The position numbers were made by a program, and so were the translations under genes. The notes beneath the pieces were generated by a model, which saw nothing but the letters and a program-made list of their open reading frames with translations, did no database searches and was not told where the DNA came from. Shown in pieces: positions 1 through 64,000 of a stretch of DNA of 64,000 nucleotides. The DNA comes from an uncultured Gammaproteobacteria bacterium (GTDB lineage Bacteria; Patescibacteriota; Patescibacteriia; Magasanikbacterales; GWA2-37-8), in the NCBI GenBank assembly GCA_964511375.1, contig CAZEEW010000001.1, positions 6,512 to 70,511 of the forward strand, written 5' to 3'. How positions within the stretch are numbered: position 1 is the first letter of the stretch; every line of letters starts with the position of its first letter.

Positions 1-1090
1 AACTGTACCAGTACTCCCGCTTGAAGCAAGATCTTTCACCAAACTGAGCTTTAGCTGGACATCCACTGGGTAGCCATTAGGTACACCATATAACTTAAAA
101 AAGAGGTGGGACACTGAATTCAAAGTAAAACTCGAGTTAGCACCTGACAAAAAATCGCCAAGCGGTAAACGAATGAGTGTTTCTTGTCCGCTTAATACTT
201 CCCGGGGTAAACTAACCATTCCTGAACCAATTCCCCACCCACTATTTAAGTATACAGTCGGCTGTACGGTAGATTTAGCTGTCTCAGGTAAGCCACTGAC
301 CTTAATATTCGCCTGTAAAGCATTATATGTAGTTAAATCTTGTCTATTACTCCAACTGATCTGCGTTCGCAAATCATTACTAATATTTCTAAAGTGAACC
401 AAGAGATTATCTGGAGTACTTAATGGGTCCACCGATGATCCGTTCGATGCTCCACTTACACTCACCCGTGTCTTGTCTATACTCCAAACATCAACTGTTT
501 CTAAAGGTAAGGCGTTCGTCTTTACTAAACGGAGATTTTTAATGGTAAAATCCATGTTCACTTTGCCGGCCATAGTGAACTGAAAATGCACATATCCGAC
601 GTTAGTAAAACTACCAGCTTGCAAATCTGCTAGAGGTACTCGAACGGTTGTTTCAACACCATTTAGAAAATCTTTACTTAGGGTTACTTTTTGAGATAAA
701 TTTGACCAACCATTACGAACATAAAAATATGGTTGTATGTTTTGTGCACTGGCTGTTGAACCTGTTAAAAGGTTGGCCTTAAGAGTCATTTCAACCGCTT
801 CTTGTGCGGTAAAATCTTTGGCTGGCATAAAATCTAACCGAGCATTCACATTATTCCAAGCTTCTTTGAAATGTATGACTGTAGCGTCACTGGTTATCTC
901 AAAAGCACGGCTGCTCCCGCTAATTTCTCCGACTGTATATGGTGTTCCGAAAGAAGTAAGCAGCTCTCTGGGCGGTGGAGTATACACTTCGGCAGCGGCT
1001 TTAACTTCAAAAGAAGTTAACGGCCAAACAAACGTACTAACTGTAAAAACAGCTAGCAGGACGAACGAAAACCATTTTTTACGGACCATA
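1..1090 (-). CDS. Secreted hypothetical protein, 5' portion only (N-terminus MVRKKWFSFVLLAVFTVSTFVWP; C-terminus lies beyond the window start)
   Basis: Manual minus-strand translation from ATG at 1088-1090 is uninterrupted to position 1. N-terminal signal peptide. Absent from the ORF track because no stop falls inside the window. Confidence 0.4.
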
Positions 1091-1337
1091 AATTAAAAAA
1101 TAAAAAGCACACCCGAGTGCGCCTTTCTGTTAATTAAGACCTTTCTAAATTTAAAGTGCATGCTAATTTTTCCTTTATGCCCCTCTCTTCTATTTTTGGT
1201 GGGCATATTGTAATTGTGAACTGAAGTAGCGTCAAGCAAGGTGTACTATAATAACTTTATGTGAATATATACACCGGCCTCTTGAATTAGTTACACTTTC
1301 CTGGTAAAATATGGTCGCTTAATACACTAATTACCAT

Positions 1338-2735
1338 ATGGAAACAACAAAACGTGAAGCAAAGTCATTGTTTTTCGAAGCTTTAATTTCCTCTTGGGTT
1401 GCCTGGTCAGCCTTATTTGTTATGATCGGAGTTATGTTGGCGCATGGTAACCACCTGGTAGCCGGCGGCGCCATATTAATTGCCGCCATTCTCGGCATGA
1501 ACGGCTTGGCGAGAACTGACATGTGGTTAACAGCCAGCGGACCACATTGGTGGAGACATCACCGTTACTTAAAATTCTTTCATCACATCACTAACGAGGG
1601 GGAACTAGCCGGTATTTTTGTTGGTCTCATTGCCTTAATAATGCTTGTAGTAACTGGCGACACTGCCCACCTGCATTTTCCTTACCGAGAAGCTCTGACC
1701 TTACTTGGTATTATGTCAGCTGCCAATATCGCTGTTCGACACGTGATTCCTTTAATGGGGGTAATTGAAAAATTCCTTGGCACAAAAGGTGTAATTATTG
1801 TTGGCTCCATCCTATCTTCATTGACCGGAGAACCAGCTGCCAGTGTCTTTTTGGCTGAATACTTCAAGAAAAGAATAGACGAAAAAGATCGACCACGCGT
1901 TGCTACCGGCCTCGCCGCCACCATTGGGTCTGGTGGTGGTCTAATGCCGTTTGCCGCCCCTCCCATCTTGATTGTCTGGGCAATTTTGGCTCGTGAATTT
2001 AATTGGAGTATTAGTACGCTTATACTCTTTGTTGGACTTGGTTGTTTAGCACATGTTATTACGTCGTCTTTTTGGTTTGGGAAATTCATTAAAAAACCAC
2101 AGGAAAGTCAAGAAAAAATAAAAATTAAAGAGGCGTGGCCGCTATTATTAATGATTGTGGTTGTTTTGTGGCACATTTTCTTCCCAGGATTAATTCTATG
2201 GATCGTAGACGGCCTACTTGGCGTTACATCCTGGTATCTAGCGAACAAAAAATACCGCAATTGCGGTGAAGAGCTTAAAGAAGAGGCCTTCACTGCCAAA
2301 TGGCAGCCAATCATTTTATCAACTCTTTTAGTGGCACTTGAAATAATTGGTTTAGTAGCCGACCCGTTAATAACTTCCATTGCGATGCAGATCCCCACAA
2401 CATTTCCTCCGCTGGCTATAAGTTTACTGCTATTTTTTATAACCGCCTGGGTATCTCATTTTGCCGACAACGCACTAGCATCTCGTGTCTTTATTATGGT
2501 ACCTGTAGCACTTCAAGTAGTAGTCGGATCAACTGTTGCCTCTTTACTTGCGAGCAGTGTTATTATGGGAGCATTGTTTGGGGGATTCTTGCTTATCCCG
2601 GCCAACTTACCAAATTTTTATTTAGCTCGATCTTTAAAAGTCTCCCCTGGCGCTTGGCTCAGAGTTTCTTGGTTTCTTTACCCCACCGCACTTGCATATA
2701 TATTTTGGATCGTCGCCCGCTATTTCATCTCTTAA
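1338..2735 (+). CDS. Polytopic membrane protein, probable cation/ion transporter (Na+/H+ antiporter-like superfamily)
   Basis: 465 aa with 10-12 predicted TM helices and Gly-rich helix motifs. Upstream TTGAAT-17-TAAAAT promoter-like element at about 1282-1310. Confidence 0.45.
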   Translation: METTKREAKSLFFEALISSWVAWSALFVMIGVMLAHGNHLVAGGAILIAAILGMNGLARTDMWLTASGPHWWRHHRYLKFFHHITNEGELAGIFVGLIALIMLVVTGDTAHLHFPYREALTLLGIMSAANIAVRHVIPLMGVIEKFLGTKGVIIVGSILSSLTGEPAASVFLAEYFKKRIDEKDRPRVATGLAATIGSGGGLMPFAAPPILIVWAILAREFNWSISTLILFVGLGCLAHVITSSFWFGKFIKKPQESQEKIKIKEAWPLLLMIVVVLWHIFFPGLILWIVDGLLGVTSWYLANKKYRNCGEELKEEAFTAKWQPIILSTLLVALEIIGLVADPLITSIAMQIPTTFPPLAISLLLFFITAWVSHFADNALASRVFIMVPVALQVVVGSTVASLLASSVIMGALFGGFLLIPANLPNFYLARSLKVSPGAWLRVSWFLYPTALAYIFWIVARYFIS

Positions 2736-2748
2736 TACCAACAATACT

Positions 2749-2776
2749 AAAACCCCGGTTGCAACCGGGGTTTTAG
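2749..2776. terminator. Bidirectional rho-independent terminator (CCCCGG-ttgcaa-CCGGGG flanked by A-run and T-run)
   Basis: Perfect palindromic hairpin between convergent genes 1338..2735 (+) and 2789..3994 (-). Confidence 0.65.
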
Positions 2777-2788
2777 TATTGTTGGGTT

Positions 2789-3994
2789 TTATCCAAACAT
2801 TAACCACTCTGGACGAAAAATTAATACCAAACCAATTACGACCATTAATATACCACCAATGAGCCTAGAATATCTAGTATACTTTCCGGTTATACCAGTT
2901 ATATGTAGAGTGGTCATGGCGACAAAAAAAACAAAAAGATCATCTAAAAGGAAGAAGAGTACGTACAAAAGCAAATATCCATAGTATTGCCAGGTTGGTA
3001 AATTACTTAAAGCTAGAATTTGCGTATACACAGCCGGAAAGCCAGCTGAACAGACTAATTCAACTAAATTCACCGCAAAAGCAAGCAGTATTATTCCACC
3101 GAACGCTAACCAAAAATTCTTCTCCAGGGTTATCTCTTTCAGCCGAGCGAAGACCTTTTTTCTTTCATCACTATTTGTAACCTTACAGGTTGCTTCCCGA
3201 TTTGTAAAATATTCTTTCAGATTGTATGCTCCTCCACCCAAGGCCACCAAGCCAATAATTATACGAACTAAAAAGATAAAACCTAAAAACATTATTAAAT
3301 TCAGCCAGGCGGCCATGAACAAAAAGTACACCGCTGCCGAAGACACCAGGAAAGCCGATCCCAACACCCACATACGGCGCCGATTCTGCATGCCCAACAA
3401 TAACGAAATTAAAAATAACAAAGTCCACATAGCGCACGGATTAAAGCCGTCCAAAGCTCCGATCAGTATGGTTATAACCGGTAATGAAAGATTGGCCGTG
3501 TTGACCTCACCAATTAAAGGAACTTTTAACTTCCTGGCTACAGGGTCCTTTGGCCGAACCTCAGTAGTACTATTGTTCATTACCTTACTACCAACGATTT
3601 CTGATACACTATCGGTACAAGTATGTCTTAAACAATAGTCTATTCTTTCTTCAATTTCCGCTGGAGTAACGGCATCTTCATAACCAATAAAATACTTGTC
3701 TCCCACTACCGTAAAAGGCACCCCACCCACTTGCGCCTTTAAAATACTAGCAACTTTTTCAATTAGCTTAATATTCTCTGGGTGGCGGTATAGTTCATAA
3801 CTGTACACCTTCACTCCATCGTACTTATCTTCCATCATTTTCAAAAACGGCTTTTCTTCCGCGCAATGTGGGCAGCCTTCACCCCAGAAAAAATAAACAT
3901 TTAATCTATCCTCGTTCGCAGCCGAAACAAAAGTTGGGCCAAACAACAGTCCAACCAATATTAAAAAACTAAATATAAATCGATTAGGCTTCAT
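2789..3994 (-). CDS. Signal-peptide thioredoxin domain (WGEGCPHC) fused to a CcdA/DsbD-type transmembrane thiol-disulfide transporter domain
   Basis: N-terminal signal peptide, CPHC thioredoxin motif, then polytopic region containing the conserved-Cys CcdA/DsbD motif LDGFNPCAMW. Start overlaps the upstream gene by 11 nt. Confidence 0.7.
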   Translation of the reverse strand: MKPNRFIFSFLILVGLLFGPTFVSAANEDRLNVYFFWGEGCPHCAEEKPFLKMMEDKYDGVKVYSYELYRHPENIKLIEKVASILKAQVGGVPFTVVGDKYFIGYEDAVTPAEIEERIDYCLRHTCTDSVSEIVGSKVMNNSTTEVRPKDPVARKLKVPLIGEVNTANLSLPVITILIGALDGFNPCAMWTLLFLISLLLGMQNRRRMWVLGSAFLVSSAAVYFLFMAAWLNLIMFLGFIFLVRIIIGLVALGGGAYNLKEYFTNREATCKVTNSDERKKVFARLKEITLEKNFWLAFGGIILLAFAVNLVELVCSAGFPAVYTQILALSNLPTWQYYGYLLLYVLFFLLDDLFVFFVAMTTLHITGITGKYTRYSRLIGGILMVVIGLVLIFRPEWLMFG

Positions 3995-5690
3995 AAACTA
4001 ATTTGATATAACACGCCTCGCAAGTTAATTTTAAATTCCGACCTGGCTGCAAACGTGACCAGATTCTTTTCTGACAATTATTACAGGTATTTGGGTACAG
4101 ACTAAACGAGCGGAAAGCAATACTACGCCTGGTTCGGCGAACGATCGGGTGCTCTTGTGGCAAAGCCAACCCCATTTGACGATGAAAATCTAATTCGGGT
4201 TTGGCGATTCGAAAAGCTCGACCATTAACACGGGATTTAAAAACTTTTTGTACAATATCATCTGTAGCATCCTCTAAATTGTTTGGTATCTGGCTAATAT
4301 CTGCTCCCGGTTCATTCTTTTCGGAAGCAAAATCGTAGTAACGCATACCGAGTTTTTTTACTTCCCCTTCTTCAAGCGGATACAAGACATTGGCATGCGT
4401 CGTGTTGTAGGAAAACAACGACAAATGATAGGGAAAGAAATTTCCGTATTCCCCTCTTTTAAACATTTCTGTTTTTATCTCATCTACCTTTTGCCAATAT
4501 TCTCCCTCTGAGTATTCCTTATTAAAAATATGGAATTTTTTATGACGCAACCCAATACACCCAAAACAGTGCTCGGAAGAATAACAAAACTCTGAATATT
4601 CAACATCCGAACAATTGCCGCAGCTTAAGCTCATTTTCGTATCATAACTCGGCACCATACTAACGCAATTTACCAAACGTTCCGATCCAGAGGAAGTTGT
4701 TACGTCTAAGCAGTCACGTAAATGAGAAACATCAAATACATTATAAGAATGTTGGACGTTGTAAGCATAACCACCAAAAACATCCCGTGAACTTCCCAAC
4801 TGGTCTCCAACCACATCTTCACTGGTGTAACATTGTCCAGCCAAATGGTAAGCCTTCTCCCAAAACTCGTGTGCTTTCTTTTCCCACTCCGAAACGACTT
4901 TAGCATCCTTAAAATTCACTTCCGCTAATCGCTTACTATATTCCCCTTCTGTTAGTTGCTCGTTAAACCAACAGTACTTCTTATGGACCAAGTTTGTACA
5001 GCCGAAACAATATGAACAACTTTCACATTGGTAAGAAAAATACATTTCTAAACAAGCCTCACACCGTTCAGAATAAAATATATGCGAACTATCTGTACAC
5101 TGGACGGCTTCATAGCACCATTCAGAATTAACTAAGGCCGTACAATCAGTTGAAAATTTTGCATCAGCGCAAAAATCTGAATAATTTAATCCCTGGCTAT
5201 TCAAGCCGCCGTAGACAAAATAACAATCACGACTTTGTAAGTCATATAACGCCCAAGCACTATTTTCACTATTCGGATCCTGGTTAATCGCCGGGCGAGG
5301 AATATTCCAAGAAAATTCTTTATACTGATCAAAGAAGCTCTTTTCTGGATCGCAATCACGCGCGTAAGAGAGAGCGTTAAAATTATCCGAATTCCATTCT
5401 TTATTAGACCGCAACTTTGCCGGACTTTCCGGGTCATACATGGAAATTAACATCTCCCCATTCTCCGCTGGACGCCTAAACAAATCAAAGCCAGCCATAA
5501 AAGAACGCAGACGACGAAAACGCACCCACGGTGCAACCGTAGGCAAGGGCATTTCTAATGCCTTGTACAAAGCAAATTCTCTTTCAGATATTACAAACTT
5601 CGTGCCGGTTTCTGTACATGTTCTCTCTCCTGGTTTCTCCTTCGTGTAATATTCATCTAAAAGTGCTTTAAACTTTGGTGTATTCGACAT
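3984..5690 (-). CDS. Cytoplasmic cysteine-rich repeat protein, family unrecognised, with C-terminal zinc-ribbon-like CxxC-x17-CxxC
   Basis: 568 aa, about 40 Cys, no signal peptide. Two internal repeats of CxxC-x9-C..C..CFGC-x-L-x-HKK-aromatic-x-FN-x3-(T/S)EGEY. Coupled 10 nt downstream of the ATPase gene. Confidence 0.6.
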   Translation of the reverse strand: MSNTPKFKALLDEYYTKEKPGERTCTETGTKFVISEREFALYKALEMPLPTVAPWVRFRRLRSFMAGFDLFRRPAENGEMLISMYDPESPAKLRSNKEWNSDNFNALSYARDCDPEKSFFDQYKEFSWNIPRPAINQDPNSENSAWALYDLQSRDCYFVYGGLNSQGLNYSDFCADAKFSTDCTALVNSEWCYEAVQCTDSSHIFYSERCEACLEMYFSYQCESCSYCFGCTNLVHKKYCWFNEQLTEGEYSKRLAEVNFKDAKVVSEWEKKAHEFWEKAYHLAGQCYTSEDVVGDQLGSSRDVFGGYAYNVQHSYNVFDVSHLRDCLDVTTSSGSERLVNCVSMVPSYDTKMSLSCGNCSDVEYSEFCYSSEHCFGCIGLRHKKFHIFNKEYSEGEYWQKVDEIKTEMFKRGEYGNFFPYHLSLFSYNTTHANVLYPLEEGEVKKLGMRYYDFASEKNEPGADISQIPNNLEDATDDIVQKVFKSRVNGRAFRIAKPELDFHRQMGLALPQEHPIVRRTRRSIAFRSFSLYPNTCNNCQKRIWSRLQPGRNLKLTCEACYIKLVYEA

Positions 5691-5700
5691 ACTGACTTAA

Positions 5701-7218
5701 CTAAATTGGCGGCAACATGTCTTCTAGTTTATCTTTTTTCTCCGGACCCGCTTCCGGAGGCATGAAGGGATCAGTTGAAGCTTCCTCCTCCTCTTCATCT
5801 TCTACGTATTCCTCGTCATCGTCTTCTAACGGACTTTCCTCTCCTGTTAAAACCTCGGCAATCGGTTTGCTAAACCTTATCCGCGATTCTTTAATTACCT
5901 CCTCCACTCTTTCGGATCGATTAGCCTCTATAACATCTAATGTAGTTGCCGAAAAAGCAGTCGTCACCTTTCCTTCAATCGACATTTTGATATAAAATTC
6001 CCGCCCCCCAATATTGGTCAAATCTTTTGGTTCAACTAGGGGCTGAAATTCCTGAGCCAGCCTTTCCGAATCCGCTCCACTTACTCTGAAGGCGATTAAT
6101 GTGCCAACATTACCAAAAATTGCCTCCTGTAAATCTTCAGGAATCTGGGCCAAATACTGGTTAGCCACAGTAATATTGATGCCGTATTTACGAGACTCGG
6201 AAAATAATGACGTAAATGATTTCGTCGCCACATTTTGAAACTCATCCACATACAAATAGAAATTCTTACGCTCTTTCTCAGGTATCTTAGCCCGAGCCAT
6301 TGCCGTCTGGTTAATCTTCGTTAAGAAGAAAGTTGCAAACAAAGCGCTGTTTTCTTCACCCAAAGTACCTTTTGAAGCGTTGATCAAAAGGATCTTCTTG
6401 TGGTTCATTATATTCTCAAAATCTATTTTACTCTCCTTTTGCGAGAAAACTGCGCGGAGTAATGGATCAGCAAAAAATTGTCCCAACCGATTTGTTAAAG
6501 GAGTTATAGCCTCCTGGTCATATTTTTGCGTAAAGCCAGCAAATTCAACCGTAAAAAATCTTTTAACGACTTCATCAGTTACATGTTTCATAACCCCCTG
6601 GCGATACTGTGGGTCAGTTAAAAGCTGCAAAAAACCATACAATGTTCCTTCTGGATTTTCCAAAGTTGCTAAGGTTGCAAAACGGAACAAATGTTCAATA
6701 CGCGGTGTCCAAGTGCTAGCAAATTGCTTTTTAAATATTTCTACCAATCCCTGTGCTACAATCTGGCGGTATTCAGCCGGGACCTGGGCAAAAGGATTAA
6801 AGGATATGGCATATTCTGGATCTCCTGGATTAACATATACGACATCAGCTAAACGCTTTTCCGGGATAAATTCTAATATCTGTTTTACCAAATCTCCATG
6901 CGGGTCAATTACTGCCAGGCCAAAATCATAGGCAACATCAAAACGGATGAGGTTTTCTAGCAGCTTACTCTTGCCCATGCCACTTTTCCCAATTATATAC
7001 ATGTGGCGCTTTCGATCCTCCCGCTTAATGCCAAACACATCCCGATGACGATAAAGCCCCTGGGCAAAATTTGTTTGCCCAAAGAAGGATGCTTGCGTCA
7101 TCTGGTTCTTGGCGTACTTCGGGAGATTAACGGGAGGAGGAAGAAGTTTAAAATTCAGGCTCTCCAATGAATTAATATCTGCCATAATAGAAGGTAAATG
7201 ATGGATATATTCTAGCAC
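5701..7218 (-). CDS. Soluble P-loop ATPase of the VirD4/TraD/TraG (type IV coupling protein) / HerA-FtsK-like superfamily with poly-acidic C-terminal tail
   Basis: Walker A GKSGMGKS and Walker B LYVDEFQ. No N-terminal TM helices. C-terminal EDDDEEYVEDEEEEE. First gene of a three-gene minus-strand operon. Confidence 0.6.
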   Translation of the reverse strand: MLEYIHHLPSIMADINSLESLNFKLLPPPVNLPKYAKNQMTQASFFGQTNFAQGLYRHRDVFGIKREDRKRHMYIIGKSGMGKSKLLENLIRFDVAYDFGLAVIDPHGDLVKQILEFIPEKRLADVVYVNPGDPEYAISFNPFAQVPAEYRQIVAQGLVEIFKKQFASTWTPRIEHLFRFATLATLENPEGTLYGFLQLLTDPQYRQGVMKHVTDEVVKRFFTVEFAGFTQKYDQEAITPLTNRLGQFFADPLLRAVFSQKESKIDFENIMNHKKILLINASKGTLGEENSALFATFFLTKINQTAMARAKIPEKERKNFYLYVDEFQNVATKSFTSLFSESRKYGINITVANQYLAQIPEDLQEAIFGNVGTLIAFRVSGADSERLAQEFQPLVEPKDLTNIGGREFYIKMSIEGKVTTAFSATTLDVIEANRSERVEEVIKESRIRFSKPIAEVLTGEESPLEDDDEEYVEDEEEEEASTDPFMPPEAGPEKKDKLEDMLPPI

Positions 7219-7286
7219 ACCGGGCTTCCTTTGCCAATTAAATCCTATTGACTTTCTACCTTATTTTAGATAATATGTCTGCACCA

Positions 7287-7358
7287 TGCGGGTATCATAT
7301 AACGGCTATTATCCAGGTTTTCCAAACCTGTGACACGGGTTCGACTCCCGTTACCCGC
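7287..7358 (+). tRNA. tRNA-Gly (anticodon TCC)
   Basis: Cloverleaf folded by hand: acceptor GCGGGTA/TACCCGC, anticodon stem CAGGT/ACCTG, loop TTTCCAA, T-arm ACGGG-TTCGACT-CCCGT. No encoded CCA. Confidence 0.85.
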
Positions 7359-7408
7359 TCGTACAAAAACAGGCTCATAATTAGGAGCCTGTTTTAAAAT
7401 ATTATTAC

Positions 7409-8062
7409 CTACTTCTTTTCCCAGGAGCGGACCAATTCTATTGCCGCATCAATGGATTCAACAACCGGAATTTTCTTCTCTCTTGCTACTCGCTCAGTCC
7501 ACTTACGATGATCGAGCACAACAGCAAATCCTTCCTCTGTGGGTTGTGCACCTGCATCATAATGCGCACTATTAAATTTTTCAATAATTCGTTTTTTGTG
7601 TTCCTCCCAAGGTAGTAGGACGATAACTAAATTTGTTGGTACATATTTATCTTCTGGATCAAACGAGGTCGTCAAAGCCCAGAGTCCGTGGTCTACCATC
7701 GCCTGATTTACCACTCCACAACGACGCTCTACTTCCTCAACGATTGCTTCTCCCATATCCCACCATGGTAATGGACGAAGAGGAAAAACACCGGGTTGAA
7801 GTGGATGAGCCTCTGTTTCTCTGTATACAAAGTCTGCGTCAATAAAATCCGTTTTTCCTTCAGCATTTGGTACTTGATTACGGCAAGTTGTGGATTTACC
7901 TCCTCCAGAACCAACAAAGATTATCGCCCCTCTTTCGTGTTTAACGTGCTTTTTTTCATACTCTGCAACAATTTGTTCAACTTTTTTGGTGTCTAGTGGT
8001 TCCATTTCCAATGTTTTTTCTTCTTTTGTTTTTATATCCTCTGTATCCATATTTTTACACAA
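7409..8062 (-). CDS. P-loop NTPase/kinase-like protein (GSGGGKST Walker A), unknown specificity
   Basis: 217 aa, single Walker A motif, Lys/Glu-rich N-terminus. Confidence 0.45.
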   Translation of the reverse strand: MCKNMDTEDIKTKEEKTLEMEPLDTKKVEQIVAEYEKKHVKHERGAIIFVGSGGGKSTTCRNQVPNAEGKTDFIDADFVYRETEAHPLQPGVFPLRPLPWWDMGEAIVEEVERRCGVVNQAMVDHGLWALTTSFDPEDKYVPTNLVIVLLPWEEHKKRIIEKFNSAHYDAGAQPTEEGFAVVLDHRKWTERVAREKKIPVVESIDAAIELVRSWEKK

Positions 8063-8069
8063 TTCAATA

Positions 8070-8624
8070 TTAATTGTTTGGCTTCTGCCACTCTGTATTA
8101 TCTAAAAATTCTTTATTTACCTGACGCGCCACACTAAGAATCATATCCTTCGGAACCAGATAATCTTCATAGTCAGGACCCTCAACCGTTTCTATTATTG
8201 GCAAATTTGGATCAGTGGAACCGTGCGTTTGCGCAATCATTTTTTCACCAGTTTCAGTTTCTGCCTCTACTTTCATATCTTCCTGCATGCCAAAATCTAA
8301 TAATTCCCAGTCACGAACAATTTCATATTCTTTTGGGGTTATCTGCCAAATCGTACCGTAAGTGACTGCCCCTTTCTTTGGCCTAATGATATATAACCTT
8401 GCATCTGCACTAAGCGAGCTTCCCATAATCTCTCGAGGAGATTTAGGCGCCGGGGCAGTAGGCAAAATTTTATCTGGTATATGTTCTAAGCCCTGTATTA
8501 CCAGTTCATAATCCCGTACAATGCCTTTCGCCCCCTCTAGACTGTCCCTCCCAATCATCGCCGCCATCATATCGTGATCGCGGTTAGTACCGTATCCAAA
8601 ATATGGGATATATTCCATAGTCAA
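8070..8624 (-). CDS. Gamma-glutamyl cyclotransferase-like (AIG2/GGCT fold) protein
   Basis: N-terminal YFGYGTN motif typical of the GGCT/AIG2 family. Shares the C-terminal block IWxIxPxEYE..R(D/E)WE..D(F/Y)GM..ED with the paralog at 9743..10291. Confidence 0.6.
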   Translation of the reverse strand: MTMEYIPYFGYGTNRDHDMMAAMIGRDSLEGAKGIVRDYELVIQGLEHIPDKILPTAPAPKSPREIMGSSLSADARLYIIRPKKGAVTYGTIWQITPKEYEIVRDWELLDFGMQEDMKVEAETETGEKMIAQTHGSTDPNLPIIETVEGPDYEDYLVPKDMILSVARQVNKEFLDNTEWQKPNN

Positions 8625-8730
8625 TTTAGCTTAAAAATTAGCTTAAGTTGATTATACCTTATCAATTGTTCACTTGTCCACCAATTACCAAAATGACTCC
8701 AGTATTTGGCTATGCGTGTTGCTTAATTTA

Positions 8731-8759
8731 TTGACAAAAACAATCACTAAACTATAATA
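8731..8759 (+). promoter_or_regulatory. Sigma70-type promoter TTGACA-16-TATAAT upstream of ORF 8788
   Basis: Consensus -35 and -10 hexamers read directly. Confidence 0.45.
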
Positions 8760-8787
8760 AACGAAATTAACTTTTTACTTACTAAAT

Positions 8788-9753
8788 ATGGGAGAAGCAA
8801 CGCCTGGGCGTATTACTGAAATAATGGGCATGCCTGAAGTAACAGGTAATACTGACAAAAAATCGGATAAAATAGAGAGTGTAACAAAGAAGGACTTGAG
8901 AGTCGTCGTTCCAAAAGCAGGAGAAACAGTAGTGGTACTACAGTGCAATGCTAAAGATAATAGGGAAATCGACAAAGAAACTGGGGAACCGGGCCCAAAT
9001 TATGGAAAACTCGAAGTCAGTGCAGCAGAAGAGGTAGAAGTAAGTGCGAAAAGATATTTTCTCGAAGTTATTTCTAATCTAAACGATGAGGAAAGAAAGG
9101 ATATTGAGATAGCAGTATTTGCTACAAATGCTCCGCTGGTTACTCCAGAATCTCTATTAACGAAACAAGGGATAAGCTATGACAGCCCACACAGACGGGC
9201 TTTTGATACCGCAGAATTAGTAATTAGGGGGATACGAGCTGCGATTGAAGAGTCCGGACTAGATAAAACACAACTACTTAATGATGGAGAACTTCAGGAA
9301 TTTGCCGACCCAGAGGGACCCCTGACTTTACCAGAGGATCTTAGTGGATTAAAGATGTTGCGTCCAGAACACCAAAAATTTGTTAAAGCACTTTTAGACA
9401 AGTATGGCCCCAGAGAAATGTGGGCCAAATTCGAAGAAGATGCAGACAGTAAAGAAAGAAAAACGATGGGGGTTGAAGGTGTAAACGAGGTCCACGACAG
9501 ACTTAGTAATATCATTAAACTTATAGTAAGAGCAACTAAAGAACGTCACAAAAATAACCCACGTAAGAGGACTTTGGTGTGGTTCGATGTGATGGGAGAT
9601 GAGGCTGCGCCTTTTGTCAAAGGCAAAATTACCCGTCAACCTCAGGCAGAATTTGTTGCTTTTCAAAAAGCAGGTGGTGTTACTATCGAAGTACCACCCA
9701 CAGGTAATGCTAGAACAGAAATAGGCGGTAAGAAGTTTGGATTTAAACTTTAA
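8788..9753 (+). CDS. Hypothetical protein (321 aa, acidic, cytoplasmic)
   Basis: Own consensus promoter. Flanked by the two inverted GGCT-like paralogs. 3' end overlaps the convergent paralog by 11 nt. Confidence 0.5.
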   Translation: MGEATPGRITEIMGMPEVTGNTDKKSDKIESVTKKDLRVVVPKAGETVVVLQCNAKDNREIDKETGEPGPNYGKLEVSAAEEVEVSAKRYFLEVISNLNDEERKDIEIAVFATNAPLVTPESLLTKQGISYDSPHRRAFDTAELVIRGIRAAIEESGLDKTQLLNDGELQEFADPEGPLTLPEDLSGLKMLRPEHQKFVKALLDKYGPREMWAKFEEDADSKERKTMGVEGVNEVHDRLSNIIKLIVRATKERHKNNPRKRTLVWFDVMGDEAAPFVKGKITRQPQAEFVAFQKAGGVTIEVPPTGNARTEIGGKKFGFKL

Positions 9754-10291
9754 CAAGTTTCTTCTTCGCAGCAATATAATCTAATCTCACCTTCCTTTTC
9801 ATGGCCAATTTTTTTCTGGTTGGAATTTCTTCCCTTATATAGCTTTCGTCGATCACTCTTGTGATTTTTTTAGGATTCTTTACTAGACCATAAGTCTGCA
9901 CAGTGACCAAATCACCTTCAGCCGTTTTTGCCTTGGCAACAATATCTTCAGACATCCCGTAGTCTATCATCTCCCACTCCCGCAAATACTCAAATTCTTC
10001 TGGACTAATGTACCAGATCTTTCCTCTGACGGTTTTATTAGGGTTCTGGCGTATGGCATAGAGCTCATAAGCCTTGCCAAAATTCTTGCTAATTATTTCT
10101 CGAGGAGACAATTTCAATGGTGAATTTTTTGGAATTTTATTACTTAAGTCTTTAGTAGTCAATAAGCACATCTCGTATCCGAGTAATTCGGCATCCTCAA
10201 ATAATAATTTCCTTCTTCCAAACAGGGCTCTGAGACCCTCAATATTTTCCTTGACAACATAAGAAAAAAACTTGACTAAATTCTTTTTCAT
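9743..10291 (-). CDS. GGCT/AIG2-like paralog lacking the N-terminal YFGYGTN signature (possibly catalytically divergent)
   Basis: Aligns by eye with 8070..8624 over the C-terminal 120 aa. N-terminus reads FFSYVVKEN instead of YFGYGTN. Confidence 0.55.
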   Translation of the reverse strand: MKKNLVKFFSYVVKENIEGLRALFGRRKLLFEDAELLGYEMCLLTTKDLSNKIPKNSPLKLSPREIISKNFGKAYELYAIRQNPNKTVRGKIWYISPEEFEYLREWEMIDYGMSEDIVAKAKTAEGDLVTVQTYGLVKNPKKITRVIDESYIREEIPTRKKLAMKRKVRLDYIAAKKKLVKV

Positions 10292-10426
10292 AAAAATTAT
10301 AAATTATCTGGTAGAGATTATATCTGAGACGTATTATTTAGGCAACAGACTCAACGCTTGGACAAGTATCTTATTCTTAATTATACCACACACTTCAATC
10401 GCCCGCCCGGGGTCTTGTTTAGCCCT

Positions 10427-10472
10427 TGACAAGTTCGTTGTATTAATATATCATTCAAATACATATTTGAAT
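10427..10472 (+). promoter_or_regulatory. Promoter (TTGACA-16-TATCAT) overlapping a 9-2-9 palindromic operator ATTCAAATA-ca-TATTTGAAT immediately upstream of the ArsR-family gene
   Basis: Hexamers and inverted repeat read directly. Operator lies between -10 and the start codon, the typical ArsR/SmtB autoregulation layout. Confidence 0.5.
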
Positions 10473-10477
10473 GTATT

Positions 10478-10771
10478 ATGACTAAAAAGCCTAGCTTAGT
10501 AAAGCTTAAAGCGTTAGCAAATCGTCTACAGGTTGCTTCTGAACCAACGCGTTTACAAATATTGTGCTTAATCTTTAATAAAGAGAACCCTTGCGTTTCG
10601 GAAATTGCCAAAGAGCTTCAACTAAGTATTGCTGTTGTCTCACACCACCTCCAGGCTCTATATGGGGCTAAACTACTAGAACCTAGTCGTGCAGGAAAAA
10701 AAATTTGTTACAACTTAATTAAAAACAATTTTACCGAAGATTTAAAAAATTTAATTTGTAAATACAAATAA
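10478..10771 (+). CDS. ArsR/SmtB-family HTH transcriptional regulator
   Basis: Winged-helix signature with ...QILCLIF...CVSEIAKELQLSIAVVSHHLQALYGAKLL.... Confidence 0.7.
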   Translation: MTKKPSLVKLKALANRLQVASEPTRLQILCLIFNKENPCVSEIAKELQLSIAVVSHHLQALYGAKLLEPSRAGKKICYNLIKNNFTEDLKNLICKYK

Positions 10772-10776
10772 ATTGT

Positions 10777-11010
10777 ATGCCAAATAAAGTTCTTGTTTAC
10801 TCGACACCAACTTGCCCATATTGTCATATGGCCAAAGACTACTTTAAAAATAATGGGGTTGAATTTACTGATTACAATGTTGCCCTCGATCAGGAGAAGG
10901 CGCAAGAAATGATTAAAAAAAGTGGACAAATGGGAGTACCAGTTATAGATATTAACGGACAAATAATCGTTGGCTTTCGGCCAGACGTATTCCAACAGCT
11001 TCTCAAGTAG
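10777..11010 (+). CDS. Glutaredoxin/NrdH-like redoxin (CPYC active site)
   Basis: 77 aa, TCPYC motif, C-terminal GVPV..ING. Confidence 0.8.
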   Translation: MPNKVLVYSTPTCPYCHMAKDYFKNNGVEFTDYNVALDQEKAQEMIKKSGQMGVPVIDINGQIIVGFRPDVFQQLLK

Positions 11011-11056
11011 CGTTAATTTATAGAGACAACCTATCCACATCTTCGTCTTTAGCATA

Positions 11057-11085
11057 TTGACCTCCAGCCCTAAAACGGGTATAAT
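11057..11085 (+). promoter_or_regulatory. Sigma70-type promoter TTGACC-17-TATAAT
   Basis: Read directly. 48 nt upstream of the small acidic ORF. Confidence 0.45.
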
Positions 11086-11133
11086 TATCTCTAATCTCAG
11101 CTACCCTAAGCTGGAAAAAATTAGCCTAAATAT

Positions 11134-11292
11134 ATGTTATATACAAATTTTAACTTCGATGACGAAGAAAACCTAAACAGCGGTCTTGGCGATGACAATT
11201 CCGATGATGACGCCGGGGCCACACTTGGCGATGACAATATGGATGGTGAAGAGGATGAAGACCTCGACGACGATACTTCAGACGATATGTAA
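11134..11292 (+). CDS. Small hyper-acidic protein (52 aa, about half Asp/Glu): MLYTNFNFDDEENLNSGLGDDNSDDDAGATLGDDNMDGEEDEDLDDDTSDDM
   Basis: Below the 60-aa ORF-track cutoff; found by manual translation. Own promoter and hairpin terminator (CCCCCGA-atttaa-TCGGGGG plus T-run at 11299..11326). Confidence 0.4.
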   Translation: MLYTNFNFDDEENLNSGLGDDNSDDDAGATLGDDNMDGEEDEDLDDDTSDDM

Positions 11293-11333
11293 AAATTTCC
11301 CCCGAATTTAATCGGGGGATTTTTTAATCTTAA

Positions 11334-12272
11334 ATGTACATGAAAAAAATACCAGAGATTTTAGTGGTTGGTCTACCCAAACCACATGGGGAAATAAAAG
11401 GTGCCTGGTATAATGGTTACCCGGTACACAAGGGTTTTACAGATGACAGCCTAAACTTTGCCACGGTTTTTGCACGTGACCATCATATTATTCCTAACCA
11501 AAAAATCGTAATCCGTGATCATAATAATTTTTTGGCGACTCTCAGAGAGGCTGGCTTCAAGCTTCGTGTCTTGTCGTTTCCAGAAAACCTTAACCAGGCA
11601 GATTCTCTTCACCACGACGGGGTATTTATTCGGGACTCCGGTTTCTGGTTTAAAGATTATTGGATTAAGTCTAACTACGCTGTTAAAGACCGTCGACCAG
11701 AAGCAAATACTTGGGCCGAAATAATTGGAAAGAGATTTAATAAAACTATTGCCACTCCGCCACCTGGGGCATATATTGAATTTGGTGAGGTATATTATTT
11801 TAAAACTTCAGCCGGAACCTACTATTTCGGTGGCCTCTCTCGCTCGAACGAAAAGGGCCATCGTTTTGCTCGGTCAATTATTAAGCCGGATCATTTTATT
11901 CTTTTACACTCTCACGGCTATCATCTCGACACGGTCATGACCCCGCTCATTAGTCAAAACCAGGAGCTGGTCGGCCTCGTGATAACAAAAAATATGTTCC
12001 GGGAAGATAGTTTAGAAAAATTAAAGAAACTTAATCTACCGCTTATTACAGTCGGGCCAATGGATTCCTCTGGATCAGGCAACAGGCTGGGTACTTACCA
12101 CGTCAATTGTTTACCTGGTCCGGGTGTCTTGGTAAATACGGGTAAATTTCTAACACCAGGGGTAGAAGAAAAAATTAAAGCTTTAGGCATCAAACGGTAC
12201 TACTCACCCCTCACCTACTTCCGTTACGCCGGCGGATCTTACCACTGCCTAACTAACGAAATAAATAGTTAA
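11334..12272 (+). CDS. Amidinotransferase-superfamily enzyme (arginine deiminase / DDAH / amidinotransferase-like fold), C-terminal GGSYHCLT catalytic-Cys-like motif
   Basis: 312 aa. The C-terminal G-G-x-x-H-C-x-T pattern is characteristic of guanidino-group modifying enzymes. Confidence 0.45.
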   Translation: MYMKKIPEILVVGLPKPHGEIKGAWYNGYPVHKGFTDDSLNFATVFARDHHIIPNQKIVIRDHNNFLATLREAGFKLRVLSFPENLNQADSLHHDGVFIRDSGFWFKDYWIKSNYAVKDRRPEANTWAEIIGKRFNKTIATPPPGAYIEFGEVYYFKTSAGTYYFGGLSRSNEKGHRFARSIIKPDHFILLHSHGYHLDTVMTPLISQNQELVGLVITKNMFREDSLEKLKKLNLPLITVGPMDSSGSGNRLGTYHVNCLPGPGVLVNTGKFLTPGVEEKIKALGIKRYYSPLTYFRYAGGSYHCLTNEINS

Positions 12273-12274
12273 AC

Positions 12275-12308
12275 AAAAAACCCGCCTCTTCGGCGGGATT
12301 TTATTTTT
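12275..12308. terminator. Bidirectional terminator (CCCGCC-tcttc-GGCGGG with flanking A-run and T-run)
   Basis: Between convergent 11334..12272 (+) and efp (-). Confidence 0.65.
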
Positions 12309-12310
12309 AA

Positions 12311-12880
12311 TTAAGCCCTTGCAGAATAATCACCGGTTTCGGTATTTACTAATATTTCTTCTCCTTCTTTAATAAAGATTGGAGCTTGAATTTTAAGACC
12401 GTTATCCAAAGTAATTTCTTTTGTCACATTTCCCGAAGCACTATCCCCTTTAACGGCTGGCGGCGCTTCTGCTACTCTGTATTGTATCTTCTTTGGCAAC
12501 TGAATACTGACTGCTCTACCTTCATACATACCAACAATTACTTCTAGACCTTCTTTCAAGAATTTTGCATCTGAACCAATTAAATCCCCATCCATTTCAA
12601 TCTGTTCGTAATCCTGGGTATTCATGAAGGCATAGTTATCGCCGCTTTGATAAAGATATTGCATGGTCTGAAACTGTACCTGAACAATGTCAACGCTTTC
12701 ACTGGTTTTGTAAGTATTTTCAATTACCTTACCGTTGCTCAAATTTTTCATTCTCGTACGCACAAAAGCTGCGCCCTTACCAGGGTTTATATGTTGGAAT
12801 TCAACAACAACAAACAGGTCGTTTTGCTGGCGTATTACCACACCTTTTCTAATATCTGATGTCGGAGCCATAGTACACAA
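12311..12880 (-). CDS. efp: Translation elongation factor P
   Basis: Full-length similarity to EF-P (KGxxVIR..., GKGAAFVRTRMKNL, C-terminal OB domains). Probable true start is the internal Met (MAPTSD) at 12871. Confidence 0.9.
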   Translation of the reverse strand: MCTMAPTSDIRKGVVIRQQNDLFVVVEFQHINPGKGAAFVRTRMKNLSNGKVIENTYKTSESVDIVQVQFQTMQYLYQSGDNYAFMNTQDYEQIEMDGDLIGSDAKFLKEGLEVIVGMYEGRAVSIQLPKKIQYRVAEAPPAVKGDSASGNVTKEITLDNGLKIQAPIFIKEGEEILVNTETGDYSARA

Positions 12881-12928
12881 AAATATTTAAACACAAAAAA
12901 TCCTTCGCGCTTAGCGCTCAAGGAAATT

Positions 12929-13162
12929 TTATTTTGGTAAGTAAGGCATCAAAGCAGCTTCACGAGCACGTTTAATGGCAGAAGCAACAGTTCTCTGATG
13001 CTTAGCACACAAACCGCTGCGGCGTCGTGGAGCAATTTTCATATAGGAAGATACGAAACGGCGTAAAGTGTTTACGTCTTTGTAATCCACCACTAATTTA
13101 TTATTGGTACAGTAATAACACTCTTTATTACTGTTCTTTGTTTCTTTTTTAACTGGTAACAT
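12929..13162 (-). CDS. rpsR: 30S ribosomal protein S18
   Basis: CYYC...DYKDVNTLRRF...KHQRTVASAIKRAREAALMPY. Confidence 0.9.
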   Translation of the reverse strand: MLPVKKETKNSNKECYYCTNNKLVVDYKDVNTLRRFVSSYMKIAPRRRSGLCAKHQRTVASAIKRAREAALMPYLPK

Positions 13163-13190
13163 AACAATTAATTAGTAATTCTTCTCTTTA

Positions 13191-13616
13191 TTAAAATGGG
13201 ATATCTTCGACTTTAATTTCTTCTTCGCTTGGCTCAACTGGACCAGAAACAGACTGTCCGGACTGGCTACCCAAACCTTCACCGCGTGCAGAATCTAACA
13301 TGATAATATTTTCACCTACTATCTCAGTGCGGCTTTTCTTGGCTCCGTCTTGCGCAGTCCATTCACGAGTCTGTAAACGCCCCTCCACATAAACACGAGC
13401 GCCCTTTTTTAAATATTGACTCGCAATTTCTGCCAACTTGGACCATAACACGACATTGTGGTATTCAACTTGTTTTTGCTTTTGACCATTTTGGTCAGTC
13501 CATTGACGATTGGTTGCGACTCCAAGTACTGCTACCGATTTACCAGTTGGTAAACTACGGAGTTCTGGATCTCTGGTCAACCGTCCAATGATTGTAGCGC
13601 GGTTTAGGTCCATCAT
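13191..13616 (-). CDS. ssb: Single-stranded DNA-binding protein
   Basis: OB-fold SSB signature with C-terminal acidic tail ending DIPF. Sits between rpsF and rpsR as in the conserved operon. Confidence 0.9.
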   Translation of the reverse strand: MMDLNRATIIGRLTRDPELRSLPTGKSVAVLGVATNRQWTDQNGQKQKQVEYHNVVLWSKLAEIASQYLKKGARVYVEGRLQTREWTAQDGAKKSRTEIVGENIIMLDSARGEGLGSQSGQSVSGPVEPSEEEIKVEDIPF

Positions 13617-13642
13617 ATTTTTAAAGTTAGAGTTAATTAAAT

Positions 13643-14098
13643 TTAGGAATTAGAAATAATATTTCCATCCAAAATCTCATCCAACTTCTTGTTGATATCC
13701 TCAACATTAATGTCTTCCTTTTTCTCTTCTTTCTTTACTTCTTCCTCAGACTCCTGCATGGTGGTTACACCAATACTATTGGTAGTATAGTTGATCTTTT
13801 GAGTTGTAGAAACATTAGTATTGAAGTGAGTAATCATGGCCCGAAGTAAATCACGCATTAGACGCAATTTATCTTGTAATTCACGGGCTTTGGCTGCTTC
13901 AGCTTCAAATACGATAGTATAGAAGTATCCGTAGCGAATTTGCTTAACTGGATAGGCCAAGCGATTTTTACCTTGGTTATTGGTTTCAACGTTCTCGCCG
14001 TGTTCCTTGACGACGCTAACGACCTCCCCCAATCTCTTTTCCGCTTCGTTGTCATCAAGCGTACCAGGCAAGATCAAGAGTAATTCGTATTTTTGCAT
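13643..14098 (-). CDS. rpsF: 30S ribosomal protein S6 with acidic C-terminal extension
   Basis: MQKYELLLIL...RLAYPV...GYFYTIVFEA. Confidence 0.9.
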   Translation of the reverse strand: MQKYELLLILPGTLDDNEAEKRLGEVVSVVKEHGENVETNNQGKNRLAYPVKQIRYGYFYTIVFEAEAAKARELQDKLRLMRDLLRAMITHFNTNVSTTQKINYTTNSIGVTTMQESEEEVKKEEKKEDINVEDINKKLDEILDGNIISNS

Positions 14099-14210
14099 AA
14101 CAAAAAAATATTAGTTAACAACTTTCTTCTCTCTGGAGCAAGCAGAGTTGAAGACCAAAGGCTAATAGTTACGCCATTATCTTAGCAAGAACAAGGAAAA
14201 AAGTCAATAT

Positions 14211-14657
14211 TTAAGGCTCTCTGCGCTCTTCTCTCTCCTGAGTTTCTTTAATTATCGGTTCTTCGCCCTTTAATTTCTCATCATTAAGCATAAAAACCGC
14301 CAAAATAAAGCCGGTCGTCAATACGGATAAAATATACATCTCAGCAGCAACTGCCATACCGATTGCTGCGGCCATCCATAGGCCAGCGGCTGTAGTTAAG
14401 CCCTCGATATGCTCATTTTTACGAATTATCATGCCCGCACCCAAAAAGCCAATGCCCGTAACAATTTGTGCCGCTACCCGTGACGTGTCTTCGCCGAAAA
14501 CCTTTAAAGACAAAATCGTAAATAGGGTCGACCCAGCTGTCACTAGAGCATAAGTGCGGGGACCGGCCGCTCTACCCCGCTTTTCTCTTTGCCAGCCTAA
14601 AATTCCGCCTAAAACTACTGCCAAAACTATTTGACCAAAAAAATATAGCTCGTTCAT
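14211..14657 (-). CDS. MgtC/SapB-family membrane protein
   Basis: LAVVLGGILGWQREKRGRAAGPRTYALV motif with 4-5 TM helices. Confidence 0.65.
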   Translation of the reverse strand: MNELYFFGQIVLAVVLGGILGWQREKRGRAAGPRTYALVTAGSTLFTILSLKVFGEDTSRVAAQIVTGIGFLGAGMIIRKNEHIEGLTTAAGLWMAAAIGMAVAAEMYILSVLTTGFILAVFMLNDEKLKGEEPIIKETQEREERREP

Positions 14658-14766
14658 ATTGTTAGTTATTATATACGGATATTATACCATTTGGTCCTTT
14701 TGTGTTAAACTACCAACTAAGCATTGACTTAATTTCTGTTTACTGATATATTATTTCTGTTTTTTA

Positions 14767-14839
14767 GGGCCAATAGCTCAGCTGGTAGAGCAACGCCTTT
14801 GCAAGGCGAAGGTCAGGAGTTCGAATCTCCTTTGGTCCA
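14767..14839 (+). tRNA. tRNA-Ala (anticodon TGC) with G3:U70 identity pair
   Basis: Hand-folded cloverleaf: acceptor GGGCCAA/TTGGTCC, anticodon loop TTTGCAA. Confidence 0.85.
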
Positions 14840-14860
14840 CAGATGCTAGAGACATCATAA

Positions 14861-14932
14861 GCCGAGGTAGCTCAGTGGTAGAGCGAAGGACTGAAAATCC
14901 TTGCGTCGCGGGTCCGATCCCCGCCCTCGGCA
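14861..14932 (+). tRNA. tRNA-Phe (anticodon GAA)
   Basis: Acceptor GCCGAGG/CCTCGGC, anticodon loop CTGAAAA, T-arm GCGGG-TCCGATC-CCCGC. Confidence 0.85.
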
Positions 14933-14939
14933 CCGACAA

Positions 14940-15013
14940 CGGGGATTAGCGCAGTTGGCTAGCGCGTCTGGTTTGGGACCAGAAGGTCGTGGGTTCAAGT
15001 CCCACATCCCCGA
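14940..15013 (+). tRNA. tRNA-Pro (anticodon TGG)
   Basis: Acceptor CGGGGAT/ATCCCCG, anticodon stem TCTGG/CCAGA, loop TTTGGGA. Confidence 0.8.
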
Positions 15014-15015
15014 CA

Positions 15016-15050
15016 AAAACAACCTAATATAACAGGGTTGTTTTGTTTTT
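15016..15050 (+). terminator. Rho-independent terminator after the tRNA cluster (AACAACC...GGTTGTT plus T-run)
   Basis: Hairpin plus TTTTGTTTTT read directly. Confidence 0.6.
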
Positions 15051-15120
15051 CTTTATTAACTTTTAAGGCTAGATATGATATAATCCGGGAGAGAAAACTT
15101 AATTATGACTACACTTCAAT

Positions 15121-16440
15121 ATGTTTGAAAGCATAGAGGTAAGGCTTTTACTCTCGGTTTTATTAGGCGCCGCCATTGGATTGGAACGGGAAAGCGGCGG
15201 TCGGTCTGACGAAATTGGATCGGTTGGCGGAATCAGAACCTTCTCTTTAGCCTGTCTGCTTGGTGGTCTAGCTGGTATTTTCTACACTAAAAATCTTACC
15301 TATATTTTTCTTATCGTATCCTCGCTGTTCTCCGTGCTGGTTGTCGCCTATTACATAATAGGGTCTTTGGCCACAAAGAAAACTGGATTAACTAACGAGC
15401 TTTCATTTTTATACACCTTCCTACTTGGATTTCTAATCACCTCTAACATTCTTCCGTTACATATAATCATCGCCGTATTTGTTGTGTTGGTAACAATCCT
15501 TGCTTTTAAGTCAAAAAGTCATGAACTAATTGGCGGAATCTCGCGTAACGAATTGGAATCGTTTATTAGCTATGCAATTATCGCCTTGGTTATTCTACCG
15601 TTTTTACCAAACGTGGGTTATACGCTCTCAGATATTCCTTTTATCCCTTCTTTACTAGAAAGCTACGGCGTTTCACTTGGTCAGTTCGCCACATTAGAAA
15701 TAATTAACCCAAGAAAAGTCTGGTTTATTGTCGTCTTGGTTACAGGCATTGATGTCTTCGGCTATCTCCTGGCAAAGCTCATGGGAAACAAAAAAAGTTT
15801 TACGACCGCCAGCTTTGTTGGTGGGTTCATCTCCTCAACTTCTACCACTCAGTCTCTGGCACAAAAAAGTAAAAAAAGTAAAATAGTAAATTACCTAGTA
15901 GGAGCTGCTGTTCTGGCTAATCTGGCCAGTTTTTTCCAAATCTTCCTTTTGGTTGGACCATTAAACGGTCGGTGGCTAGTATCTATTACCCCAACACTTT
16001 TGATTCTTATACTTACCTCTGGCTTAGTAGCTGCTTACTTTTTGCGAAAAAAAGAGTCGGTTGAAACCGATCAAGAAACAGCCGACAAAAAGAAAATCTT
16101 CTCACTCTTACCAGCTATTAAGTTTGCTGGCATACTTATTCTGGTTAAATTCATTACAAAAATTTGTTTAATCGTCTTTGGTCAATCTGGTTTTGTGATT
16201 AGTTCGATAATCGCTTCTTTCGCTGGAATTGATGCGATCATGGTCAATCTCGCTGACATGGCCGGTAAAACGATCTCCTTCCAATTTGCACTCTTCACCT
16301 TCATACTAGTTAACGCCACGAACTTACTGAGCAAATTTGTATATTCTTTTCTTCAGGGCAGTAGAAAATTCTCGTTGCGTTTTTTGATTGCTGTTGGAAT
16401 TATGAGCGCTTCAACCTTTGTCGGCCTATTATTTATCTAG
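15121..16440 (+). CDS. Membrane protein with MgtC-like N-terminal motif (LGAAIGLERE) and DUF4010-like polytopic C-terminal domain
   Basis: 439 aa, about 10 TM helices, N-terminal MgtC signature. Confidence 0.5.
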   Translation: MFESIEVRLLLSVLLGAAIGLERESGGRSDEIGSVGGIRTFSLACLLGGLAGIFYTKNLTYIFLIVSSLFSVLVVAYYIIGSLATKKTGLTNELSFLYTFLLGFLITSNILPLHIIIAVFVVLVTILAFKSKSHELIGGISRNELESFISYAIIALVILPFLPNVGYTLSDIPFIPSLLESYGVSLGQFATLEIINPRKVWFIVVLVTGIDVFGYLLAKLMGNKKSFTTASFVGGFISSTSTTQSLAQKSKKSKIVNYLVGAAVLANLASFFQIFLLVGPLNGRWLVSITPTLLILILTSGLVAAYFLRKKESVETDQETADKKKIFSLLPAIKFAGILILVKFITKICLIVFGQSGFVISSIIASFAGIDAIMVNLADMAGKTISFQFALFTFILVNATNLLSKFVYSFLQGSRKFSLRFLIAVGIMSASTFVGLLFI

Positions 16441-16473
16441 ATTATTAACTAATTAATATACTTTCATATTCAT

Positions 16474-16992
16474 ATGAAAAAAAGACTTTCTTATTCATTT
16501 CTTGTTGCTGGCGCTGTTCTTGTTCTAGGTGCCGGTTGTACAAAGGACGTAGTAGCTCCACAAACAAACAACACCCCAGCTAATAACCAAAATACTACAA
16601 CACAAAACACTAATAACGCCTCAACCCAAACACCAACCGCGACTGAAACAACCACTGGTGCTGAATTACAAGTTAATCCAGAAGTAAAAATAGTCGTTCC
16701 AACCCCAACACCAAAAACAACTGTTTCTCCAACCACGAAGCCTGCGGTAAAGCCATCGACTAAACCGACTACCAACCCAACTCCCATACTTGATTCTCAA
16801 GCGAGCGTCGTACCAGACAAGCTACCATCTTATGAAGACCCCACTCCAAAACCACAATACGACGCTAACGGTTTTCCTCTAAATCCATACAACATGCAAA
16901 AGTTTTACGACCCAGTAGTAGGTGAGACTTACTACTACGTTGATGGGCAGTGGACACACGAGGATTACGTCTATCCCTACCAAAACCAATAA
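16474..16992 (+). CDS. Lipoprotein (lipobox LGAGC) with Thr/Pro/Asn-rich low-complexity linker
   Basis: Signal peptide plus Cys lipobox. TTQNTNNASTQTPTATETTT... repeats. Confidence 0.6.
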   Translation: MKKRLSYSFLVAGAVLVLGAGCTKDVVAPQTNNTPANNQNTTTQNTNNASTQTPTATETTTGAELQVNPEVKIVVPTPTPKTTVSPTTKPAVKPSTKPTTNPTPILDSQASVVPDKLPSYEDPTPKPQYDANGFPLNPYNMQKFYDPVVGETYYYVDGQWTHEDYVYPYQNQ

Positions 16993-17019
16993 AAGATAAC
17001 GATTACCTCACAAAATGTT

Positions 17020-17640
17020 ATGAAAAAAATTATTCTAATTGTTCTTGCCCTCTTTTTGACTGGTGCTGGTTGTAATTCCCGACAAACAGTAGATAATACC
17101 AATATTATGGAGAGCGGCAAACTTGAAGATGTTACCGCAGAAAAAAATGCAATGACCACTGCACCTGAAGACGCTAATGAAAACAACAATTTAACTCCCC
17201 TTACTATGCTTATCTCAAGTCCGGATTTTGCTGCCGGAGGCACAATCCCTCAACAAAATACATGCGACGGACAAGATATTAATCCGGTTCTTAATATTTC
17301 CGGTGTTCCAGACGCCGCCAAGAGTCTGGCTCTAATTGTTGAAGACCCTGACGCACCAGGTGGGACATTCGTACACTGGGTTATTTGGAACATGGACCCA
17401 AAAACTACGACAATTAGTGAAAATTTCAAACTTGGCAAAACCGGCGTTAATGATTTCGACGAAACACGCTACGGTGGACCTTGTCCACCCGCCAATCACA
17501 GGTACTTCTTCCGTCTTTACGCGCTAGATAATATAATTGAAGCAAAAGGACTTTTAAATGCCAATCAATTACTTAAAGAGATGAGTGGCCACGTCCTTTC
17601 CGAAGCCGAACTAATGGGAAAATACGGTCCGAGTAAATAA
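17020..17640 (+). CDS. Lipoprotein with YbhB/YbcL-type PEBP (phosphatidylethanolamine-binding protein) domain
   Basis: Lipobox TGAGC. PEBP motifs DPDAPGGTFVHW and YGGPCPPANHRYFFRLYALD. Confidence 0.7.
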   Translation: MKKIILIVLALFLTGAGCNSRQTVDNTNIMESGKLEDVTAEKNAMTTAPEDANENNNLTPLTMLISSPDFAAGGTIPQQNTCDGQDINPVLNISGVPDAAKSLALIVEDPDAPGGTFVHWVIWNMDPKTTTISENFKLGKTGVNDFDETRYGGPCPPANHRYFFRLYALDNIIEAKGLLNANQLLKEMSGHVLSEAELMGKYGPSK

Positions 17641-17653
17641 TTAACTTCTTCTC

Positions 17654-18742
17654 ATGACAAAACTGGTCAGGCGGGCAACTCAGCACGCCTTGAATAACCT
17701 GGCCTTTTACTTGAACGGCTCATTTAGTAAGCCTGGTCTTGTTTATCTTAAACTAACGGAGAAGTGTAATTTCCGCTGTGAACATTGTGATATCTGGCGC
17801 TCCAATAACCACCAAGACCTGTTGGTTAAAGACTGGAGAAAAATCATCAACAATCTTAAAACCTTGGTTAAAAAACCAACGATAACAATTTCGGGAGGCG
17901 AACCTCTACTCTATCCCGGCTTTTGGAAACTTGTTGGTTCGTGTAAGTATGAAGGGGCAAGCATTGCTCTAAACACTAACGGCTCGTTCATAACCGAAGC
18001 AGCGGCCGAGCGACTAGTCCAAGCACCATTCTCTAAAATAGAAATTTCTCTTTACACCTTACAGCCAGAAATTCAAAACAAAATGCGTAACACCCCACTT
18101 GCTTTTGAACGAGCCACTCGGGCTCTCGAAGCCCTAGCAAAAGCTAAGAAGAATCTGCCCAGTTCTCAGACGGAAATCCTTGTTGCCTTTTTACTCACCC
18201 AAGTTAATGCTAAAGAAATTGAAGAATTTGTACGGCATTTTACTAAACAAGGAATTTGGACAACGATTCAATCACTCGATACAAATGTTCAAGCTTTAAG
18301 CCAGGAAGATGACTTTCAAGAAGAAAAACAATTAACTGCTAGTGAACTATGGATTAAAGACAAAGAACTAGTTAACAATACTTTTGCTAAATTAGTGGAA
18401 TTGAAAAAAAAGGGATTATTAATCTACAATCGTCTTCCCCAACTAAAGTTAATGCGCAAATATTACCTAGAGGAATGGAAAAATATTGGCCATCTCGCCT
18501 GTCGAGCTGGACATAACAATTTAATAATTTCTAAAAATGGTGATGTATTTTTCTGCTTTAAGGGTCCGCGCATTGGTAATCTCTTAAATCAAGAAGCAAA
18601 AACTATTTGGCGCGGAGCGCGCGCCGAGCATGTTCGCAAGGAAATCCGTAAATGCTCCCGACTCTGTCGTATAATGAACTGTAACTACTCTGGAGGTCTA
18701 ATTACAAAATTAATTGAACACATAAAAAAGCCCAGCAACTAG
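17654..18742 (+). CDS. Radical SAM enzyme with C-terminal Cys-rich SPASM/twitch-like domain
   Basis: CNFRCEHCDIW (CxxxCxxC) plus C-terminal CRAGH...FFCFKG...CSRLCRIMNC. Confidence 0.7.
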   Translation: MTKLVRRATQHALNNLAFYLNGSFSKPGLVYLKLTEKCNFRCEHCDIWRSNNHQDLLVKDWRKIINNLKTLVKKPTITISGGEPLLYPGFWKLVGSCKYEGASIALNTNGSFITEAAAERLVQAPFSKIEISLYTLQPEIQNKMRNTPLAFERATRALEALAKAKKNLPSSQTEILVAFLLTQVNAKEIEEFVRHFTKQGIWTTIQSLDTNVQALSQEDDFQEEKQLTASELWIKDKELVNNTFAKLVELKKKGLLIYNRLPQLKLMRKYYLEEWKNIGHLACRAGHNNLIISKNGDVFFCFKGPRIGNLLNQEAKTIWRGARAEHVRKEIRKCSRLCRIMNCNYSGGLITKLIEHIKKPSN

Positions 18743-18755
18743 CTGGGTCTTTTTA
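18726..18755. terminator. Bidirectional terminator (CCCAGC-aacta-GCTGGG plus T-run)
   Basis: Between convergent genes 17654..18742 (+) and 18762..20054 (-). Confidence 0.6.
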
Positions 18756-18761
18756 AACAGA

Positions 18762-20054
18762 CTATTCTTCAATGTTTAGACCTAGGACTGTCCAGAATAA
18801 AAACGCTAGGTCATTTTTAAAGTATGGCACGTCTACCAAACCATGGACGACCAATACCAGCAGAGAAACAAAAATGGTCGTACCCCAAATTAAGTTTTTC
18901 CTGCGCGCCTCCCTGATTTTGAAAAACCCCCAAACCAAAATACCGGCGATTCCCAACATCCCTAGGAAACCAATTTCTGTCCAAAAATTCAAGAAAATGT
19001 TATGCGGATAAATTATTCGCTCCATTTCCTTAGCTTCAAAAATTGGTTTTTGAATGTCGGCATGAAATCTTCGAATACCGGTACCAAAAATAAAATTAGA
19101 AGGAGATTTAGTTAGGTATTCTTCAGTCACCTGCCACAGTCTTAACCGGTTTTGACTTCCCTTGTCTTTAAATAAAACAGCTTCTCTTAACGGCGCAAAC
19201 AAAATCGCGAAAATAACACCAACCACTGCTAAACCAAGTGCTGTCTTTTTGTAACCAAAACTAATGACTGCAACCCACGCCCCCACCATTAAAGCAATCC
19301 AACCGCCCTGAGAAAAAGAAAAGTATATTGTTACTAAATTAAGAAAAAGTAGAATAAAAAGCAGCAGCGCGATGCCTTCTGCTTTTCTCTCCCAGAATTT
19401 CTTTATTTCGTAAACGACCAAAGGAACAATGGGAACTAAAAACAAACCAACCGCATTTGGCGAAGTAAAAAAAGAGGTGACCCGACCGTTCAAAACATCG
19501 TTCCAGAGACTCGGGGGATACAGAGCAGGAAAAAACTTTTGCGCAAGTCCCATCACCGCAACACTGATCGAAGATAAAACTAAAGAGATAACTAACCAAT
19601 CTTTGTCTACCTCTTCTTTTGCCTTGTCCTTGACAAGACGACCAATTAAAATCATGAAAAACACCATTGGTTCAAAAAAGTAGGCTCGCCACTGTCCGAG
19701 AGCCAAATACGCACCGCGCATGAACACAGCATGGTGGTAGCCAGAGACTACAATAGCACCAAGCGAAGACAGAAATATCACGGCCAGAGAAACAAAGAGT
19801 ATTTTATTATTTCGAAAAAAAACTTTTATCTTCTCCCAATCCTTTCTAAAAAATTTTATTAACCAAACAGCTACCATAGCCAACCACGCTAATTCGAGTA
19901 TGGTCGTTGGCAGCCCTAAAAACTGTAAGCGTATCAGATAGCTGGGCAGCAAAACTATAACGCCCAAAATTGCATAACGAAAATTTATCCAAGCCAGTGT
20001 TGCAAAGCACAAAAAGAATATGCCAGCTAACAAATTAAACATAATAGTTACCAT
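18762..20054 (-). CDS. Polytopic membrane protein, O-antigen ligase/polymerase-like (Wzy_C-type)
   Basis: 430 aa with about 12 TM helices and a large loop. Family call is tentative. Confidence 0.45.
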   Translation of the reverse strand: MVTIMFNLLAGIFFLCFATLAWINFRYAILGVIVLLPSYLIRLQFLGLPTTILELAWLAMVAVWLIKFFRKDWEKIKVFFRNNKILFVSLAVIFLSSLGAIVVSGYHHAVFMRGAYLALGQWRAYFFEPMVFFMILIGRLVKDKAKEEVDKDWLVISLVLSSISVAVMGLAQKFFPALYPPSLWNDVLNGRVTSFFTSPNAVGLFLVPIVPLVVYEIKKFWERKAEGIALLLFILLFLNLVTIYFSFSQGGWIALMVGAWVAVISFGYKKTALGLAVVGVIFAILFAPLREAVLFKDKGSQNRLRLWQVTEEYLTKSPSNFIFGTGIRRFHADIQKPIFEAKEMERIIYPHNIFLNFWTEIGFLGMLGIAGILVWGFFKIREARRKNLIWGTTIFVSLLVLVVHGLVDVPYFKNDLAFLFWTVLGLNIEE

Positions 20055-20599
20055 TTAAACTTTCCACTTTTAATCAATTCGTTAAAACGTATAATGTGGT
20101 AAGCGATAAATTCATTTTCAATAGTTCCGTCTAAAGCCATTTTCACAGCAGTTTTTAGTGGTGTCGGCACTACTTTAATTGGAAACTCCTCGTCGCCTTT
20201 CAAAGGGGCTAAAAACAAATCTTTCGCTGCGAACAAATGAATATTCCAAATAATTATACTACTACCCGACGAGCGAGAATAAAGTTTCTTAAGTTTCTTC
20301 GCATCAAAACCTGTTTCCTCCCGGAGTTCACGGTGGGCGGCTCTCACCGGTGGCTCGTTATTTTTGCGACTTCCGGCCGGTAAAAACCACACACTCTTAC
20401 GATGATCGTGACGATATTCTTTTATAAGCAGGAGGCGTCCTTTTTGATCAAAGGGCAACACCGTTACCGAATCAGGCCGTTCACAATACTCAAATGTCTT
20501 TTCTTCACCATTAGGAAAACCGACCTGTCGTCTTTTTAAAGCAATAAACCTCCCTTGGTAAACTGTTTCCAATTTTCCCATCTTCACCTGTTGCTTCAT
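20048..20599 (-). CDS. NUDIX hydrolase
   Basis: Nudix box GSRKNNEPPVRAAHRELREETGF. Confidence 0.75.
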   Translation of the reverse strand: MKQQVKMGKLETVYQGRFIALKRRQVGFPNGEEKTFEYCERPDSVTVLPFDQKGRLLLIKEYRHDHRKSVWFLPAGSRKNNEPPVRAAHRELREETGFDAKKLKKLYSRSSGSSIIIWNIHLFAAKDLFLAPLKGDEEFPIKVVPTPLKTAVKMALDGTIENEFIAYHIIRFNELIKSGKFKW

Positions 20600-20603
20600 A
20601 TGC

Positions 20604-21533
20604 TTAAGAGACCAAATATATTTCGGTAAAAAGAAACGCTAAATATACCAAAAGCAATACTACCCCTTCCACCCGGCTCAAGCGATTGTCTGTTTTGTAG
20701 AAAATGGCTAATAACCCAAAAAGCATTAACAAAAAAACTGACAATAAAATAAAGCTTTGGCCGCTATCAATAGTCAATGACTTAAAGCTCGCCAAAATAC
20801 CGATTACCAAAGGGTTAGCAATGGCCGAACCAATCAAATGGCTAATTGATAATTCACTTAAGTGCCTCCGCCACGAACGTAAAGTTATTATTATTTCGGG
20901 CAAATTTGTACCAATGGCAAAGATCATTGTGCCAATAAAAAACTGAGAAAGCTTCAACCTGGTTAAAAGATCAACTGACACATCAATGATGTAATGCGAA
21001 ACTACCACCACCGCAATTAAACCTAAAATTATTTTAAATAAATGACGCAGTATTTCTTTCTTCTCTACTTTTTCTAAAATCACCATCTCATGACCTCCCT
21101 TGGTGTAATACATTAATACCACCAACCCTACATAACCTAGTATCAACAACACTCCGTCAATAAAACTATAGACGTTATCCAGACCTAAAACTAGAGTCAA
21201 AAAAAGGTAAAAAAACACTGGAATAATATGCGTAATCTTGCCGTCAGTTCTAATCTTACGGTTCAAGATTATGCTCAAACCAAGCACCAAACCAAAAATT
21301 ACCATGATTCCACCCAAAAGATTCCCAACACTAACTGACTCGATATTATTAATCAAAGAGTTGATGCCCAAAGCTGTTTCTGGCGCAGAAGTAAATAAAC
21401 CTAATAGTAAACCGAGGAAAAAAACCTTTATCCCCAATTTAGCCCCTGTTGCCCTTAGATTTACCACCACCAAATCTGCTGCCCAACCAAGAAGTAAAAA
21501 AAGAATTAGGAGCAATATTGAATCAATCAACAT
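20604..21533 (-). CDS. Na+/Ca2+ exchanger (CaCA/YrbG-like) family membrane protein
   Basis: Alpha-repeat-like GLFTSAPETALGI. Tandem with a second CaCA gene. Confidence 0.6.
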   Translation of the reverse strand: MLIDSILLLILFLLLGWAADLVVVNLRATGAKLGIKVFFLGLLLGLFTSAPETALGINSLINNIESVSVGNLLGGIMVIFGLVLGLSIILNRKIRTDGKITHIIPVFFYLFLTLVLGLDNVYSFIDGVLLILGYVGLVVLMYYTKGGHEMVILEKVEKKEILRHLFKIILGLIAVVVVSHYIIDVSVDLLTRLKLSQFFIGTMIFAIGTNLPEIIITLRSWRRHLSELSISHLIGSAIANPLVIGILASFKSLTIDSGQSFILLSVFLLMLFGLLAIFYKTDNRLSRVEGVVLLLVYLAFLFTEIYLVS

Positions 21534-21534
21534 A

Positions 21535-22488
21535 CTACCCTCTAATAATTAAATATATTGTATAAATAATATACAAAACAACAAAAGTCACTCCTTGCCA
21601 CCGGTTGATTTTGTGCCTAGTATGAATAAACATAAACACAAACAGTAACACAGTAGCCACTAAGGCGACTAAGGCGTCAATATTGGTGGCTGGATTAAAC
21701 GGCATCTGCATTACCGAACCGGTCAAACCTAAAATCCAGAAGACATTAAAAATGTTAGAGCCCACAATATTACCCACCGCAATATCATTTTTATGCCTAT
21801 AAGCTGCCACAGCTGAAGTAGCCAACTCTGGCAAAGAAGTACCAACCGCTACCACCGTTAAACCAATCAATGCTTCAGACAATCCAGCCAAGCGTGCCAC
21901 TACGACAGCATTGTCTACTAAAAGTTTACCCCCATAAAACAAGGCTGCGAGCCCTAGCCCCGTAAACAGTAAAGAAATTGGCCAAGAATATAATTTTACA
22001 TCTTCGCTCTCACCCTCCGTTTTGGCAGTTCCAAAAATGTAATACATGAAAATTGCAAACATGGCTAACAAAGCCAAACCGTCCGTCCTGGTAATTGCAT
22101 TATAACCGACGCCATCCAAAAAGGCGTCGTTGCCCATGATAAAAACCAAAAACATTGCTAGAAGTGCAAACGGAATTTCTTTCCAAACCGTGTTGCTTTT
22201 TACCGCCAAAGGGTAAATGATCGCGGAGATACCAAGTATTAAAAGAATATTAGCGATATTACTACCCACAATGTTTCCAACTGCTATGTCTGCCGTACCA
22301 CGAAAGGCGGCAATCATATTTACCACGAGCTCTGGCATTGATGTGCCAAAAGCTACCACCGTTAAACCTATGGTCAATTCAGAAATCCCAGCCCTCTTGG
22401 CGATGGAGGAGGCGCCGCGCACTAAAAATTCGGCACCAGCGATTAACACTATCAAACCTAGGATAATTAAAATAATGAAGATGAGCAT
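21535..22488 (-). CDS. Na+/Ca2+ exchanger (CaCA/YrbG-like) family membrane protein
   Basis: Alpha repeats GTSMPELVV and GTSLPELATS. Confidence 0.75.
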   Translation of the reverse strand: MLIFIILIILGLIVLIAGAEFLVRGASSIAKRAGISELTIGLTVVAFGTSMPELVVNMIAAFRGTADIAVGNIVGSNIANILLILGISAIIYPLAVKSNTVWKEIPFALLAMFLVFIMGNDAFLDGVGYNAITRTDGLALLAMFAIFMYYIFGTAKTEGESEDVKLYSWPISLLFTGLGLAALFYGGKLLVDNAVVVARLAGLSEALIGLTVVAVGTSLPELATSAVAAYRHKNDIAVGNIVGSNIFNVFWILGLTGSVMQMPFNPATNIDALVALVATVLLFVFMFIHTRHKINRWQGVTFVVLYIIYTIYLIIRG

Positions 22489-22491
22489 AAC

Positions 22492-23442
22492 CTATTTTTC
22501 TAAAGTAATTACTTCACCAAACTCCTTTTTATACCTTTCGCAAAATTCTTCCTTGGTAAACGTGTGGGTTTGAGTGCCCATGTTTTCTATCGAATAACAG
22601 GCCGCCAAGCTTCCCATTTGCGCACAGGTTTTCCATGGATACCCCAGCTCATAACCAGCAAAAAATCCCGCACGATAAGCATCCCCTGCCCCGGTTGGGT
22701 CATCATAGGATAAAGGCGGGCAAGCCGGGACCTCCACCGCATCTCCCTCGGCTGTTAAAACCAGAGAACCCTTGTCTCCTCGAGTAATCACGATTACTTT
22801 GGTATTTTTTAACATTTCCTCAGAATTCCATCCAACTTTTTCTTCTAGACGTTTTATTTCGTAATCATTCCCGATGACAAAATGTGATTGGCTTATCATC
22901 TTTTTTAGTTCTATCTCCGTAAAATTCTCCAGCTGTTGGCTCGGATCGAAAACTGCTTTTATTCCTAATTCAGCACACTCCTTCAGATGGTTAATCATGG
23001 TTTCTTTGTCTGTTGAAGAAACAATCGCCAGACCAGGTTTTTCCTTCACATTATGCAAAGATATTTCTCGAGTTAAAGTTAAGGCACCAACATGCAGGGC
23101 AGTTAATTCATTATTGTCCGCATCAGTTAAAATATATGCCGAAGCCGTAGGAATTCCTTTCGAAGTTACAACATTATCTACAATAATATTCTTTTCCTTT
23201 AAATATTTCCGATATTCATAGCCGTCATTACCTAAGGCTGAAATTACCATCGGCTCAATTCCTAATAATTTTAAGGTATACGCAATATTACCAGCCGTGC
23301 CTCCTCGACTTTGCCGGGGCTTTTCAATGTTGAAATTAAGATCCAAAACATGCTCTCCTTCTAGCTTCAGGTGATTTCGAAAACTGTCAGGAAAGTTCAA
23401 AATGTGATCATAGGTCAATGACCCGGAAATTAAAATTGCCAT
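22492..23442 (-). CDS. PfkB-family carbohydrate/nucleoside kinase (ribokinase/adenosine kinase-like)
   Basis: GGTAGNIAY near N-terminus and DPTGAGDAYRAGF near C-terminus. Confidence 0.8.
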   Translation of the reverse strand: MAILISGSLTYDHILNFPDSFRNHLKLEGEHVLDLNFNIEKPRQSRGGTAGNIAYTLKLLGIEPMVISALGNDGYEYRKYLKEKNIIVDNVVTSKGIPTASAYILTDADNNELTALHVGALTLTREISLHNVKEKPGLAIVSSTDKETMINHLKECAELGIKAVFDPSQQLENFTEIELKKMISQSHFVIGNDYEIKRLEEKVGWNSEEMLKNTKVIVITRGDKGSLVLTAEGDAVEVPACPPLSYDDPTGAGDAYRAGFFAGYELGYPWKTCAQMGSLAACYSIENMGTQTHTFTKEEFCERYKKEFGEVITLEK

Positions 23443-23530
23443 AACATCAAGTTAAAAGTTATGGCTATAATATAACAAAAAAACTAATTAATGTCTATAA
23501 ATATGCTCCACCAAGTTGATCTTAAGGCTC

Positions 23531-23559
23531 TTGACAAATGCAACTAAGTTGCGTATACT
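23531..23559 (+). promoter_or_regulatory. Consensus promoter TTGACA-17-TATACT with embedded Fur-box-like palindrome GCAACT-a-AGTTGC (23540..23552)
   Basis: Read directly. Immediately upstream of the Fur/Zur-family gene, suggesting autoregulation. Confidence 0.55.
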
Positions 23560-23565
23560 TATGCC

Positions 23566-23982
23566 ATGGCCAAACATAATATTTCCCAACAACTTAAACA
23601 GCGCGGCTTCCGTCTCACGCCTAAACGGGAGTTTATTGTTAATATCCTGGCCGAACTGGGGAAACCGATTTCCGTACCCGAATTACAATCACTATTAATG
23701 AATGAGAAAATAAACATAAATAAGACCACCGTCTACCGAGAATTATATTTCCTTCGCGACGAAGGGATTGTCAGCGAAGTGCAGCTAGGAAAAAATAAAA
23801 AATATTATGAAATTTCGCACAACCACCATCATCATCTAATTTGTACAAAGTGCGAATCAATTAGTGATATTGAGCTCGATAATGATTTAAAAGATACAGA
23901 ACAAAAGATTAAGAAAAACAATAAATTTTTAGTTTTAAACCATTCTTTAGAATTTTTCGGTTTATGCCGGAATTGTCAATAA
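23566..23982 (+). CDS. zur: Fur-family metalloregulator (Zur-like)
   Basis: Fur fold with HHHH...CxxC...CxxC metal sites. Co-operonic with a ZIP transporter. Confidence 0.75.
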   Translation: MAKHNISQQLKQRGFRLTPKREFIVNILAELGKPISVPELQSLLMNEKININKTTVYRELYFLRDEGIVSEVQLGKNKKYYEISHNHHHHLICTKCESISDIELDNDLKDTEQKIKKNNKFLVLNHSLEFFGLCRNCQ

Positions 23983-23983
23983 T

Positions 23984-24727
23984 ATGAATACGATTACTTA
24001 TTCCCTTTTAAGCGTCGGCGTAATTAGTTTAATTGCTCTCATCGGTATCAGTTTTCTATCTTTCCAAGAGGAAAAACTAAAAAAAATCCTGCTGTACATG
24101 GTCAGCTTTTCAGCTGGCGCCTTGTTCGCCGATGCTTTTATTCATCTTTTGCCTGAAGCTTTAGAGGAACATGGCGGAATTCGCATACCCCTATTTGTTA
24201 TCGCCGGCATATTAGTTTCCTTAATTCTTGAAAAATATATCCACTGGCGTCACTGCCATCTTCCGGAAACTAATGGACATACCCACCCCTTTGCTCTTAT
24301 GAACCTGTTTGGTGACGGTCTACATAACTTTATTGACGGTATGATCATCGCCGCTTCTTACTTGGTAAGCATCCCAGCTGGGATCGCCACGACAGTAGCG
24401 GTCATTTTCCACGAAATCCCTCAAGAAGTCGGCGATTTTGGAGTACTCTTACATGGGGGATTTAATAAAAAGAAGGCAATTATTTTAAATTTCCTTACTG
24501 CTCTTACAGCCGTTGTTGGTGCTGTTGTTGCGCTCTATGTTAATCACTTTACTCCTGTCTTCACCACCTTTCTTGTGCCCTTTGCCGCTGGTACTTTTAT
24601 TTACATTGCTGGTGCCGACCTTATCCCTGAACTACATAAGGAAACAGAAGGTAAAAAAAGTTTCTGGCAGATACTTTCCTTCTGTTTAGGCGTAGCCATA
24701 ATCTCTGGACTAGTGTTCTTTGAGTAA
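23984..24727 (+). CDS. zupT: ZIP-family zinc transporter (ZupT-like)
   Basis: HEIPQEVGDFGVL signature, about 8 TM helices. Confidence 0.8.
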   Translation: MNTITYSLLSVGVISLIALIGISFLSFQEEKLKKILLYMVSFSAGALFADAFIHLLPEALEEHGGIRIPLFVIAGILVSLILEKYIHWRHCHLPETNGHTHPFALMNLFGDGLHNFIDGMIIAASYLVSIPAGIATTVAVIFHEIPQEVGDFGVLLHGGFNKKKAIILNFLTALTAVVGAVVALYVNHFTPVFTTFLVPFAAGTFIYIAGADLIPELHKETEGKKSFWQILSFCLGVAIISGLVFFE

Positions 24728-24742
24728 CTTTAACAAGTATTT

Positions 24743-24772
24743 AAAAACCTGGGTTAGAGCCCAGGTTTTTAA
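24743..24772. terminator. Bidirectional terminator (CCTGGG-ttagag-CCCAGG with A-run and T-run)
   Basis: Between zupT (+) and copA (-). Confidence 0.65.
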
Positions 24773-24837
24773 TTAAACTAGTTTATTTAACACTAAACAT
24801 CCGGCTGATTTTTGTCATTACAATCATTAACCTGCGA

Positions 24838-27800
24838 CTATTTATTTATTTCAAACCCTGGCCCAACAAAATGCATGGCATCAAGAATCGTTTGGGTTTC
24901 TGGTAATATTCCGGCGACCATTACATTGTTACCAAAAAAATTCTCAATAACATCACCTACTTTGCTAAACAGTTTGCTCTCAATCATCGTTTTTGCCTCG
25001 CTTGAACCAATATATACTGGTAAGTACTGCTCACCACCCAGGTTAACAATGTCAAAGCCTTGGATGTCATTTTTAAGTTTTTGTGGGACAGGGCGAGAAC
25101 CATTAGGTAATTCCGTGGGTATCGTAGTTGATAGGCCGGATGCAGGAAGAATGAAATAGAAGCTCTTTATTATCTCCCCCTCCGCCACATGTTTAATCGA
25201 TGCAGAGTTCATCATCTTCGCTAAGGTGGCATTGTTTAGGAAGTGATACTTATCGATCAAAGTACCAGTCGGTTCGAGTATCCCAACAACCCTAACGCTT
25301 GGTAAGCCAAAGAAGTTTGTTAAACTATCCCCAGCACCTTTAATAAGACCTTCCTCTTTCATCATCATGGCTTCATCGTAACCAATTACCATTTCGTTAT
25401 TACCCAGGGCCAAGGCACCTTCACTGGCTTTTAGCATGCCGGGTAAATTTTCTGTACCCAAGAACAACTTAGGGTCACCACTCGCAAAATAAATTTTGGT
25501 TTGTCCGTTAGCAATAAAAGTATTAAAGATTGCGGCGTTCTCAGCTGATACAGTACCGCTCATACCCCGGCTTTCCATGCCTGAACTAAGTTTAGCAAAC
25601 TGGAAAAAGCCCAAAGTAAATACCACTACCATAACTAACGGGGCAACTAGTGAAAAATAGTTTCTTTTATCTGGTTTGAAAAAACGCAACAACAAAGAAT
25701 TTCCCACTACCGAAATAGAACTCAAAGCCATGGCCAAACCCGCAAGCTCGGGTTTCAACACTAAACCTAAGCCAACAAACACACGAGCAGCAATCGGGAT
25801 GCCTACCACATTGTAAAACAAAGCAAAAAACATGTTCTGCTTAATTTTCGTTAGGGTCTCTCTAGAAAGCTGTATGGCGTGCACAACATCACTTAAATCG
25901 TTTCTCATTACTACTACCCCACCAGTTTCCATTGCCACGTCAGTACCACTGCCCATAGCAATCCCAAGATTGGCTTGGGCCAAAGCTGGGGCGTCGTTGA
26001 TTCCATCACCAACCATAGCAACTTTCTTGCCAGACTCTTGCAATTTTTTTACTTCTTTTGCTTTGTCCTCCGGTGGCACTTCAGCCAAAATATTTTTTAT
26101 ACCTACCTGAAGAGCAATCGCCTGCGCGGTCCGTTCGTTATCGCCAGTAATCATGTAAACTTCTACTCCCATTTTCTGCAGTTTTTCTACTGCTTGCTTT
26201 GAGGTTTCCTTTACGGTATCTGCTACAGAAATTATACCCAACACCCCTTCCTCACTCCCGAGAAGCATGGCAGTTTTGCCATTTTCTTCTAGACGAATTA
26301 ATTTTCGATTAGCATCCCCCACTTCGAGATTGGCCACCTCAGTCATCATCTTCCGATTACCAAAGTAATATAACTTACCCTGAATTTGTCCCTGCACACC
26401 GTAACCAGGTACGGCTTTAAAGTTTTCAACCTCTACTAAGGCGACTCCCTCTTCCCTAGCATAGGCATAGATGGCTTCAGCCAAAGGATGCTCAGATAGT
26501 TTCTCTAGGCTAGCGACAACAGATAAGATATCGTCCTCATCTCTACCACCTAAAGTTATTACATCCGTTACTTCTGGTTTACCTTTAGTCAAGGTACCAG
26601 TCTTATCAAAGACAATGGCATTTACTTTACAAGCAGTCTCTAATGGTTCTCCGCCTTTAACAAGAATACCGTTTTCCGCCCCCTTGCCCGTACCTACCAT
26701 AATAGCGGTCGGTGTTGCTAGACCCAAAGCGCACGGACAGGCAATAACAATTACCGAAGTGAAGGCCATGAGCGAGAAAGCCAACGAAGCGCCGAGAAAG
26801 AAGTACCAAACTATAAATGTTAGGGCAGCCAAAACCAAAACGATTGGGACAAACTTAGCAGAAATTTTATCTGCAAAGTCCTGAATTGGAGCCTTGCTTC
26901 CTTGCGCCTCTTCGACCAAACGAATAATTTGCGCCAAGACCGTTTCACTACCTACTTTGGTAACTGTAAAATCAAAACTGCCGGTTTTGTTTATCGTGCC
27001 GCCGACCACATTATCTCCTGCTTTTTTCTCTACCGGAATACTTTCGCCCGTTACCATGGACTCATCGATCGCGGAAGCACCACGGACAACCGTTCCGTCA
27101 ACCGGAACTTTTTCTCCTGGCCGGACAATCACCACGTCTCCCCTGACCACTTCATCAATGGAAATATCTTTAGCAACTCCATCTCGAATTACGCGAGCCG
27201 TCTTAGCTTGGAGTCCCATCAATTTTTTAATTGATTCTGAAGTTTTCCCTTTCGTTCGAGCTTCTAACCACTTACCTAAAATTACAAAAGTAATAAGAAA
27301 AGCAGCGGTTTCAAAATACAAATCAGGTATTTTTTCTCCGTTTAAACCAGTGATTGAATTATTAGTAATAGCATAAATTATAAAAACGGCGAGACTATAA
27401 AAGAAGGCGGTTGAGGTCCCAATTGCAATCAAACTGTCCATATTAAAAGTCCTCATGCGCAAAGCGGACCACATACCTCTATAAAATCCTCGCCCAATCA
27501 CGAACTGGATCGGGGCAGCCAAAACCAAAGAAACGACTCCGATATATGGCATTAAAAAAGCTCTCGCCGGTAACCAAGCAAAGAAATCCAAAAACATGAA
27601 ATACAACATCGGAGAACTCAAGATGGCACTAAAAAGAAACTTCCTAAAATAAGATTTCATTTCCACTTCCCGCTTCTTACTTTCCCACTCCGTATCCTTA
27701 ACATCAATTTCTTCGGCTTGATAACCTGCTTTCTTAACCGCGGACTTTAATTCCCCAATTTCCACCCCTCCCAATAAGGTAACCGTAGCTTTTTCTGAAG

Positions 27801-28476
27801 CAAAGTTGACGATGGCCTCTTTAACCCCGGGAACTTTCTTAAGTGATCGTTCAATAATCCCCGCACAACTAGCACAGTGCATTCCGGAGATGGCTAAATT
27901 TAACCTTGTTTGCTGTTCCTTGCTTTTTGAATCGGGAAGGGGCGTATTAACAATGGATCCGGCTTCGGGCTTGGGCCCATCTTTTGGAGAAGCCGTGCCC
28001 TCAAAAGTATTATTTAAAAACTGAGTACTTTTAAATAATTCAATCCAGTGCTTTTTTGAAACCTCTTGCCCTTTTGGCAATCTAATCTCCGCTACTTTCC
28101 GGTTTTTTAACTTTCCCTCAAAGTAGGATTTGCCCTTTTCGTCTTCTCTTACCCTACCTTCGGCTTCAGTGCTGGAATCTATTTTTAAAGAAACCGGCTC
28201 ACCTACTTCAGCTTCCTCAAAGCTCACCTTTAACCCGGTTGATTCGTGTCCTGGATTTTTTGTAACTACTTCAGAAACATATCCAGCCCGAGTAACTGCC
28301 GCAACCAAGTCTGCATCAGTCACCTGATTAAGGTCGGCCGTTACACTTGCTTTTCTGTCAACGAAGGATACTGTGGCGTCTTGTACTCCAGGCACATTTC
28401 TTAGTTCGTCAGTAATAATTGCCTCACAAGACTTACAGTGCATTCCTTCGATTTTTAACTCAACTTTTTTTTCCAT
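24838..28476 (-). CDS. copA: Copper-translocating P1B-type ATPase with two N-terminal HMA domains and a non-canonical C-terminal extension (extra TM helix plus about 260-aa domain)
   Basis: GMHCxSC twice, [25 protein letters not shown]. At 1212 aa it is about 300 aa longer than typical CopA. Confidence 0.85.
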
Positions 28477-28487
28477 ATCCTTAATAT

Positions 28488-28712
28488 TTAATTCGGTTGT
28501 AAAATATCCACTTGGTAGGGTAAACCATTTAGAGCTTTCTTTACATCTTCTAGACTAATCTCATGAGTAGATTCTAATTGTCCGCCCGCTTCAGAACCGT
28601 TCCTTTCCAGACTCACTTTTTCCACTCCAGCAATCTTTTCAATTTTCGACTGAGAGACTTTAACGCAGGCATCACAATTCAAATTAGATAATTTAATTTT
28701 GTAAGTTGTCAT
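28488..28712 (-). CDS. copZ: HMA-domain copper chaperone (CopZ-like)
   Basis: 74 aa with a single CDAC metal-binding motif in ferredoxin-like fold context. Confidence 0.65.
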
Positions 28713-28724
28713 ATGTATATTAAG

Positions 28725-30143
28725 TTATTGCGGTCCACAACCAGCATCAAAGCGGCACACAACATTTTCACCGGAAGGAGAAGACTGAACACTAGTATTA
28801 GCCGTCTCGTTTTCGGTCTTCTTTTCAACCACAGTAAACTGACCACGGTACATGCCCATTGAGCACGAGAAAGGAATAGTACCGGTCTGGGTTGGCGTAA
28901 AACGAATAATGTTTTCCCCTTTCTTTAGAGATTGACTTATCCGGTATTCCGGAACGACCAAATAAGCGGCACAAGAAAAATTAGTCTCTGAATTTACGAT
29001 CCATTTCACTGGTTTTCCTTTTTCTACTACTAAATTATTTGGATAATAACCATTGGCTTTTTGAGTCATACGTACTATCTGCTCTTCGCCCGTAGTCTCA
29101 TTAGCGGTTGTGTTATTTTCTCCACCACCAAAATTAACCAACCGACTACCATTAGCGATATTTATCCACCCCAAAACAATAACCAACAAACCAGCTGTGG
29201 CGTAAAAAAGTCGTGCCTTCTGGCCTTTAAAGACCGAGGCCAAACCACCCACACCCAGCAACCCCGGTGCGGTGCCAACAGCAAACAAAGACATAATTAG
29301 CGCACCACGAACAAAACTGCCAGAACTAACAGCCAACAGCTGCATCGCTTGCGTAAACCCACAAGGCAAGAAAAAGGTGAGCATACCAGAAATAATTGCT
29401 GTTCTGTGACTATATTTTTCAGCACCTTTATTTGCACCAAGCAGCCGACCAATGCCCTTTGGCAAAGCAACCGAAATCTTTTTTAACTTTGGGAAGATAT
29501 CCACCAACTTAAGACCAAGCAAAATCATTACCAATCCCACAATAATAGTTAAAAAGCCAAGCAAACCAGCCGATGGACTTAGGGCAGAACCAACTAATCC
29601 AATTAGACCACCCAACACAGCAAAACCAACAATTCTTCCCAGATTGAAAAATAGATGTGGTACGAATTTCTGTTTCCTGGTTGTTTCTGGGTGTAACTCA
29701 CTATAACGAGCTGATGCTCCTAGAACCAGGCCACCAATAATGGCCATGCAGGTTGAAAACCCAGCTACTAGCCCAACTAATGGGACAATCCAAAGGCTGG
29801 AACTATCAGTATCAAGACTCATTTCAAATATACCAGCGGCCTTTCCAATTAAATATAGAACTACGATAATTAGCGCGGCATATCCAAGGTACTTATAATC
29901 CTCTCGATTCTTAGAGAACCACCCAACCTTCTCTTCCTGCCCCACAACATACCCAGCCTTGTCCACGGCCACAGCAATTAATTCCGGACTCGGTGGACTA
30001 CCTTGGCACAAAAGATTGGCTTGGCCAGTTTTATGATTTACCCTTACTTCTCTAACACCAGGCAAACTTATTAATTGTTCCTCAATTAATATTTCACACG
30101 ATTTACAATGCATGCCACGAATGGGCACTTTAAGTTTTGTCAT
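28725..30143 (-). CDS. HMA domain + DsbD_2/TauE-like transmembrane domain + C-terminal cupredoxin-like domain membrane protein
   Basis: N-terminal GMHCKSCE, polytopic core with FFLPCGFTQ, C-terminal about 110-aa beta-rich domain with conserved Cys/Met. Confidence 0.55.
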   Translation of the reverse strand: MTKLKVPIRGMHCKSCEILIEEQLISLPGVREVRVNHKTGQANLLCQGSPPSPELIAVAVDKAGYVVGQEEKVGWFSKNREDYKYLGYAALIIVVLYLIGKAAGIFEMSLDTDSSSLWIVPLVGLVAGFSTCMAIIGGLVLGASARYSELHPETTRKQKFVPHLFFNLGRIVGFAVLGGLIGLVGSALSPSAGLLGFLTIIVGLVMILLGLKLVDIFPKLKKISVALPKGIGRLLGANKGAEKYSHRTAIISGMLTFFLPCGFTQAMQLLAVSSGSFVRGALIMSLFAVGTAPGLLGVGGLASVFKGQKARLFYATAGLLVIVLGWINIANGSRLVNFGGGENNTTANETTGEEQIVRMTQKANGYYPNNLVVEKGKPVKWIVNSETNFSCAAYLVVPEYRISQSLKKGENIIRFTPTQTGTIPFSCSMGMYRGQFTVVEKKTENETANTSVQSSPSGENVVCRFDAGCGPQ

Positions 30144-30149
30144 ACTTAT

Positions 30150-30425
30150 TTAACGATTAGTAATGCTAAAAGTCTGCATCATTTGTTTTACAAATTGCAT
30201 TCTTTCTTCCTGGTCCTTTGATTTAAGTTTTTCAACACCACAAGAAAGCATGTGGCTTTCCATAATGTAACTATTCGCCTGTTTAAGCAAACCAATGGCC
30301 GCATTAATTTGCTGGGCAATATCCAAACAATACTGGTTTTCGTCCACCATTTTTTCCACACGTTTCAATTGACCACTGGCTTTTTTTAAATTCGTCGAAA
30401 CCTTTGCGTGATATGTTTCAAGCAT
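30150..30425 (-). CDS. csoR: CsoR/RcnR-family metal-sensing transcriptional repressor
   Basis: 91 aa, conserved Cys...His...Cys (C-x27-H-x3-C) pattern of the DUF156 family. Confidence 0.7.
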   Translation of the reverse strand: MLETYHAKVSTNLKKASGQLKRVEKMVDENQYCLDIAQQINAAIGLLKQANSYIMESHMLSCGVEKLKSKDQEERMQFVKQMMQTFSITNR

Positions 30426-30523
30426 ATTCTTATTTAATAAATAATTGAGTAGTAATAATATAACCTACACCCCAGGTGTAGGTCAAGACGTATAAGTGGA
30501 TAACTTACTTACCCGTTCTAGGA

Positions 30524-31768
30524 CTAGTTTTTCAGTCCTGTCAATTTTAGTTCATCATTAATCATCTGCATTTTTCTATGACGGTTTTTAATTTCCGTAA
30601 TGTCTTCTCCGATACTTACAACCCCCAAAATTCGTCCGTCCTCGTCTTTCATAATGGCATTCCGCCAAGAAATTTCACGTAACTCCCCGCTTTTTATTCT
30701 GATACTATTTTCATAAAACTCAAAGTCTTTCAATTTACCCTCCATAAGACTTGTATAAACATTTCTTAGTTGTGGGCGCATGCTTTCTGGAATAAAACTA
30801 TCAAACCAGTTTTTGCCAATTACTTCTTGCTCTTCGTAGCCCAAAAGCTCAAGTCCTTTACGGTTAATTCTTTCTACCTTTTCGTGGCGATCAATAAAAA
30901 CAAAGAAGGTGTTGGCTAAATCAAATAGGGTTTGCATGCGATCCCGCTCTTCTTTAAGGTCGCGGCCTCTTTGTTGCCAGTCTAAAAATAATGATCGGTA
31001 TGGTTTTTTCAAAGCCATGTTTACGACCGTGCGGTAAATGAAATAAAAGGAAAATATTTTAAGCAGATGAGCAATAAAATTTCCGTTGCCAGACGGAGTT
31101 GCAAAAGTACCAGCCACCACCGAGGACACCGCGCCAACAAATAATGAAGCAGAAATATAAAACAGGCTTTCTTTGTCGAAGTATTCACGATACTGGAAGA
31201 GCATAAAGATACCCACAAGACTCAACAGAGCTATTGTGTACTCACTGATGTTTTTAAAATCACTAAATTCCCTATAACTTCCAAGTGCGTTCGGAAAAAT
31301 CTTCCACTCTAAAACACCCAGTAAAACAAATAAATTTACTACAAAAATAGATAAAAATATGTGATTAACATTGATTTTTTTACCAATCAGAAAAGGTGCA
31401 AGGACAAAAGACAAAACCAGCAAATAGTCGGCAACCAAAGAAAGAAGGTGTGATTCGTTAGAAGGTAACAAGTGGGGCGTCAAAATTCCTGGGTAATTTA
31501 AAACGTGTAGCAGATTAAGAAATCCAACAAAAATTATAGCTATCCCGATAAACAAAAAATAATTATTTTGAATAATTCTACGGGCATGCCAAGTAATGGC
31601 AAATACCGCGCCCGAAAACATAATTCCAACTACCTCAACAAAATTATGAAAAAATCCATAAGTAAGAGACCGGGCATACAGAGCACCGAAAATAGTAGTC
31701 AGACTTGCTAATAGGAAAAAAACGCGTCTATACTTTGGGCTGACATTATCACCAATAAATCCTTGCAT
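30524..31768 (-). CDS. Membrane-embedded sensor with C-terminal PAS domain and no recognisable output domain
   Basis: About 8 TM helices followed by a PAS fold (FVFIDRHEKVERINRKG...ISWRNAIMKDEDGRILGVVSIGEDITE). Confidence 0.55.
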   Translation of the reverse strand: MQGFIGDNVSPKYRRVFFLLASLTTIFGALYARSLTYGFFHNFVEVVGIMFSGAVFAITWHARRIIQNNYFLFIGIAIIFVGFLNLLHVLNYPGILTPHLLPSNESHLLSLVADYLLVLSFVLAPFLIGKKINVNHIFLSIFVVNLFVLLGVLEWKIFPNALGSYREFSDFKNISEYTIALLSLVGIFMLFQYREYFDKESLFYISASLFVGAVSSVVAGTFATPSGNGNFIAHLLKIFSFYFIYRTVVNMALKKPYRSLFLDWQQRGRDLKEERDRMQTLFDLANTFFVFIDRHEKVERINRKGLELLGYEEQEVIGKNWFDSFIPESMRPQLRNVYTSLMEGKLKDFEFYENSIRIKSGELREISWRNAIMKDEDGRILGVVSIGEDITEIKNRHRKMQMINDELKLTGLKN

Positions 31769-31877
31769 AAATTAGTTTATATCCAATCAAGGATATCATA
31801 CTAACACAGTATGTCAAATGTAACAAGAAGACCCTTCTCAATTTTAGGATCCAACAAACGTTTGGAAGACAACATTT

Positions 31878-32462
31878 TTACATTAGCATTCTTTTTGCCA
31901 ATTCTGCTCGCTGCTCTCGATAATCAGGCACCGCTCTTTCGACTAAGCGCCAAAAATCTTTTGAATGATTATACTCCTGCAGATGTGCCAATTCGTGCGC
32001 TACCAAGTATTCCGCCGCGCGGTCTGGTAAGTAAATGATTTTATAATTAAAGTTCAGATTTCCTTTTAAAGAGCAGCTGCCCCAGCGTGTTTTCTGATTC
32101 TTAATTGTTATTTTCCTAAACGGAAACTGATAAACAGCATTGACCTTAGCAATCTTTTTCATAACTAAAGACAGCGCTTCAGATTTTCGTAAACGATATT
32201 CCTCATTACTGCCACGCAATCTTAATTTAGGATCTAGTTTCTTAAAATATTTTATCTCTTTCAATATCCAGTGCGCTTTTCGCTTCAAGAACCCCTCCAT
32301 CCAAGTAACAGTTACGCTGTGTGGCAGCGTGACAACAACACTTGCGTCGCAAAAAACTGCCACTTTTAAGCGTTTGGCGCGGCGACTTTTACGAAGTGTG
32401 TACGTAAGCTCGTGATTATTAATTATAAGCTTGCGGAGCATAAGTAGAGCCATTATAGCCAA
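31878..32462 (-). CDS. YgjP/DUF45-family metal-dependent hydrolase (HExxH)
   Basis: HELAHL plus downstream E. Typical about 190-aa size. Confidence 0.6.
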   Translation of the reverse strand: MAIMALLMLRKLIINNHELTYTLRKSRRAKRLKVAVFCDASVVVTLPHSVTVTWMEGFLKRKAHWILKEIKYFKKLDPKLRLRGSNEEYRLRKSEALSLVMKKIAKVNAVYQFPFRKITIKNQKTRWGSCSLKGNLNFNYKIIYLPDRAAEYLVAHELAHLQEYNHSKDFWRLVERAVPDYREQRAELAKRMLM

Positions 32463-32500
32463 AACAATTTAAGAACGCAAGCCCAGACAACGCTCGTAAC

Positions 32501-33046
32501 TTATTTCTTTTTTAGCTTAATATAAGATAGAGAAGCCAAAAGCAAAAAGGTGGTAAGGGACATCATCACCATTGTAACGTAGCCAAAGTTTTTTATGTAA
32601 ACTTGAGTACAAGATCCGCCGTTTACACCACAGAAAGAACCAGCGACCAGCCCGAGCTGCAAAAGGTACTGATAAATTGCAACTATGCCTCCCACTATAC
32701 TCAAAGGCAAGAGATATTTAAATATGTTATTATCTTTATAATACCAGGCAAAAACAGTTAAAACTAACTGTGGATACAGTAAGGCCCTTTGATACCAGCA
32801 AAGAGTACAGGGCGGATACCCGACAATCTCGGAATAATACAGGCTAAGAAGAGTACCAGAGAGAGTAATTAAGAAAGTAAAAAAAAGGGCATTTTTCTCT
32901 AAAAAGTCAATAATTTTATGGTTTCGAACAAAAACCCAAATCAACAGGCCAATCACCCAGCCCACTTGGGCGATGATGGTCGCGACACTAAGCACTAAAT
33001 TAATAATTTCAATGTTCATATTTTTCAGTTGGCCGGCAGAGCACAA
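32501..33046 (-). CDS. DsbB-like disulfide bond formation protein
   Basis: Four TM helices with CxxC (CTLC) in loop 1 and C-x5-C in loop 2. Confidence 0.6.
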   Translation of the reverse strand: MCSAGQLKNMNIEIINLVLSVATIIAQVGWVIGLLIWVFVRNHKIIDFLEKNALFFTFLITLSGTLLSLYYSEIVGYPPCTLCWYQRALLYPQLVLTVFAWYYKDNNIFKYLLPLSIVGGIVAIYQYLLQLGLVAGSFCGVNGGSCTQVYIKNFGYVTMVMMSLTTFLLLASLSYIKLKKK

Positions 33047-33405
33047 GAAGTCTTTTCAGCTAACCGCTCGAACGATACTTCCCCTGACTCACGGGTTCCG
33101 TCTGGGTATTGCCAAGTAGGATAAGACTGTACACCAGCGTCTTTACAAACACTGAGTTGCCCCTGGCCATCCGGAGTTGAGCACTCTACATAGGGTATGT
33201 ATTTAGCCGATTTTCCAAAAGCTCTTTTCTGGTTTTGACAATGCGAGCACCAAAATGCTCCATAAAATTTGGCACCGCTGTTATTAATACAGCGAGCGAA
33301 GTCATCATATTTCCCAGGCAAACGGCTAACGTACACTAGCAAAAGAATTATAGCTGCAGCAAGCATAATTCCAATTCCTAAATAATATTTGGTTTTCTTT
33401 TTCAT
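33025..33405 (-). CDS. Membrane-anchored thioredoxin-fold protein (DsbA-like partner, CSHC active site)
   Basis: N-terminal TM anchor, WCSHC motif. Overlaps and is co-operonic with the DsbB-like gene. Confidence 0.55.
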   Translation of the reverse strand: MKKKTKYYLGIGIMLAAAIILLLVYVSRLPGKYDDFARCINNSGAKFYGAFWCSHCQNQKRAFGKSAKYIPYVECSTPDGQGQLSVCKDAGVQSYPTWQYPDGTRESGEVSFERLAEKTSCALPAN

Positions 33406-33462
33406 AGATAATGTTTTATCACTAACAGTATATCGTTTAAATATCCAATCGTCAAATTCATA

Positions 33463-34167
33463 CTATTTAGCCATGGCTTTCACCCGTTCAGCAGAGGAAA
33501 ACTTTTCAATCGCATAACGCAAGGTTGTTCTGGGTAAGCGTGCGCGGTTCTTCAGTAAAAAATCTTTTAGTAGTTTTTTATCTCTTTTCCCCACCTCCCG
33601 AAGCATCCAACCTACTGCTTTGTGCATTAAATCATGTTTATCGTCTAACAATACTTTCGCTAACCGTAAAGCCTCCCCAAACTCTCTTCCACGTATCAAA
33701 GTAAAAGTAGCCAACATGGCAATGCGTCGTTCCCATAAATTCTTAGACTCCACCAAACGATACAACACCTTTCTTTCTTCCTGATGTTCGAAAAGAAAAC
33801 TTCCCACAATACCGGGACAGGTAACGTCTACCAAATCCCAATTGTTAATGGCTTGAGTATTTTTTAAATAAAAAAAATAAATCCTTTTCTTTATTTTCTC
33901 GTCTGCCTTTTTATATTTGTACACCAAAATCAACAATCCTGTCATCCTTACCTCATGAAATTCACTTTTTAACAATTTTTGTATTGTTTCAAAGTTTGCC
34001 TCGCGACTGGCGATCGCAACACGCCGCAAATCTGGCATGGTTGCTCCCAGAAACTTATCTCCTTCACCATATTCGCCTGGCCCAGTCTTAAAAAAACGCT
34101 GCAGAATCCTGGCCTTTACCGCATTTCTGTGTTTTTTTATTTCTAACAAAATTTGCTTTTCTGTCAT
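33463..34167 (-). CDS. DNA alkylation repair protein (AlkD/AlkC-like HEAT-repeat glycosylase)
   Basis: All-helical, typical about 230-aa size and N-terminal motif pattern. Confidence 0.6.
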   Translation of the reverse strand: MTEKQILLEIKKHRNAVKARILQRFFKTGPGEYGEGDKFLGATMPDLRRVAIASREANFETIQKLLKSEFHEVRMTGLLILVYKYKKADEKIKKRIYFFYLKNTQAINNWDLVDVTCPGIVGSFLFEHQEERKVLYRLVESKNLWERRIAMLATFTLIRGREFGEALRLAKVLLDDKHDLMHKAVGWMLREVGKRDKKLLKDFLLKNRARLPRTTLRYAIEKFSSAERVKAMAK

Positions 34168-34547
34168 AGTTGTTTTTTAAAATACTCCCATATATTTAAG
34201 AGCACTACCCACACCTTGTAATAGTAACAAATGACAATTTTGTTTACAATGCTTTACCCCCTTGACTTTAGTGTTGCGTCATAGTTTAAAGCATGTTATG
34301 GCGCGGATCGACACCTAAAAATAATACACGCTATGGTATATAAAGTTCAAAAAACGGCTGAATTCCTGCACGATGCCACCCAAGTATTTTGCGGCCAACA
34401 AAAAATAAACCAATAAAAAACAGGGGCCGAACCGGCCTCTATTTTTTATCTTGTAGCTTGTTATATTGAGCTAAAACTCCTGCAAACACTAAATTATTTT
34501 CCTCAATTTTATTCTTTTTGCTTAATAATTCTTGTCCTATTCAAGGT

Positions 34548-35800
34548 CTAGGCCCCAACATTGTCGACACGAATTTCTCTGGGTGTTGTTCTAGATAAAA
34601 CAATGGCCGTTATGCCTGAGACAACACCTAGAATAGAGAGGGCTTCAAGGTGGCCTAGATACTCTGAGGCAAAACCAGCAAGGATTGGCCCAATTACATA
34701 CCCTAAATTAGTTGTGGAATCTTGTAGCGCCTCGATCTCTTTTTCGATCTTCGGGGCTTCAGAAATATAATCTGCATAAACCCCATTAATCGCCGGCCAA
34801 GCGAGTGAAGTACAAAATGAGGCGAGGAAATTAACTATTATTAATATAACTGGCGCGTCCTTCAAAAAAACCAATCCGCTCATTATTAAAGAACCGGCTA
34901 GCAAAGAAAAAAAGGCGGTTCGCTTTTTACCAACTCGACCGGTCATATATCCTACTAACCAACCAAAAGCGGCGGCAGGGTATAGGCCACCATAAATAAT
35001 CCACCGAACTTACCGGCTGAAATTAAGCTCTCTGAGATTAATGGACCAATCAACCAAAAAAAGCCATCGATCGTATTAAGTATAAAAGTTAGGACCAATA
35101 CTGGTAATATTACTCGTCCCAACTTCTTAAATACTTTAAACTCCTGCGTTAATCCAATCTTTTTCGCTTCTTCATTATTAATGAACCTATCGCTCTTGTT
35201 TCCTTTTTTAAACACCAATAACAAAACCAGGTAAAACAAAAAGGAAATGGCAAGCATTACCCAAGATATCGCAAAAGGTTTAAAATCAATTGTTTCACTT
35301 ATAAGAAATCCTGCAACTAACGGGGCCAGCATGTAACCCAAAGAAATAAATACCCGCAATACTCCAAACGAAGAGGTGTGCTCGGCCGGAGCCACATGAC
35401 GGCCTACGAAATCAAAGTTGCTCCAATTTAGTAAATCGTAATACAAGCCCCAAATCGCCATGGCCAACAAAAACAACCAAATACTGTTAGCATAACTTAA
35501 AGTTATTACGTATAAAACACTAAGCGCCAACATCACAAAGTATAGACGACGGTAATTGACATTTTTTAATAAACGGCATAACAAAAAGTCAAAAATCATG
35601 CCAGCGACCGACGAAGAACCAATGATCATCCCCATGGTTGATTCTGAAAAGCCCGTCCTTTCCATGAGAGGAGGTAAAATAAACATTAATATCCCATCAA
35701 ACATCACCCAAAACAACAACATGAAAGAAATAACGTAAAGCATCCCCTGTTTATTTTTAAAGGTTTTGGTGTGGTTAAACAGGTGGTGAATGGTGGGCAT
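34548..35800 (-). pseudogene. MFS transporter split by a frameshift into N-terminal (34955..35800) and C-terminal (34548..34946) ORFs
   Basis: Two adjacent same-strand ORFs in different frames together give a 12-TM MFS architecture. 8-nt gap between them. Confidence 0.4.
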
Positions 35801-36257
35801 AATTTATAAGATTTTTGAATTCCAAATAGCTTTCAAAAACAACTTTTAAATTCTCCACAATATTATATTTGAAATAATCTTTTGGATCAATCCATTCATA
35901 GTGATCATGATCCTCACCAAGTACCACTTCTTTGTTATACGTAAAGCATTCGAAAAATGTGCCCACCACTTGCCAACTCTCACCCCGCACGACAGGCCGC
36001 CATTCATTTACAAAAAAGGGCCGGCCAGTTGTAACTTCTAAGCCAGTTTCTTCTTTTATCTCGCGCAGCAAACTTTCATCAAATCTCTGGCCCGGTTCAA
36101 CCCGGCCGCCAGGAACATCGTAAAGACCAATATTGGTTCCGTCTTTATATTTTCCCGACTCGCGCAACAACAGTACTTTCCCCTCGTGTATTAGAAACGC
36201 CTTGGTAGCAACAAACATTTTTATTTCCATATCCTTTTTATATTTTTCTTCCGTCAT
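35775..36257 (-). CDS. NUDIX hydrolase
   Basis: Nudix box GGRVEPGQRFDESLLREIKEETG. Confidence 0.75.
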   Translation of the reverse strand: MTEEKYKKDMEIKMFVATKAFLIHEGKVLLLRESGKYKDGTNIGLYDVPGGRVEPGQRFDESLLREIKEETGLEVTTGRPFFVNEWRPVVRGESWQVVGTFFECFTYNKEVVLGEDHDHYEWIDPKDYFKYNIVENLKVVFESYLEFKNLINYAHHSPPV

Positions 36258-36762
36258 ATGCCCAGTGCAATAACGACTGGCGCTGCTTGGGACGACAACT
36301 AAGGTCTCCCTTTCGACAATTTTTATTTACCGCATGGGCGTGCCTGGCATATGCTCTCCAGCGCCCGACCTGCCTCTCGTCTTCTCCAGGGATTCTTCTT
36401 CCTAAATAATACCGACAATACCACTGAAACCAGCCGTGTGGATCGTCTTTATAAATCCAACCCTTCTCCTGCCAAACTTTTAGCGGCAGACTAGCTGACG
36501 CACCAAAATAGTTATATTCTTTATGCTTATTTCCGTCCGGAGGACGCTTAACACCTGTAAACCAGGATTTAGGTAAATCGGCTGGAATTAAACCGTCAAC
36601 ACCGATGAAATAGGCACCATCAAATACACCGACCTTCAACATTTCCGGTGGTGTTAAATGTGGTTTAAAATCTGCATGAAAATTTTTACCAACCGGTTCA
36701 GTCAATCGATAAGTATAATTCCGCTGGAATTTATCACTGTAACGTATGACTTTTGGAGGCAT
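36238..36762 (-). CDS. Hypothetical protein (174 aa, Trp/Tyr-rich)
   Basis: ORF only. Overlaps the downstream NUDIX start by 20 nt. Confidence 0.4.
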   Translation of the reverse strand: MPPKVIRYSDKFQRNYTYRLTEPVGKNFHADFKPHLTPPEMLKVGVFDGAYFIGVDGLIPADLPKSWFTGVKRPPDGNKHKEYNYFGASASLPLKVWQEKGWIYKDDPHGWFQWYCRYYLGRRIPGEDERQVGRWRAYARHAHAVNKNCRKGDLSCRPKQRQSLLHWAYDGRKI

Positions 36763-36771
36763 AATTACTTT

Positions 36772-37890
36772 TTACTTCGCTTGGTGGTAACTATACAATA
36801 GCCCGCCTGGGCCTTTGGTATAAATATAGTCTTCAAATTTTGAGCAGTCGTAAAAACATCCACGATAATCATCTCTTCTGTCCCCATCTACTTTTGTTCG
36901 AAAACGGAAAGTATAAAACTTTTCTTGTGTTTCCCTAATCACGCCATATATGCCCTCATCATCTTCGTCAATATCATATGGATATCGAGGCTGAAATGTA
37001 AAAAAGGTATAGCCGTTCTTTTTGTCTTCCAGCTCGGTAATCACGTAGCACTTCTCATTAGAAAGAAAGGTTGCCCGGTCAATGAAATTATAGAAAGTTA
37101 CCCCGCCCTCCCAACAATCTTGGGTTACAGCACCTTTTACCAAAAAATAATCCTTGCCACTAAGAGCTACAGTACTGGGAGGCAAACTCTTAAAAAGCTC
37201 AGAAGATAGACCTACTTTGTTGAAGACCAGGTCCTTACCTTGCTTATTTTTCTTCAACACCTCAGTAATAGTTAGTAAGGGATAATACAAATAATCTTCT
37301 TGGTGGGTTGGATTTAGGTGAATGTTGTTGTCTCCGTCTGTTCTGAGTGAAAATATGTAGAGAGTGTCTTCATAATAGAAAGACGGAATGACATACAAGT
37401 CCGAATACATGTCATAAGAATTGTAATGTATGTAAACTAAGTCGGTTGTATAAATTTTATCCTCCTTTTCAAACTTTACTTTTCCACCCAACAGCGTACT
37501 TATTCCAAGATATTTTTCATAATATTTTGAGCCCAGGTCTTCATTATCTTCTAACCCGGTAACCAATTGTTTTACTCCGGAAGAAAGATATTTAATCTGT
37601 TCGATGTTACTTCTTTCTTTACCGAACCCTATGTCCACAACTGTCACTTTGTCATTTTCAACAATATTTGGTTGGGTTACCCCCTCCTTTTGGGCTTCTG
37701 TCTCTTGTTTTTTCAAACGTATTTCTACTCTATTTTCTTGGCTAGTAGGTGCTTGTGCTTTTTTGTCTTTAACATCGGAAGAGGCCGAATAAATTTGAGA
37801 GTACGCATTAAAAAAAAGATAACCAGCAGAACATAAAACTATTGCTTCTGCGACCAAAACCGACATTAGGAATAATGATTTTTTAACCAT
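36772..37890 (-). CDS. Secreted/membrane-anchored hypothetical protein
   Basis: N-terminal hydrophobic segment. No recognised motif. Confidence 0.45.
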   Translation of the reverse strand: MVKKSLFLMSVLVAEAIVLCSAGYLFFNAYSQIYSASSDVKDKKAQAPTSQENRVEIRLKKQETEAQKEGVTQPNIVENDKVTVVDIGFGKERSNIEQIKYLSSGVKQLVTGLEDNEDLGSKYYEKYLGISTLLGGKVKFEKEDKIYTTDLVYIHYNSYDMYSDLYVIPSFYYEDTLYIFSLRTDGDNNIHLNPTHQEDYLYYPLLTITEVLKKNKQGKDLVFNKVGLSSELFKSLPPSTVALSGKDYFLVKGAVTQDCWEGGVTFYNFIDRATFLSNEKCYVITELEDKKNGYTFFTFQPRYPYDIDEDDEGIYGVIRETQEKFYTFRFRTKVDGDRRDDYRGCFYDCSKFEDYIYTKGPGGLLYSYHQAK

Positions 37891-37899
37891 AGTAAAACT

Positions 37900-37987
<88 letters not shown>

Positions 37988-38076
37988 ATTTGCACCATAC
38001 TATCATTTACGTAGTTTATGGTCAACCAACTGGGTCTTGTAAAACAAACTAAAATATGTTATCCTCTCTTTGTTTT

Positions 38077-38164
38077 GGAAGGGTGCGAGAGCGGTTTAAT
38101 CGAACGGTCTTGAAAACCGTCGTCCCGCAAGGGACCGTGGGTTCGAATCCCACCCCTTCCGCCA
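38077..38164 (+). tRNA. tRNA-Ser (anticodon TGA), class II, CCA encoded
   Basis: GGAAGGG...anticodon loop CTTGAAA...variable arm CGTCCCGCAAGGGACCGT...GGTTCGAATCC...CCCTTCCGCCA. Confidence 0.8.
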
Positions 38165-38231
38165 ATGCAATTAATAGCTCTGTGCTCCAGGGTTATTTTG
38201 TTATACAATATATTTATCTAATAATTTTATT

Positions 38232-38702
38232 ATGAAAAAATATATCCCACTAATTCTTTCGATTTTAATTGCCGAGGCCGCCGGAGGTATTGGTTCAATC
38301 TTTACTTCAGAATCAATACCCAATTGGTACGCCTATATAAACAAGCCGAGTTTTAACCCGCCCAATTGGGTTTTTGGTCCAGTCTGGACAACTCTCTTTA
38401 TCCTCATGGGCATTGCTGCTTATCTAATTTGGAAAGAAGGATCAAATAAAAAGGAGGTCCGTTCTGCGCTACTTTTGTACGGCGCACAGTTAATCGCCAA
38501 CACAATGTGGTCAATAATTTTCTTTGGTCTTAAGGCACCAGGTGCAGCATTTATTGAAATTATTGCCCTCTGGATCTTAATTCTTTTGACCATTGTATAT
38601 TTCTGGCGCCTTAAGCCAATTGCCGGATTGTTACTTTTGCCATATATAGCTTGGGTAAGCTTTGCCTCGATACTAAACTTCTTCATCTGGCGCTTGAATT
38701 AA
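38232..38702 (+). CDS. tspO: TspO/MBR tryptophan-rich sensory protein
   Basis: NPPNWVFGPVWTTLFILMG signature with five TM helices. Confidence 0.8.
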   Translation: MKKYIPLILSILIAEAAGGIGSIFTSESIPNWYAYINKPSFNPPNWVFGPVWTTLFILMGIAAYLIWKEGSNKKEVRSALLLYGAQLIANTMWSIIFFGLKAPGAAFIEIIALWILILLTIVYFWRLKPIAGLLLLPYIAWVSFASILNFFIWRLN

Positions 38703-38745
38703 TATAATTTTAAAAGCACTGTCATTAGACAGTGCTTTTTTATAA

Positions 38746-40551
38746 CTACTTTAGTAAGCCTCCCCACTCCACGACCGTAAATCCATTTCTCTTCGGTGTC
38801 CGGAGGGTTGGCTCTTTAACATCTACCGGTCTTTCTAATCCCTCAAATTCCATAAAGACGCGAATTACAGTGTCTGGTTTCGGTTGAACTGTAAGAGGTG
38901 CTAATTCTTCCATAGCGCGAGTGCCCATAAACTTTATCAAGTAGTATGGACTAGTTTGCATCTTTGGATACCAGAATTCCATAAAGTCTGCCTTTTCTCT
39001 TTCGTTTAACCCCATAACTCCGAGCTTTTCTTCCAGCATTCCTTTCACCTCTTCTTTCTTTACGACATAACCTTCTTCTGGCATTAGATATCTTCCGGAA
39101 CCCAACCCTTCCCAAAAAAGATACGGATAAACATTACCACTTTTTACTTCTTTAAGTTCTCCGTTAGGCTTGGCCACGACCTCCCAGCCGTTTTGGTATA
39201 GTGGGTCAGAATAAGTAACTTTTAGCAAATCGAGTTTAACATTTATTTTTGTTTCTTTTTCTGGATATAGGTAGATAACCGGTTTACCACACTCAACTGG
39301 TGGTTTAAATTTTAAATTCTTCAAACGAATCCAGCGACCCAACGGATCTTTCCAAAACACCAAGGGCTTAGATTTGACGTATTCGTCGTAAGAAATATTC
39401 TTACCCTCACTGGGGTAAAAACTTGACTCATAAGCTCTTTTTAATAGTTCGTGATTAATGTCTTTAAGACCATAAACTTCGTCGCCGCTGCTCGCCTTGC
39501 CAATTTCGACTAAATCAGTCTCACTAAGATTTCTTTCTACTGCGACAGTTCCGTACCCGCTACACCCACTGTCTTGGTAAGAAGTAAAAGAATGGCTGGT
39601 GTGGTCTCCATCGTTCCAGGTAACTTTCGCCACGTTCTCGGAGGTGATAAAAGGGACATCAACAACATAAATAGCCACCGTTCCGTCTGGAGCAATAATT
39701 TTGTGAGAGCCGTTCTGTACGTCTTCGTAAACATCTCCCCACTTAGCAATAACAAAAACTTTTTTGTATTTTGGCTCAACTGTCTTGGCCATATCTTCTT
39801 TTAACCAAACCAGTGGGTATGGGCGGGCAGGCTCGCCCAAGTATCCTTCAAATCCTTCTCGGATAAATTTAGCTCCTCCATACGTAAAGCTCTGAGGAAA
39901 ATCCCAAGCCGGGATATTTAAGGTTTTGTCGACATAAAAATTAGCGTAGTTCGGTACATACATCTCCGGTTCACCAACTTTGTGCGAGGCCTTGGAGACA
40001 TAATAAAGCTTACTGTTAAAGGAAATTAGGTAGGCATCTTGTGAGAGACCCATGTCGTATCCGACCCCTTTCATAAAATACACTGTTCCTACTGAACCAG
40101 CACGGCTAAAAGTACCAACTTTATAATAATTAGCCTGATTTTCGTCGCTTGCTCTCAAATAAAAACCTAATTTATTTGTTTTATCCGGCCACTGCCAACT
40201 AACATTTTTTAAAATGTCTGCTGGTAAATTCTCGTATTGGGCCTGCACCGTGGAAGTCACAATCTGCTCTTCAGTACTAGTTGACGACAAAACATCGGAC
40301 ACCGAAGTACACACCCCGTTTTCCAACACCTCTCCGACGTTGCACGGAGCACCAAGGCTGCCATTCACGCCTGTGGTTACACTATTTTCTCTTTCTAAAT
40401 CTTCAATTTCACTTCTTCCGAAGAAATACCCAACCACCGCGCTCAATACAATTAATGTTGCGGCGCCGGCTAAAAGAATTACTAAGTGCACCCGATTATT
40501 TGTAACATTCGGGAGCGGGCCCGTATTTTTGTCCGATTTGAAATTAAACAT
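38746..40551 (-). CDS. Secreted hypothetical protein (601 aa, N-terminal TM anchor)
   Basis: ORF with signal-anchor. No recognised motif. Confidence 0.45.
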   Translation of the reverse strand: MFNFKSDKNTGPLPNVTNNRVHLVILLAGAATLIVLSAVVGYFFGRSEIEDLERENSVTTGVNGSLGAPCNVGEVLENGVCTSVSDVLSSTSTEEQIVTSTVQAQYENLPADILKNVSWQWPDKTNKLGFYLRASDENQANYYKVGTFSRAGSVGTVYFMKGVGYDMGLSQDAYLISFNSKLYYVSKASHKVGEPEMYVPNYANFYVDKTLNIPAWDFPQSFTYGGAKFIREGFEGYLGEPARPYPLVWLKEDMAKTVEPKYKKVFVIAKWGDVYEDVQNGSHKIIAPDGTVAIYVVDVPFITSENVAKVTWNDGDHTSHSFTSYQDSGCSGYGTVAVERNLSETDLVEIGKASSGDEVYGLKDINHELLKRAYESSFYPSEGKNISYDEYVKSKPLVFWKDPLGRWIRLKNLKFKPPVECGKPVIYLYPEKETKINVKLDLLKVTYSDPLYQNGWEVVAKPNGELKEVKSGNVYPYLFWEGLGSGRYLMPEEGYVVKKEEVKGMLEEKLGVMGLNEREKADFMEFWYPKMQTSPYYLIKFMGTRAMEELAPLTVQPKPDTVIRVFMEFEGLERPVDVKEPTLRTPKRNGFTVVEWGGLLK

Positions 40552-40577
40552 ATATTTAAATTAATAATGCCTCTATT

Positions 40578-43535
40578 CTATTCTTTTTTGTTTTCTCCGT
40601 CAAACCTTCTTCTTTTCCCTTTTAGTAACAATCCCACGATTACGCCGGCTGCGCCGCCGCCTAGAGCAGGCAGATATTTATCGCTCATTTCATTATTAGG
40701 TGCTACACCGTTTCTTTCTTTTATTTCCTCGGCTTGTCCCACAACCTTAATATCTTCTTGACTGCGCGGCCAAATCTGCAAACCAGTTTCTGACTTTTCA
40801 AGGATACCCACCACTTCTACCTTGTCTCCTTCAGCGAAATCTTTTTTATCTATTTTAGCTCCTCGTTTGAGGTACACTACGGCCTCCGCTTGACCATCAT
40901 CAATATACACAGAAGTGCTTTTGATTTCGGTAACGTCAGCCACAACTTTTACTAAACTACCCAATATGTCTTCGTTTAACTCATCGATGGTGTGCGGTGT
41001 ACTTGAGACAACATTTTCAACTGATAGCACATCAACATCTTTGGCGCCGCTTAATTTAATTCTTTTCTGTCCGTTCGCTTCGGAAATTATTCCTTGCACT
41101 TCTACTGCATCGCCCACGCTTAACTCCGGAAATAATTTCTTATATTGATAAATTTGAATACCGGCCAGTCCGTCAGTAATGTAAAAATACTGGCTCCCAA
41201 ATACCCCTGGCATGACTGCTACCGTTCCCCTAACTTTCACGCCATAATTTTTTGGTGCTTCTCGTGCCAAAGCCAAACTCATACTATTGTATCCAACACC
41301 AATTTTGCCGCTACCGCTGGATTTACTGGCGCTGGCGGCTGGGGCGATAATTTTTAAGCCTAAAACCTGCGCTAAGTTAGCCTTGCCGGGAGTAGGTTTG
41401 GCGAAAAGCCTCCATTCCTGACCAGCGATACCATAGCTCTGTCCGGGTTGACTTTCTCCAAATTTAACTAGGTCAGCACTAATGTTTTCCGGTGTTAAAA
41501 GTTCCACCTTATCCCCCTTGTTATCTAGATTTAATTTAGTCACTAAACGGTAGAATACTAGATAACTTTGCGGCGCAATAATCGTGTTCTCTGGAAAAAT
41601 GTACGTTTTATTTGTTATGTTCCGAAGTCGCCAACCACTAATATTCACGGGTGTTGACCCAAAATTAAACAGCTCTACAAATTCATTACTATCTGCCCCC
41701 TCTGGGTTAACAAATATCTCACTAATAATTACCGCACTGTTTTTTAGCGACAACCCTCCCCCAATATTTACTTCTACTTTCTTTTCTCCTTTGGTGCCGC
41801 TAGTACTGGTTGCCGTGACTTTAACAATGTATAAACCAGAGGTTGCAAAGGCGTATTCGACTTCACCGCCCCACTGTGTCTTGTCCGGAAATTCCCAGGC
41901 ATATTCAATCTCTCCACCGCGCGGGTCTGCCGAGTCTTCGGCATCAAATACCAGGGCTTCGCCCGGTTCGCCCTGGCTAGGTGCTTTAATCTTCCAAATT
42001 ATTTTGGTTTCGTCAGGAGTAACAGCTTCATTAATTTCACCTGGTGTTGGTTCACTTGACCACTCCCATTTGTTATTTTCAAATCGGTTATAGCTCTCAC
42101 CCTCTGGGGCTTTGTCGTAGGCAACATAATCTGCTAGAAAATTATTAGGTGTGTACAGTCGCAACTCTTCCTTGCTGGAGTTATTTAAAGAAATATTAGT
42201 AATAGTTCTTCTAAAAAACACGATTTTCCCCGGCAAGATTGTTCCGCTTAAAACAAAGTTTTTTGTCGTGTCACCCAGTTTCCAATTTGCTAAATTAATT
42301 TCTTTATCACTAACGTTAATAATTTCAATAAATTCATTCTCCAAATCTGAGCCCGGGGGATTAGCATAGACCTCATTAATTAGTAGGCCACTGAAAGTGG
42401 TGGTCGAAGTGTCCGCTTTGGTTTCGCTTTTATCCTCTGTTTTGTTTTCTATTTTGGGCGGAGTCGCTCCACCACCTCCACCGGTCGGAACCGGACGAGG
42501 AGTTATGATGTTGGCTGCTCCAGAAGTAATTGTTCTGGTAATTGCAAAGCTGCCCTCACCATCATTCCCTCTCGCCAACGACTCATTTTTTTCTGGAGAG
42601 TTTTGTCCACTATATTCTACCTGGTCAACTATTTCACCACCAGGTTTACGCAAAACCACACTGTCTGCATCATTATTTAGGAAACTCTTTGTACCCAAAT
42701 CAAAGTATAGCCAACTTAATCCTGAAATAGTGCCGGTAACCATCTTGCAAGTGGAGGTTGCTTCACGATTATCACAAAGTAAACCGCCCGCCAAATCAAA
42801 GGCGGTGCTAGTAGTATTAAAAAACTCCACCCACTCATTTCCCTCGACCGGATCAGAAACAAATTCATTTATTTTAATAAATTCCCAAAGGTCTAAAATG
42901 CTCGGTGTTGAACTGGGAGTTTCTGGTGTAGACGTTGGTGTCTCGGGCGTGGTAGTGGGCGTGGTAGTGGGTGTTGTAGTCACGACCGAGCCTGACGGTT
43001 CGGTTGAAAAAACACTGTTAATTAAACCAACAGTATTGCCGCTCGAATGTTCTCGCCAATTACTGGCGTCATACACCACAATAAAGGGACTAATTCTTTC
43101 CAAAGAATTATTCGCAGCATTAATAAATGTAAATTGCTCAATAAAATTTCCATTCTCATCCTTTAAGCCAACCTCTTCACCGGACTCATTTAAACTGCTC
43201 CATGAAGAATCAAATACCGAACCCAAAAAACTTGGATAGTCTAATAAAAAATTTTCAGCGTTCTGAGTTATTACAGCGTACTCGCCAGGATTAACTATAC
43301 TGTCAGTTGTACTAACACTTAATCCGTGATTGGTGCCATCTTCCCAAAATTTCCAATCTTTAATGTCTACCGGCTCATTGCCCTTGTTCCATATTTCCAA
43401 CCACTCGTGACCGCTCGCCGCGTAACAACCAAGTTCGTTAATTACAATGTCTGTGTTGGCTGCCCGGGCTAAGCTGAATAAAACAAAAAAACTGCTGATT
43501 ATCCCAACAGTTAATACAAAAAGCTTGTTTTGCAT
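40578..43535 (-). CDS. Large cell-surface protein with four lamin-tail-domain (LTD)-like repeats, Thr/Pro linker and C-terminal membrane anchor
   Basis: Signal peptide. Repeated INE(L/F/V)...G.(E/N)(W/F)(L/V/I)E(I/F/L)(W/F/I)N......(W)(K/R)(F/L) blocks. TTTPTTTPTTTPETP linker. C-terminal LPALGGGAAGVIVGLLL plus KGKRRR. Confidence 0.65.
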   Translation of the reverse strand: MQNKLFVLTVGIISSFFVLFSLARAANTDIVINELGCYAASGHEWLEIWNKGNEPVDIKDWKFWEDGTNHGLSVSTTDSIVNPGEYAVITQNAENFLLDYPSFLGSVFDSSWSSLNESGEEVGLKDENGNFIEQFTFINAANNSLERISPFIVVYDASNWREHSSGNTVGLINSVFSTEPSGSVVTTTPTTTPTTTPETPTSTPETPSSTPSILDLWEFIKINEFVSDPVEGNEWVEFFNTTSTAFDLAGGLLCDNREATSTCKMVTGTISGLSWLYFDLGTKSFLNNDADSVVLRKPGGEIVDQVEYSGQNSPEKNESLARGNDGEGSFAITRTITSGAANIITPRPVPTGGGGGATPPKIENKTEDKSETKADTSTTTFSGLLINEVYANPPGSDLENEFIEIINVSDKEINLANWKLGDTTKNFVLSGTILPGKIVFFRRTITNISLNNSSKEELRLYTPNNFLADYVAYDKAPEGESYNRFENNKWEWSSEPTPGEINEAVTPDETKIIWKIKAPSQGEPGEALVFDAEDSADPRGGEIEYAWEFPDKTQWGGEVEYAFATSGLYIVKVTATSTSGTKGEKKVEVNIGGGLSLKNSAVIISEIFVNPEGADSNEFVELFNFGSTPVNISGWRLRNITNKTYIFPENTIIAPQSYLVFYRLVTKLNLDNKGDKVELLTPENISADLVKFGESQPGQSYGIAGQEWRLFAKPTPGKANLAQVLGLKIIAPAASASKSSGSGKIGVGYNSMSLALAREAPKNYGVKVRGTVAVMPGVFGSQYFYITDGLAGIQIYQYKKLFPELSVGDAVEVQGIISEANGQKRIKLSGAKDVDVLSVENVVSSTPHTIDELNEDILGSLVKVVADVTEIKSTSVYIDDGQAEAVVYLKRGAKIDKKDFAEGDKVEVVGILEKSETGLQIWPRSQEDIKVVGQAEEIKERNGVAPNNEMSDKYLPALGGGAAGVIVGLLLKGKRRRFDGENKKE

Positions 43536-43562
43536 AACCTCCTTTAATTTAAATTTATTAAT

Positions 43563-43952
43563 TTATTTAAGCCAAGAGCTTTTCTTTAATGCTTCTTTTA
43601 ATAACTCTTTAAGCGCCCCCTCGCCATCAAACCCCAAAGAACTTAGGTAATTTACCACCTGGCCTCTAGTTATGGTTTCTGGCTTTTCGTTTACGTTTTC
43701 TTCTCCAGTAAAAACATTGGCGTGATCAAATTCCCAGTCTTCGCTCTTCTTCCATCTCTTACCCTGTCCAACATATTTAAATCCCAAACAATAATTTTCT
43801 CCCCTTCTTTGCGCCTTTATTTCAAAATTCAAGCTGGCTTTTTCTCCCCCGTCTCTTGGCAACAGCAGGTCAGCCAAAACCCCAGGCGACAATTCCCTTT
43901 TTAAACTAGCTGGACTTCTATAACGCTCATGCTCGCTCATATTATAAGACAA
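43563..43952 (-). CDS. Hypothetical protein (129 aa)
   Basis: ORF only. Confidence 0.35.
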   Translation of the reverse strand: MSYNMSEHERYRSPASLKRELSPGVLADLLLPRDGGEKASLNFEIKAQRRGENYCLGFKYVGQGKRWKKSEDWEFDHANVFTGEENVNEKPETITRGQVVNYLSSLGFDGEGALKELLKEALKKSSWLK

Positions 43953-44044
43953 ATAAAGTATAACACAAAAAGTAAAGAATTAAAAAATACCTCAATCACT
44001 TGAAGTATTTTATGTTCCGCCAAGTACCCGGTTACCCTTAGACA

Positions 44045-44330
44045 ACAACTTATTATTATCTAAGGGTTCGACCGAGTACTGCGTTGGTCTCCCCCTTATT
44101 CTCATGGTTCCTCCTCCGCTCTCTCTTGAACTTCTTCTCTGACGGTGACCGTGGGCCACCGCCAGCACACCAGACGCCTGGCCCCCTCGACAAGGAGGGC
44201 CGTGCCGGCCAGGAAGGCCAGCAACACATAGGCCCCACCGCCGGCCGGGTCAACGAAAAACACCGTCATGTCTTCCCCCTCCCACGCACGCGCGCGGAAC
44301 ACAAAATGATAACAAATCTAAAATGATTTG
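44045..44330. other. GC-rich island (about 65% GC versus about 40% background) with extensive self-complementarity; candidate structured RNA or foreign DNA fragment
   Basis: Local composition and long imperfect hairpin (GACGGTGACCGTGGGCC...GGCCCCACCG...CACCGTC) read directly. ORFs here on both strands overlap and look compositional. Confidence 0.35.
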
Positions 44331-44389
44331 TCCAGTGGTGCGGGAACAACAAGAGAAGATCGTAATTAAAAACATAAAATTTAAGAATT

Positions 44390-44523
44390 TGTATACACTA
44401 GTCTATACAAACTGTGGATAAGTGTGTGCATATTTGTGTATAAATGTGTATAACTTAAAATATTTTGTACAACTTTTTCTCTTAAATTAGCAAAAATAAA
44501 TTTTGTATACACTAGTGTATACA
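44390..44523. repeat. Two copies of a 20-bp palindrome TGTATACACTAGTGTATACA (44504..44523 perfect; 44390..44409 one mismatch) bracketing a DnaA-box TGTGGATAA (44413..44421) in an AT-rich spacer
   Basis: Read directly. Copies are 114 bp apart. Confidence 0.6.
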
Positions 44524-44601
44524 AACACACAAGACTTTTTTGCCTGTTTTTGTTTATTTTTTCTCTTGCTTTAGCTAAAAATAATATAATTTAGTCGACT
44601 C

Positions 44602-44630
44602 TTGACGACAGCAGCGCCCTGTGCTATAAT
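44602..44630 (+). promoter_or_regulatory. Consensus sigma70 promoter TTGACG-17-TATAAT
   Basis: Read directly. Drives the non-coding stretch upstream of the dksA-like gene. Confidence 0.55.
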
Positions 44631-44636
44631 ATATTT

Positions 44637-44935
44637 GTTAGTTCATTGAAAACCACCTCCGAACTGCGACAAAAGAACACGGATTTACAACAGTCCTGAA
44701 AAAATACAGGATAGTGGCAAATCCGTACTACTTCTCGGGTAACCTCATAAACTTTATAGCTAGCGCGTGCCTCTTGTGCACCAGCTGGCACCGAGGAAAT
44801 ACCCACATAAGCGGTCGGAGAACATTCTGCTCAAGCGATGAGCGTCGCCCCAGCCGGGGCTTTAAGTTCTCGCCAGCAGTTTTTTCAAGGGCGAGACCTT
44901 AAAACAAAAATAGCGGGTCATCCGCCCTTTTTTTA
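44637..44935 (+). ncRNA. Candidate structured non-coding transcript or long structured 5' leader (about 300 nt) ending in a hairpin plus T-run
   Basis: No plausible ORF (only an Arg/Ser-rich 62-aa frame). Several nested hairpins (ACGGATTT...AAATCCGT; GCCCC-agcc-GGGGC; CTCGCC...GGCGAG). Terminal GCGG-gtcat-CCGC followed by CCTTTTTTT. Confidence 0.35.
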
Positions 44936-45047
44936 TTGCAAAAACCCGTTTGACAAGCTTATATAAATAAGATAGCATATATCCAATCTGGGGCTTTTTA
45001 AGCTCACAACGGCAGTAAACCCCGTATTTTGATCACTAATATCCAGT

Positions 45048-45434
45048 ATGTCTAAACAAGTAAAAAAAGTTGTAACTGCTTTCCCAATGGATTTCATTAC
45101 CAAAATTACTGAGGTTCTAAACAAGGAAAAGGCTCGCTTAGAAAAGGAGCTGGGAACCATATCTGCGGGTGGAGACAGCGCTAACTTTCCAGAATATGGT
45201 GATAAAGAAGATGAGAACGCTAACGAGGTGGCCGAGTACGCAGCCAACCTAACAATTGAAGAGAGTCTGGAGCGATCATACCGCGACGTCGTTAAGGCGC
45301 TCGCTCGCTTAGAAAAGGGTGAATATGGCGTGTGCCGATATTGTGGCAAGCCAATCGATTCTCGCCGCCTACTTGCCAGACCAACTTCTAGCGCCTGCGT
45401 AGATTGCAAAAAAACCATTACTCAAGAGGTTTAG
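45048..45434 (+). CDS. dksA: DksA/TraR-family C4-type zinc-finger protein
   Basis: Coiled-coil N-terminus and C-terminal CRYCGKPI...CVDC four-Cys motif. Confidence 0.65.
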   Translation: MSKQVKKVVTAFPMDFITKITEVLNKEKARLEKELGTISAGGDSANFPEYGDKEDENANEVAEYAANLTIEESLERSYRDVVKALARLEKGEYGVCRYCGKPIDSRRLLARPTSSACVDCKKTITQEV

Positions 45435-45438
45435 TTAT

Positions 45439-45903
45439 ATGAACGCTAAGGGGCCCGCTTCCGTATATTACTTGTTTTTAAGCGGGCTTTTTTTAATTTT
45501 CGACCAGTCTCTAAAATATTTTGCTTTGCAAAATTTTGATTCCGCACACACATATCTTGGTTTTTTCGGCTGGAAGCCTTTCTTAAACCCCGGCGTTGCT
45601 TTCAGTTTGCCAGTACCACAGCCAATTATTCTCCTTTTTACTATTCCTGTGCTGATTTTTCTGGCATGTCTAATACTAAGGGCGTGGAACAGCAAAACCG
45701 CCCCTCCAACGCACGTGCTTGGACTGTCCTTGGTCTTTTTTGGCGCCCTGTCCAACTTAATTGATCGTCTTATTTTTAAACACACCGTCGACTATCTCCT
45801 TTTATATACTGGCGTTTTCAACGTTGCTGACCTCATGATTATTGCTGGTTTTTTACTTTATCTTTGGATCTCGACCAAAAAGAGGGACGCTCAAAACATC
45901 TAA
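45439..45903 (+). CDS. lspA: Lipoprotein signal peptidase (signal peptidase II)
   Basis: Four TM helices with conserved blocks NPGVAFSL and FNVADL. Confidence 0.8.
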   Translation: MNAKGPASVYYLFLSGLFLIFDQSLKYFALQNFDSAHTYLGFFGWKPFLNPGVAFSLPVPQPIILLFTIPVLIFLACLILRAWNSKTAPPTHVLGLSLVFFGALSNLIDRLIFKHTVDYLLLYTGVFNVADLMIIAGFLLYLWISTKKRDAQNI

Positions 45904-45933
45904 CAAAAAAGACCCCTGTAACGAGGTCTTTTT
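45904..45933. terminator. Bidirectional terminator (GACC-cctgtaacga-GGTC with flanking A-run and T-run)
   Basis: Between lspA (+) and 45946..46554 (-). Confidence 0.5.
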
Positions 45934-45945
45934 AAATCTTGTATA

Positions 45946-46554
45946 TTATTTGCCAACGCGGCTAAGTTTGGTTTGGGGGTAAAAGATTTCGACTTTCAAA
46001 CGCTTAACACCAAACTTTCGGGCCTCGGCTTTTGAGGTGTCTAACCAGACATCCATGCGCCCAAATCCATAGCGAGCATTCATGCGGTCCTCAACAATGA
46101 ATTCTTTTTCCCCGTACAAACTTGGGATTTTAATTATGGTTCCAAAAGGTAGTCCGTTGGCTGCAATCATGCCGTCGTGTACCCGCTTGCCAGAAGCTGC
46201 AATAAAAGGATCGTCGTCGGTCTGATCGGGAGTGGAGGTATAAGCAGTAATAACTGCGTTAATAACTCTGTCTGGTTGACGTATGCTGTCTTTTTCGCTA
46301 TCATTAGCAAAAAAGATGTTTTGTCCGTTTTCCCAAGCCAATTCCTTGGCCAAAATGTTATTGATTAGCTCTTTTTCGGTTCTTTTAGCAGAAAAAACCA
46401 GCTTTTTATTGCTTTGACCTTGGGCCACAACTGGGTTCAAAAGGTTCAATAAAAAGGCTAAAACAAGGGTATAGTGGACAACTAAGGTAACCGGGTTCTG
46501 GATAAATTTTGGCTTAAATAAGCTCATAATTGGTAAATTAAAAAAGATAACCAT
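45946..46554 (-). CDS. 3D-domain (MltA-like, Asp-rich) cell-wall-binding protein
   Basis: Signal peptide. C-terminal TSTPDQTDDDP...ANGLPFGTIIKIP...GRMDVWLD pattern of 3D domains. Confidence 0.6.
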   Translation of the reverse strand: MVIFFNLPIMSLFKPKFIQNPVTLVVHYTLVLAFLLNLLNPVVAQGQSNKKLVFSAKRTEKELINNILAKELAWENGQNIFFANDSEKDSIRQPDRVINAVITAYTSTPDQTDDDPFIAASGKRVHDGMIAANGLPFGTIIKIPSLYGEKEFIVEDRMNARYGFGRMDVWLDTSKAEARKFGVKRLKVEIFYPQTKLSRVGK

Positions 46555-46681
46555 ATTACTAGGCTATCCTCTTCAATCAACGCAATACTATACCACAAAA
46601 TACTAAAATTGTCAAGGGTGACATGTTAAGATATAATTTAAGAACATTAATTACTTTCCGGCCCAACAAGCCAACAGATTT

Positions 46682-49516
46682 ATGCCAATTCCTTCTTTAA
46701 GACGTCGTGAGACACGTAGCTACGGTGAGGTTAAAGATAAGTTTCGCCCCCGTTTGGTTTCTAAGTTAAAAAGCCGAACTTTTTGGAAAAAAGCCCTTCT
46801 CTACGGTGGGGTTGTTGGAGCCGGTGGCCTGATTCTTTTTACTGGTTTCGTCTTTTGGGTTAGCCGAGAGTTACCCGACCCGAACCGTCTAAGTGAAAGA
46901 CAGGAACAAAGCACTAAAATCTACGACCGAACCGGTACCCACCTCTTATATGAAATTTTTCAAAACCAAAAAAGGACCATGGTTGAACTTGACCAAATGT
47001 CACCATGGATTCCCAAAGCCACGATTGCTATTGAAGATAAACGCTTCTACGAACACGGTGGTATCCGTATTCAAAGTATCTTGCGTGCCCAATTTAGCAA
47101 CCTTATCGGCCGACGCGAAGGTTCTGGTGGGGCCTCCACCCTAACTCAACAGTTAATAAAAAACGCCATTGTTGGTGACGATCACTCTTACTACCGTAAA
47201 ATAAAGGAGGCGATCTTGGCCATTCGCCTGGAAAGAAAATACAGCAAAGATGAGATTTTAAAAATGTATTTAAATGAGATTCCTTATGGATCCACCAACT
47301 ACGGTGTTGAGGCAGCCAGTCTTTCTTATTTTAACAAAAACGCCAAAGACCTAGACCTTCCGGAATCAGCTGCTTTAGCCGCCCTTGCCAAGGCTCCTAG
47401 TCGCTATCTTAACAATCCCGAAGCCCTGAAAACCCGTCGCGATTACGTTCTTTTGGTTATGAAAGAACAGGGCATGATTAACGAAGAAGAATATTCTAAA
47501 GCCAAGGAGGCCGTACTCACACTTAAGAAGAACGCTGGCTCAATGCAGGCTCCCCACTTTTCGTTATATGTAAAACAATTGCTGGCCGAACAATTTGGTG
47601 AAAAAGTTGTCGATACTGGGGGATTAAAGGTCGTCACTTCCTTAGACTTTGAAAAACAAAAGGAGGCGGAAAAAATAGTAAAGGAGGAGGGTGATCGTCT
47701 GGCCAAAGAAGCAAACGCCAACAACGCCTCTTTGGTTGCTCTTGATCCTAAGACCGCCCAGGTTTTAGTTATGGTTGGGTCTCGGGACTACAACAATGAC
47801 GAAATCGACGGTCAATTCAACGTTGCGGTGTTGGGAAAACGCCAGCCCGGCTCATCTTTTAAACCCTTCGTGTATACTTACGCCTTTGAAAAAGGCTACA
47901 CTCCAGAAACCATGCTCTACGACGTTCTCACTAATTTTGACCGTCGTACTGGTGGAAACTACACTCCAAAAAACTTCAACGGCAAAGAATATGGACTAGT
48001 AACAATGAGAAAGGCCCTCCAAGGATCTTTAAATATTCCGGCGGTAAAAACGCTTTACCTGGTTGGCTCCAAAGAAACTATTGAATTTGCTAAACGCTTT
48101 GGCTATACCACTTTTACCGGCGATTACGGTTTAAGTTTGGTGTTGGGTGGCGCTGAAGTAAACCTACTTGAACACACCAATGGTTACGCTACACTGGCTA
48201 ATCAAGGAAAATACCATTCGCCTGTTAGTATTTTGAGGGTTGAGGATCGCGCCGGTAATACTATGTATGAATGGAAAGAATCCGAAGGAACTGAGGCGAT
48301 TAAGCCAGAGATAGCAGCTATTACATCCAATGTACTATCTGATGACGCGTCACGTTCATATGTTTTTGGTCGTAACGGCAACCTTACCTTACCCGGGCGT
48401 ACCGTGGCAGCAAAGACCGGCACAACGAACGATAATAAAGACGCCTGGACCCTTGGTTACACCCCAAGCATTGCTGCTGGTGTTTGGGTGGGCAACACCA
48501 CCCCCGCCCCGATGAAGGGTGGCGGCAATGCATTAGCAGGCATCATTTGGAACAAGTTCATGCGTTTTGCGACGAAAGATGCTCCTGTCGAAAAATTTAC
48601 TGAACCAAAAACGGAAGACATTACTAAACCCATCTTGCGGGGCGGAGAAGGGGGTTTAAAAATTAAGATTAATCGCTTAACTGGTCGTGTAGCAGCGTCG
48701 TCAACTCCAGAACACCTAACAACTGAAAGAACATACCTGCTTCCCCACGACATCCTTCATTATGTCAAAAAAGATGACCCTCGGGGCGATTATCCAACCA
48801 ACCCGAGCGACGATCCTCAATATGAGAACTGGGAAACAGCGTTGCAAAGCTGGGTCGAACGCAACCGAAAAAAAGGTATTGAATTTACTCTTGAAGAACC
48901 TCCAACTGAAGTTGATGCCCCGCTTGACCCGGCCCTTGCTCCACGCCTCGAGGTGATTCATCCGCAACCTGGGGAAACCTACACTTCCCGCGACCTTCTT
49001 TTCGAAGTTAGGGCTGATTCCCCACGCGGCGTCCACCAAGTAACTTACTATATCGATAACAATCAAGTTGCTCTTTCTGGGAGCTTTCCTTTCAGCATAA
49101 CTTACCACGCTGAAACCCTGGCTCCCGGAGAACACTCTCTGATTATTCTTGCTGAGGACGATCTTGGTAACTACACCGAAAAAGAAATTAAGTTTAATTT
49201 AAGTGCCGCTTTTGAACCAGCCAACATTTCCTGGATGGACGGTGGGTCAATCGAGGTAAGCGGCTCTGATTTTCCGCGCGGCATGTATTTAAACACTTTC
49301 CGCTGGGAAGATATCCAGGAAGTTAAGATCTATCTTGTTGGCAACGGCAATCGAAGGTTAATTTATACCTTTAACCACAGCGAGCCTCTCCAAAACAACA
49401 AGCTCTTTTTCGCGTGGAGAACCTTTCCTGGACCAGGCGAGCATACTCTGTCGGCAGAAATGTCTGACAATGCCGGTCGCATCGTCACAAAGGACCTGGG
49501 GGTGAAAGGCAGGTAG
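46682..49516 (+). CDS. mrcA: Class A penicillin-binding protein (PBP1A: glycosyltransferase GT51 + transpeptidase) with about 230-aa C-terminal extension
   Basis: IEDKRFYEHGGI (GT51), SSFKPFVY (SxxK), SLN, KTGTT. Confidence 0.85.
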   Translation: MPIPSLRRRETRSYGEVKDKFRPRLVSKLKSRTFWKKALLYGGVVGAGGLILFTGFVFWVSRELPDPNRLSERQEQSTKIYDRTGTHLLYEIFQNQKRTMVELDQMSPWIPKATIAIEDKRFYEHGGIRIQSILRAQFSNLIGRREGSGGASTLTQQLIKNAIVGDDHSYYRKIKEAILAIRLERKYSKDEILKMYLNEIPYGSTNYGVEAASLSYFNKNAKDLDLPESAALAALAKAPSRYLNNPEALKTRRDYVLLVMKEQGMINEEEYSKAKEAVLTLKKNAGSMQAPHFSLYVKQLLAEQFGEKVVDTGGLKVVTSLDFEKQKEAEKIVKEEGDRLAKEANANNASLVALDPKTAQVLVMVGSRDYNNDEIDGQFNVAVLGKRQPGSSFKPFVYTYAFEKGYTPETMLYDVLTNFDRRTGGNYTPKNFNGKEYGLVTMRKALQGSLNIPAVKTLYLVGSKETIEFAKRFGYTTFTGDYGLSLVLGGAEVNLLEHTNGYATLANQGKYHSPVSILRVEDRAGNTMYEWKESEGTEAIKPEIAAITSNVLSDDASRSYVFGRNGNLTLPGRTVAAKTGTTNDNKDAWTLGYTPSIAAGVWVGNTTPAPMKGGGNALAGIIWNKFMRFATKDAPVEKFTEPKTEDITKPILRGGEGGLKIKINRLTGRVAASSTPEHLTTERTYLLPHDILHYVKKDDPRGDYPTNPSDDPQYENWETALQSWVERNRKKGIEFTLEEPPTEVDAPLDPALAPRLEVIHPQPGETYTSRDLLFEVRADSPRGVHQVTYYIDNNQVALSGSFPFSITYHAETLAPGEHSLIILAEDDLGNYTEKEIKFNLSAAFEPANISWMDGGSIEVSGSDFPRGMYLNTFRWEDIQEVKIYLVGNGNRRLIYTFNHSEPLQNNKLFFAWRTFPGPGEHTLSAEMSDNAGRIVTKDLGVKGR

Positions 49517-49537
49517 CGAGACGGCCTCCCCATTAAT

Positions 49538-49978
49538 ATGTTTTCTTCAAAAGAAAAGTTTCTTCTTAAATTCACACTATTCGGCGCAATCACACTTTGC
49601 GTCCCCACCCTTCTCCTTATATTGTTGTTATCATTAAAACTAACTAGCCCAGAAGCCAACAGTTTTTATACCCTTCTTGGCGTCTTTTCATTGGTGGCCG
49701 GAATTACGTGGAACAAAATATATTTCCCCACCAACCTATTGAACCAAAAAAGAAATGGCCGCTTTTTACCATTTATATTTAATTGGTTTCTCTCTCCTGT
49801 GTTTGCCACAGTGGTTTCGGCGACCACTTACTGTGGTATATATTTTTGGACCGAAGATAGGGGAAATTTTTATAACTGGTTCTTAATTATTATCTTTATC
49901 TGTCTTGGTTCAATCAAATTCCTAAAAGACGTCTGGAATTTCCGTATTAATTTACCGAAGAAAAGACTGCCCCGATAA
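49538..49978 (+). CDS. Small polytopic membrane protein, hypothetical
   Basis: Four predicted TM helices. ORF only. Confidence 0.35.
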   Translation: MFSSKEKFLLKFTLFGAITLCVPTLLLILLLSLKLTSPEANSFYTLLGVFSLVAGITWNKIYFPTNLLNQKRNGRFLPFIFNWFLSPVFATVVSATTYCGIYFWTEDRGNFYNWFLIIIFICLGSIKFLKDVWNFRINLPKKRLPR

Positions 49979-50016
49979 ACATTATTTAAAAACACCCCAG
50001 ACCGGGGTGTTTTTTA

Positions 50017-51132
50017 CTACTGTCTGATCGGCATCACTATATACAAATAGCCATTTTCTTTAGGGGCCAACTCACAAGGGCTGTCGGCGTTTATAACACT
50101 CAGACTTACTTTTTCTGATTCAATATTATTCAAACCGTCCAATAGGTATCTGTGGTTTAATAAAACCCGCACTGTTTCTCCCTCAGCTTCCCCCTCAAGT
50201 TCTGATCGATAATCGCCGGTTTGTGTCGAAGTCGAGACTATTTCTAGTCCTTCATTTGGTTTAATAGTAAGGTGTACAGCATTTACTCCGCTGGTGGAAA
50301 ACAGGCTGGCCGCCTTTACCTCTTTAATGAGTTTATCTGTTTCCAATTCAATGCTGGCCTTAAAGTCCTTAGGAATAATTTGGCGGTAATCTGGGTATTG
50401 GCCCTCGATCAGCCGAGAAACCATTTGTACGTTGCCATAGTGCAACGCGACCTGACCATCTCCTATTAATACCCTGGCATTTTTTTCATTTTCTAAACTA
50501 TCTTCCAACGAAAGAATGCGGGAGATTTCTACCGCAGTTCTCCCCGGAACAATCACCTTCTTTTCTTCTTCTCCCTGAACTAGATTTATTTTCTTTTCTG
50601 CGAGACGGTAACTATCTGTTGCAGCCATTACCAACTTCTTCGTTTCAACATTAAAACCAAAATATACGCCTGACAGTTCCGGGCGAATATCGTTTTTGGC
50701 CGTGGCTGGAATTACCTGACTTAGACCTCTCTTTAGTTCTCTCGCCTCAACCACATAACCCGTTCCCTCATCTACAGATGGAATAATCGGAAAATCCTCA
50801 GCCGGTGTCCCTTTAATTTTGGTCGAAGATTTTCCACATTCTACTACTAATTCATTATCTTTTAATTCAAAACCTATTTTTTCTTCTCCCAATAGGTTAA
50901 TAAAATCTGCCAGGGTTCTAGCCGGCACGGTAAATGAACCAGGCGCCTCCGTAATCGCTCGAATATTTACAACCGTTGCCATTTCCAGGTTGGTTGCAAC
51001 TACCTCCACTTTTTGATCTTCTGCTTTTATTAAAACATTATTTAAAATTGGCAAATTAATATTTTTACCGGCCACCCCACTTACCAGCATTAAGGCCTTT
51101 GACATGTTCTCCTTAGTGCATGAAAATTTCAT
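50017..51132 (-). CDS. dnaN: DNA polymerase III beta subunit (sliding clamp)
   Basis: About 370 aa, three-domain clamp pattern. Position immediately downstream of dnaA. Confidence 0.85.
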   Translation of the reverse strand: MKFSCTKENMSKALMLVSGVAGKNINLPILNNVLIKAEDQKVEVVATNLEMATVVNIRAITEAPGSFTVPARTLADFINLLGEEKIGFELKDNELVVECGKSSTKIKGTPAEDFPIIPSVDEGTGYVVEARELKRGLSQVIPATAKNDIRPELSGVYFGFNVETKKLVMAATDSYRLAEKKINLVQGEEEKKVIVPGRTAVEISRILSLEDSLENEKNARVLIGDGQVALHYGNVQMVSRLIEGQYPDYRQIIPKDFKASIELETDKLIKEVKAASLFSTSGVNAVHLTIKPNEGLEIVSTSTQTGDYRSELEGEAEGETVRVLLNHRYLLDGLNNIESEKVSLSVINADSPCELAPKENGYLYIVMPIRQ

Positions 51133-51432
51133 ATGACTTCATTAAAGGTTTGTGTATTAATTATTTAAGTATATATATAAAGTAATAATAGTAATAATAA
51201 GGCTGTGGACAGTGGGGAGAATTTAGTTTTTACTCTAATCTTAGTATAAATATTATTAGACGACCCTGTGTATAAAATTGATATTTTCGATTTAACTTGT
51301 GGAAAGCTCACGCTCGGTGTGTATAAGATTGAATAATTTTTCTTCCATTGTTAATAACCAGCTGACTTGTCCATAAGTTATTAAACACTTACCAACAAGT
51401 TATTAACATATCTTTGCTAGCTTATAATTAAA
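51133..51432. promoter_or_regulatory. oriC: dnaA-dnaN intergenic oriC-like region: AT-rich unwinding element (51150..51200) plus DnaA boxes TGTGGACAG (51204..51212), TGTGGAAAG (51298..51306), TTGTCCATA (51367..51375)
   Basis: Boxes match TTATCCACA (or its complement) with 2 or fewer mismatches. AT-rich run TATATATATAAAGTAATAATAGTAATAATAA. Confidence 0.5.
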
Positions 51433-52827
51433 TCAAACATTATTAATATATAATCTCTGTTTAATTAATTCTAATTCTTGCTTTAATCTAGGATCGTTTT
51501 CAATTTCTTTCTCAATTTTTAAATAAGCATGCATGGCTGTGGTGTGATCCCGGCCACCTAATTCGTCGCCAATGGCTGGATAGGACATGTTTAACTCGCG
51601 CCGAAGCATATACATAATAATTTGTCGTGGGAAAGAAAGCTTCTTCTCGCGACTTTTACCTTTGAGATCTTCTAAAGTGAGATTATAAAACTCAGCGACC
51701 GACTGGATGAGTTGCAGAGAACTAACAGAGCGCTTTAAGGAAACACCGCCGAGGGTCGAAATAAGGCCTTTTACGGAATCGAGGGTGGGCTCTGAAGACT
51801 TAAGTTGGTGGAAAACAATAATCTTATTGAGCGCCCCCTCTAACTCGCGAATATTACTTTGAACATTGGTTGCAATATACTGTAAAATCTCCTGGGAAAG
51901 AGGAAAGTTCTTCTCTAAACTCTTTTTTTCTAAGATGGCGGCTCTGGTTTCGAAGTCTGGTGCAGCCACGTCTGCGATCATGCCCCACTCAAACCGAGAC
52001 TTTAAGCGGTCTTCTAGGGCTGGAATAGCTTTGGGTGGGCGGTCAGAGGTAATTAGGACCTGTTTATTCTGTTGGTGAAGCTCGTTAAAAGTGTGAAAAA
52101 ATGATTCTTGGGTACGATCTTTGCCGGCGATAAACTGGATATCGTCAATGAGAAGTAAGTCAATGTGGCGGTAGAGATTTTGAAATTCTTTAGCTGTTCC
52201 TTCTTTAACAGAGGAAATAAAGTCATTAGAGAACTTTTCGGCACTACAATACATTATGTTTAAATTTGGGTTTTTCTCAAGAAGAGAATTGCCAACCGCC
52301 TGTAAAAGATGGGTTTTTCCTAGACCAACCCCGCCGTAGATAAACAATGGGTTGTAGGCCTCTCCAGGGCGCGCTACAACCGCTTGGGCGGCGGCATAGG
52401 CCAACTCACTACCTTTACCCACAACAAAGCTCTCAAAGGTATATTTGGGGTTTAGAGGCAAGCTGCCGCTAACCGCCGGTGTGGGTTTAGTTTCTGAAGA
52501 GGTGGTTTGAGCGGGTAAGGACTCTAGTCCAGAAACTACGGTTGGGGCAGGAGGAAATAATGGTTCACTAATATTTTTAATATTTTCGATTTTATAATCC
52601 AGCTTTTTTATCGGCTTTCCAGTTATTCTTTCTAAAGATTTAATAATAAGAGCATGATATTTTTTTTCAATCCAGGCCTTATTAAAGAGGTTTGGTACGC
52701 AAATTATAACCTGGCCGTCTTGAATTGAAACAATACCAGTATTTTTAAACCAAGTAACAAAATTGGCTTTAGACATGGATAATTCAACCTCGGCTAAAAC
52801 CCCCTGCCAAATTTCCTGATTGGTCAT
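51433..52827 (-). CDS. dnaA: Chromosomal replication initiator protein DnaA
   Basis: AAA+ motifs GGVGLGKTHLL and LLIDDIQF. C-terminal DNA-binding domain. Confidence 0.9.
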   Translation of the reverse strand: MTNQEIWQGVLAEVELSMSKANFVTWFKNTGIVSIQDGQVIICVPNLFNKAWIEKKYHALIIKSLERITGKPIKKLDYKIENIKNISEPLFPPAPTVVSGLESLPAQTTSSETKPTPAVSGSLPLNPKYTFESFVVGKGSELAYAAAQAVVARPGEAYNPLFIYGGVGLGKTHLLQAVGNSLLEKNPNLNIMYCSAEKFSNDFISSVKEGTAKEFQNLYRHIDLLLIDDIQFIAGKDRTQESFFHTFNELHQQNKQVLITSDRPPKAIPALEDRLKSRFEWGMIADVAAPDFETRAAILEKKSLEKNFPLSQEILQYIATNVQSNIRELEGALNKIIVFHQLKSSEPTLDSVKGLISTLGGVSLKRSVSSLQLIQSVAEFYNLTLEDLKGKSREKKLSFPRQIIMYMLRRELNMSYPAIGDELGGRDHTTAMHAYLKIEKEIENDPRLKQELELIKQRLYINNV

Positions 52828-52919
52828 AGTTGTTTTAAAGTGTTTTTAAGTTATGTGAAAGTAATTTTAGCATAATCATAAGGAAAAACAAACTTTTCAG
52901 TGAGGAAAAGTGTATAATT

Positions 52920-52949
52920 TGTGGACAACTTGTGGATGACTGTGGATAA
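52920..52949. promoter_or_regulatory. Cluster of three DnaA boxes (TGTGGACAA, TGTGGATGA, TGTGGATAA) at 10-11 bp spacing upstream of dnaA; a divergent rpmH promoter TTGACT-17-TATAGT follows at about 52963..52991
   Basis: Read directly. Classic dnaA autoregulation/oriC arrangement next to rpmH. Confidence 0.6.
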
Positions 52950-53006
52950 CAGTTAAACAGTGTTGACTAAAGCCAAGAAATAGTGTATAGTATTCATACT
53001 TTAATA

Positions 53007-53186
53007 ATATCTTACTATGGCAACAAAGAGAACTTACCAACCAAAAAAGCGCAAGAGAGCAAAAACTCATGGCTTTAGAGCTAAAATGAAGACTCGACAG
53101 GGCCGTGCTGTTTTAAAGCGCCGTCGAGACAAAGGAAGAAAGAAGCTTACTGTTTCTGACGAAAAGAAGGGTAAACTAACCCGCAA
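53007..53186 (+). CDS. rpmH: 50S ribosomal protein L34 (59 aa, with about 13-aa C-terminal extension)
   Basis: [46 protein letters not shown].... Found by manual translation (below ORF-track cutoff). Confidence 0.8.
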
Positions 53187-53198
53187 AGCTCGCTAAAG

Positions 53199-53226
53199 CA
53201 AACCTTTAACACCCTGAATTCCCAGG
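53199..53226 (+). terminator. Hairpin plus T-run (CACCCTG-aattc-CAGGGTG TTTTTTG) between rpmH and rnpA, a terminator/attenuator
   Basis: Read directly. Confidence 0.6.
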
Positions 53227-53266
53227 GTGTTTTTTGTTGAAAATTGTGGTATAATGGCTTTGTTAT

Positions 53267-53656
53267 ATGTTACAAAAAGACAACCGACTAACTAAAGTTC
53301 GAGATTTTAATCTCTTAATGAAATATGGCTCCTGGATAAACGGCCGCCTTTTTAATGTTAAGGCTCTTGAGTTAGCCAAATTTGAGAACTATTTTCCAAA
53401 AATGGAAGATAAAGATAATTTTAAAAAACAGCTTAGAATAGCCGTAAATGTTGGTGTTAAAGTATCCAAAAGTGCAGTGAAGAGATATCGGCTGAAGCGA
53501 CAGGCGAGCGAAGTGGTTCGGCTGCTTCTTAAAGAAAGAAGTTTAAAAAATGGATATTATATATTGATTAATGCAAAGAGTGATGTGTTGGAAAAAGATT
53601 ATCCAGAAATTAGCGAAGAAATTAAATTATTATTAAAAAAGTCGGGTTTAATATAA
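53267..53656 (+). CDS. rnpA: Ribonuclease P protein component
   Basis: Basic about 120-aa protein at the conserved position after rpmH. The basic motif KRYRLKRQASEVVRLLL resembles the RnpA RNR-type region. Confidence 0.65.
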   Translation: MLQKDNRLTKVRDFNLLMKYGSWINGRLFNVKALELAKFENYFPKMEDKDNFKKQLRIAVNVGVKVSKSAVKRYRLKRQASEVVRLLLKERSLKNGYYILINAKSDVLEKDYPEISEEIKLLLKKSGLI

Positions 53657-53657
53657 C

Positions 53658-53930
53658 ATGGGTTTTGTTGAATTTATAAAGAAGATCATGTATTTACCCA
53701 GAGTTCCAATACTCTGGGTAATTCGTGTGTATCAAAAAACTTTATCTCCTGACCATGGTCCAATGAAAGACATGTTTCCTTATGGTTACTGTAGGTTTCA
53801 TCCAACCTGCAGTCAGTACGGCTACGAAGTAATAAAAAAAAGGGGCCTTATCATCGGCCTCCCAAAAACTATTTGGCGTATTTTACGTTGTAATCCCTGG
53901 AGTAAGGGTGGAGTAGATTTACCCAGGTAA
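53658..53930 (+). CDS. yidD: Membrane protein insertion efficiency factor YidD
   Basis: RxYQ...SP......CRFxPTCSxYG signature. Confidence 0.8.
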   Translation: MGFVEFIKKIMYLPRVPILWVIRVYQKTLSPDHGPMKDMFPYGYCRFHPTCSQYGYEVIKKRGLIIGLPKTIWRILRCNPWSKGGVDLPR

Positions 53931-53934
53931 AAAA

Positions 53935-54159
53935 CTATTCAACAACCTCAATTGTTTTGTTTTTGCTCGTGATACCACTCACGATTTTTATTTTATTTCT
54001 TTTAATTTTAAAGTGCTCTGATAGCAGGTCTATAAGCGCCTCGTTTGCTTTCCCTTCCACTGGAGCAGTAGTGATTTTAATTTTTAAGGTGCCGTCAGCC
54101 ATTTCTCCCGCCACCTCGTTTTTCGATGATCGCGGTAAAACCCTAACCTTTATTTTCAT
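53935..54159 (-). CDS. DUF167/YggU-family small protein
   Basis: 74 aa, pattern ...RV.P.SSKNEV.G...G.LKI...AP.EGKAN.ALI..L..... Confidence 0.55.
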   Translation of the reverse strand: MKIKVRVLPRSSKNEVAGEMADGTLKIKITTAPVEGKANEALIDLLSEHFKIKRNKIKIVSGITSKNKTIEVVE

Positions 54160-54162
54160 AAT

Positions 54163-55002
54163 CTATCCTCTTAGTTTTTTTAGTAACTCCAAATCTTCTT
54201 CCACGCGATCGTGTTCAGTTTCTAAATAAAAGTTGATATTCTTAAGTTTGTCAGAGTTAATCATGGCCCAAAAACCTTTTATGCCTATTTCTCCTTCACC
54301 AATATGCTCGTGACGATCTTTCTTTAGACCGAGGGCGACCTTCGAGTCGTTACAATGGAACATCTTTAAATTGTCTAATCCAATTATATCGTCAAATTTT
54401 TTAAGAGTTTCATTCAGTGCTTCGGCTGAGCGCAAATCATAGCCGCTCGCAAAAGCATGTTGGGTGTCAAAACAAACCCCAACGTTGAATTTTTTCAGAT
54501 CCTTGTGGTGAATGATTTCCGCGATCTCTTCAAATTGATCGCCAATGATTTCCCCGCTACCGGCCGCAATTTCCACCAAAAAATGTGTTTCGCCCTTGTA
54601 ACCAGTTAACATTTCTTTTAATCCCGCCACTAATTTTTCGAGACCAACATCGTGTCCAAGGTCCTTATAACTGCCGAGGTGGGTCATTAGATATTTGGCC
54701 CCGAGCACGGAGGCTCTCTCAAGTTCTTCTCGCACAACTTTAATCGATCCGTGCCTTATACGGTTGTTGCCTGAAGCAAAGTTAATAAAATATGGGGTAT
54801 GAACTACCCATTCAGTCAAATTATTGTCTTCACAATTTTTTTTAAATTCCCGGGCAGTATCTTCGTTTAGGGGCGGAATCCAGCGGCCCTGTGGGGAGCG
54901 GGTGAACATCTGAAACACCTCACACCCCATTTTAGCTGCGTTTAATGGAGCGTTTTGTAGACCACCGGCTATAGAAACGTGTGCACCGAAAAGCATAGAC
55001 AA
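54163..55002 (-). CDS. nfo: Endonuclease IV (AP endonuclease family 2)
   Basis: TIM-barrel Endo IV blocks FGAHVSIAGG, HxxYxINxA and C-terminal His/Asp/Glu metal ligands. Confidence 0.85.
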   Translation of the reverse strand: MSMLFGAHVSIAGGLQNAPLNAAKMGCEVFQMFTRSPQGRWIPPLNEDTAREFKKNCEDNNLTEWVVHTPYFINFASGNNRIRHGSIKVVREELERASVLGAKYLMTHLGSYKDLGHDVGLEKLVAGLKEMLTGYKGETHFLVEIAAGSGEIIGDQFEEIAEIIHHKDLKKFNVGVCFDTQHAFASGYDLRSAEALNETLKKFDDIIGLDNLKMFHCNDSKVALGLKKDRHEHIGEGEIGIKGFWAMINSDKLKNINFYLETEHDRVEEDLELLKKLRG

Positions 55003-55072
55003 AATTTAATATTTTTAGTATAGCAGGAGAAGAACAAAAAATAAATAAGTCCCGCACCGGGACTTGTTTATT

Positions 55073-56491
55073 TTACTTTTTCTTTTTAGTAGTTTTTTTA
55101 GCAGGAGCTTTCGTAGCCTTAGGTTTTTCAATATCAGTTTTTTCTTCCTCCTGTTCCTCGTGGTCATGTCCGTGATCGTGATCACACCCTGGTCCGTGAA
55201 GGTGGGGCTTGAGGTCCAATACCTTTTCTTTTAACATTTCCATCACTTTGCGGTTTTGGATGGCCATAGCTAGAGTGTCGCGAACGTCGTGGCGCTTTAA
55301 GTTTTCAACTACCTGCGGGTCATTATTGTATGAAGCTTTAATTACCTCGCTCTCTACATCAATATCTTCTTCGCTAACTATAATTTTGTTTTCAACGGCC
55401 AGGGCACGGGATACCAAAGCAGCTTTAACGCGGGTCATGGCCCGATCAGCAAAGTCATCGTGGATTTCTTTTTCCGTTTTCTTGATGTCTTGTAAGTACC
55501 TTTCCATTTCAATGCCTCTTTCTTCTAAGCTGTGCTTAAGTTCGTTAAACATCTTGCGCTTTTCTGAATCTACCAAAACATTGGGAATTTCGCCAAAAAC
55601 GCTTTTGGCGATTAAATCTTCAAGCAATGCTGCCTCAATACGCTGCTCTTCTTTGTGGGTGGCTTCGTGTGTAAGGTTTTTCGTAATTAAGTCGCGCAAG
55701 GCCCCAACATCCTTTTGGCCGAGTTTTTTGGCGAAATCATCGTCTAGTTCGGGGTACTCAATCGCGAACACATCGGTTACTTTAACTTTGAAATCCACGT
55801 TTTTACCAGCCAGATGCTTTTGGTAGTGGGTATCAGGGAACATTAGATTAAATTCTTTCTCTTGGTCTTTTTCTAATCCAACTAATTGGTCAGCAAATCC
55901 AGGAATGTAGTGGTCTTCACTTAAGTACACCTGGTGTTTTGGGGCCTGACCGCCCTCAACCGGTACTTTGTCGATAAACATGTTCATGTCAACGACAACC
56001 TTATCCTCTTTTTTAGCCGGACCAGCCTTCACTACCTCCTTGGCTTGCATTTTGCGCAAGTCGTTCATTAGCTTGTCCACCTCTTTGTCTTCAACAACGA
56101 CTTCTTTTTTGTCTACTTTAATTGTGGTTAATTCTGGTAATTTTACCTCTGGCAAAAGCGCAACCTTGGCTTTAAAGACAAAATCATTGCCGGGAGCGGC
56201 CTTTAAAATAGTAATTTCCGGCATGCCAACGGTTGCTAGCTTTTCAGTTTGTAATACGTTTGTAAAATAGGTTTCCACAATCCTCTGCATTGCTTCCTCA
56301 AGAATCTTAATTTCGCCCAACTGCTGTTTTACAATTTCGTAAGGAGCCTTACCTGGTCGGAAGCCATGAATAGCGGCTCGTTCGGACAACCTTCCGGCTG
56401 CGCGCTCCATTTCTTTTTGGTAATCACTAGGCTGAACGGTAATGGTAAGCTCTACTTCGCCGTGTTCAAGATTTTTTCTTTCATGTGTCAT
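55073..56491 (-). CDS. tig: Trigger factor with His-rich/Lys-rich C-terminal tail
   Basis: N-terminal ribosome-binding motif region (GFRPGKAP), PPIase-like middle, C-terminal arm. Tail CDHDHGHDHEEQEEE...KKTTKKKK. Confidence 0.85.
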   Translation of the reverse strand: MTHERKNLEHGEVELTITVQPSDYQKEMERAAGRLSERAAIHGFRPGKAPYEIVKQQLGEIKILEEAMQRIVETYFTNVLQTEKLATVGMPEITILKAAPGNDFVFKAKVALLPEVKLPELTTIKVDKKEVVVEDKEVDKLMNDLRKMQAKEVVKAGPAKKEDKVVVDMNMFIDKVPVEGGQAPKHQVYLSEDHYIPGFADQLVGLEKDQEKEFNLMFPDTHYQKHLAGKNVDFKVKVTDVFAIEYPELDDDFAKKLGQKDVGALRDLITKNLTHEATHKEEQRIEAALLEDLIAKSVFGEIPNVLVDSEKRKMFNELKHSLEERGIEMERYLQDIKKTEKEIHDDFADRAMTRVKAALVSRALAVENKIIVSEEDIDVESEVIKASYNNDPQVVENLKRHDVRDTLAMAIQNRKVMEMLKEKVLDLKPHLHGPGCDHDHGHDHEEQEEEKTDIEKPKATKAPAKKTTKKKK

Positions 56492-56573
56492 ATTTCTATT
56501 ACAAATTATTTTTTTGAATTATTTGTTCGCCAAGTTTAACCTAATTTGGCCAAAAAGTCAACCGTAAGGGCCT

Positions 56574-57839
56574 CTAGCGGCGTTTAAGGATTACCAGTCC
56601 TTCAATGTGTGGTGTGCGGGGGAAGAAGTTGTATAGCCGGGAAAACACAATATTATACTTCTCCTTAAGCAGACGAACATCTCGGGCGTGGGTGGCGAGG
56701 TCACAAGAAAGGTAGATAATTTTTTTTGGTTTTACGCTTAATAATCGCTTGGTTACCTCTTCGTGTAAACCCGCCCGGGGTGGGTCTAAAAAGACAGTCT
56801 GGTCTTCCTTAATTAATTCAGTAATTTCTTCAGTTGGTCGGCAGACCGCCTCAAAATTATTGAGCTTGTTCAAGTCAATGTTTTCTTTGGCCAATTCAAT
56901 TGCTTCAACATTGCTGTCTACCAAGGTACAGCTTTTAATTTTGGCTGACAAAGGAATAGAAATCGATCCGACGCCAGAATACAAGTCTAAAGCCTCCGAA
57001 TCTGGTTCAAGATATTTTTTCATATCTTCCAGGGCCGCTTCAAACACCGGAGAATTAACTTGGAAGAAACTTAAGTTACCAAACTTTAATTTCGTGCCTT
57101 TAATTTTACTTATTAAATAGTCTTGCCCTTGAGAATAAAGTAGTTCGGTTGGAACACTGGCTGGGCTTTTGTGGGTTGAATAGTATAACTGAAAACCAAG
57201 ACAGTTTTTATCCAAAGCTGGGTAAGAACTAAATTCCAGTTTGTCTTTAATGAACATTGCTAAGGCGACCTTACCGTCTGAAGTAGAGCGACCGATTAAA
57301 GACTTTAAACTTCGAATTGGAATCTTAACTTCATTTATCCAATCTAATACCACCCGGGCAGCTTGGTTTATTTCACGGCTCGCCAAAATACACTCGAGTA
57401 TTTGAAAACGAAATTTTTTACCACGTTCAAAAAAAGCCAGGCTAATTTTACCACTATTTTCTGCAAAACTATATTCAATCTTATTGCGGTAATGGTATGG
57501 TTCCGTGTCGTGGACAATATCTAGTTGCAAATCCAAGTCACCAATTTTTTTATAGGTTTCTTCTGCTATTTTTACCTTCCAATCATTTTCTGCCTCGTAC
57601 GACAATATTTGCCACGGGCTGCAAGACAAAAAGTGTTTCTCAATTGGATCAATCCTCTCGGGTGATTTTTCTAAAACCCGCTCTGCAATCCCGTCCCAGT
57701 GTGTCTTGCTCTTTTTGGTAATGTTTACTTCTACTGTTTCGCCCGGTAAAGCATTCCAAACAAAAACAACCTGGCCAGAAGCGGCTCTGCCCAAAGCCTG
57801 TCCACCAAATACTAATTTTTCGATTCTAATTGTTTCCAT
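56574..57839 (-). CDS. RumA/RlmD-type 23S rRNA (uracil-C5)-methyltransferase (TRAM + class I SAM MTase)
   Basis: N-terminal TRAM-like beta domain. SAM motif LDLYSGVGSISIPL. DPPRAGL motif IV. Confidence 0.7.
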   Translation of the reverse strand: METIRIEKLVFGGQALGRAASGQVVFVWNALPGETVEVNITKKSKTHWDGIAERVLEKSPERIDPIEKHFLSCSPWQILSYEAENDWKVKIAEETYKKIGDLDLQLDIVHDTEPYHYRNKIEYSFAENSGKISLAFFERGKKFRFQILECILASREINQAARVVLDWINEVKIPIRSLKSLIGRSTSDGKVALAMFIKDKLEFSSYPALDKNCLGFQLYYSTHKSPASVPTELLYSQGQDYLISKIKGTKLKFGNLSFFQVNSPVFEAALEDMKKYLEPDSEALDLYSGVGSISIPLSAKIKSCTLVDSNVEAIELAKENIDLNKLNNFEAVCRPTEEITELIKEDQTVFLDPPRAGLHEEVTKRLLSVKPKKIIYLSCDLATHARDVRLLKEKYNIVFSRLYNFFPRTPHIEGLVILKRR

Positions 57840-57857
57840 AGTGGGTAAGTTATATCA

Positions 57858-57890
57858 CAAAAATAAACCACCGGCAACCGCCGGTGGTTT
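57858..57890 (-). terminator. Terminator hairpin CCACCGGC-aacc-GCCGGTGG with T-run on the minus strand, after gene 57903..58223
   Basis: 8-bp GC stem read directly. Confidence 0.6.
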
Positions 57891-57902
57891 AGAAGAATTG
57901 GA

Positions 57903-58223
57903 TTAGGAATCAAGAGTTTTTCCGAAAAGTCGCTGGGCAAAAGAGCTTAGATGATTTAACAAATCGCGTAGAGCGACTGCGTCGTAATTTTTGTATTCGT
58001 TGCCCAGGGCTTCTTGCAACGCCCGATATCTTATCGCCTCTTTAATGCTGTTTGTGAGGACCACAAGTTCATTCCAGGCCTTTTCTCTGTTTGCTTCAGA
58101 GGCGTGAGTGATTCTTTCTTCAATCGTCTTGCTTTGAGCCAAAATTTCTGTCGGACTCGGTCTTTCGGTAGTCGCACCTCTTTGATCTGCCGGGGATAAC
58201 CGCCTCCTTCTTTCAAAACTCAT
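57903..58223 (-). CDS. Hypothetical protein (106 aa)
   Basis: ORF only. Co-oriented 4 nt downstream of hppA. Confidence 0.35.
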
Positions 58224-58227
58224 ATGA

Positions 58228-60213
58228 TTACTTTAAAAGTAAACCAACAATGAGGAGAGCAACGATGTTGGCAACTTTGATCATTGGGTTAATCGCTGGG
58301 CCAGCAGTGTCCTTGTATGGATCGCCAACAGTGTCGCCGGTTACTGCAGCCTGGTGAGCAAAGGAGCCCTTGCCACCATAGTTGCCTTTTTCAATGAATT
58401 TTTTGGCATTGTCCCAAGCGCCACCACCGGTCGTCATGGAAATAGCAACAAACAAACCAGTAATAATTGTACCAAGCAACATACCGCCCAAAGCCTCTAG
58501 ACCCAAGATCCAACCAACTAAAATCGGTAAGGCGACTGGGATGAGGGCGGGAAGAATCATTTGTGAGATCGCACCTTTAGTAACAATGTCGACAGCTTTG
58601 CTATAGTCAGGTTTAGCTTGGCCTTCCATAATGCCCTTAATTTCTCGGAATTGACGGCGAACTTCCTCAACAACCTTACCGGCTACTTTACCAACTGATT
58701 CCATTAACATGGAACCAAACCAGTATGGGAGCAGGCCGCCAATAAATAGACCGGCTAAAACCTTTGGATCATTGATTAAGAATTGAATTGACTCAGGAAT
58801 TTTGTGAGTAAAATCAGCAAACAAAACCAGAGAGGCTAAACCGGCCGAAGCAATGGCATAACCTTTAGTAACCGCCTTAGTAGTGTTGCCAACGGCATCT
58901 AATTGGTCTGTAACGTCACGAACATTTTCTGGTAATTCACTCATCTCGGCAATACCACCAGCATTGTCGGTGATTGGGCCGTAGGCATCAATCGTTACAA
59001 TAATACCGGTCAAAGACAACATGCTCATGGCAGCAATCGCGACACCATATAAACCCGCCAACCAGTAAGCCCCTAGAATAGCGGCCACAATAAAGATTAC
59101 TGGTAAAGCTGTTGAGCGCATCGACAAAGCTAGCCCAGAAATGATGTTGGTAGCATGGCCAGTCTCTGAAGCTTTGGCAACATTTTTAATTGGGCTATAT
59201 TTTGTTGAGGTATAAAATTCTGTAATCCAAACCATTACTGCTGTGAGGACTAGGCCAATAACGCTAGTTAAGAAAACACGTGTTACATCTAGCCCGGGAA
59301 TATTGCCAACTAACCAACGAGTAATCGGATAAAAGGCAATCAAAGCTAGAACACCACTCGCAACCAATCCTTTGTACAAAGCGTTCATTATGTTTCCAGA
59401 TTTTCCAAGTCTTACAAAAAAAGTGCCAAGAATAGAGGCGATAATAGAAACACCACCCAAAACCATTGGATAAATTACAGCATTAGCATTGCCGACAAAA
59501 AGTAAACCACCCAAAACCATGGCTGCAACTGCTGTTACAGCATAGGTTTCGAAAAGGTCAGCCGCCATACCAGCACAGTCGCCAACGTTGTCGCCAACAT
59601 TGTCGGCAATTACGGCTGGGTTACGTGGATCGTCTTCGGGGATGCCTTTTTCAACTTTTCCAACGAGATCAGCGCCAACGTCAGCGGCTTTGGTAAAGAT
59701 GCCGCCGCCGATACGAGCAAACACGGAAATTAAACTGCCACCAAAACCTAGACCAACCAAGGCAGATAAATCATTAGTTAATAGATAAAAACCAGATACA
59801 CCAAATAGACCAAGACCAACTACTAGTAAACCAGTAATTGATCCTCCCTTTACCGCCATGCCCAAAGCTTCCTTCATTCCCTTTTTGGCGGCCTCAGCCG
59901 TTCGGATGTTGGCGCGAACAGAAATGCTCATGCCAATAATACCGGCCAAACCAGAAAACACTGCACCAACCAAGAAACCAAGAGCGGTTACCCAGTCAAT
60001 AAAGATGCCGAGGAGAATGAAAATCACAACTGCTACCACGGAAATGGTTTTGTACTGACGTCCGAGATAGGCTTTGGCGCCATCTTGAATCGCACGGGCA
60101 ATTGCCTGCATACGATCATCGCCGGCCGGCTGTTTGTTGATCCAAAGAGCCAATACCACGCCATAAATTACGGCGATGAGGGCCGGGACAAGTGCTAAAA
60201 GGAGCACGGTCAT
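58228..60213 (-). CDS. hppA: Membrane-bound proton/sodium-translocating pyrophosphatase
   Basis: [20 protein letters not shown] and [19 protein letters not shown] signatures. About 16 TM helices. Confidence 0.9.
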
Positions 60214-60294
60214 ACTTAGATAAATTAAAAATTAATTAACATAGTCAGGTTGACTGGTCTATATAATATGTTAGAATAAGGGACACGTCAAGCT

Positions 60295-61617
60295 ATGAAA
60301 TATAAAATAATCCTGCGGTTTTTGCGACTTTTGGTGTATGTTAAGCGATTTGTCTGGTGGGTTGGAGGCGCTCTGTACTTTATTTTGAAGACTCTTTTCT
60401 CCCCTGTCTGGCGGGCCGTGGCTTTTGTTTACTACAAATTAAGCTATCTTCTTAAAAAGGGTGGGTTAAACAAATCTAGTTATTGGTTACTTGGGCGCAA
60501 GGTTTTGCAAGTCATTTCCTTGGCCTTTTTTCTTCTAATCGTTGTTCCCCAGACCAAGCTTTATTCCCGGAAAGATATTATTATCCCCGGCCAAAAAACT
60601 ATTGCCTATGCCTTGTCCCAAACCGAGCAAGATTTTAGTTTGGAAGAGGTGTATGCGGAGGAGCTGGCCGAAAGCGCAGAGGTTTCTCCTTGGCGCGAAG
60701 CAGTAGTAATAGACGAAAATTATTACTCCGGTAGCGGTCCGTCATATATTGACCAAGAACTGGGCGGTATTATGGCTGGCGGAATGGCTTTAAACAAACC
60801 GACGATCCTGCCAGGAGCTTCGGTTTCCAGCCGTCGAGACAAGGTTATTGAATATACTATTGAACAAGGCGACTCTTTAAGCTCAATCGCCTTTCATTAT
60901 GGTGTGAGTGTCGCAACAATCATGTGGGAAAACAATCTAACCTTACGTTCTCTCTTAAAGCCAGGTACGGTTTTACGTATCCCACCCTCCACCGGACTAA
61001 TGCACACGGTTAAGCGCGGAGATACACTAAATAAAATTGCCAATGCTTACGAGGCCAAAGTGGAAGATATTATTAAGTTTAACAAACTAAAAGATGACGG
61101 TAGTGACTTGGTGGCTGGCGAAAAGATCATGATTCCGAATGGCATTCGGCCAGAACAACGAGCAGTTGCCTCTATCCCGCGCAGCAATACAGTTGCTAGA
61201 ACCCCAGTTTCTGTTCCACCTTCTTCGCGTAGCACCCCTTCGGTTAGTGGTTTTGTTTGGCCATCGGCTGCTCGCATGATTACCCAGTATTATAACTGGA
61301 AACACCACGCGATTGATTTAGCTGGTCCAATGAATACAGCTAACTATGCAGCGAAAGCCGGTACGGTTGAAAAAGCGCAGTGTGGTTGGAATAGCGGTTA
61401 TGGTTGTTATATCATTATTAACCACGGTGGTGGGGTAAAGACACTTTATGGCCACCACAACAAACTCTTAGTGTCCCCAGGAGATTATGTTGAGGCTGGC
61501 CAAACCATCGGTCTCATGGGGAACACCGGTAAGGTTTACGGTAGAACTGGTATCCACCTACACTTTGAAATTCAAATCAATGGTGTTCGTGTGAACCCGT
61601 TGGGTTATGTAAAATAA
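60295..61617 (+). CDS. Membrane-anchored peptidoglycan hydrolase with two LysM domains and a C-terminal M23 (LytM) peptidase domain
   Basis: Two LysM blocks (YTIEQGDSLSSIA... and HTVKRGDTLNKIA...). M23 HxxxD ... HLHFE motifs. Confidence 0.8.
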   Translation: MKYKIILRFLRLLVYVKRFVWWVGGALYFILKTLFSPVWRAVAFVYYKLSYLLKKGGLNKSSYWLLGRKVLQVISLAFFLLIVVPQTKLYSRKDIIIPGQKTIAYALSQTEQDFSLEEVYAEELAESAEVSPWREAVVIDENYYSGSGPSYIDQELGGIMAGGMALNKPTILPGASVSSRRDKVIEYTIEQGDSLSSIAFHYGVSVATIMWENNLTLRSLLKPGTVLRIPPSTGLMHTVKRGDTLNKIANAYEAKVEDIIKFNKLKDDGSDLVAGEKIMIPNGIRPEQRAVASIPRSNTVARTPVSVPPSSRSTPSVSGFVWPSAARMITQYYNWKHHAIDLAGPMNTANYAAKAGTVEKAQCGWNSGYGCYIIINHGGGVKTLYGHHNKLLVSPGDYVEAGQTIGLMGNTGKVYGRTGIHLHFEIQINGVRVNPLGYVK

Positions 61618-61666
61618 CACTCTTGAAAAGATGGTGAGAATAGTGTATAACATAGCCACAATCAAT

Positions 61667-61738
61667 GGCCTGGTAGCCAAGTAGTAAGGCAGGAGTCTGC
61701 AAAACTCTTATGCGCGGGTGCGATTCCCGCCCAGGCCT
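61667..61738 (+). tRNA. tRNA-Cys (anticodon GCA), U73 discriminator
   Basis: Acceptor GGCCTGG/CCAGGCC, anticodon loop CTGCAAA. Confidence 0.8.
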
Positions 61739-61777
61739 CAGTTTAAAAAACACCCCCCTTACGAGGTGTTTTTTTCT

Positions 61778-62578
61778 TTAACTATTTGGTAGAAGGTTCC
61801 AACAAAGGTTGAATATGGCACGCTGACTGTCTGCAATTTCTTTGCTGCGTATTATTACACCCAGCATGTCTTTGTGGGAGACAATGAAGACATTGTCTCC
61901 GTAGATGTTAATCTCGTTGCTAATTGTCATTTTTTGTCTGTCCACCAGTTTAACAGTTCGTTTTTCTTCAACACTTTTTCCTTTGAAAGACTGGCCCACA
62001 GGCTCATCAGTTAAAATAGCATTAACATGGATATTTTTTTGAACTCTTTTTTTAATATATCCGGGATAATAGCCGTTAAGTGTTTTGACGGCTAGGCTTG
62101 TATCGTTCCATCCACATATTGTTGTGCTTGGTGTTTTAAGCGTGTCTTCCATTATGTTTACTAATCCATCATAACCTTCATAATATTCGACTCTGGGTTT
62201 ATTCCCTTTGTCTAAAGATACTGCTAGTGCCTCAAGTTCTGGTAAGACAGTTTGGGCCTTCTTTACTTTATCTAGAGCCAGTTCAACAATAATCTTTGGG
62301 TCAACGGCAACAAACTGAGTTATTTTTCGCCTGGAATAAGAGGCAACACACCCCTTTTTCATCAGGGACTTAAGAAGAACATAGGCACTTGGGCGCTTAA
62401 TATGTGCCCTTTTTGCTATTTCTGATGCTGGCGCCCCTCCTAGTTCCAGGGCTGCCAGGTAAATTTTAGCTTCGGCAGATTCGAAGCCGATATCCTTTAG
62501 TGTTCTGGTTAGATCCATATTTTTAATACTGTTGTAATTTACAACAACTATTTTAATATTTAACATGCCGGGTGTCAA
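61778..62578 (-). CDS. TrmB-family HTH transcriptional regulator
   Basis: N-terminal wHTH (ESAEAKIYLAALELGGAPASEIAKRAHIKRPSAYVLLKSL) and C-terminal sugar-sensing-type domain. Upstream palindrome GTTGTAA-t-TTACAAC at about 62590..62604 is a likely operator. Confidence 0.65.
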   Translation of the reverse strand: MTPGMLNIKIVVVNYNSIKNMDLTRTLKDIGFESAEAKIYLAALELGGAPASEIAKRAHIKRPSAYVLLKSLMKKGCVASYSRRKITQFVAVDPKIIVELALDKVKKAQTVLPELEALAVSLDKGNKPRVEYYEGYDGLVNIMEDTLKTPSTTICGWNDTSLAVKTLNGYYPGYIKKRVQKNIHVNAILTDEPVGQSFKGKSVEEKRTVKLVDRQKMTISNEINIYGDNVFIVSHKDMLGVIIRSKEIADSQRAIFNLCWNLLPNS

Positions 62579-62663
62579 TAGCCAATTTTATGCTAATTGT
62601 ATTATAAATTTAGAAATATAAATAATTTAAACAGGGACACAATTTCACATGTAGTTGTAATAA

Positions 62664-62692
62664 TTGACAGTAAGGTAAAATTCGAGTATAAT
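62664..62692 (+). promoter_or_regulatory. Perfect consensus sigma70 promoter TTGACA-17-TATAAT
   Basis: Read directly. Transcript would start about 62699 and carry SD AAGGTGG before ATG 62760. Confidence 0.6.
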
Positions 62693-62759
62693 ACTCGGTT
62701 ACGTTTAAGGCGGAAAGACCGCCCGGGAAAGAACAAGTTCTTTGACAAGGTGGGTGGAC

Positions 62760-63062
62760 ATGCGTGAAGAAAACGGACCCTGGAACGGACTGATTTTCCT
62801 GCTTGTGCTGATCGCGCTTGTAATGTATGTAAACAAGCAAGACGACACAACAAAACCCAAGACACAGGCTGCGGCGTCTTGGGACTATGAGCTGGTGTGT
62901 TTGCCGGCCAGAGATAAGGCGCTTTGTGTTGCAAAGATAAGATATGAAAAAGTGCGCAACCTGTTTTCTGTCACCCCAGAAATGTCGGTCGAAGATTTTT
63001 GCACGGAACCTTTCTGTTCGTCTTTACAGACCGTCTTTTGTCCACCAATCTCTCATACTTAA
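62760..63062 (+). CDS. Small single-TM membrane protein with six Cys (101 aa), compositionally atypical (about 48% GC, CTG-rich Leu codons)
   Basis: Start chosen at Met with SD 7 nt upstream (ORF-track frame 62742..63062). TM segment WNGLIFLLVLIALVMYV. Confidence 0.4.
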   Translation: MREENGPWNGLIFLLVLIALVMYVNKQDDTTKPKTQAAASWDYELVCLPARDKALCVAKIRYEKVRNLFSVTPEMSVEDFCTEPFCSSLQTVFCPPISHT

Positions 63063-63149
63063 CCCAGTCCTTATGGGTTGGGTCGCTACAGTACGCGACT
63101 CGACCTCCAGGGCAACTAAACAGTTAGTTTCTCTAGAGGGTCGCGTACT

Positions 63150-63187
63150 GTGATAATAAAAACACTTACCCTTTGGTGAGTGTTTTT
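63150..63187 (+). terminator. Strong rho-independent terminator (ACACTTACC-cttt-GGTGAGTGT plus TTTTTTC), preceded by a complex hairpin region (63063..63145)
   Basis: 9-bp stem including one G:U, plus T-run, read directly. Confidence 0.65.
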
Positions 63188-63227
63188 TCTTGCTAAAAAA
63201 CTTGGAGACGGGTAAAATATCTTCACT

Positions 63228-64000
63228 ATGAAGTTTGTTATTATCGACGGCAATGCCATTATTCATCGTGCTTATCACGCCCTACCTCCTTTGACGACCA
63301 AAGACGGTCGAATGGTGAATGCGGTGTATGGTTTTGCCTCGATGTTGCTCAAAGTTTTGCAAGACCTAAAACCCACCCATCTGGCGGTTGCTTTTGATGT
63401 GGCTGGAAAAACTTTCCGTCACGTTGAATATGATAAGTACAAAGCAACTCGCGTCAAAGCTGACCAAGAGTTATATGACCAAATACCCTTGGTTCATGAA
63501 TTAGTTAGTACCCTTGGTTTTCCGATCTACACTAAAGAAGGTTACGAAGCCGACGATGTAATTGGTACGATCGTGGAGATGTTTAGGGGGGACAAAAACA
63601 AAGACAAAGAGCTGTTTATCGTGACTGGTGACATGGACACCTTGCAATTAATAGATGGTTTTGTGAAAGTATATACCCTAAGGAAAGGCATGAGTGATGT
63701 GGTTATCTACGATCACGATGGTGTTATCGAAAAGTATGGGTTTGGACCAGACCGAGTTGTTGACTACAAAGCTTTGCGCGGAGACACTTCAGACAATATC
63801 CCAGGCGTACCGGGTATTGGTGAAAAGACGGCAACAGAATTAATTCAAAAATACGGGGGTATTGAAGATGTATATAAACAACTTAAAGCTTCTGGATCAA
63901 AGTTAAGAAAAGAAATGAAGGAAGGGGTAATAAAGAAGCTGGAAGAGGGAGAAGAAAGTGCTAAGATGAGCTATCATTTGGCCAAGATCGAGTGTTCGGT
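63228..64000 (+). CDS. polA: DNA polymerase I, N-terminal 5'-3' exonuclease domain (gene continues beyond window end)
   Basis: MKFVIIDGNAIIHRAYHALPPLTT...GFASMLLK...YKATR...EADDVIGT...GDxDxxQL....GIGEKTA. Confidence 0.8.
   Translation, partial: MKFVIIDGNAIIHRAYHALPPLTTKDGRMVNAVYGFASMLLKVLQDLKPTHLAVAFDVAGKTFRHVEYDKYKATRVKADQELYDQIPLVHELVSTLGFPIYTKEGYEADDVIGTIVEMFRGDKNKDKELFIVTGDMDTLQLIDGFVKVYTLRKGMSDVVIYDHDGVIEKYGFGPDRVVDYKALRGDTSDNIPGVPGIGEKTATELIQKYGGIEDVYKQLKASGSKLRKEMKEGVIKKLEEGEESAKMSYHLAKIECS

Follow-up and report, generated by a model that had tools for sequence, protein, structure and literature searches.

Large structured RNAs of a new class are seldom found in bacteria, and such discoveries have opened up new biochemistry more than once. 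One of the familiar examples, 6S RNA, is a rod of about 180 nt with a central bubble and its two ends paired, and it acts on RNA polymerase. Untranslated transcripts also occur beside replication origins, as at mioC and gidA in E. coli, at the strong promoter of Cori in Caulobacter and at rctA in Vibrio; to our knowledge, none of these is a conserved folded RNA. The raiA motif RNA is an orphan large structured non-coding RNA (ncRNA) of Firmicutes and Actinobacteria. It combines riboswitch-like complexity with features that are "inconsistent" with a riboswitch, its biochemical function is unknown, and terminator stems are typically not part of the motif (PMC10861870).

How does the locus reported here compare with these systems? 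The 64,000-nt stretch of DNA that was analysed (the window) comes from a host belonging to Candidatus Magasanikbacteria (CPR/Patescibacteria). With a probability of about 70%, it contains a gene in its own right whose product is a stable and highly structured ncRNA of a class not yet described, which is found in Candidatus Magasanikbacteria and close relatives. Read in this way, the RNA resembles the raiA motif in being a stand-alone, single-copy, multi-helix RNA of a few hundred nucleotides with its own promoter; in both, junction nucleotides are highly conserved, and both are named for a frequent neighbour gene. By contrast, it has no sequence or structure match to the raiA motif in Rfam and occurs in another phylum (this RNA is from the CPR), its terminator hairpin is conserved in sequence, and it is preceded by a module of DnaA boxes and palindromes. 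With 6S RNA (ssrS) it shares a strong promoter, a downstream neighbour that is often kept across species and, presumably, high abundance and action in trans. While 6S RNA acts on RNA polymerase, the neighbour here encodes a DksA-type RNA polymerase factor. The RNA differs from 6S in its length of 300-400 nt, in its architecture of a three-way junction with separate hairpins, and in the absence of end pairing and of a match to RF00013.

Promoter, transcript and distribution

The features of the locus are listed in Table 1. The promoter of the RNA agrees with the consensus at 11 of 12 positions, has the TG of an extended -10, and is the top match in the 2.5 kb scanned. Its -35, 17-bp spacer and -10 are kept in 53 of 53 aligned homologues, and the -35 is TTGACA in all 53; TTGACG belongs to the window's own lineage. 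The 5' and 3' ends of the transcript, its abundance and its termination efficiency are predicted from sequence. The 300 nt from 44636 to 44935 fold at -100.3 kcal/mol, compared with -74.2 +/- 4.8 kcal/mol for 200 dinucleotide shuffles, none of which was as good (z = -5.49). Across the homologues, the length of the RNA ranges from about 298 to 400 nt.

Table 1. Features of the RNA locus and its surroundings (positions in the window)
Feature	Position	Strand	Details
Upstream palindrome 1, TTTGTATACACTAGTCTATACAAA	44388-44411		24 bp
DnaA-box cluster	44413-44453	-	Perfect TTATCCACA at 44413-44421; one-mismatch boxes at 44435-44443 and 44445-44453
AT-rich spacer, 23-27% GC	44454-44501		TTAGCAAAA/TTAGCCAAAA motif; between DnaA boxes and palindrome 2
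Upstream palindrome 2, TTTGTATACACTAGTGTATACAAA	44502-44525		Abuts the -35 hexamer directly in many homologues
RNA promoter	44602-44630	+	-35 TTGACG, 17-bp spacer, extended -10 TGcTATAAT
Inferred transcript, ~298 nt	44637-44934	+	Start put 7 nt past the -10; end within the T-run
5' leader segment	44637-44657	+	Conserved UUCAUU
P2, 5' strand	44658-44667	+	Pairs with 44811-44819; A44662 bulged
P3, long interrupted hairpin	44673-44733	+	44673-77/44729-33, 44680-86/44719-25, 44688-96/44709-17
P4 enclosing P5	44737-44804	+	44737-41/44800-04, 44743-46/44793-96; P5 hairpin ~44757-44790
P2, 3' strand, GCGGUCGGA	44811-44819	+	Closes the three-way junction
3' domain hairpin	44827-44879	+	P6 44827-31/44875-79, P6a 44836-43/44867-73, P6b 44847-51/44856-60
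Terminator hairpin P7	44887-44934	+	44887-93/44923-29, 44895-99/44915-19; T-run 44928-44934
Separate promoter-like site for the dksA-like operon	44950-44978	+	TTGACA-17-TAGCAT, 10/12
DksA/TraR-type zinc-finger gene	45048-45434	+	PF01258; context only
lspA	45439-45903	+	LspA, PF01252; context only

At the 3' end, comparative analysis identifies the hairpin at 44913-44925, which is followed by CCTTTTTTTA, as the inner part of a longer terminator hairpin. The 5' strand of this hairpin (AAGGGCGAG) and its loop (CCUUAAAA) are conserved in sequence. The outer stem is 96% paired, with GC19/CG8/AU3 at one pair, and across 76 copies the terminator hairpin has a median energy of -19 kcal/mol, with a median of 7.5 U in 9 nt. 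The original prediction, made from the sequence of the window, had pointed to a TATAAT at 44625-44630, a hairpin with a T-run at about 44912-44935 and multiple nested stems between them. The hexamer proved to be part of a near-consensus sigma-70 promoter at the same position, the hairpin and T-run were found, and the nested stems are borne out by the strength of the fold and by covarying helices.

Iterative nhmmer searches of 80 syntenic loci from related genomes recovered homologues in 57, all of them full length and with position and strand (+) unchanged. With a covariance model, 100 sources gave 76 copies, a single one at each locus and one in the 64-kb window; further loci have weak, divergent copies at the corresponding position. 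An unbiased metagenome scan added 38 homologues; the other pattern matches in this set (61 of 99) were false. A scan of viral contigs gave no homologue, all 67 matches being chance matches to one prophage gene. In all, about ninety genomes of uncultured Magasanikbacteria have kept the RNA gene, with base-pair changes that compensate each other.

A fold maintained by compensatory substitutions

Compensatory substitutions maintain the 5' domain, the 3' hairpin and the terminator hairpin. The fold consists of a 5' domain built around a three-way junction (P2, P3 and P4/P5), a long 3' hairpin (P6, P6a and P6b) and the hairpin of the terminator. In the 5' domain, 84.1% of cells are paired, as against 34-45% when partners are slid in register-shifted controls, and double changes are found in 30 of 37 pairs (367 cells). 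The covariation score of this domain is 0.395 versus 0.07-0.11 with slid partners and 0.215 with shuffling; none of 500 shuffles scored as high. For the 3' domain and terminator, 78.9% are paired (38-58% in controls) and the covariation score is 0.27 versus about 0.1. The top mutual-information pairs are located in P6, P6a, P4, P3 and the terminator. RNAalifold, run on MAFFT alignments of the whole RNA, gave the 5' domain only and nothing for the 3' domain, whose structure comes from mutual information, hand-derived structures and the covariance model. A comparison of orthologous loci had been proposed with the original prediction, which would have lost ground if the region or its covariation were missing from them; the region is kept, and covariation supports the fold in the 5', 3' and terminator domains.

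In most homologues, the conserved UUCAUU of the leader segment is the loop of a terminal hairpin of 4-5 bp (GUAG-UUCAUU-CUAC), which is followed by a second hairpin, P1b, that is missing in the window's lineage. The terminal hairpin has compensating variants, including GUAG/CUAC, GUGA/UCAC and GUUGA/UCAAC; no consistent partner was found for the UUCAUU loop. The 5' strand of P2 holds a near-invariant ACUGC with a U-G wobble (U44665-G44813), which is UG in 69 of 70 distinct sequences. Double changes affect 14 of 14 pairs in the main helix of P3 (e.g., AU28/GC27 and CG26/UA25), while the tip of P3 varies, with large insertions there in some lineages. The P4/P5 region has conserved GGGUAAC and UACCC sequences, and pairing reaches 89% in helix 5 and 97.5% in helix 6, with CG40/UA27 at one pair. 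The top two pairs in P6 are UA34/CG33 and GC37/AU23, and one pair in P6a is found as AU, GU, GC or CG.

Several tertiary features were also considered. The 3' domain hairpin has a GNRA tip in only about a third of homologues, so docking of a GNRA tetraloop from P6b cannot be a general feature. For UGAUGA in P6a, readings as a K-turn or a hammerhead-like element, made by eye, were rejected because the opposite strand is without the required GA. A possible tertiary pair, 44725:44816, involves a column for which the P2 partner is about as good a match, and one evolutionary event may account for the signal.

Alternative readings of the locus

Is the RNA a gene in its own right, or is it the leader of the genes that follow? 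The original prediction allowed for either a stand-alone small RNA or a structured leader, and named a dksA-like gene and lspA downstream. Both genes are present, and are treated here as neighbours in position. If the RNA were a cis-acting leader, either a riboswitch or an attenuator, its 5' domain would sense a signal and choose between the fold of P6a plus terminator and an antiterminator (UCUCGCC at 44865-44874 with GGCGAGA at 44890-44896), and this choice would set the read-through into dksA-lspA. Known terminating riboswitches and attenuators likewise have a structured domain followed by an intrinsic terminator, and here too the 5' strand of the terminator has a potential alternative partner upstream. 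The sequence GGCGAGA in that conserved strand is matched, in many lineages, by a complementary UCUCGCC in the 3' strand of P6a. Attenuators are laid out in this way, which counts against the stand-alone reading; a leader would also suit the conservation of the terminator 5' strand in sequence beyond the needs of a terminator. In 31 sequences the alternative pairing is 78.7% paired, versus 30-50% in slid controls; its duplexes reach -17 kcal/mol, with z < -3 in some lineages. Moreover, same-strand dksA-lspA follows the RNA in all genome loci and in 32 of 33 evaluable copies of the unbiased metagenome set.

However, the covariation of the alternative pairing is no different from that of shuffles (a score of 0.166 versus 0.147, with 58 of 500 shuffles as high), whereas P6a, with which it competes, does covary. 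The duplex energies have a mean z of only -0.8 against shuffles, a value for which automatic picking of regions missed some sequences, including the window. The alternative pairing is also missing in one clade (L027/L016/L031), which has a longer perfect terminator instead. A riboswitch is expected directly before the gene that it regulates, and such a gene is expected to have no promoter of its own. Here, a second sigma-70-like promoter (at least 10/12) lies no more than 100 nt past the terminator in 38 of 53 loci, compared with 4.1% of shuffles, so that most loci have a dedicated promoter between terminator and dksA. Two loci break the link with dksA: L137 keeps the complementarity although a gene on the opposite strand comes between RNA and dksA, and L145 has no dksA downstream. 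The adjacency of RNA and dksA is explained by the conserved syntenic block, which extends as far as dnaA. Because of the enriched second promoter and the arrangement at these two loci, a stand-alone RNA gene is favoured, and control of dksA-lspA by a leader is improbable. As expected of a stand-alone ncRNA gene, the locus is present once per genome region, has a promoter and a terminator to itself, and combines a conserved, covarying fold with a lack of coding potential. The discrete structured non-coding transcript of the original prediction is strongly supported by conservation and covariation, and of its two options the leader is disfavoured.

What is the significance of the sequences upstream of the promoter? 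Their order is conserved, with a palindrome, DnaA boxes, an AT-rich stretch, a second palindrome and then the -35. GTATAC occurs at 4.8 per kb in the 400 nt before the RNA versus 0.11 per kb elsewhere, and is present in 88 of 89 copies; the 64-kb window has only two such palindromes. DnaA boxes are found at 7.0 per kb upstream of the RNA versus 0.29 per kb elsewhere in 73 non-redundant loci, every one of which has at least one, and 128 of 154 boxes share the same orientation. The module lies 6-9 kb from dnaN-dnaA-rpmH-rnpA in a syntenic block, with rnpA 8.6 kb from the RNA. Exactly upstream of the module, gene content varies from locus to locus. The module also marks the end of a run of genes, about 25 kb long, that are all on the minus strand, and GC skew weakens abruptly at about 44 kb.

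These observations would suit an origin-associated transcript, the module being the chromosomal origin or half of it. Strong outward transcription, or the RNA itself, would take part in the opening or control of the origin, and the conserved fold would serve stability or the binding of replication factors. As with the transcripts beside known origins, a strong promoter adjoins DnaA boxes and an AT-rich stretch, and non-coding sequence is transcribed. By contrast with them, this RNA is a conserved folded RNA, and the module is at most a candidate origin. A second cluster of DnaA boxes is found at the classical site beside dnaA (52920-52949), with more boxes at 51267 and 51318 between dnaA and dnaN, and there is no clean sign change in GC skew at 44.4 kb. 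GC skew and gene orientation together fit neither the module nor the boxes flanking dnaA decisively as the mark of an origin. Models that invoke transcription only leave a covarying fold of 300 nt unexplained. An origin at the module, with the RNA as its transcript, is judged unlikely.

Could the RNA be a strongly diverged housekeeping RNA that was missed by the models, mainly RNase P RNA, or else 6S RNA, SRP RNA or tmRNA? A size of 300-400 nt and a strong promoter would suit such an RNA, and RNase P RNA, including the CPR forms, has the same size range, strong structure and CPR host. The genome encodes RnpA (53267-53656, PF00825), therefore an RNase P RNA must exist in it, yet none was found in the 64-kb window. 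The conserved regions CR-I and CR-V of RNase P RNA are universally conserved and form helix P4. Neither CR-I (GAGGAAAGUCC) nor CR-V (ACAGAA...GGCUUA) was found with up to one mismatch in any of 76 copies, in line with the original prediction, for which RNase P P4 motifs had been looked for and not found. The window has GAGGAAAUACC, which is two mismatches from CR-I and lies in P4 of this RNA; this look-alike is a lineage-specific coincidence, its AAA falling in a variable 3-nt internal loop (CUC, UAA, UAC and others). The topology backed by covariation is that of two side-by-side domains and a 3' terminator hairpin, with no P4-type long-range helix, and no end-to-end helix of the P1 type is present among the top mutual-information pairs.

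Searches with known families point in the same direction. Rfam 15, to which the original prediction had also deferred, gave no family match to the window at gathering scores. Relaxing the threshold to E <= 10, for 851 nt as well as for just the 311-nt RNA (where the weakest matches listed scored 12-13 bits), brought up no family for the RNA, and 40 related loci gave none either; overall, only tRNAs and chance miRNA-type noise were reported. RF00010/RF00011, 6S, SRP, tmRNA and T-box models had no match in ten homologous loci at E <= 5. For RF00010/RF00011 this negative reaches to about 12 bits, and Lui et al. searched to 5 bits (PMC8172020). In their 2021 study of 35 circular CPR genomes, the Rfam thresholds missed RNase P RNA in 10, which shows that such RNAs can escape; the diverged RNAs still came up with RF00010 once its threshold was lowered, and they had "many conserved features" (PMC8172020). 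With respect to 6S RNA (RF00013), no model match was found, and the original prediction was right that the RNA is longer, at 298-400 nt; its three-way-junction topology is a further difference. ARAGORN found no tmRNA and only 7 tRNAs in the window, and the tmRNA T-arm motif (up to one mismatch) is present in 1 of 76 copies. The SRP RNA domain IV motif (GGAAGCAGCC-like, up to one mismatch) also occurs in 1 of 76, with no Rfam match. A T-box (RF00230) likewise had no Rfam match, none of 76 copies has its 12-mer at up to two mismatches, and the genes downstream are dksA-like and lspA, not an aminoacyl-tRNA synthetase or amino-acid gene. A disguised housekeeping RNA is very unlikely. Nothing was found on this element in the literature searched for structured RNAs of the CPR or Magasanikbacteria.

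A small protein-coding gene, or a chance structure in an intergenic spacer without any RNA element, is already contradicted: although mechanical ORFs of 62 aa (+, GTG, 44714-44902) and 60 aa (-, 44624-44806) overlap the region, no ORF is kept in strand, frame or sequence in 76 homologues (the longest has a median of 54 aa, shifts in position and is on the + strand in 43 of 76), the indels of the alignment are not multiples of three, base changes compensate pairwise and the fold has a z-score of -5.5. The earlier statement that there is no credible coding frame holds with regard to conservation, and has to be qualified for the mechanical ORFs.

Proposed function and significance

The RNA, of about 300-400 nt, is enclosed by a promoter close to the consensus and an intrinsic terminator that is strong. 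On the preferred reading, that of an independent ncRNA gene, it would be released at this terminator and act in trans. It would most probably serve as a protein-bound scaffold or regulator, like 6S, raiA-motif and OLE RNAs; such a role fits better than that of a metabolite-sensing leader. Since the same module precedes every copy, synthesis of the RNA is probably set by DnaA and a further factor that binds the palindromes, and the level of the RNA would thereby follow the state of replication initiation. A link between the RNA and DnaA is possible, as suggested by the adjacency of putative sites.

A more speculative proposal is that the RNA and the module form a single functional unit of this CPR lineage, either an origin whose firing depends on a dedicated structured RNA or is reported by it, or a regulatory RNA that is controlled by DnaA and acts on the cell cycle. 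This remains rather doubtful. Such a unit might act with the adjacent DksA-type polymerase factor. If true, it would represent a previously unknown involvement of RNA in the control of chromosome replication in bacteria with minimal genomes.

What is claimed as new is the RNA family itself; orphan structured ncRNAs that stand alone are already known as a general kind. The CPR/Patescibacteria comprise a large share of bacterial diversity and are almost entirely uncultured, with genomes of about 1 Mb that have been stripped of dispensable functions. It is likely that an RNA of 300-400 nt has an important role when such genomes keep it, together with a near-perfect promoter and a complex covarying fold. 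The annotation of these intergenic regions, which are now unannotated or carry spurious ORFs, is thereby corrected, and in genomes of Magasanikbacteria the RNA family can serve to mark the origin-proximal region. Because the RNA always follows a cluster of DnaA boxes near dnaA, there is a concrete and testable lead to its function, in DnaA-dependent expression or in the function of the origin.

A structured transcript upstream of dksA and its relatives

The original prediction placed a consensus promoter and a hairpin-rich, ORF-poor transcript, ending in a hairpin with a T-run, upstream of a dksA-like gene and lspA; promoter, hairpins and gene order are all confirmed. The promoter (TTGACG-17 bp-TGcTATAAT) agrees with 11 of 12 consensus positions, has an extended -10 and is the top match in the 2.5 kb scanned, and the T-run follows a G+C-rich hairpin. 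The 300 nt between promoter and T-run fold at -100.3 kcal/mol, whereas dinucleotide shuffles reach -74.2 +/- 4.8 (z = -5.49), and the RNA stretch has 43-56% G+C compared with 23-31% in the rest of the spacer. As for ORF poverty, two mechanical ORFs of 60-62 aa do overlap the region in the window, but no ORF is shared across 76 distinct copies, among which the longest ORF differs in strand, position, and sequence.

Positions in the window of the RNA, its helices and the surrounding features
Feature	Position	Strand	Remarks
985-aa secreted or surface protein	40578-43535	-	four lamin-tail domains, PKD domain, C-terminal OB/DUF5689 region
G+C island	44084-44302		
Palindromes	44388-44411 and 44502-44525		only two in 64 kb
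Module DnaA boxes	44413-44453		
RNA promoter	44602-44630		
P2	44658-61 + 44663-67 with 44811-19		5' domain; near-invariant U-G wobble U44665-G44813
P3	44673-44733		5' domain; long interrupted hairpin
P4	44737-46 with 44793-44804		5' domain; encloses hairpin P5
P6	44827-31 with 44875-79		3' half
P6a	44836-43 with 44867-73		3' half
Two-tier terminator hairpin	44887-93 with 44923-29; 44895-99 with 44915-19		
G+C-rich hairpin before T-run	44913-44925		
Second sigma-70-like promoter site	44950-44978		between terminator and dksA
DksA/TraR-type zinc-finger gene	45048-45434		downstream of RNA
lspA	45439-45903		downstream of DksA/TraR-type gene
dnaN	50017-51132	-	
Imperfect DnaA boxes (two)	51267 and 51318		
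dnaA	51433-52827	-	
Further DnaA-box cluster (three)	52920-52949		
rpmH	from 53018	+	
rnpA	53267-53656	+	

How widely is the RNA distributed? The nearest relatives of the window's DksA-like protein are in Candidatus Magasanikbacteria (Patescibacteria/CPR), and an alignment of DksA-like proteins was used to fetch 80 syntenic loci from species-representative genomes. Orthologous loci keep the region: iterative nhmmer seeded with the window's RNA region found full-length homologues in 57 of the 80, all on the dksA strand and directly upstream of dksA, and weak divergent copies that nhmmer did not pick up occupy this position in further loci. To avoid dksA-based locus bias, metagenome contigs were scanned with a degenerate pattern from the most conserved helices; 38 of 99 hits are true full-length homologues. 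Among the 33 metagenome copies with enough downstream sequence, dksA-lspA follows in 32. In the exception (locus L145) come a small ORF, a G+C-rich stretch, and another gene pair, which from its translations we take to be BlaI/BlaR-like. In locus L137, an opposite-strand gene separates the RNA from dksA. Viral contigs (L180-L246) carry no copy; their pattern matches and those in 61 of the metagenome loci L081-L179 are chance hits on a single, highly conserved 83-nt segment of one prophage gene (GGTAACCCTTCCGATGCAAC...GGCGGTTAA), a reminder that pattern hits should be confirmed by profile search. Many loci without a detected copy, including three from Uhrbacteria (L057, L070, L075), have the same layout: a strong promoter ~450-500 nt upstream of dksA, then a stretch of raised G+C, a T-run, and a second promoter. 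The RNA may thus have even more divergent relatives outside Magasanikbacteria.

Comparative alignment, proposed earlier as a check, supports the fold in both halves. RNAalifold on the first alignment gave 23 pairs, 18 with compensatory changes. With a covariance model of the 5' domain, 76 copies were recovered from 100 sources, never more than one per locus; 84.1% of cells in the alignment are standard pairs, against 34-45% with partners slid by 1-3 columns, and both-sided changes occur at 30 of 37 pairs and in 367 cells. The covariation score is 0.395, compared with 0.07-0.11 for slid and 0.215 for shuffled controls (0/500 shuffles as high). P6, P6a and the terminator hairpin are supported by mutual information and by pair counts made on a hand-derived structure; that structure is 78.9% paired (slid controls: 38-58%) and scores 0.27 versus about 0.1. 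The RNA begins with a small hairpin whose loop, UUCAUU, is conserved; a second hairpin comes next in most lineages. Compensating variants occur in both, and the second has been lost in the window's own lineage (the window and loci L001 and L002). In a sub-clade of three loci (L031, L137, L145), this second hairpin (AAUGUAUACACUUCUGUAUACAAAU), at about nt 35-60 of the RNA, almost matches the upstream DNA palindrome, as though a copy of the palindrome had entered the transcribed region. The terminator hairpin (44887-44929) and its homologues are conserved in sequence as well as pairing (AAGGGCGAG...CCUUAAAA...UAUCGGG...CGCCCUU); its internal loop CC-UUAAAA / UAUC-GG may loosely resemble an 11-nt GAAA-tetraloop receptor.

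Comparison with known RNA families

Does the RNA belong to a known family? The proposed Rfam check yielded none. At Rfam 15 gathering scores the window matches tRNAs only, the RNA region on the + strand has no match at E <= 10, the matches listed for the isolated RNA are all chance ones of 12-21 bits (microRNA, NiCo aptamer, viral pseudoknot), and in 40 related loci nothing matches where the RNA lies; ARAGORN finds no tmRNA. RNase P RNA was examined with special care, because CPR bacteria are reported to carry diverged forms that escape default thresholds (Lui et al. 2021, PMC8172020) and the window's genome encodes RnpA. CR-I and CR-V occur within one mismatch in 0/76 copies, bearing out the reported absence of RNase P P4 motifs; the window's CR-I-like GAGGAAAUACC sits at the family's variable 3-nt loop. 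RNase P RNA has P1 and a P4-type long-range helix, both missing from the supported topology. Because rnpA is present, an RNase P RNA must lie elsewhere in the genome; the 64-kb window yielded none. Membership of RNase P, 6S, SRP RNA, tmRNA, and T-box families was tested and rejected in each case. Full-text literature searches turned up no account of an RNA like this in CPR. Its nearest known counterparts in kind are the orphan large structured bacterial ncRNAs, for example the raiA motif RNA (PMC10861870), with which it has no sequence or structure in common. The RNA is a real and well-supported new family: promoter, covarying multi-domain fold, terminator, and upstream DnaA-box/palindrome module are all conserved, with no coding potential.

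Independent gene or leader of dksA-lspA

The original prediction allowed either a stand-alone sRNA or a structured leader, and the former is now the better supported. Linkage to dksA-lspA is tight, as with a cis-regulatory leader, but the adjacency is broken in L137 and L145 and belongs to a longer syntenic block (RNA, dksA, lspA, (comM-like), 3D-domain gene, PBP1A, dnaN, dnaA, rnpA). The terminator 5' strand is conserved in sequence and, in many lineages, complementary to the P6a 3' strand (UCUCGCC), which gives an attenuator-like 1:2 / 2:3 / 3:4 layout. However, this alternative pairing covaries no better than shuffles (0.166 versus 0.147; 58/500 as high), P6a itself covaries, and the clade of locus L027 lacks the alternative pairing while its terminator is even longer. 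Moreover, dksA appears to have its own promoter: within 100 nt past the terminator, a sigma-70-like site matching at least 10/12 positions is found in 38 of 53 loci (4.1% of shuffles), and one matching at least 11/12 in 18 (0.4%). A leader is thus improbable.

The promoter of the RNA itself is unusually well conserved: a 17-bp spacer and TTGACA occur in each of the 53 aligned copies (the window's lineage has TTGACG instead), and most also have an extended -10. The terminators are strong (median -19 kcal/mol, 7.5 U in 9 nt). Together with the evidence against a leader, these features favour an independent, probably abundant, trans-acting RNA, a prediction to which we give a probability of about 0.7. 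Such an RNA would be released at its terminator and act in trans; its likeliest role would be that of a protein-bound scaffold or regulator.

The upstream DnaA-box module

Inspection of the 300 nt upstream of each copy revealed a module before every one, conserved as well as the RNA itself. It runs from a 24-bp palindrome, TTTGTATAC(A/G)ACTAGT(G/C)TATACAAA, through two to four DnaA boxes, the majority sharing one orientation, and an AT-rich stretch carrying TTAGCCAAAA to a second copy of the palindrome and the -35 hexamer. GTATAC occurs at 4.8/kb in the module region versus 0.11/kb elsewhere (43-fold; 88/89 copies), and DnaA boxes at 7.0/kb upstream of the RNA versus 0.29/kb elsewhere (24-fold); none of the 73 non-redundant loci is without a box. 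The classical genes of an origin region, dnaN, dnaA, rpmH and rnpA, are found at 50.0-53.7 kb in the window, along with the further box cluster. Gene content on the far side of the module, upstream, varies from locus to locus; ~25 kb of minus-strand genes ends at it, and GC skew weakens there with no clean sign change. From these features the module could be a control region through which DnaA regulates the RNA promoter, or else (part of) the origin, and the data fit both. RNA synthesis would probably follow DnaA occupancy and a putative palindrome-binding factor.

On the upstream side, the gene for the 985-aa protein adjoins the RNA region, and several other loci have related fragments on that side of the RNA. 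The G+C island (63-75% G+C; genome about 40%) carries on its minus strand a 55-aa hydrophobic ORF (MTVFFVDPAGGGAYVLLAFLAGTALLV...) preceded by a GGAGG-like ribosome-binding site and has no Pfam match. It is missing in the two closest relatives (L001, L002) and is thus a lineage-specific insertion. Unrelated G+C-rich islands lie upstream of the RNA in five loci (L005, L012, L022, L042, L043) and downstream in L145.

More speculatively, the RNA may have a functional connection with replication initiation or with the DksA-type polymerase factor encoded next to it. Specialists would find a new class of large structured RNA in CPR bacteria surprising and of interest, and because the RNA is always accompanied by DnaA boxes, its function can be tested directly.

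What the first reader, a model, noticed from the sequence alone, without database searches (positions are those of the whole stretch)
62664..63190. Compositionally foreign promoter-gene-terminator module encoding a 101-aa Cys-containing membrane protein
A perfect TTGACA-17-TATAAT promoter and a good SD lead into an ORF with about 48% GC and CTG-dominated Leu codons (the rest of the window prefers TTA/CTT). A multi-hairpin 3' region follows, with CAGTACGCGAC...GTCGCGTACTG as an 11-bp long-range stem, then a strong terminator.

The protein has one TM helix and six Cys (CLPARDKALC, C..PFC, FC). This looks like a recently acquired autonomous module: candidates are a small membrane toxin, a bacteriocin-immunity-like protein or a phage remnant. 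It sits between a TrmB regulator and polA and about 1 kb from tRNA-Cys.
Basis: seen in the sequence. Interest (0 to 1): 0.55.

Follow-up and report, generated by a model that had tools for sequence, protein, structure and literature searches.

The report
Orphan membrane-protein gene behind a TrmB promoter
A one-of-a-kind 100-residue membrane-protein gene in a Patescibacteria genome is not a self-contained imported module: it sits between a promoter that belongs to the neighbouring TrmB-type regulator and a hairpin-plus-terminator that belongs to the conserved DNA in front of polA.

Summary
The promoter is a perfect TTGACA-17-TATAAT. The ORF spans 62760-63062, with an SD-like AAGGTGG, a 12-bp long-range stem and a terminator. 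The ORF is GC- and CTG-rich for this genome. Two details are wrong: it has 100 residues (not 101) and five Cys (not six).

The ORF is a true orphan, matching only itself among 5.8 billion protein clusters and 1.84 billion representatives. It is absent from the same tRNA-Cys–polA slot in the closest relatives, which carry other genes there. The unit is not autonomous, however.

- **Promoter:** it is the divergent promoter of the adjacent TrmBL2-like regulator. Its operator motifs are conserved in nine other orthologue contigs (seven distinct loci), and unrelated cargo genes, often small membrane proteins, sit behind them.
- **3' end:** the long hairpin and terminator are conserved with compensatory changes in relatives that have different cargo. 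They belong to the polA-upstream backbone.

Only about 62722-63085 is unique. That stretch shows no excess RNA structure and no Rfam match.

Best reading (about 0.55): a real, regulator-gated, single-pass membrane protein of unknown function in a fast-turnover slot next to a tRNA. Main rival (about 0.25): a transcribed but non-coding or decaying insert. Interest is modest.

The parts
61667..61739 (+). tRNA-Cys(GCA). It forms the left border of the variable slot.
   Evidence: ARAGORN and Rfam. The same tRNA precedes the slot in L003, L004 and L006 and in L021.
61745..61774 (.). Hairpin (AAAAAACACC / GGTGTTTTTT) between the convergent tRNA-Cys and the TrmB gene. It is probably a bidirectional terminator.
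   Evidence: Inverted repeat I5. An equivalent hairpin follows tRNA-Cys in L004 and L021.
61778..62521 (-). TrmBL2-like regulator of 247 aa: a winged HTH, a long helix and a PLD-like domain. The inferred start is the ATG at 62521. The public gene call, with a 262-aa product, starts upstream at 62566.
   Evidence: PF01978, E 4.9e-14. AF2 model with pLDDT 93.6. Best solved matches are TrmBL2 5BPD (E 7e-14) and TrmB 3QPH. Homologues are 244-257 aa long.
62530..62546 (.). Perfect palindrome TGTTGTAA-T-TTACAACA between the regulator's -10 box and its ATG. Inferred to be the auto-regulatory operator.
   Evidence: It is the only exact match in the window. Its columns are near-invariant in all 9 aligned orthologue loci.
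62550..62578 (-). Promoter of the regulator gene (TTGACA-17-TAAAAT).
   Evidence: 11 of 12 match. Both hexamers are conserved in the alignment.
62654..62669 (+). GTTGTAAnnATTGACA: an operator half-site fused to the -35 box of the cargo promoter.
   Evidence: One exact copy per locus in nine orthologue contigs (seven distinct loci), always on the strand opposite TrmB and 125-143 nt from its ATG.
62664..62692 (+). Cargo promoter, TTGACA-17-TATAAT.
   Evidence: Homologous promoters stand at the same place in the orthologue loci.
62709..62723 (+). First 5'-UTR hairpin, GGCGG-AAAGA-CCGCC. It is the last stretch still homologous to L017.
   Evidence: The local alignment of window 62642-62721 to L017 scores 43, against 26±3 for shuffles with a maximum of 37. 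L017 has GACGG...CCGTC, a compensatory change.
62747..62753 (+). SD-like AAGGTGG, 6 nt before the ATG.
   Evidence: Sequence. Neighbouring native genes mostly lack any SD.
62760..63062 (+). Orphan ORF of 100 aa. It has an N-terminal hydrophobic helix (about residues 8-30) and five Cys in the C-terminal 55 residues.
63062..63083 (+). Small hairpin directly after the stop codon.
   Evidence: MFE fold. A small GC-rich hairpin of unrelated sequence occupies the same place in L012 and L004.
63087..63152 (+). Long three-tier hairpin: an outer stem, a 4-nt 5' bulge, an inner stem and an apical stem-loop. It is conserved backbone, not cargo.
   Evidence: 8 pairs show compensatory changes among only 3 sequences. 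The architecture is the same in L012 and L004. No second copy was found in the window by sequence search.
63158..63192 (+). Intrinsic terminator: 13-bp stem, 4-nt loop and a U-run.
   Evidence: It is nearly identical in L002/L012 and L004.
63190..63230 (+). polA promoter-like site (TTGCTA-17-TAAAAT) and the polA ATG at 63228. There is no SD.
   Evidence: The last 31 nt before the ATG are identical in the three relatives.

Best explanation
The window comes from a Patescibacteria (CPR) genome. Between tRNA-Cys and a conserved hairpin/terminator in front of polA lies a small variable slot. In this genome the slot holds a two-gene divergent unit.

- **Regulator:** a TrmBL2-like protein on the minus strand.
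- **Cargo:** a gene on the plus strand encoding an orphan 100-residue protein. It has one N-terminal transmembrane helix and a 5-Cys C-terminal domain. Its topology is undetermined.

**Proposed mechanism**
- The regulator dimer binds the perfect palindrome TGTTGTAA-N-TTACAACA over its own 5' end, giving autoregulation.
- It also binds the related GTTGTAA half-site fused to the -35 box of the consensus-strength cargo promoter.
- The cargo gene would then be silent until the regulator is released.
- The mRNA starts near 62699, carries a short 5' hairpin, is translated from the ATG at 62760 using an SD-like AAGGTGG, and ends at the backbone terminator.

**Shown versus inferred**
- Shown: the sequence features, the conservation of the control region, the covariation of the hairpin, the orphan status and the slot polymorphism.
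- Inferred: that the ORF is translated, that the regulator represses it, and that the protein acts in the membrane.

Only about 62722-63085 is specific to this genome. It was probably acquired or exchanged more recently than its flanks.
For: **Transcription signals**
- The promoter is perfect and statistically unusual. A terminator is present.

**Coding evidence**
- An ATG ORF of at least 100 codons on the + strand arises in 0.36% of dinucleotide shuffles of the transcribed core.
- An SD-like sequence lies at the correct spacing.
- The 5'UTR plus ORF shows no excess RNA structure (z = -0.7), and Rfam gives no match.
- The hydrophobic helix is the only confident part of the AF2 model.

**Regulator link**
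- The neighbour has the PF01978 domain and a TrmBL2-like fold.
- The palindrome and the -35-fused half-site are conserved at fixed positions in all orthologue loci at 51-84% identity.

**Positional analogues**
- The genes behind the same promoter in other loci have strong SD sequences and are often small membrane proteins. L017 has two (71 and 64 aa), L019 has four (35-88 aa) and L018 has one (168 aa).

**Turnover**
- Relatives have different slot content.
- Cargo GC exceeds regulator GC in 6 of 8 loci.
Against: - There is no homologue anywhere. Conservation of the reading frame therefore cannot be tested.
- The codon log-odds of 0.035 is at the bottom of the genes' range and below that of one alternative frame.
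- If either strand and any start codon are allowed, an ORF this long appears in 5.4% of shuffles.
- Native genes nearby mostly lack an SD, so SD-driven translation in this organism is itself an assumption.
- Regulator binding is inferred from conservation only.
- The AF2 model of the C-terminal domain has low confidence (pLDDT 41-53).
Confidence: 0.55

Rival explanations
1. The core is transcribed but not translated. On this view the ORF is a chance or decaying reading frame left in the cargo slot of the TrmB unit, either a remnant of an exchanged gene or a non-coding spacer.
For: - The ORF is an orphan in two very large protein searches.
- Codon usage does not distinguish the ORF frame from the other frames.
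- Gene callers left the analogous small ORFs of L017 uncalled.
- An ORF of this length occurs in 5.4% of shuffles when both strands and all start codons are allowed.
Against: - For a + strand ATG ORF the shuffle frequency is 0.0036.
- The ORF fills 83% of the unique core and starts 6 nt after an SD-like motif.
- It encodes a clean hydrophobic helix.
- Cargo genes in other loci are clearly coding, with GGAGG SD sequences.
Confidence: 0.25
2. The promoter-to-terminator unit encodes a roughly 490-nt structured non-coding RNA rather than a protein.
For: - The whole transcript folds with z = -5.1.
- GC is higher than the surroundings, as is often seen for RNA genes in AT-rich genomes.
Against: - All the excess structure lies in the last 130 nt, which is the shared backbone (z = -8.8).
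- The 5'UTR plus ORF has z = -0.7 and the ORF alone z = 0.0.
- No Rfam family matches even at E ≤ 10.
Confidence: 0.04
3. The slot is a cassette-exchange site. The conserved long hairpin would act at the DNA level as an attC-like or other hairpin recombination site, and the ORF would be a mobile cassette inserted next to it.
For: - Three relatives carry three unrelated + strand genes that all end within about 90 nt 5' of the same hairpin (25, 19 and 86 nt).
- The hairpin has a bulged, multi-tier architecture, and its stems covary while the sequence drifts.
- The TrmB unit lies at the 3' end of three different tRNA genes in different genomes.
Against: - The stem bases show no R'' RYYYAAC or R' GTTRRRY boxes (sequence).
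- The slot contains no recombinase.
- No att-type direct repeat of the tRNA 3' end exceeds chance in four loci.
- No other copy of the hairpin was found in the window by sequence search.
- The hairpin is followed by an intrinsic terminator and lies in the 3' UTR, so a role in the RNA is simpler.
Confidence: 0.08

Closest known systems
TrmB/TrmBL2-family regulators with a divergently transcribed target gene (archaeal TrmB, 3QPH; TrmBL2, 5BPD)
   Same: - The neighbouring protein has the PF01978 winged HTH.
- Its fold is TrmBL2-like: wHTH, a long helix and a PLD-like domain.
- A palindromic site sits over its own promoter.
   Different: - The protein is bacterial (Patescibacteria) and has no sugar-binding end domain.
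- The palindrome TGTTGTAA-N-TTACAACA is clade-specific.
- The gene behind the divergent promoter differs between orthologous loci.
- More distant homologues (36-38% identity) are paired with glnA and lack this palindrome.
Small single-pass membrane proteins or small membrane toxins under a tightly repressed strong promoter
   Same: - The protein is short, with one hydrophobic helix.
- The promoter has consensus strength and is overlapped by an operator-like site.
   Different: - At 100 aa it is longer than typical type I toxins.
- No antisense promoter was found on the opposite strand.
- No family match exists.
- Toxicity is untested.
tRNA-proximal genomic islets
   Same: - The variable content lies immediately 3' of a tRNA gene.
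- Its composition is atypical.
- It differs between close relatives.
   Different: - There is no integrase and no att duplication.
- The slot is only about 1.5 kb.
Integron attC hairpins
   Same: The hairpin is an imperfect multi-tier structure at the 3' end of exchangeable genes. Its structure is conserved more than its sequence.
   Different: - It lacks the R'/R'' core sites.
- The bulge is one-sided.
- No IntI was seen.
- There is a single site rather than an array.

Membership tests
Sigma-70-type promoter | -35 TTGACA and -10 TATAAT hexamers separated by 16-18 nt | tested here: met
   12 of 12 match with a 17-nt spacer at 62664-62692. Two perfect sites occur in the window against 0.04 expected. 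A promoter stands at the same position in orthologous loci.
Intrinsic (Rho-independent) terminator | A GC-containing stem-loop followed directly by a U-run | tested here: met
   13-bp stem at 63158-63187 followed by TTTTTTCTT. The simple consensus scan did not list it.
TrmB family regulator (the neighbouring gene) | N-terminal TrmB-type winged HTH (PF01978) | tested here: met
   E 4.9e-14, 52.4 bits against a cut-off of 25.6.
TrmB family regulator (the neighbouring gene) | Whole-protein fold: wHTH, a dimerisation helix and a PLD-like domain | tested here: met
   AF2 pLDDT 93.6. Foldseek top hits are TrmBL2 5BPD/5BQT (E about 1e-13) and TrmB 3QPH (E 5e-10). TM-score is about 0.43 because the domain orientations differ.
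TrmB family regulator (the neighbouring gene) | C-terminal sugar-binding domain of sugar-sensing TrmB | tested here: not met
   The protein has only 247 aa. NCBIfam TrmB/TrmBL1 equivalogs match the N-terminus only and score far below their cut-offs. The architecture is that of TrmBL2.
Any described protein family (the 100-aa ORF) | Significant profile or sequence match | tested here: not met
   Pfam, NCBIfam and PADLOC gave 0 families. The 5.8-billion-cluster and 1.84-billion-representative searches returned only the protein itself. The single extra hit, P0002, is a tandem-repeat artefact.
Described RNA families (Rfam 15) | Covariance-model match at or near the gathering score | tested here: not met
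   Nothing was found in 62550-63260 apart from chance-level hits at E > 3. The window yielded only tRNAs at gathering score. The relatives' loci yielded nothing relevant.
Integron gene cassette / attC | R'' RYYYAAC and R' GTTRRRY core sites at the base of the hairpin | tested here: not met
   The stem bases read ACAGTACGCGAC / GTCGCGTACTGT in the window and CTTCTCGG / CCGAGAAG in L004.
Integron gene cassette / attC | An integron integrase nearby | not tested
   The slot and the 20-kb locus L001 show none among the called genes. The whole genome was not available.
tRNA-integrating genomic island | Location at the 3' end of a tRNA gene | tested here: met
   The window and L021 lie next to tRNA-Cys, L018 next to tRNA-Gly(ccc) and L019 next to tRNA-Arg(ccg). 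In each case the tRNA is convergent with the regulator gene.
tRNA-integrating genomic island | An integrase gene and a direct repeat of the tRNA 3' end at the far border | tested here: not met
   The slot holds only the regulator and the ORF. The best repeats of the tRNA 3' end are no better than in shuffled sequence in the window, L004, L018 and L019.
Type I toxin-antitoxin (small membrane toxin plus antisense RNA) | An antisense RNA gene overlapping the toxin mRNA | tested here: inconclusive
   No consensus-like promoter lies on the minus strand between 62700 and 63400. A minus-strand terminator-like hairpin lies at 62883-62856. Weak promoters would be missed.

The most novel reading that the evidence does not exclude
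In one Patescibacteria clade, the TrmBL2-like regulator, its operator/promoter region and a short 5' hairpin may form a portable 'expression platform'. It sits next to tRNA genes, and unrelated cargo genes, often tiny membrane proteins of higher GC, are repeatedly exchanged behind it without any integrase. In this genus the covarying hairpin in front of polA would mark the far junction of that exchange and could be a DNA-level recombination site.
Probability: 0.12. Interest if true: 0.65.

Novelty: new member of a known kind. Interest (0 to 1): 0.33.

Why it matters
On its own this is one more orphan small membrane protein in a CPR genome, which is common and of limited weight.

The re-drawn anatomy is more useful. 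It gives a testable regulator–operator–target assignment in a phylum where almost no transcriptional regulation has been characterised. It also shows that the same regulator and promoter drive different genes in different lineages, which points to rapid turnover of small membrane or surface proteins next to tRNA genes. In episymbiotic bacteria such proteins are plausible host-interaction factors.

The covarying hairpin upstream of polA is a small structured element that matches no Rfam 15 family.

Tried and rejected
- **Known RNA gene (RNase P RNA, tmRNA, large ncRNA):** rejected. Rfam at gathering score and at E ≤ 10, and ARAGORN, found nothing. The ORF region has no excess folding.
- **Distant protein homology:** none. 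The only extra hit, P0002, is a 52-residue tandem-repeat protein whose score is inflated by the repeats.
- **Phage or defence origin:** no match in INPHARED tblastn, IMG/VR or PADLOC. The single viral hit to the palindrome (L028) lies inside a repetitive coding region with no TrmB nearby, so it is chance.
- **Scan of genome contigs with the TrmB protein:** found nothing. The polA scan gave six relatives.
- **Metagenome scan with the terminator 19-mer:** gave nine loci, of which only L012 is a true relative.
- **Homology between the ORF and cargo ORFs of other TrmB loci:** none.
- **att-type repeats of tRNA 3' ends:** none above chance. A 9 of 11 match, CCCAGGCCTCA against CCCAGTCCTTA at 63063, is post hoc and weak.
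- **Hairpin as a dispersed repeat (REP/MITE):** no other copy in the window or the loci.
- **13-nt inverted repeat pairing the SD/start region (62748-62760) with the ORF's 3' end (63039-63051):** noted, but at chance level for this region.
- **AF2 on the single ORF sequence:** uninformative beyond the helix.
- **Literature:** no paper holds both 'TrmB' and 'Patescibacteria'.

Full report
**What is at the coordinates.** The promoter is real and unusual. TTGACA-17-TATAAT at 62664-62692 matches 12 of 12. It is one of two perfect sites in the window, where shuffles give 0.04. Transcription should start near 62699. AAGGTGG (62747-62753) lies 6 nt before the ATG at 62760, and the ORF runs to 63062.

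The product has 100 residues, not 101. It has five cysteines (47, 56, 81, 86, 94), not six. Three hairpins follow the stop codon:
- a small one at 63062-63083;
- a terminator at 63158-63187 with a U-run.

**Composition.** The window has 41.0% GC. The ORF has 46.5% GC and 49.5% GC3. The 46 long ORFs average 41.1±2.3% and 39.0±3.6%. CTG supplies 5 of 10 Leu codons against 9.7% elsewhere. The shift is real but modest, and the ORF is short. The codon log-odds of the ORF frame (0.035 against 0.24±0.07) is no better than that of another frame. Composition therefore fits foreign origin and non-coding sequence equally well.

**RNA or protein.** No Rfam family matches, either at gathering score or at E ≤ 10. 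ARAGORN finds no tmRNA. The whole transcript folds with z = -5.1. All of that excess lies in the last 130 nt (z = -8.8). The 5'UTR plus ORF has z = -0.7 and the ORF alone has z = 0.0.

An ATG ORF of at least 100 codons on the + strand arises in 0.36% of dinucleotide shuffles of the transcribed core. Allowing either strand and any start codon, the figure is 5.4%. The AF2 single-sequence model is poor (pLDDT 56) apart from a confident helix at residues 8-30. I read this as a probable but unproven protein-coding gene.

**Orphan status.** The word-indexed search of 5.8 billion clusters returned only the protein itself, from one 136-kb NCBI contig and a Logan assembly. The exhaustive HMMER search of 1.84 billion representatives returned the protein itself plus one tandem-repeat artefact. 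Pfam, NCBIfam, PADLOC, phage genomes and viral contigs gave nothing. No fetched locus and no other part of the window encodes a relative.

**Organism and slot.** The polA relatives are Patescibacteria MAGs. In the two closest relatives the flanks are syntenic: H+-PPase, an M23/LysM peptidase and tRNA-Cys on one side, polA on the other. These relatives are L004 (83% polA identity) and L002, which matches the metagenome contig L012 where they overlap (85%). The interval between the flanks differs in every genome.

| Genome | Content of the tRNA-Cys–polA interval |
|---|---|
| Window | TrmB gene (–) plus the ORF (+) |
| L004 | A 57% GC gene for a 223-aa multi-pass membrane protein; no TrmB |
| L012 | The end of a 63% GC ORF |
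| L003 | About 950 bp of other sequence |
| L006 | ftsH |

The module is therefore not ancestral to the group.

**The 3' end is backbone, not module.** From the long hairpin onward, the window, L012 and L004 are homologous. The terminator and the polA promoter region are nearly identical. The hairpin keeps its architecture while its stems change. Eight pairs carry compensatory double changes among only three sequences, for example GTACGCGAC/GTCGCGTAC against GTACACAGC/GCTGTGTAC against CTTCTCGG/CCGAGAAG. No second copy was found in the window by sequence search.

Whatever gene occupies the slot uses this pre-existing hairpin and terminator. I favour a role in the RNA, as a 3'-end stabiliser or an insulator before polA. 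A DNA-level role at the junction of exchange is not excluded. The attC core sites are absent, however, and no recombinase is present.

**The 5' end belongs to the regulator.** The neighbouring 247-aa protein has the PF01978 domain. Modelled with 40 homologues, it reaches pLDDT 93.6 and matches TrmBL2 (5BPD, E 7e-14) and TrmB (3QPH) over its whole length.

Its orthologues at 51-84% identity were fetched with their flanks. All share one control region:
- a near-invariant palindrome TGTTGTAA-N-TTACAACA between the regulator's own -10 box and its ATG (window 62530-62546, the only exact match in the window);
- GTTGTAAnnATTGAC(A), 125-143 nt away on the other strand and fused to the -35 box of a strong divergent promoter (window 62654-62669). 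There is one exact copy per locus in nine orthologue contigs, which represent seven distinct loci. L018 has a variant form.

Window-to-L017 homology continues to 62721, through the first 5'-UTR hairpin, which shows a compensatory change. The 'perfect promoter' is therefore the regulator's divergent promoter. The simplest mechanism is repression, plus autorepression, by the TrmBL2-like dimer. This is an inference from conservation, not a measurement.

**Cargo behind that promoter differs from locus to locus.**

| Locus | Cargo |
|---|---|
| Window | This ORF |
| L017 (regulator 76% identical) | Two uncalled ORFs of 71 aa (2 TM) and 64 aa (1 TM, 3 Cys) |
| L019/L020 | Four hydrophobic peptides of 35-88 aa |
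| L018 | A 168-aa tail-anchored protein |
| L022-24 | A 112-aa protein with an RNA-polymerase alpha-CTD-like domain |
| L025-27 | Larger soluble proteins |

None resembles the window ORF. Cargo GC exceeds regulator GC in 6 of 8 loci. The positional analogues support the ORF as a genuine, translated cargo gene. They also suggest that cargo is replaced faster than the regulator diverges.

**What is unique here.** After subtracting the regulator's control region on the left and the polA backbone on the right, only about 62722-63085 (48.1% GC) is specific to this genome. The ORF fills 83% of it.

**tRNA association.** The regulator's 3' end abuts the 3' end of a convergent tRNA gene in the window and L021 (tRNA-Cys), in L018 (tRNA-Gly-ccc) and in L019 (tRNA-Arg-ccg). 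That makes three different tRNAs in about eight independent contexts, which is more than chance adjacency would suggest. No integrase lies in the slot. No att-type repeat of the tRNA 3' end exceeds the shuffle level. I record this as a lead for an islet-like origin, not as a demonstrated mechanism.

**Verdict.**
There is a young or exchangeable, compositionally atypical orphan gene, but it is not an autonomous promoter-gene-terminator module.
- Best explanation (0.55): a TrmBL2-like-regulated orphan single-pass membrane protein in a variable tRNA-proximal slot.
- Rivals: a transcribed non-coding or decaying insert (0.25), a cassette or hairpin recombination site (0.08), and a structured ncRNA (0.04).
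- Novelty: a new member of a known kind.
- Interest: 0.33.

Noticed in passing
window 53017-63230 (starts of 12 called genes): Native genes here almost never have a Shine-Dalgarno sequence. Several have a -10-like box (TATAAT, TAAAAT, TAATAT) ending only 4-11 nt before the ATG, including polA at 63228. This suggests widespread leaderless or very short-leader mRNAs. The orphan ORF, with its 60-nt leader and AAGGTGG, is the exception.
   Followed up: partly
window 61667-61778; L018 4738-4867; L019 3467-3582; L021 860-933: The TrmBL2-like regulator gene ends 38-55 nt from the 3' end of a convergent tRNA gene in four loci. Three different tRNAs are involved: Cys, Gly-ccc and Arg-ccg. There is no integrase and no att repeat.
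   Followed up: partly
window 63087-63152; L012 4506-4571; L004 3854-3919: A long bulged hairpin lies just upstream of the polA terminator and promoter. It shows 8 covarying pairs among three genomes and matches no Rfam family. It could be a small uncharacterised structured element.
   Followed up: partly
window 44388-44411 and 44502-44525: Two copies of a 24-nt sequence that is itself palindromic (TTTGTATACACTAGT[C/G]TATACAAA) lie 114 nt apart. They look like paired operator sites.
   Followed up: no
window 61778-62578: The public gene call for the regulator starts at 62566 and gives 262 aa. Homologue lengths, the promoter and the operator position indicate the ATG at 62521, giving 247 aa.
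   Followed up: yes
L029 888-3244 and the P0015 locus: More distant homologues of the regulator (36-38% identity) are instead divergently paired with glutamine synthetase, next to gatCA. They lack the palindrome. This suggests a nitrogen-related role for that branch.
   Followed up: partly
L004 (CAZRZQ010000015.1): The contig is deposited as an 'uncultured Gammaproteobacteria' MAG. It is syntenic with this Patescibacteria window and 83% identical in polA, so it is probably mis-binned.
   Followed up: no
L017 188-1184 (minus strand): About 1 kb has no called gene, yet it contains two SD-preceded small membrane ORFs (71 and 64 aa) behind the conserved promoter. Small cargo genes of this unit are missed by gene callers.
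   Followed up: partly
window 62748-62760 and 63039-63051: A 13-nt stretch covering the SD and start codon is 85% complementary to the ORF's 3' end, and the two pair in the MFE fold. This could be a translation-masking interaction or chance.
   Followed up: no
L018 670-4738: Two TrmB paralogues flank small unknown genes and an AAA_23/SMC_N-like ATPase. A seven-tRNA cluster, a GIY-YIG gene and an HTH_3 gene lie nearby. The neighbourhood looks like a mobile or defence-type island.
   Followed up: no
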